514 bases of DNA from assembly GCF_003334765.1 (NCBI RefSeq), contig NZ_QOWT01000117.1; one strand, 5' to 3'. The notes below the pieces were generated by a model. The model made no database searches. It saw only the letters and a list, made by a program, of their open reading frames with translations, and had not been told where the DNA came from. Positions within the stretch are counted from its first letter, which is position 1; every line of letters begins with the position of its first letter. The position numbers were made by a program, and so were the translations under genes. The stretch is from Escherichia coli (GTDB taxonomy: Bacteria; Pseudomonadota; Gammaproteobacteria; Enterobacterales; Enterobacteriaceae). Shown piece after piece: positions 1 through 514 of the stretch.

Positions 1-233
1 ACCGTCAGAGCTAATAATTTGTCGACTGCATCGCCATCCGCAAGGTAACTGTAGAAGTGTCTTAAGAGAGTGCATTGCGTTGCCCATAACTTAAAACAGC
101 TTAGATCCTTGTTCGCCAGAAAGTTTCATCCATTTTCTTCCACCCAGGTTGCGGAAGAACCACTTTTCATCCGTCGTTGACAGATGTGAAGTATGCGGGA
201 GAAAAAGTGAATATCTAACTGTAATAACTCAGA

Positions 234-251
234 CCGGTACGAGTACTCGGG
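234..251 (+). repeat. Copy 1 of an 18-bp imperfect direct repeat, CCGGTAC-N4-ACTCGGG (ccggtacgagtactcggg)
   Basis: Matches 423-440 at 15 of 18 positions; mismatches are confined to the central 4-5 nt. Contains the 10-bp perfect palindrome cgagtactcg (240-249). Confidence 0.45.
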
Positions 252-276
252 ACGTCTACAATCATTCAGGGCAAAG

Positions 277-285
277 TGCTAAAAT
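277..285 (+). promoter_or_regulatory. Candidate extended -10 element (TGcTAAAAT) on + strand
   Basis: TG at 277-278, one base, then taaaat (280-285), which matches TATAAT at 5 of 6. The only -35-like hexamer is tctaca (255-260, 4 of 6) at a poor 19-bp spacing. If active, transcription would start near 292-294 and read into the pyrimidine-rich tract. This assumes a bacterial sigma70 context that is not established. Confidence 0.2.
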
Positions 286-291
286 TTCTCT

Positions 292-301
292 ATCCCGGGA
301 T
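292..301. other. 10-bp perfect palindrome atcccgggat (possible dimeric protein-binding site or hairpin)
   Basis: The sequence equals its own reverse complement and is centred on a CCCGGG core. A related half-site tcccgg recurs at 321-326. A single 10-bp palindrome is near chance expectation (about 0.5 per 514 bp), so confidence is low. Confidence 0.25.
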
Positions 302-392
302 GCCCCTACCAACGCAGCACTCCCGGAGATATCATTACAGCTCTGCAACTGATTTCCGCGACTGAACCGCTCAGTTCCTATCCTTCCAGTTG

Positions 393-411
393 CCCTCCTG
401 CCCCCCCTCCC
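393..411 (-). other. G-quadruplex-type motif on minus strand (gggagggggggcaggaggg), with C-rich i-motif complement on plus strand
   Basis: Plus strand 393-411 is ccctcctgccccccctccc. Its reverse complement gives four G3 tracts with loops of 1, 1 and 5 nt, matching the G3+N1-7 x4 pattern. A further C4 at 421-424 could serve as an alternative tract. The motif is seen directly; folding in vivo is not demonstrated. Confidence 0.6.
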
Positions 412-422
412 TGCTGTATACC

Positions 423-440
423 CCGGTACCACAACTCGGG
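423..440 (+). repeat. Copy 2 of an 18-bp imperfect direct repeat, CCGGTAC-N4-ACTCGGG (ccggtaccacaactcggg)
   Basis: Matches 234-251 at 15 of 18 positions, 189 bp downstream. The flanking cccg (422-425) and cggg (437-440) are self-complementary, giving a 4-bp GC stem. Confidence 0.45.
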
Positions 441-504
441 CAGCACTTTTCCCCCTCATAATCTTCGTCACACATCACACAAAACCACTTTCTCACCTTC
501 ACCG

Positions 505-510
505 TATAAT
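505..510 (+). promoter_or_regulatory. Consensus TATAAT hexamer at the right window edge, no recognisable -35
   Basis: Exact tataat at 505-510. Upstream at 17+/-1 bp is aaaacca (no TTGACA similarity), and there is no TG at -15/-14. Any transcript or gene it served would lie beyond the window. Confidence 0.15.
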
Positions 511-514
511 CCGG

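Follow-up and report, generated by a model that had tools for sequence, protein, structure and literature searches.

In this study, we found that the window, that is, the whole 514-bp stretch of Escherichia coli DNA analysed here, is almost certainly a junction inside a chromosomal genomic island of E. coli, where the 3' end of a zinc-ribbon gene, a spacer, and the end of a dead ISEc38-family insertion sequence lie side by side. Many E. coli chromosomes contain the window with 100% identity, which excludes the non-prokaryotic origin entertained in the initial annotation, and at least 80% of it occurs in one place in 2820 of 5426 complete E. coli genomes. For 185-514 taken separately the number is 2832, and roughly 12 genomes thus have 80% or more of this part but under 80% of the entire window. 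A search of the phage collection with the window gave no match. As reference we used a locus of the 100% identical genome NZ_AP021935.1 (L001), where the window coordinate equals the locus coordinate minus 6000. RefSeq (PGAP) places two minus-strand genes on this genome that touch the window, one at 1-87 and the other from 371 onward. Both are cut by the window edges, and together they make up about 45% of its length as minus-strand coding sequence (87 + 144 nt, stop included). A further 96 nt (88-183) are the end of the insertion sequence, and the untranslated centre of the window spans 88-370 (283 nt).

The gene at the right-hand edge (371-514, minus strand), supported by the PGAP CDS, Pfam, and homologs, encodes WP_001221619.1, a protein of 135 aa named 'zinc-ribbon domain-containing protein' in RefSeq (CDS at 6371-6778 of the reference locus). 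Its last 47 codons and stop codon (371-373) lie in the window, which thus contains residues 89-135, the entire zinc ribbon and the tail. In Pfam, the full-length protein matches DUF7828 at residues 4-89 (E = 7.7e-31) and Zn_ribbon_11 at residues 93-125 (window 404-502; E = 9.6e-18), and the 47 in-window residues by themselves match Zn_ribbon_11 with E = 7.7e-19. When the six-frame translation of the window was searched with the family HMM, the match fell solely in this frame. Likewise, when the window was compared by tblastx with 16 loci of other genera, similarity was confined to the minus frame from 514 to about 407, with a few matches reaching 380-389.

Four cysteine residues, C100, C103, C113, and C116, show no variation in the two alignments (8 and 12 sequences), which were made with homologs of 27-50% identity, and the invariance holds down to 27% identity. 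Y107, G109, G119, and S122 are likewise invariant in both, whereas T118 does not vary in alignment A1 and hardly varies in A2. Homologs of 133-139 aa are present in at least eight other Enterobacterales genera. On plasmids, near full-length homologs with 41-51% identity were found in Klebsiella (138 aa), Citrobacter, and Raoultella, and genomic homologs were found in Salmonella, Siccibacter, Serratia, Rosenbergiella, Hafnia, Superficieibacter, Yokenella, Tenebrionibacter, and Mixta. Intact ORFs of 134-139 aa are retained in seven of these nine genomic genera (Siccibacter, Serratia, Hafnia, Superficieibacter, Yokenella, Tenebrionibacter, and Mixta), and internal stops are present in the Salmonella and Rosenbergiella copies. 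Over residues 1-122, the ratios of synonymous to non-synonymous changes in five E. coli variants were 4:0, 8:4, 7:1, 4:1, and 2:1. As judged from these sequence comparisons, the zinc-ribbon frame is shown to be conserved and under selective constraint.

These results bear directly on the initial annotation, in which the whole 514 bp was read as an intergenic, regulatory, untranslated-RNA, or non-prokaryotic region with no credible gene on either strand. That reading correctly recognizes the two complete ORFs as weak and the central 283 nt as having no coding support, and it stands for the untranslated centre at 88-370. For the window as a whole it fails, with close to half of the length being minus-strand coding sequence. 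Two minus-strand genes cross the window edges (374-514 and 1-87); the first carries the Pfam domain described above, has homologs of conserved length in many genera, and shows a predominance of synonymous changes, the second is a transposase start running from 87 to 1, and the entire window is identical to E. coli DNA. We therefore give the gene-free reading next to no probability. A protein-level match with conserved length, which had been named as a finding that would overturn it for either ORF, was obtained for a third frame (374-514, minus strand) and for neither of the two ORFs that had been considered. The ORF track contained complete ORFs of at least 60 aa, and genes crossing the edges were therefore missed; of the real zinc-ribbon frame, only a 43-aa piece (371-502) is a listed ORF. 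The window may thus serve as a calibration case, in that a short window can seem gene-free when real genes cross its edges and the ORF track holds complete ORFs only.

The tail of the zinc-ribbon protein differs from the rest. Residues 123-135 (window 374-412) vary in sequence and in length, the last ~13 residues are unconserved, and DNA similarity to paralogous islands ends at about 394, inside the CDS. Indel alleles occur around a run of seven C at 402-408 (within 395-412), comprising +3 (in frame, 136 aa), +2 (annotated as frameshifted), and +4 alleles. A separate allele has its frameshift close to the 447-455 run (G5A4 as read on the minus strand), giving a 171-aa product (P0002) that enters the frame of the 262-471 ORF. 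Given these frameshifted alleles, part of the population may be losing the zinc-ribbon gene to decay.

Searches of NCBIfam, PHROGs, and PADLOC with both zinc-ribbon proteins gave no match, and no solved structural relatives of the zinc-ribbon protein were found by sequence. Its AlphaFold model is of low confidence (mean pLDDT 63), and Foldseek comparison of this low-confidence model with the PDB returned weak, local, and generic zinc-ribbon-like matches, all with E of at least 0.4 and none significant. In the library searched, the Pfam names Zn_ribbon_11 and DUF7828 led to no literature.

The two complete ORFs that had been singled out, one of 67 aa with a TTG start on the plus strand (149-352) and one of 69 aa with a GTG start on the minus strand (262-471), are present as described and overlap in antisense over 262-352. 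The rare-codon counts given for the plus-strand ORF (AGA twice, CGG three times, CTA twice, and ATA twice) are exact. Neither ORF is preceded by a purine-rich Shine-Dalgarno run, as is evident from the upstream sequences TCCATTTTCTTCCACCCAGG and AAAGTGGTTTTGTGTGATGT. Their dismissal as genes is upheld by further evidence. Lengths of this order are expected by chance: in 2000 shuffles with three start codons allowed, the probability of a longest ORF of at least 69 aa was 0.27, and that of two ORFs of at least 60 aa was 0.10. The plus-strand ORF starts at a TTG inside the repeat of the insertion sequence and crosses the element boundary at 183/184, and its age therefore cannot exceed that of the junction. 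A collection of ~15 billion proteins does not contain its exact sequence. Among 1.84 billion cluster representatives, it matches a single 150-aa call, made on an allele of the same locus in which a Glu codon takes the place of the in-frame stop preceding the ORF (window ~92-94). Polymorphisms within it number about five non-synonymous to three synonymous, as expected without constraint. The minus-strand ORF consists of spacer plus 371-471 of the real CDS, which it overlaps in a different frame, and it is on record solely on contigs of less than 1 kb or else as the frameshift tail of zinc-ribbon alleles, as in the 171-aa product above.

It could be argued that one of the two ORFs encodes a real small protein, since both frames are open in the five variants examined and occasional gene calls exist for them (P0001, P0003, and P0026). 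However, the plus-strand ORF is a chimera of the insertion sequence end and its flank, with its own locus as sole match and with neutral-looking substitutions, and the minus-strand calls come just from short contigs or from a frameshift tail of the real zinc-ribbon protein. Moreover, both ORFs are of chance-level length, have neither an ATG start nor a Shine-Dalgarno sequence, and have no family match in NCBIfam, PHROGs, or PADLOC. A real small protein from either ORF is thus extremely unlikely, and we conclude that neither is a gene, 149-352 being a chance ORF and 262-471 an out-of-frame overlap of the real gene with the spacer.

The C-richness of the plus strand, which the initial annotation had noted, is real (350-500, GC skew -0.42 to -0.67). 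As a sign of non-coding DNA it is misleading, since this strand-biased stretch is the complement of a real coding region rich in Gly, Glu, and Cys codons. In the same way, the Gly/Arg-richness of the minus-strand ORF product, which had been ascribed to chance on a C-rich plus strand, reflects the G-rich codons of the real zinc-ribbon frame.

At the other edge of the window (1-183) lies the end of a dead ISEc38-family element. RefSeq has an 'ISL3 family transposase' pseudogene on the minus strand at 4468-6087 of the reference locus, with its ATG at window 87-85 and 29 codons (1-87) within the window, and comparison with intact ISEc38 agrees with this assignment. The N-terminus in the window is identical to that of intact ISEc38 transposases at 28 of 29 residues. 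The translation of this copy contains two internal stops, both outside the window, and 78 of the 1620 nucleotides of the whole gene (4.8%) differ from intact ISEc38. An intact transposase copy from another E. coli locus (L008) matches DDE_Tnp_ISL3 (E = 1.2e-19) and Zn_ribbon_ISL3 (E = 1.8e-6). Between the ATG and the terminal repeat, still inside the element, is the untranslated leader of the transposase gene (88-135, minus strand), whose sequence is conserved across all ISEc38 copies from unrelated contexts; a consensus sigma-70 promoter was sought in this leader and not found.

The terminal inverted repeat itself (136-183) is about 48 bp long and imperfect, and it aligns with the opposite end of the element (from ~4418 of the reference locus), both in the dead copy and in the intact L008 copy. 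The element ends at 182/183. In independent ISEc38 copies on plasmids and chromosomes, the similarity to the window ends at 182-184 and is followed by unrelated flanks. ISEc38 copies occupy up to 13 places per genome, and 457 places on plasmids.

ISL3-family elements normally generate an 8-bp direct target-site duplication. No such duplication was found around the window copy, whose flanks in the reference locus are AGACCATA and ATGTGAAG, and none was seen in the three other ISEc38 copies inspected (L008, L010, and L011). The lack of an 8-bp duplication around the window copy implies that its arrival was not a simple insertion, or that one flank was lost later. The far flank of the element in the reference locus is a gamma-glutamyltransferase fragment. 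Together with the missing duplication, this indicates that the present arrangement probably includes a later rearrangement. Overall, the missing duplication points to such a rearrangement, or to a boundary that is off by 1-2 nt.

Two of the intact copies have features of their own. In E. coli RSHH22, an intact ISEc38 (L008, 968-2944) lies within a paralogous 'putative zinc ribbon protein' gene, which is truncated after codon 87. This gene belongs to another module of an inovirus-Gp2-family gene with zinc-ribbon genes, and ISEc38 is oriented with respect to that module as it is in the window. Such a second, independent insertion into this type of module might reflect a target preference. In the other copy (L011, ~890-970 and 2660-2684), the outer ~22 bp of the terminal repeats are swapped relative to the transposase, which would fit an inversion via recombination between the terminal repeats.

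Between the end of the insertion sequence and the stop codon of the zinc-ribbon gene lies a single-copy spacer of 187 bp (184-370), to which neither a gene nor an RNA could be assigned and which forms the 3' flank of the zinc-ribbon gene on the minus strand. The spacer is present in 2853 E. coli genomes, with a median of one copy and at most two per genome, nearly always at 95% identity or more; two records are at 80-90% identity. One carrier is E. coli ATCC 8739, in which the identity is 99.5% over the spacer and 100% over window 1-184. A paralogous copy was sought in the same 2853 genomes and none was seen. In the plasmid collection the spacer matched the same locus only, in the phage collection it matched nothing, and a 24-mer from it had no match in viral contigs. 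Against the paralogous islands and the 16 loci from other genera, neither blastn nor tblastx detected nucleotide or translated similarity to the spacer. The Rfam scan of the window at E of 1 or less gave one sub-threshold snoRNA-like match, located outside the spacer (E = 0.55; 15.4 bits against a gathering threshold of 42). The tRNA scan found none, and the promoter and terminator scan of the spacer found none either.

Most likely, the spacer is neutral filler. As an alternative, it could be a functional non-coding element, for instance a small RNA derived from the 3'-UTR, or a site that regulates the zinc-ribbon operon or the insertion sequence. This alternative can call on the high identity of a single-copy sequence kept in ~2850 genomes, and on a position directly downstream of the zinc-ribbon gene with no terminator between. 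However, the flanking dead insertion sequence is conserved to the same level, and such identity is expected from vertical inheritance within one species. The spacer also has no Rfam match, and it folds no better than shuffled sequences on either strand (z = +0.07 and +0.15). No relatives that would allow a covariation comparison were found beyond the locus. Furthermore, deletion variants retain only 29 or 56 nt of the spacer. A functional element in the spacer is, accordingly, quite improbable, and we retain neutral filler as the preferred reading.

The deletion variants differ in what the remnant abuts. In one (L002, 5001-5672), window 185-240 is joined straight to a truncated RdcB-family gene, and in the other (H160), only 185-213 is left, beside cbtA. 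We also considered the spacer as a relic of the region downstream of a paralogous gene, or of a decayed third zinc-ribbon gene; neither blastn and tblastx against the paralogous islands and the 16 loci nor the family HMM gave any sign of this. An 18-nt direct repeat (234-251 and 423-440), considered as a signal of a zinc-ribbon relic, is at chance level (P = 0.14).

The zinc-ribbon gene comes last in a module in which an inovirus-Gp2-family gene is accompanied by a tandem pair of zinc-ribbon genes, and the neighbouring Gp2-family protein matches a PHROG that is itself of unknown function. In the history that we propose, an ISEc38-family element would have been inserted, or recombined, beside the zinc-ribbon module long ago, and the junction, single-copy and carried by about half of E. 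coli genomes, would then have been inherited vertically. Because no intrinsic terminator was seen, transcription of the zinc-ribbon genes probably continues through the spacer into the dead element.

The 127-kb conjugative IncF plasmid pARG01 (NZ_CP049937.1, L031) contains the phosphotriesterase gene, the full window (99.4% identity), and the Gp2/zinc-ribbon module, which implies at least one transfer of this chromosomal segment to a plasmid; the gene table of pARG01, which is incomplete, contains neither the ggt fragment nor the transposase pseudogene. A 2.2-kb contig from a metagenome-assembled genome labelled 'Collinsella' (JAIJJM010000559.1, L015) carries the zinc-ribbon gene with 98% protein identity and matches window 458-514 at 100% DNA identity, probably because the bin is contaminated with E. 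coli. In seven loci of other Enterobacterales (L017, L018, and L020-L024), tblastx gave three tandem zinc-ribbon matches, at ~640 and 120 nt upstream of the matched gene, which suggests that several other Enterobacterales have three consecutive zinc-ribbon genes, in contrast to two in E. coli.

In summary, the parts of the window are already annotated in RefSeq; the locus is an ordinary junction of a decayed insertion sequence with an uncharacterised island gene. That the spacer is a functional RNA or regulatory element of the Gp2/zinc-ribbon module or, alternatively, that ISEc38 prefers such modules as targets, has little probability. The wider question raised by the locus is what role the widespread modules of Gp2-family and tandem zinc-ribbon genes play.

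Compared with known systems, the locus resembles the CP4-44 cryptic prophage region of E. coli K-12, since loci with the same junction are flanked by a match to K-12 yoeG on one side and by yeeR/yeeS on the other. These flanks indicate that the module sits in an island equivalent to CP4-44, although the window is absent from the K-12 region examined (2,055,000-2,085,000), a statement that applies to that region only. With ISEc38, the window shares the transposase start and the long imperfect terminal repeat, and positions 1-183 are 97-98% identical to the end of copies named 'ISL3-like element ISEc38 family transposase' in RefSeq. Unlike ISEc38, the window copy is dead, with its two stops and 4.8% divergence, has no target-site duplication, and is not mobile, occupying a single fixed site of the chromosome in about half of E. 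coli genomes. The zinc-ribbon protein, finally, matches both Zn_ribbon_11 (PF11682) and DUF7828 (PF25165) strongly and keeps the CxxC...CxxC and PWFEH motifs. As in other Gp2-family modules, its gene lies downstream of an inovirus-Gp2-family gene and forms a tandem with a second zinc-ribbon gene, an arrangement also found on Klebsiella plasmids and in other Enterobacterales. What sets the protein apart from its family is the tail after S122, which is peculiar to the window locus.

What the first reader, a model, noticed from the sequence alone, without database searches (positions are those of the whole stretch)
240..301. Two 10-bp perfect palindromes within 60 bp (cgagtactcg and atcccgggat)
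240-249 and 292-301 each equal their own reverse complement, and the first lies inside copy 1 of the 18-bp repeat. Perfect 10-bp palindromes are expected about 0.5 times per 514 bp (hand estimate), so two close together is mildly unusual. They could be binding sites for dimeric helix-turn-helix regulators or targets of a restriction-modification system, or they could be chance.
Basis: seen in the sequence. Interest (0 to 1): 0.25.

Follow-up and report, generated by a model that had tools for sequence, protein, structure and literature searches.

The report
Two chance palindromes in spacer DNA
The two 10-base palindromes are really there, but they sit in a non-coding leftover between a small zinc-ribbon gene and an insertion sequence in an E. 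coli genomic island, occur at the rate chance predicts, and one is broken in about 29% of strains that carry this DNA, so the finding is ordinary.

Summary
Both palindromes are confirmed: CGAGTACTCG at 240-249 and ATCCCGGGAT at 292-301. The window matches E. coli chromosomes at 100%, in the island next to cobU that carries Ag43 and cbeA/cbtA. Positions 1-183 are the end of an ISL3-family insertion sequence. Positions 371-514 are the 3' end of a zinc-ribbon gene on the minus strand. The palindromes lie in the 187-bp non-coding stretch between them (184-370).

Chance accounts for them. Shuffles give 0.37 ten-base palindromes per 514 bp, and 200 kb of the same genome gives 0.47. About 7% of real 514-bp windows hold two or more, and 1.6% hold two this close. 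That extrapolates to roughly 150 such pairs per genome.

Neither 10-mer recurs in the 200 kb sampled or, allowing one mismatch, above chance in the 50-kb island stretch. No promoter-like or terminator-like site, Rfam match or unusual RNA fold was found.

Across about 2,840 carrier genomes, palindrome 1 lies in the most polymorphic part of the stretch. The T247C allele, which breaks it, is exact in 829 genomes. Palindrome 2 is nearly invariant, but so is most of this 95-100% identical region. It can pair with 320-330 as a hairpin, which is no better than hairpins in shuffled sequence.

Verdict: a real observation with no supported function.

The parts
1..183 (-). Transposase-proximal end of an ISL3-family insertion sequence. 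The start of the transposase pseudogene runs from 87 down to 1 on the minus strand. The terminal inverted repeat is at 141-183.
   Evidence: RefSeq annotation under the 100% match. A 43-nt inverted repeat pairs L001 6418-6460 with 8141-8183, which is window 141-183. Plasmid copies of the insertion sequence match the window only up to about 182-187.
184..370 (.). Non-coding, single-copy stretch of 187 bp between the end of the insertion sequence and the stop codon of the zinc-ribbon gene. Both palindromes lie here.
   Evidence: No feature is annotated here in any listed genome. It is present once per genome in 2,849 of 5,426 E. coli genomes at 95-100% identity. No Rfam match, no promoter-like or terminator-like site, fold z-scores of -0.10 and +0.27, and no similarity to the neighbouring zinc-ribbon proteins.
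240..249 (.). Palindrome 1, CGAGTACTCG (core AGTACT).
   Evidence: Confirmed. No local structure. Broken to CGAGTACCCG by T247C in L004, L005, L007 and L009, and that allele is exact in 829 genomes. Further polymorphisms lie at 251 and 252.
292..301 (.). Palindrome 2, ATCCCGGGAT (core CCCGGG).
   Evidence: Confirmed. The 38 nt around it are identical in 2,784 of 2,841 carrier genomes. One genome (L011) has a 1-bp deletion inside CCCGGG.
292..331 (-). Imperfect hairpin. Palindrome 2 pairs with the near-copy CTCCCGGAGAT at 320-330. On the minus strand it lies about 40 nt downstream of the zinc-ribbon stop codon.
   Evidence: As minus-strand RNA it folds at -21.9 kcal/mol, with a local z-score of -2.8. 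After scanning the whole window on both strands, 19% of shuffles contain an equally good 59-nt hairpin. There is no U-tract directly after the stem and the terminator scan found nothing.
371..514 (-). 3' end of the zinc-ribbon gene (WP_001221619.1, 135 aa, Pfam DUF7828 plus Zn_ribbon_11). The stop codon is at 373-371.
   Evidence: Annotation, translation and Pfam domains of homologues.
423..440 (.). Copy 2 of the 18-nt repeat, CCGGTACCACAACTCGGG. It lies inside the coding sequence and encodes P-S-C-G-T-G, part of a CxxC motif.
   Evidence: A 15-of-18 direct repeat is reached in 2.8% of shuffles. Other strains carry CCGGTACCACAACGCGGG or CCAGTACC... here, which lowers the match.

Best explanation
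The two palindromes are chance occurrences in a 187-bp stretch of non-coding DNA with no detected function. That stretch is what remains downstream of a zinc-ribbon gene after an ISL3-family insertion sequence landed next to it, in the E. coli genomic island beside cobU. No protein-binding, restriction-modification or RNA-structure role is needed to explain them.

Shown: their presence, their expected frequency, their position outside any promoter-like site, the absence of other copies, and the polymorphism that breaks palindrome 1.

Inferred: absence of function. This rests on negative evidence.
For: Frequency:
- Shuffles give 0.37 ten-base palindromes per 514 bp, with P(two or more) = 0.055 and P(two within 52 nt) = 0.012.
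- In 200 kb of the same genome the density is 0.47 per 514 bp. 7.2% of windows hold two or more, 1.6% hold a close pair, and there are 6 close pairs in all.
- Counts of 6-bp and 8-bp palindromes in the window are also unremarkable (10 against 6.4 +/- 2.4, P = 0.11; 3 against 1.5, P = 0.20).

Context:
- The palindromes lie between a stop codon and the end of an insertion sequence.
- There are no promoter-like or terminator-like sites, no Rfam family, and whole-stretch fold z-scores near 0.

Recurrence:
- Each 10-mer occurs once in 200 kb, only here.
- One-mismatch copies in the 50-kb island stretch are at chance: 2 against 0.73 expected, and 2 against 1.51 expected.
- The stretch is single-copy per genome, so it is not a dispersed repeat.

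Conservation:
- The 38 nt around palindrome 1 match the window exactly in only 708 of 2,842 genomes. The figures are 91%, 98% and 68% for three other 38-nt segments of the same stretch.
- The T247C allele, which breaks the palindrome, is exact in 829 genomes.
Against: - A pair this close is nominally uncommon (about 1-2% of windows).
- Palindrome 2 is identical in 98% of carriers, and it forms a -21.9 kcal/mol stem-loop with a nearby near-copy of itself, about 40 nt after a stop codon.
- Palindrome 1 is intact in roughly 70% of carriers.
- No homologue of the stretch from another species was found, so conservation could only be judged within E. coli, where divergence is too low to detect selection.
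- Only 200 kb, not a whole genome, was counted.
Confidence: 0.85

Rival explanations
1. Palindrome 2, together with its near-copy at 320-330, forms a stem-loop in the 3' untranslated part of the mRNA of the zinc-ribbon operon (minus strand). It would act as a weak terminator or as a barrier to 3' exonucleases. Palindrome 1 would still be chance.
For: The hairpin at 292-331 folds at -21.9 kcal/mol as minus-strand RNA, with a local z-score of -2.8. It starts about 40 nt after the stop codon at 373-371. The segment is identical in 98% of carriers. A UUUU run lies 8 nt after the stem.
Against: After correcting for the choice of position, 19% of shuffled windows hold an equally stable 59-nt hairpin. 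There is no U-tract directly after the stem, and the terminator scan found none. No covariation is available. The 1-bp deletion in L011 is not compensated. A perfect palindrome next to a near-copy of itself pairs with it automatically, so the hairpin is not independent evidence.
Confidence: 0.08
2. One or both palindromes are operators for a dimeric DNA-binding regulator, for example the helix-turn-helix protein encoded about 5 kb away in the island.
For: The dyad symmetry is perfect over 10 bp. The island encodes a small helix-turn-helix regulator.
Against: The two sequences are unrelated to each other. They lie downstream of a gene rather than at a promoter, and no promoter-like site exists in the window. 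There are no further copies in the 50-kb island stretch above chance. Palindrome 1 is broken in 829 genomes.
Confidence: 0.03
3. The palindromes are restriction-modification targets: AGTACT (ScaI type) and CCCGGG (SmaI/XmaI type), as I recall those recognition sites.
For: Both cores are classical 6-bp recognition sequences (seen in the sequence; enzyme names from memory).
Against: Any 514-bp window holds several 6-bp palindromes (10 here against 6.4 +/- 2.4 expected, P = 0.11). Restriction-modification sites act genome-wide, not as one local pair. The 10-bp extension has no meaning for such enzymes. Neither 10-mer is enriched or otherwise notable in 200 kb. No restriction-modification gene is annotated in the 50-kb stretch.
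Confidence: 0.02
4. The stretch 184-370 is the decayed remnant of a third, tandem zinc-ribbon gene. Palindrome 1 would then be inherited coding sequence (copy 1 of the 18-nt repeat, matching the CxxC-encoding copy 2).
For: There are two tandem paralogous zinc-ribbon genes immediately upstream. The 18-nt repeat matches at 15 of 18 positions, reached in 2.8% of shuffles. Copy 2 encodes PSCGTG and copy 1 would encode PSTRTG.
Against: tblastn of both zinc-ribbon proteins against the stretch gives only 7-20 residue matches, with E of 0.1 or worse in a 187-bp database. The DNA-level comparison gives nothing beyond the 18-mer. The repeat match is lower in other strains.
Confidence: 0.02

Closest known systems
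Background short palindromes in bacterial DNA
   Same: The density (0.47 per 514 bp in this genome), the lack of recurrence, the lack of positional logic and the polymorphism all match the background.
   Different: Two fall within 62 bp, as in about 1.6% of windows. This is uncommon but expected about 150 times per genome.
Intrinsic (Rho-independent) terminators
   Same: A G+C-rich stem-loop (292-331, minus strand) lies shortly after a stop codon.
   Different: There is no U-tract adjoining the stem, the scan does not call it, and its stability is not above shuffled sequence once the position is not pre-chosen.
Repetitive extragenic palindromes (REP/BIME) of E. coli
   Same: Palindromic sequence in an intergenic position downstream of a gene.
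   Different: REP elements occur in hundreds of copies per genome (from established knowledge). This stretch is single-copy, and neither 10-mer recurs in 200 kb.
Operators of dimeric helix-turn-helix regulators
   Same: Perfect dyad symmetry.
   Different: The palindromes are only 10 bp, the two differ in sequence, they are not at a promoter, there are no other copies in the island, and one is broken in 29% of carriers.

Membership tests
Intrinsic terminator | Stable G+C-rich stem-loop downstream of a stop codon | tested here: inconclusive
   The stem-loop at 292-331 folds at -21.9 kcal/mol, about 40 nt after the stop codon. However, 19% of shuffled windows hold an equally good hairpin.
Intrinsic terminator | Run of U directly after the stem | tested here: not met
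   The sequence after the stem on the minus strand is AGAGAAAUUUUAGC. The terminator scan found 0 sites.
Operator of a dimeric regulator | Dyad-symmetric site overlapping or next to a promoter | tested here: not met
   Dyad symmetry is present. There is no promoter-like site in the window, and the sites lie between a stop codon and the end of an insertion sequence.
Operator of a dimeric regulator | Conservation of the site, and usually further copies in the regulon | tested here: not met
   T247C breaks palindrome 1 in 829 genomes. One-mismatch copies in the 50-kb island stretch are at chance.
Operator of a dimeric regulator | Binding by a protein | not testable with these tools
   This needs gel-shift, DAP-seq or ChIP-seq experiments.
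Restriction-modification target | Cognate methyltransferase or endonuclease in the genome, and methylation of the motif | not tested
   No restriction-modification gene is annotated in the 50-kb stretch. The whole genome and methylome data were not examined.
Restriction-modification target | Genome-wide bias (avoidance or enrichment) of the motif | tested here: inconclusive
   Each 10-mer occurs once in 200 kb against about 0.19 expected. The sample is too small to measure bias, but there is no enrichment.
REP/BIME-type dispersed palindromic repeat | Many copies per genome | tested here: not met
   The stretch 188-370 has a median of 1 and at most 2 places per genome.
Structured RNA family (Rfam) | Match to a covariance model at or near the gathering score | tested here: not met
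   The only hit is a snoRNA model at 15.4 bits against a gathering score of 42, E = 0.55, at 434-500 and not over the palindromes.

The most novel reading that the evidence does not exclude
The 292-331 stem-loop, built around palindrome 2, is a functional 3'-end element (terminator or stabiliser) of the uncharacterised operon of a YagK/YfjJ-type 'inovirus Gp2 family' gene plus two zinc-ribbon genes. Alternatively, it is a recognition hairpin for the Gp2-like protein, as origins are for rolling-circle initiators.
Probability: 0.06. Interest if true: 0.3.

Novelty: not a real feature. Interest (0 to 1): 0.04.

Why it matters
It matters little. The result removes a candidate: two short palindromes that looked mildly unusual are background-level sequence in a decaying spacer of a widespread E. 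coli genomic island. Had they been functional they would have been an ordinary operator or terminator. The only open question nearby is what the Gp2-family plus double zinc-ribbon gene module does, and the palindromes do not bear on that.

Tried and rejected
1. Homologues from other species, to test conservation. The genome-contig scan with the zinc-ribbon protein returned one truncated contig that lacks the downstream region. A viral-contig scan with a 20-mer from the stretch returned nothing. Contigs encoding 72-76% identical proteins (L004, L005, L007) turned out to be the same E. coli locus. The 65% homologue (L006) has an unrelated downstream region followed by an AlpA gene.

2. Remnant of a duplicated zinc-ribbon gene. 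Rejected, because there is no significant protein or DNA similarity beyond the 18-mer.

3. Structured RNA. No Rfam hit. Whole-stretch fold z-scores are about 0 on both strands. The local hairpin is not significant after correcting for scanning.

4. Promoter or terminator. None found.

5. Dispersed repeat. Rejected, because the stretch is single-copy.

6. Defence-system context. There are no PADLOC hits for the neighbouring genes. PHROGs gave only families of unknown function.

7. Literature. A search for YfjJ/YagK gave nothing bearing on this locus.

8. The other side of the L002 deletion junction. It was not found in any fetched locus.

Full report
**Observation.** The window reads CGAGTACTCG at 240-249 and ATCCCGGGAT at 292-301. 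Each equals its own reverse complement and neither extends to 12 bp. Palindrome 1 lies inside copy 1 (234-251) of an 18-nt direct repeat whose second copy is at 423-440, with 15 of 18 positions matching.

**Chance.**
The uniform expectation is 0.49. 20,000 dinucleotide-preserving shuffles of the window give 0.37, with P(two or more) = 0.055 and P(two with starts within 52 nt) = 0.012.
- As an empirical control I took four 50-kb stretches of the genome that matches the window at 100% (NZ_AP021935.1). They hold 184 perfect 10-bp palindromes, or 0.47 per 514 bp.
- In that sample 7.2% of 514-bp windows hold two or more, and 1.6% hold two as close as here. There are 6 such close pairs in 200 kb, which extrapolates to about 150 per genome.
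- Counts of 6-bp and 8-bp palindromes in the window are also ordinary (P = 0.11 and 0.20).
- A feature that turns up in 1-2% of windows, and was selected after reading the sequence, is not evidence of function.

**What the DNA is.**
- The window is 100% identical to many E. coli chromosomes. At least 80% of it is present in 2,820 of 5,426 complete genomes.
- It lies in the island next to cobU. That island also carries a YeeP-like GTPase, Ag43, yeeS, yeeT and cbeA/cbtA.
- Positions 1-183 are the end of an ISL3-family insertion sequence. Its transposase pseudogene starts at 87 on the minus strand, and its 43-nt terminal inverted repeat is at 141-183. Plasmid copies of this insertion sequence match the window only to about 182-187.
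- Positions 371-514 are the 3' end of a 135-aa zinc-ribbon gene on the minus strand (Pfam DUF7828 plus Zn_ribbon_11).
- That gene follows a paralogue that overlaps it by 13 nt, and a YagK/YfjJ-type 'inovirus Gp2 family' gene.
- Both palindromes therefore lie in the 187-bp stretch 184-370. This is downstream of a stop codon and outside the insertion sequence.
- The stretch carries no annotated feature in any listed genome and is single-copy (median 1, at most 2 places per genome).

**Tests for function.**
- No sigma-70-like promoter or intrinsic-terminator-like site exists in the window on either strand.
- Rfam gives one meaningless sub-threshold hit elsewhere in the window.
- The stretch folds no better than shuffles on either strand (z = -0.10 and +0.27). 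The neighbourhood of palindrome 1 has no structure.
- Palindrome 2 can pair with a near-copy of itself, CTCCCGGAGAT at 320-330. This gives a -21.9 kcal/mol hairpin on the minus-strand RNA about 40 nt after the stop codon, with a local z-score of -2.8.
- When the best 59-nt hairpin anywhere in the window is compared with the best in shuffled windows, 19% of shuffles do as well. The stem is also not followed by a U-tract.
- Each 10-mer occurs only once in the 200 kb sampled. With one mismatch allowed, the 50-kb island stretch holds 2 matches of each, against 0.73 and 1.51 expected.
- The two palindromes are unrelated in sequence, so they cannot be two sites for one regulator.

**Conservation.**
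- No homologue of the stretch from another species could be obtained, so only E. coli polymorphism is available.
- The table gives the share of carrier genomes identical to the window, for 38-nt segments:

| Segment | Contains | Genomes identical to the window |
|---|---|---|
| 188-225 | control | 91% |
| 226-263 | palindrome 1 | 25% |
| 278-315 | palindrome 2 | 98% |
| 316-353 | control | 68% |

- Palindrome 1 thus sits in the most variable part of the stretch.
- Aligned examples show three alleles. The window allele is exact in 708 genomes.
- T247C gives CGAGTACCCG, which breaks the palindrome. It is exact in 829 genomes.
- G251A lies just outside the palindrome and accounts for about 1,290 genomes.
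- A further variant, A252G, and a 1-bp deletion inside CCCGGG of palindrome 2 occur in L011.
- A common allele that destroys palindrome 1 argues against constraint. The near-invariance of palindrome 2 is not distinguishable from the general 95-100% identity of the region.

**Other ideas.** The 18-nt repeat suggested that the stretch might be a decayed third zinc-ribbon gene, since copy 2 encodes the PSCGTG of a CxxC motif. Neither protein-level nor DNA-level comparison finds anything beyond the 18-mer. A 15-of-18 repeat is reached in 2.8% of shuffles, and the match is lower in other strains. I treat it as unproven and probably chance.

**Comparison with known kinds.**
- The palindromes behave like background short palindromes.
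- They fail the defining features of an intrinsic terminator (no U-tract).
- They fail those of an operator (not at a promoter, not conserved, not recurrent).
- They fail those of a REP-type repeat (single copy) and of any Rfam family.
- The restriction-modification reading cannot be fully tested without methylome data. However, a local pair of different 6-bp cores is what any sequence contains.

**Verdict.** I put 0.85 on chance. I put about 0.08 on the weaker idea that the palindrome 2 hairpin has a role at the 3' end of the zinc-ribbon operon transcript. The remainder is spread over the operator, restriction-modification and gene-remnant readings. Interest is very low.

Noticed in passing
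window 141-191; L001 6410-8191: The ISL3-family insertion sequence (about 1,766 bp, 43-nt imperfect terminal inverted repeats, transposase with an internal stop) has no matching 8-bp target duplication: AGACCATA on one side and ATGTGAAG on the other. Its two flanks are unrelated (a gamma-glutamyltransferase fragment against the zinc-ribbon downstream stretch). This points to a rearrangement or deletion mediated by the insertion sequence. The same junction is present in about 2,820 E. coli genomes, so it is old and fixed in this island.
   Followed up: partly
window 247-252: Three of the five polymorphic sites seen in the 187-bp stretch fall within 6 bp: T247C, G251A and A252G. The first two are each carried by hundreds to more than a thousand genomes. 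This is a local cluster of variation in an otherwise near-invariant region, and its cause is unknown.
   Followed up: partly
L002 4001-4060 (window ~240): In strain CUVET18-789 the sequence is collinear with the window up to about position 240 (ACCGGTAC) and then continues as CCGGGTAAACG... into a 5'-truncated RdcB-family gene followed by a patatin-like phospholipase gene. The zinc-ribbon and Gp2-family genes are deleted. The breakpoint abuts palindrome 1. Microhomology (CCGGTACC / CCCGGG) is possible but the other parent sequence was not found.
   Followed up: partly
L001 8371-9996 (minus strand): This is an uncharacterised three-gene module: a YagK/YfjJ_C 'inovirus Gp2 family' gene, then two paralogous DUF7828 plus Zn_ribbon_11 genes that overlap by 13 nt. 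There is no PADLOC match, and PHROGs gives only a family of unknown function for the Gp2-like protein. In a 65%-identical relative (L006) the pair of zinc-ribbon genes is followed by an AlpA gene instead of the insertion sequence.
   Followed up: partly
window 395-396 (gap in A2 columns 475-477): The window's zinc-ribbon gene lacks 3 bp relative to the other five full-length sequences aligned (A2: GCCCTCCT---GCCCCCCC against GCCTTCCTGCAGCCCCCCC). This gives a 135-aa rather than a 136-aa protein, next to a run of seven C.
   Followed up: no
L003 (JAIJJM010000559.1); P0013, P0041: Near-identical (92-98%) copies of this E. coli zinc-ribbon gene are recorded under 'Collinsella sp.' and 'Veillonella sp.' metagenome-assembled genomes and under 'Pseudomonas aeruginosa'. 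They sit on short contigs and most likely reflect mis-binning or contamination rather than transfer.
   Followed up: no
window 234-251 and 423-440: The 18-nt direct repeat (15 of 18) links the non-coding stretch to the CxxC-encoding part of the zinc-ribbon gene. It is nominally uncommon (2.8% of shuffles), but no wider similarity supports a duplication.
   Followed up: yes

Follow-up and report, generated by a model that had tools for sequence, protein, structure and literature searches.

A stretch of Escherichia coli DNA of 514 nucleotides (the window, i.e., the whole stretch analyzed here) raises the question of whether a G-rich motif with the textbook form of a G-quadruplex (G4) is an element with a role of its own. 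The motif is the 19-mer GGGAGGGGGGGCAGGAGGG, located on the minus strand of positions 393-411. Our answer, to which a probability of about 0.7 is given, is that it represents an incidental, allele-specific G4 motif in the coding DNA of an unconserved protein tail, and that the main real property of the site is a slippage-prone G7 run with tolerated frameshift alleles. The features are listed below.

1-183, minus strand: end of an ISL3-family IS, context only (annotation; terminal inverted repeat at 141-183, 5′ end of a transposase pseudogene at 1-87)
262-370, minus strand: intergenic DNA, which is coding (49-aa extended tail) in G6 (-1 frame) alleles (ORF 262-471, frame analysis, 172-aa isoforms)
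371-514, minus strand: 3′ part of the 408-nt gene of the zinc-ribbon domain-containing protein WP_001221619.1 (RefSeq; the gene runs to the equivalent of position 778)
371-412, minus strand: unconserved C-terminal tail R123-N135 and the TGA stop at 371-373 (translation; the paralogue alignment ends at residue 122)
393-411, minus strand: canonical G4 motif, encoding part of R123 to G129 (regex, G4Hunter 2.58, translation, three-tetrad G4 in the model MFE)
401-407, minus strand: G7 homopolymer (C7 on the plus strand), which forms G125-G126 and the last base of E124; G6, G7, or G8 between strains
404-502, minus strand: Zn_ribbon_11 domain, residues 93-125, CxxC...CxxC (Pfam PF11682, E = 9.6e-18)
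421-424, minus strand: extra GGGG tract in the codons of T119/G120, the fourth tract of the 9-nt-loop motif of the majority allele

Sequence, predicted folding and frequency of the motif

The 19-mer is parsed as GGG-A-GGG-G-GGG-CAGGA-GGG, where four G3 tracts are separated by loops of 1, 1, and 5 nt once the G7 run is split as GGG-G-GGG. A spare GGGG, the complement of 421-424, lies 9 nt upstream of it on the G-rich strand. In a regex scan of both strands of the window this was the sole match to the canonical G3+N1-7 pattern, in agreement with the original prediction of a canonical G4 with these loops and this spare tract. The absolute G4Hunter score is 2.58 for the 19-mer core and 2.04 for the best 25-nt window, in both cases above the ~1.5 of the class. 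The plus strand of 393-411, CCCTCCTGCCCCCCCTCCC, is the complement of the G4 motif and carries four C-tracts of at least three bases, which is the sequence pattern of the i-motif that had also been proposed. A degenerate tandem of CCCTCC(C)TG, suggested for the same strand, was not recovered; Tandem Repeats Finder, with a minimum score of 30, was silent at 393-424, where two imperfect copies are discerned by eye.

When the whole window was shuffled 20,000 times with its dinucleotides preserved, a canonical motif appeared in 2.9% of the cases. In shuffles of the same kind restricted to the C-skewed stretch of 371-514 (144 nt), the proportion was 11.8%. The motif is uncommon by chance, yet unstriking for the local base composition.

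The folding of the sense transcript was predicted with the G4-aware model of ViennaRNA. In the window allele a three-tetrad G4 is part of the MFE (-47.8 vs. -39.3 kcal/mol, a gain of ~8.5 kcal/mol). The majority allele of the locus, which is described below, is marginal in this model, with a G4 in ~42% of the ensemble, and for the G6 allele no G4 was predicted. No rival Watson-Crick hairpin was found on either DNA strand (ssDNA hairpin MFE of -0.6 and 0 kcal/mol). Quadruplex folding of the single-stranded window allele is thus plausible according to the model, and a single strand or the mRNA may well form it. The two-tetrad G4 calls of ViennaRNA for the G8 and 042-type alleles were set aside; the formula of the program gives -18 kcal/mol for any two-layer G4 with 1-nt loops.

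A 150-kb sample of the source chromosome contained four canonical motifs (this one included), six motifs with loops of up to 12 nt, and four runs of at least seven G or C, which extrapolates to ~100 or more per genome for each class. None of the other three canonical motifs of the sample has loops as short as 1, 1, and 5 nt. In the 4.64-Mb K-12 genome, 131 G3+L1-12 motifs have been counted (Marsico et al. 2019, PMC6486626). The canonical G4 class is therefore sparse, not exceptional, in E. coli, and with ~100 motifs per genome one occurrence is unremarkable. Accordingly, the rarity of the motif in its source genome, on which its interest had been made to depend, holds per kb and fails at the level of the genome.

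A zinc-ribbon gene on an IS-ridden island

At 100% identity, the window is found in E. coli chromosomes, for instance in NZ_AP021935.1 at 2987387-2987900, and 3,658 of the 5,426 complete E. coli genomes have at least a partial match to it. None of 50,697 phage records matched, so a phage origin was rejected. The locus lies a few kb beyond cobU, in an island full of ISs and pseudogenes, at the position of CP4-44 in K-12. The zinc-ribbon gene, together with its upstream paralogue, is absent from the CP4-44 of K-12 at both the DNA and the protein level, and thus no K-12 gene name applies to it.

In the neighborhood of this island (L024 1-12626 and 36459-38661), the yersiniabactin high-pathogenicity island (irp1, ybtUTE, and fyuA) lies upstream, and IbrA/IbrB-like genes and a ClbP fragment are found among many IS remnants, all of which make the neighborhood highly mosaic. 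Three regions of NZ_AP021935.1 were sampled, at 0.50 Mb (L022), 1.50 Mb (L023), and 2.94 Mb (L024). Compared with the gene order of K-12, the segment from def to argR at 0.5 Mb runs opposite to the K-12 map, and kdp-suc (1.5 Mb) and yeeN-cobU (2.96 Mb) are K-12-oriented. This suggests that NZ_AP021935.1 carries a large inversion or has an unusual assembly start.

The IS end at positions 1-183 belongs to an ISL3-family element of ~1.77 kb (L001 4418-6183), with 43-nt imperfect terminal inverted repeats (L001 4418-4460 and 6141-6183) that are 77% complementary; its transposase gene is a pseudogene interrupted by an internal stop. A 10-nt tandem, TTTCATCCAT x 1.9 with an 88% match, is located within the IS at window 124-142, just before the terminal repeat. 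The IS end (window 1-184) matches ~1,380 plasmid records, mostly of Klebsiella (970), at 80-90% identity. The plasmid matches to the window end at 182-184; they were mostly matches to the ISL3 end and not to the motif.

In the zinc-ribbon gene, the G-rich strand serves as sense strand. What had been regarded as an independent structural element is protein-coding; it specifies residues 123-129 of a protein that is both annotated and conserved. In detail, the codons AGG GAG GGG GGG CAG GAG GGC encode R123-E-G-G-Q-E-G129, with six further codons before the stop. The protein of 135 aa consists of DUF7828 (residues 4-89) and Zn_ribbon_11 (residues 93-125), both assigned with Pfam. The gene overlaps its upstream paralogue by 13 nt (L001 6766-6778; 31% identity, E = 5e-16), which suggests translational coupling, and a gene of the "inovirus Gp2 family" precedes the pair.

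Between clades, codons 1-122 have a pN/pS of 0.03-0.13, a sign of strong purifying selection. It follows that the protein is real and under constraint and that an unconstrained tail begins with the G-rich segment. The alignment with the paralogue stops at residue 122. Six diverged homologues were compared, namely the copy of E. coli 042, two copies from Klebsiella plasmids, a K. aerogenes copy, another Klebsiella plasmid copy, and a homologue from Moellerella. Their conservation ends at CxxC-xTG-[VIL]YS, the tails beyond are unrelated, and all six lack a G4 motif and have G-runs of at most 5. The canonical motif is absent from the paralogues as well.

The G-richness of the tail does not follow from its peptide. 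When the tail was recoded synonymously with host codon usage, a canonical motif arose in 0.2% and a run of at least seven G in 0.5% of the recodings; the relative use of AGG is 1%, that of GGG 14%, and that of GAG 28%. The G-richness is therefore a property of the DNA level. We read it as the mark of an unconstrained, foreign-derived tail; neutral drift explains it by assertion only, and the rival explanations weighed below are kept alive.

Other candidate roles of the site were also considered. No promoter-like or terminator-like sites were found within the window, and a role of the motif in either was rejected. The search of Rfam at E<=1 gave only a snoRNA match at chance level (15 bits against a gathering score of 42), so a structured RNA was rejected too. 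The Shine-Dalgarno (SD)-like AGGAGG was discarded as a ribosome-binding site, since the next downstream feature is the IS end and no suitably placed start codon exists.

The overlapping zinc-ribbon pair is also found on Klebsiella IncFIB/IncHI1B plasmids (L018 1094-1917), together with Gp2-family genes, an AlpA regulator, and a DUF2913 gene. The set thus resembles a conserved module of a mobile element. Beside the Gp2-family gene, a hypothetical protein of 66 aa (L001 8196-8396) has a weak rubrerythrin-like (CxxC) match with E = 0.005, below the curated cut-off, and is a putative third small zinc-binding protein of the module. A zinc-ribbon homologue of 38% identity adjoins the BREX gene brxL on a Klebsiella conjugative plasmid (L020 359-784 and 1049-1112).

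The zinc-ribbon proteins had no match in NCBIfam or PADLOC, and PHROGs matched only the Gp2-like neighbor, as a family of unknown function. A PDB sequence search with the zinc-ribbon protein gave no significant match, and a literature search on DUF3279, PF11682, DUF7828, and Zn_ribbon_11 found no papers. UniRef and other collections label the 134-172-aa proteins as "DNA-directed RNA polymerase, beta subunit/140 kD subunit," which is almost certainly a propagated misannotation. Their three clusters at 90% identity hold 356, 1,707, and 910 distinct sequences, unusually many variants for so small a protein.

Allele specificity of the motif and length changes of the G7 run

Allele-specific queries of 69-73 nt were counted by exact match in the 5,426 complete E. 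coli genomes, ~2,840 of which bear the locus:

window allele (G7, no CTG, GAG-GGC): 694 genomes, canonical motif with loops of at most 7 nt
G7-CTG-GAA (majority allele): 1,582 genomes, motif only via a 9-nt loop to the upstream GGGG
G6-CTG-GAA: 237 genomes, no motif even with loops of up to 12 nt
G8-CTG-GAA: 27 genomes, motif only via a 9-nt loop

The canonical motif is limited to the window allele, that is, to ~24% of the locus-bearing genomes. An alignment of the 3′ ends of diverse strains shows an inner run of G6, G7, or G8, an extra CTG behind this run in most of them, and GGAAGG in most where the window has GGAGGG. The 042-type copy, GGGCGTGGGGGCGGCAGGAGGTG, is equal in length to the CTG-bearing alleles, and the window allele is therefore taken as a derived in-frame deletion of 3 nt. 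Most simply, it would have arisen by this loss, with the last loop shortened from 8 to 5 nt and with the polarity presumed from the 042-type copy. General G-richness (GGGG...GGG...G5-8...GGAGG) is common to all E. coli alleles, including the 042-type copy. On the contrary, the exact pattern of G-tracts is not kept across alleles, homologues, and paralogues, as would be expected of a functional G4. Since the canonical spacing of the tracts would come from the loss of CTG in one allele, the motif appears to be an allele-specific by-product and not a conserved element.

These data bear on the proposal of a functional G4, that is, a DNA quadruplex on the nontemplate strand, or an RNA quadruplex near the stop codon, that modulates transcription, the termination of translation, mRNA stability, or recombination at the island. 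In its favor, the canonical motif has short loops and scores above 2 with G4Hunter, it enters the predicted MFE without competition from hairpins, its G-rich strand is the sense strand and so the motif is present in the mRNA, and its rare-codon G-richness is not forced by the peptide. By rG4-seq, 168 sites were found in E. coli, all of them in CDSs and most densely near the starts and the ends of these, and an rG4 in the CDS of hemL affects expression (Shao et al. 2020, PMC6974567). However, none of these sites is a canonical G3L1-7, and ~92% are of two quartets (PMC6974567). Likewise, G4-seq in K+ observed only 5 G3+L1-7 and 4 G3+L8-12 quadruplexes in E. coli, against the 131 G3+L1-12 motifs of the genome (PMC6486626). 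In addition, the motif lies inside the CDS (codons 123-129 of 135), outside any promoter, UTR, or known recombination site and with no promoter or terminator nearby; only ~24% of the locus-bearing genomes have the canonical form, the majority allele has the marginal one with a 9-nt loop and the G6 allele none, and the paralogues and homologues are without it. A functional G4 is thus very unlikely, and the predicted quadruplex probably has no selected role.

The most notable property of the site, and one overlooked in the original prediction, is the unstable length of the G7 run, which between strains is time and again one base longer or shorter, with a shift of the frame of the tail. Two clades were distinguished, with the paralogue (clade A) or IS110 (clade B) upstream, which differ at ~13-18% of synonymous sites. 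In each of them G6, G7, and G8 are found on identical or near-identical haplotypes; the length changes have therefore occurred repeatedly.

The three frames keep residues 1-124 and end in tails of 11, 13-14, or ~50 aa. The G7 tail reads ...REGG(L)QEGNWKDRN before its stop and the G8 tail ...REGGAAGRQLEG before its own, and the G6 tail extends by 49 aa into the intergenic region. Seven exact tail isoforms were all present in the public protein collection, on 92 to at least 1000 contigs each. In clade A, the G6 and G7 isoforms are each on at least 1000 contigs and the G8 isoform is on 445; in clade B, the respective values are 92, at least 1000, and 384. The isoform of the window allele is on at least 1000 contigs, and the 172-aa (G6) isoforms are on 92 and at least 1000. 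In several strains PGAP annotates the tail variants either as intact with different stops or as "frameshifted," an inconsistency of the RefSeq annotations which is explained by the G7 run being a recurrent frameshift site.

A second G-run of the same gene (G5, window 453-457, minus strand GAG GGG GAA) was also noted. Strain APEC37 (L002) has lost one G from this run and one from the G7 run, and many alleles have GAA GGA GAA at the 453-457 site, a synonymous form that removes the G5 run.

Homopolymers are error-prone on several sequencing platforms, and the frequency of canonical motifs in the shuffled C-rich region (11.8%) allows for pure chance, so it could be argued that the length differences are sequencing or assembly errors and that the motif is accidental. 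The G7 run of the essential gene tsaC served to control for assembly errors as well as for slippage in a constrained position. It had become G6 in 2 of 5,424 genomes and G8 in none of 5,420, against 237 and 27 for the run studied here within the same set of 5,426 genomes. As the control is nearly invariant, the variation of the tract is real and far above the baseline. Moreover, the exact isoforms come from contigs of independent sources. The explanation by error and chance is already largely refuted by the isoform contigs and the tsaC control, and is hardly credible.

A different explanation of the same variation is that the G-run is a contingency tract, maintained so that reversible slippage swaps three C-terminal tails and diversifies the function of a mobile-element protein within populations. 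Several characters of contingency loci are present. The run has seven bases and lies in a CDS (401-407), its length differs between close strains with independent origins in two clades, and its variation is at least 25-200 times that of the control run. All isoforms are common in public assemblies, the core is under purifying selection and so the protein matters, and a run of at least seven G is improbable from the peptide alone (0.5%). Seven-base tracts can be phase-variable in other bacteria, such as the 7C tract of glpK in Mycobacterium tuberculosis. However, the tract follows both Pfam domains, at codons 124-126 of 135, so that no frame inactivates the protein and only the tails differ; an on/off switch is not formed. 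Coding homopolymer switches favor 5′ ends and act through gene inactivation (PMC2831843). Furthermore, the tails are unconserved across the family, the run is absent from the 042-type copy and the diverged homologues, and relaxed constraint alone accounts for the persistence of the variants. A maintained contingency tract is, on balance, unlikely. It is distinctly unlikely that the poly-G is a selected tail-switching device in which slippage is perhaps boosted by a quadruplex of the G-rich strand. If it were, E. coli would have a phase variation of 3′-end "isoforms," not of the usual on/off type, in a module of Gp2-like, AlpA, and two overlapping zinc-ribbon genes.

A single allele could also give two tail isoforms by programmed recoding, either through a -1 ribosomal frameshift on G GGG GGG or through slippage of RNA polymerase on the G7. 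The heptamer fits X XXY YYZ in the zero frame (GA-G GGG GGG) and is thus slippery, it is flanked by SD-like GGGAGG and AGGAGG, and the -1 frame is open with a short alternative tail that runs to a TAG. Against this, no stimulatory hairpin is found at 5-9 nt, the nearest stem (AACTGA...TCAGT) being ~26 nt downstream, and no Rfam frameshift element matched. The heptamer is absent from the homologues, and the common G6 and G8 alleles are out of the slippery register. Programmed recoding is extremely unlikely.

The preferred reading, an incidental motif beside a slippage-prone run, can be set out as follows. The 19-mer is ordinary coding DNA close to the end of a gene for DUF7828 and Zn_ribbon_11, on a decaying island beyond cobU, at the passage from the conserved zinc ribbon to a short, unconstrained tail. 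This tail is written in rare G-rich codons (AGG, GAG, GGG, and GGG), and the loss of CTG on a GAG-GGC background would have brought four G-tracts within canonical loop distance. The G7 run changes repeatedly to G6 or G8, and what it most likely does is mutational, in that it would act as a hotspot of slipped-strand mispairing. With the folded domain complete before the run, and with stops in two of the three frames within ~11-14 codons of it, the frameshifts would be tolerated and persist as three tails. Slippage is the probable mechanism, and the tail variants are probably neutral.

This carries a caution for the interpretation of bacterial G4 motifs, since even a textbook-perfect one can be an accident of codon choice, confined to one allele, in an unconstrained tail, a matter that a comparison of alleles settles quickly. 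At the same time, the locus offers a recurrent 3′-end G7 frameshift site in a conserved mobile-element gene, in thousands of E. coli genomes, and is a natural system for the rates of homopolymer slippage, and for any contribution of a G4 to them, under weak selection.

Comparison with known systems

With its four tracts of at least three G, its loops of 1, 1, and 5 nt, and its high G4Hunter score, the motif resembles the class of E. coli sequences surveyed by G4-seq (Marsico et al. 2019, PMC6486626). It differs in that its membership is by sequence pattern alone and that the pattern is unconserved among alleles. The published G4-seq covers K-12, which does not have the zinc-ribbon gene.

Similarly, a sense-strand G-rich tract near the end of a CDS is shared with the rG4s of E. 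coli coding sequences, such as that of hemL (Shao et al. 2020, PMC6974567). On the contrary, the quadruplex predicted here would have three quartets, in a gene absent from K-12, whereas the reported ones are mostly two-quartet and never G3L1-7.

The pilE G4 of Neisseria gonorrhoeae was reportedly found by Cahoon and Seifert in 2009 to be required for pilin antigenic variation. It is likewise a bacterial three-tetrad G4 motif of similar length, and of the type behind the earlier mention of recombination or antigenic-variation signals. However, the Neisseria element is intergenic, invariant, and located beside its recombination target, whereas the motif of this locus is coding and allele-specific, with no variable surface-protein cassette adjacent to it.

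The -1 site of E. coli dnaX combines A AAA AAG with two signals, an SD-like element upstream and a hairpin downstream. The G7 run shares with sites of this type an in-frame X XXY YYZ (G GGG GGG) and flanking SD-like sequences, but it has no well-spaced downstream structure and no conservation, and its register is lost in common alleles.

The poly-G/C tracts of Neisseria, Campylobacter, and Helicobacter are contingency loci, whereas phase variation based on simple sequence repeats (SSRs) is not something for which E. coli is known. The G7 run is similar to such loci in being a seven-base run of a CDS that changes by one base up or down on one haplotype, with at least two independent origins and a shift of the frame. 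It differs in its location at the extreme 3′ end, where a short tail is exchanged and the gene stays on; the 5′ poly-A of Listeria monocytogenes inlA, for instance, is a homopolymeric frameshift switch (Orsi et al. 2010, PMC2831843). Conclusively, the feature combines a putative quadruplex sequence with a homopolymer frameshift hotspot, both of them of known kinds and as such unremarkable.

Follow-up and report, generated by a model that had tools for sequence, protein, structure and literature searches.

A length-variable poly-G tract at the 3' end of a zinc-ribbon gene in Escherichia coli island DNA: probably a slippage hotspot in a dispensable protein tail

A run of seven cytosines in E. 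coli DNA raises the question whether it works as a switch, acting on a gene or on the end of a protein through changes in its length, or whether it is simply a place where replication errors are tolerated. The stretch of DNA analysed here, 514 nucleotides long and referred to below as the window, belongs to a chromosomal island of E. coli: it is 100% identical to many E. coli chromosomes, and 2,820 of 5,426 complete genomes carry at least 80% of it. The reading that we favor, with a probability of roughly 0.8, is that the run is an ordinary hotspot of slipped-strand insertions and deletions, tolerated in a dispensable C-terminal tail, and not an ON/OFF switch.

The existence of the run, as reported by the first-pass annotation of this DNA, is easily confirmed, since positions 401-407 of the + strand read CCCCCCC, edged by G400 and T408, and this is the sole C7/G7 of the window. 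Dinucleotide-preserving shuffling of the window produced a C7/G7 in 13 out of 200 shuffles, with a mean of 0.10 runs per shuffle, and related island DNA amounting to about 951 kb has approximately 7 G/C runs of at least 7 nt per 100 kb, about half of which are copies of this same tract. The presence of the run is statistically only modestly unexpected; its notable aspect is that its length is polymorphic from strain to strain.

Concerning the gene that hosts the run, the same annotation had seen no adjacent open reading frame whose frame the tract obviously controls. This does not hold, as the tract sits inside an annotated, Pfam-supported CDS of the minus strand (Table 1), being a G7 on the coding strand, and its length sets the frame of the final nine codons of this zinc-ribbon gene. 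The gene exceeds the right end of the window and was overlooked because the ORF list, limited to the window, gave for it just a 43-aa fragment with an internal GTG start. Its coding strand ends with AGC AGG GA[G GGG GGG] CAG GAG GGC AAC TGG AAG GAT AGG AAC TGA, tract in brackets, which encodes S R E G G Q E G N W K D R N stop, the TGA corresponding to window 371-373. The G7 is thus made up of the third base of codon 124 and the whole of codons 125-126 (E124-G125-G126) out of 135, and is followed by nine codons and the stop. On the 135-aa product, Pfam places DUF7828 at residues 4-89 (E = 8e-31) and Zn_ribbon_11 at residues 93-125 (E = 1e-17), the tract being located exactly at the end of the latter match (residue 125), with both domains and all the zinc-ligand cysteines upstream of it.

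NCBIfam and PADLOC gave no match for the gene or for its two neighbors, PHROGs matched only the Gp2-like neighbor, to a family of unknown function, and the literature retrieved with the Pfam names DUF7828 and Zn_ribbon_11 holds incidental mentions only. In NZ_AP021935.1 (locus L001), where the window lies at 8001-8514, the genes upstream are annotated as a 'putative zinc ribbon protein' and an 'inovirus Gp2 family protein'. The three form a conserved trio (L001 8371-9996), in which the inovirus Gp2-family gene is followed by two tandem zinc-ribbon genes that overlap by 13 nt, are about 29% identical and show the architecture CxxC...WFEH...CxxC...CxxC.

Table 1. Coordinates of the tract, its gene and the associated features (window positions unless a locus is named).
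Feature	Position	Strand	Basis
3' part of the CDS of 'zinc-ribbon domain-containing protein' WP_001221619.1, 135 aa	371..514, to 778 in genome	-	annotation, Pfam
Homopolymer (C7 on +, G7 on -)	401..407	- (coding)	sequence, translation, allele alignment
Frame-0 tail QEGNWKDRN	374..400	-	homologue comparison, AlphaFold2
+1-frame stop TAG, C8 alleles	378..380	-	RefSeq protein, translation
-1 frame of C6 alleles, stop 262-264	262..400	-	ORF list, annotation, translation
G-rich context GGGAGGGGGGGCAGGAGGG, four-run G-quadruplex motif, window haplotype only	393..411	-	allele alignment, ViennaRNA
Degenerate ISL3-family insertion sequence, end	1..184 (L001 6468-8184)	-	annotation, database matches
C7/C8 loop run elsewhere in the island	L022 9822; L025 9570; L026 6863; L090 7858	minus in L026	

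The three possible frames of the tract lead to three products which differ solely after G126, beyond the last zinc-ribbon strand. The C7 product (135 aa) ends in SREGGQEGNWKDRN, with 9 residues past the repeat. The product of C8, and by prediction also of C5, has 133 aa and a tail of 7 residues, reads SREGGAGGQLEG at its end (...REGGAGGQLEG) and corresponds to RefSeq WP_001221622.1. Finally, C6, and by prediction also C9, gives ...SREGG plus 45 residues, for a predicted 171 aa, this -1 tail being a read-through of former 3' non-coding DNA. RefSeq and PGAP treat the C6 alleles as frameshifted or incomplete pseudogenes and the C8 alleles as a 133-aa protein. Homologues and paralogues have nothing in common past CGTGxYS(R)E. 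In the AlphaFold2 model, which is of moderate quality (mean pLDDT 65.5), the last strand comprises residues 122-124, and pLDDT is below 50 for 127-135. In addition, a widespread allele (WP_001221631.1, 134 aa), in which C6 is followed by TA, has the +1 frame fixed and is annotated as intact. Because of the lack of conservation among homologues, the low pLDDT and the stable +1 frame of the C6-TA allele, the tail is apparently dispensable, and a frameshift at the tract, judging from sequence comparison and structural model, appears not to be an ON/OFF event.

The first-pass annotation had also proposed that the site is variable in length. The comparison of strains supports this, since the tract is not invariant among related strains but occurs as C6, C7 and C8, in complete genomes as well as in metagenome contigs. 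Among E. coli genomes sampled at even intervals, the matches to window 185-514 have lengths of 330, 332, 333 and 334 nt, and when representatives are aligned every length difference falls at the tract or its immediate edge. The window allele can be written as CTG-C7 (135 aa); L003 has CTGCAG-C7, which is in frame and gives 136 aa, L004 and L006 have CTGCAG-C6, called 'frameshifted' by PGAP, and L002 has CTGCAG-C6-TA, giving 134 aa with a different tail, while the paralogue L005 shows the interrupted run CCGCCCCCACG. Two kinds of change adjoin the tract in L002-L004 (window 398-408), namely a 3-bp CAG indel that adds one Leu, and the replacement of a C by TA. The frame of C6-TA is that of C8, and this allele may have arisen from C8 through substitutions that interrupted the run.

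Allele frequencies among the 5,426 complete genomes were obtained with haplotype-specific probes of 94-96 nt, taking identities of at least 99% as exact matches, as one difference in 94-96 nt already drops the identity below this value; short exact probes were avoided because the BLAST low-complexity filter would mask the C7 seed. The window haplotype is found with C7 in 691 genomes, C6 in 17 and C8 in 6, and the commonest CAG (sister) haplotype with C7 in 750, C6 in 223 and C8 in 4, so that about 15% of the 1,691 haplotype-matched genomes are not C7. The 95-99% identity band of the window haplotype comprises 47 genomes, of which 23 are, by our estimate, tract-length variants (C6/C8), which means that one site gives about half of the variation in 95 nt. 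An independent pattern scan of metagenome contigs gave 120 loci, counting orthologue and paralogue, and yielded as orthologue alleles CAG-C7 (19 times), CAG-C6-TA (5), CAG-C6 (2), window-type C7 (2) and CAG-C8 (1); the two CAG-C6 copies, L014 and L025, have different flank haplotypes, and the CAG-C8 copy is L022. Over all the loci examined, the paralogue has C5 in about 90 copies and C6 in one (L009).

Could these differences be artefacts of sequencing or assembly, the true tract being an invariant C7? As a matter of general knowledge, homopolymers are error sites for long-read and flow-based platforms, and two of the variant genomes of the window haplotype are NCTC assemblies, which presumably come from a long-read platform; both are candidates for the homopolymer errors that could account for some C6/C8 calls in long-read-only assemblies. 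Against this, many laboratories contributed to the 223 + 17 assemblies with C6, among which is that of strain 042, whose genome we take to have been Sanger-sequenced; C8 is common to the O157 strains 493/89, F3113 and LSU61, and several genomes encode its product, which RefSeq lists as a non-redundant protein. C6 and C8 appear in the metagenome contigs too, among them SPAdes-style NODE assemblies. We consider an invariant tract highly improbable, and artefact alone does not account for variants that recur across many assemblies and metagenome contigs. Differences in length are also found between copies with identical 910-nt flanks, as in L131 and L132 (C6) vs L133 and L134 (C8), and in L025 (C6) vs L026 and L090 (C7); between L025 and L026 the tract is the only difference over 2,238 nt. 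Likewise, ten complete genomes with C6, C7 or C8, including 042, APEC IMT5155, Nissle 1917, O104:H4 and ST648, can be aligned over 2,730 nt with gap columns at the tract only.

How often did the change occur? The flanks of the major haplotype are star-like, with 1-9 SNPs, and no SNP is common to the sampled C6 alleles; since none of them distinguishes C6, the 223 C6 genomes may go back to a single event, or to a small number, that later spread through descent or through horizontal transfer. The frequency of C6 on this haplotype, 23%, could also reflect selection. As both C6 and C8 occur on each of two haplotype families, at least about four events are needed, and L014 may represent a fifth, independent one. 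A single length is found within each set of similarly named strains (JE86-ST02/ST05, RM13745/RM13752, the BH100 substrains and the three O157 strains with C8), which, as these sets are possibly clonally related, suggests slow rather than rapid change. Overall, the polymorphism observed in the population suggests that the tract may be hypermutable.

Another alternative is that the tract is a selected switch of the kind described as C-terminal phase variation, whereby reversible G6/G7/G8 slippage would produce three C-termini differing in activity or partners. The locus formally resembles the systems reported in H. canadensis (Snyder et al. 2010) and N. gonorrhoeae (Zelewska et al. 2016, PMC5320596; NGK_1211, G6/G7), with which it shares a poly-G of 6-8 near the 3' end, three different tails and a length that varies between strains, these being the features used in Neisseria (PMC5320596); moreover, all three frames occur in nature and two of them are annotated as intact proteins. 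The host, however, is E. coli, where SSR switches are rare and SSRs generally avoided (PMC3315296), and the product looks like a cytoplasmic zinc-ribbon protein, not a surface or competition factor. Maintenance of the tract among related gene copies, a criterion that we add here and that lies outside the published definition of C-terminal phase variation, is not observed, as the abundant paralogue (about 90 copies) and the C6-TA allele both have interrupted runs. The tails are not conserved among homologues and are modelled at low confidence, the -1 tail merely reads through DNA that was formerly non-coding, the strain sets that may be clonal each keep one length, and neighboring G/C runs of at least 7 nt are equally variable. 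Taken together, this makes a C-terminal switch very unlikely. In its most specific form, that of a selected, reversible switch in a CP4-type island making three DUF7828/zinc-ribbon isoforms, we regard the proposal as very doubtful; if true, it would amount to SSR-mediated C-terminal phase variation where SSR contingency loci are deemed rare, and in a gene family without known function. Classical contingency loci (pilC poly-G, Moxon-type; PMC5320596, PMC10710837) share with this locus a G tract within a CDS, frameshifting by slippage and a length that differs between strains (C6, C7 and C8 here), but there the repeat lies in the promoter or near the 5' end of the CDS, so that the shift abolishes the protein, whereas here it occupies codons 124-126 of 135 in a window with no promoter-like site. 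With both Pfam domains upstream of the tract, an ON/OFF effect would not be expected, and the caution of the first-pass annotation over phase variation was appropriate. The run could instead act through RNA or DNA structure, either as a programmed -1 ribosomal frameshift heptamer (G GGG GGG) or as the core of a G-quadruplex with an influence on expression or stability. Formally, frame-0 GA-G GGG GGG agrees with the pattern X XXY YYZ, and 45 codons can be read in the -1 frame before a stop, but efficient bacterial -1 frameshift sites are A/U-rich heptamers, and we know of no all-G heptamer acting as an efficient one; in addition, no conserved -1 product was found, the -1 tail being an unconserved sequence of non-coding origin. 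As for the G-quadruplex, the coding strand of the window haplotype fits G3N1G3N1G3N5G3, and ViennaRNA gives -20.5 kcal/mol with G-quadruplexes enabled vs -3.4 kcal/mol without them; the commonest haplotype nevertheless has GGAAGG instead of the fourth G-run, which means that the motif lacks conservation. To these structural readings we give almost no credence.

Generic slippage in a dispensable tail, the reading that we prefer, would work as follows. During replication the nascent and template strands would misalign within the run (slipped-strand mispairing), so that one G:C pair is gained or lost. Such indels would normally be purged by selection; here, we propose, they persist because the run lies past the last structured element of the protein, where a -1 or +1 shift would merely swap a 9-residue, unconserved and probably disordered tail for one of 45 or 7 residues. 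The outcome would be the standing C6/C7/C8 polymorphism seen in natural E. coli populations. Both slippage as the mutational mechanism and the near-neutrality of the tail variants are what we infer from the distribution of the alleles and the features of the tail.

Both parts of this reading have counterparts in the literature. In mutation-accumulation work on E. coli, indel rates grow exponentially as runs become longer, with G:C runs as hotspots (PMC8510543, citing Lee et al. 2012). The tract behaves like the mononucleotide runs of the Streisinger model, with single-base gains and losses restricted to the G:C run, and the dependence on length is alike as well, the C5 of the paralogue being almost invariant (a variant in 1 of ~91 copies of the interrupted run) and C7 varying in 3-23% depending on the haplotype. 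The phenomenon is the same in kind, although it is seen here as natural population polymorphism and there in mutation-accumulation experiments. SSR frameshifts at C-terminal ends are known to be under reduced selection and to allow new C-termini (Lin and Kussell 2012, PMC3315296), and the present locus does the same, with a tolerated C-terminal indel, an alternative stop and a novel C-terminus; it is a clear single-gene case of that genome-wide trend. There is no sign of a new mechanism at the tract.

Other repeats of the island show similar behavior. Between near-identical contigs, C7/C8 and G7/G8 variants are found at two further sites. One is a C7/C8 run enclosed as a loop by a perfect inverted repeat of 8 bp, CTTCAGGAAT-Cn-TCCTGAAG (Table 1), and the other shows G6-G8 variation in GGTGGCC(C)A-Gn-(T)ACAGG. 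Near-identical contigs also differ by one unit of a 4-nt tandem repeat (GTCA/CAGT, L025 5217-5223). As would be the case for a generic hotspot, indels are concentrated in the run, runs of similar length likewise vary, and the shorter run varies less. The tract is not special, given that the run of the paralogue is interrupted and that other G/C runs of the island vary too.

These results bear on how the locus is annotated, since one base decides whether the gene is labeled as intact, with a product of either 135/136 aa or 133/134 aa, or as a 'frameshifted/incomplete pseudogene'. Because both domains are kept, the pseudogene label is probably too strong and overstates the loss of function. The locus is a clean natural example of a C-terminal homopolymer that yields alternative protein tails in E. 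coli.

Other kinds of element were considered for the window and discarded. A phage origin was rejected, with no phage match for the window; an RNA gene or structured element was rejected on the grounds that Rfam gave only a chance-level sR2 match (E = 0.55) and that the window holds no tRNA; and a promoter-spacing switch was rejected because the tract sits within a CDS and the window shows neither a sigma-70-like promoter nor a terminator. The downstream neighbor of the zinc-ribbon gene is the ISL3 segment, in which the transposase CDS, reaching window position 87, is pseudogenised and interrupted by a stop, and the island around the window is rich in IS elements in L001. Plasmid matches are essentially confined to this segment (window 1-184), which matches many E. 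coli and E. albertii plasmid records at 97-99%; altogether 1,383 plasmid records were matched, largely from Klebsiella, most of them in the 80-90% identity band, for which match coordinates are not listed. In K-12 MG1655, no homologous DNA was found in the first ~6 kb of the CP4-44 region (2,062,000-2,072,000). The island flanks of 042, IMT5155, O104:H4 and ST648 (in the set L137-L146) differ by only 1-9 SNPs in 2.7 kb, and that of Nissle 1917 by about 37. As the first four are, we believe, of different phylogroups, such near-identical flanks hint that this part of the island has recently spread horizontally or recombined.

It should be noted that the zinc-ribbon gene varies in other ways as well. 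A second, shorter homopolymer pair, T4 then C5 at window 447-455 (coding A4/G5), coincides exactly with the point where protein cluster P0011 (171 aa, 10 members) diverges (...YEG followed by KSAARVVVPGY...), which agrees with a G5-to-G4 frameshift, by which the zinc ribbon would lose its second CxxC. The homologous proteins P0023, P0030, P0033, P0038 and P0039 have different N-terminal 60-75 residues (MNGIKTGLGITPGEH...) joined, at a point that varies among them, to a C-terminal half identical to that of the zinc-ribbon protein, and look like mosaics from recombination between paralogous copies. Two proteins that are 92% identical to the E. coli protein, P0013 and P0041, are labeled as Veillonella sp. 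(MAG) and Pseudomonas aeruginosa, labels that probably reflect contamination or mis-binning. Finally, in some C6 strains, IS100 is inserted in the 5' part of the gene, as in L141 (RM11911) at 2395-2907 and in L006 (ETEC1706), and in RM11911 PGAP calls an 'intact' protein of 170 aa, with the extension read in the -1 frame.
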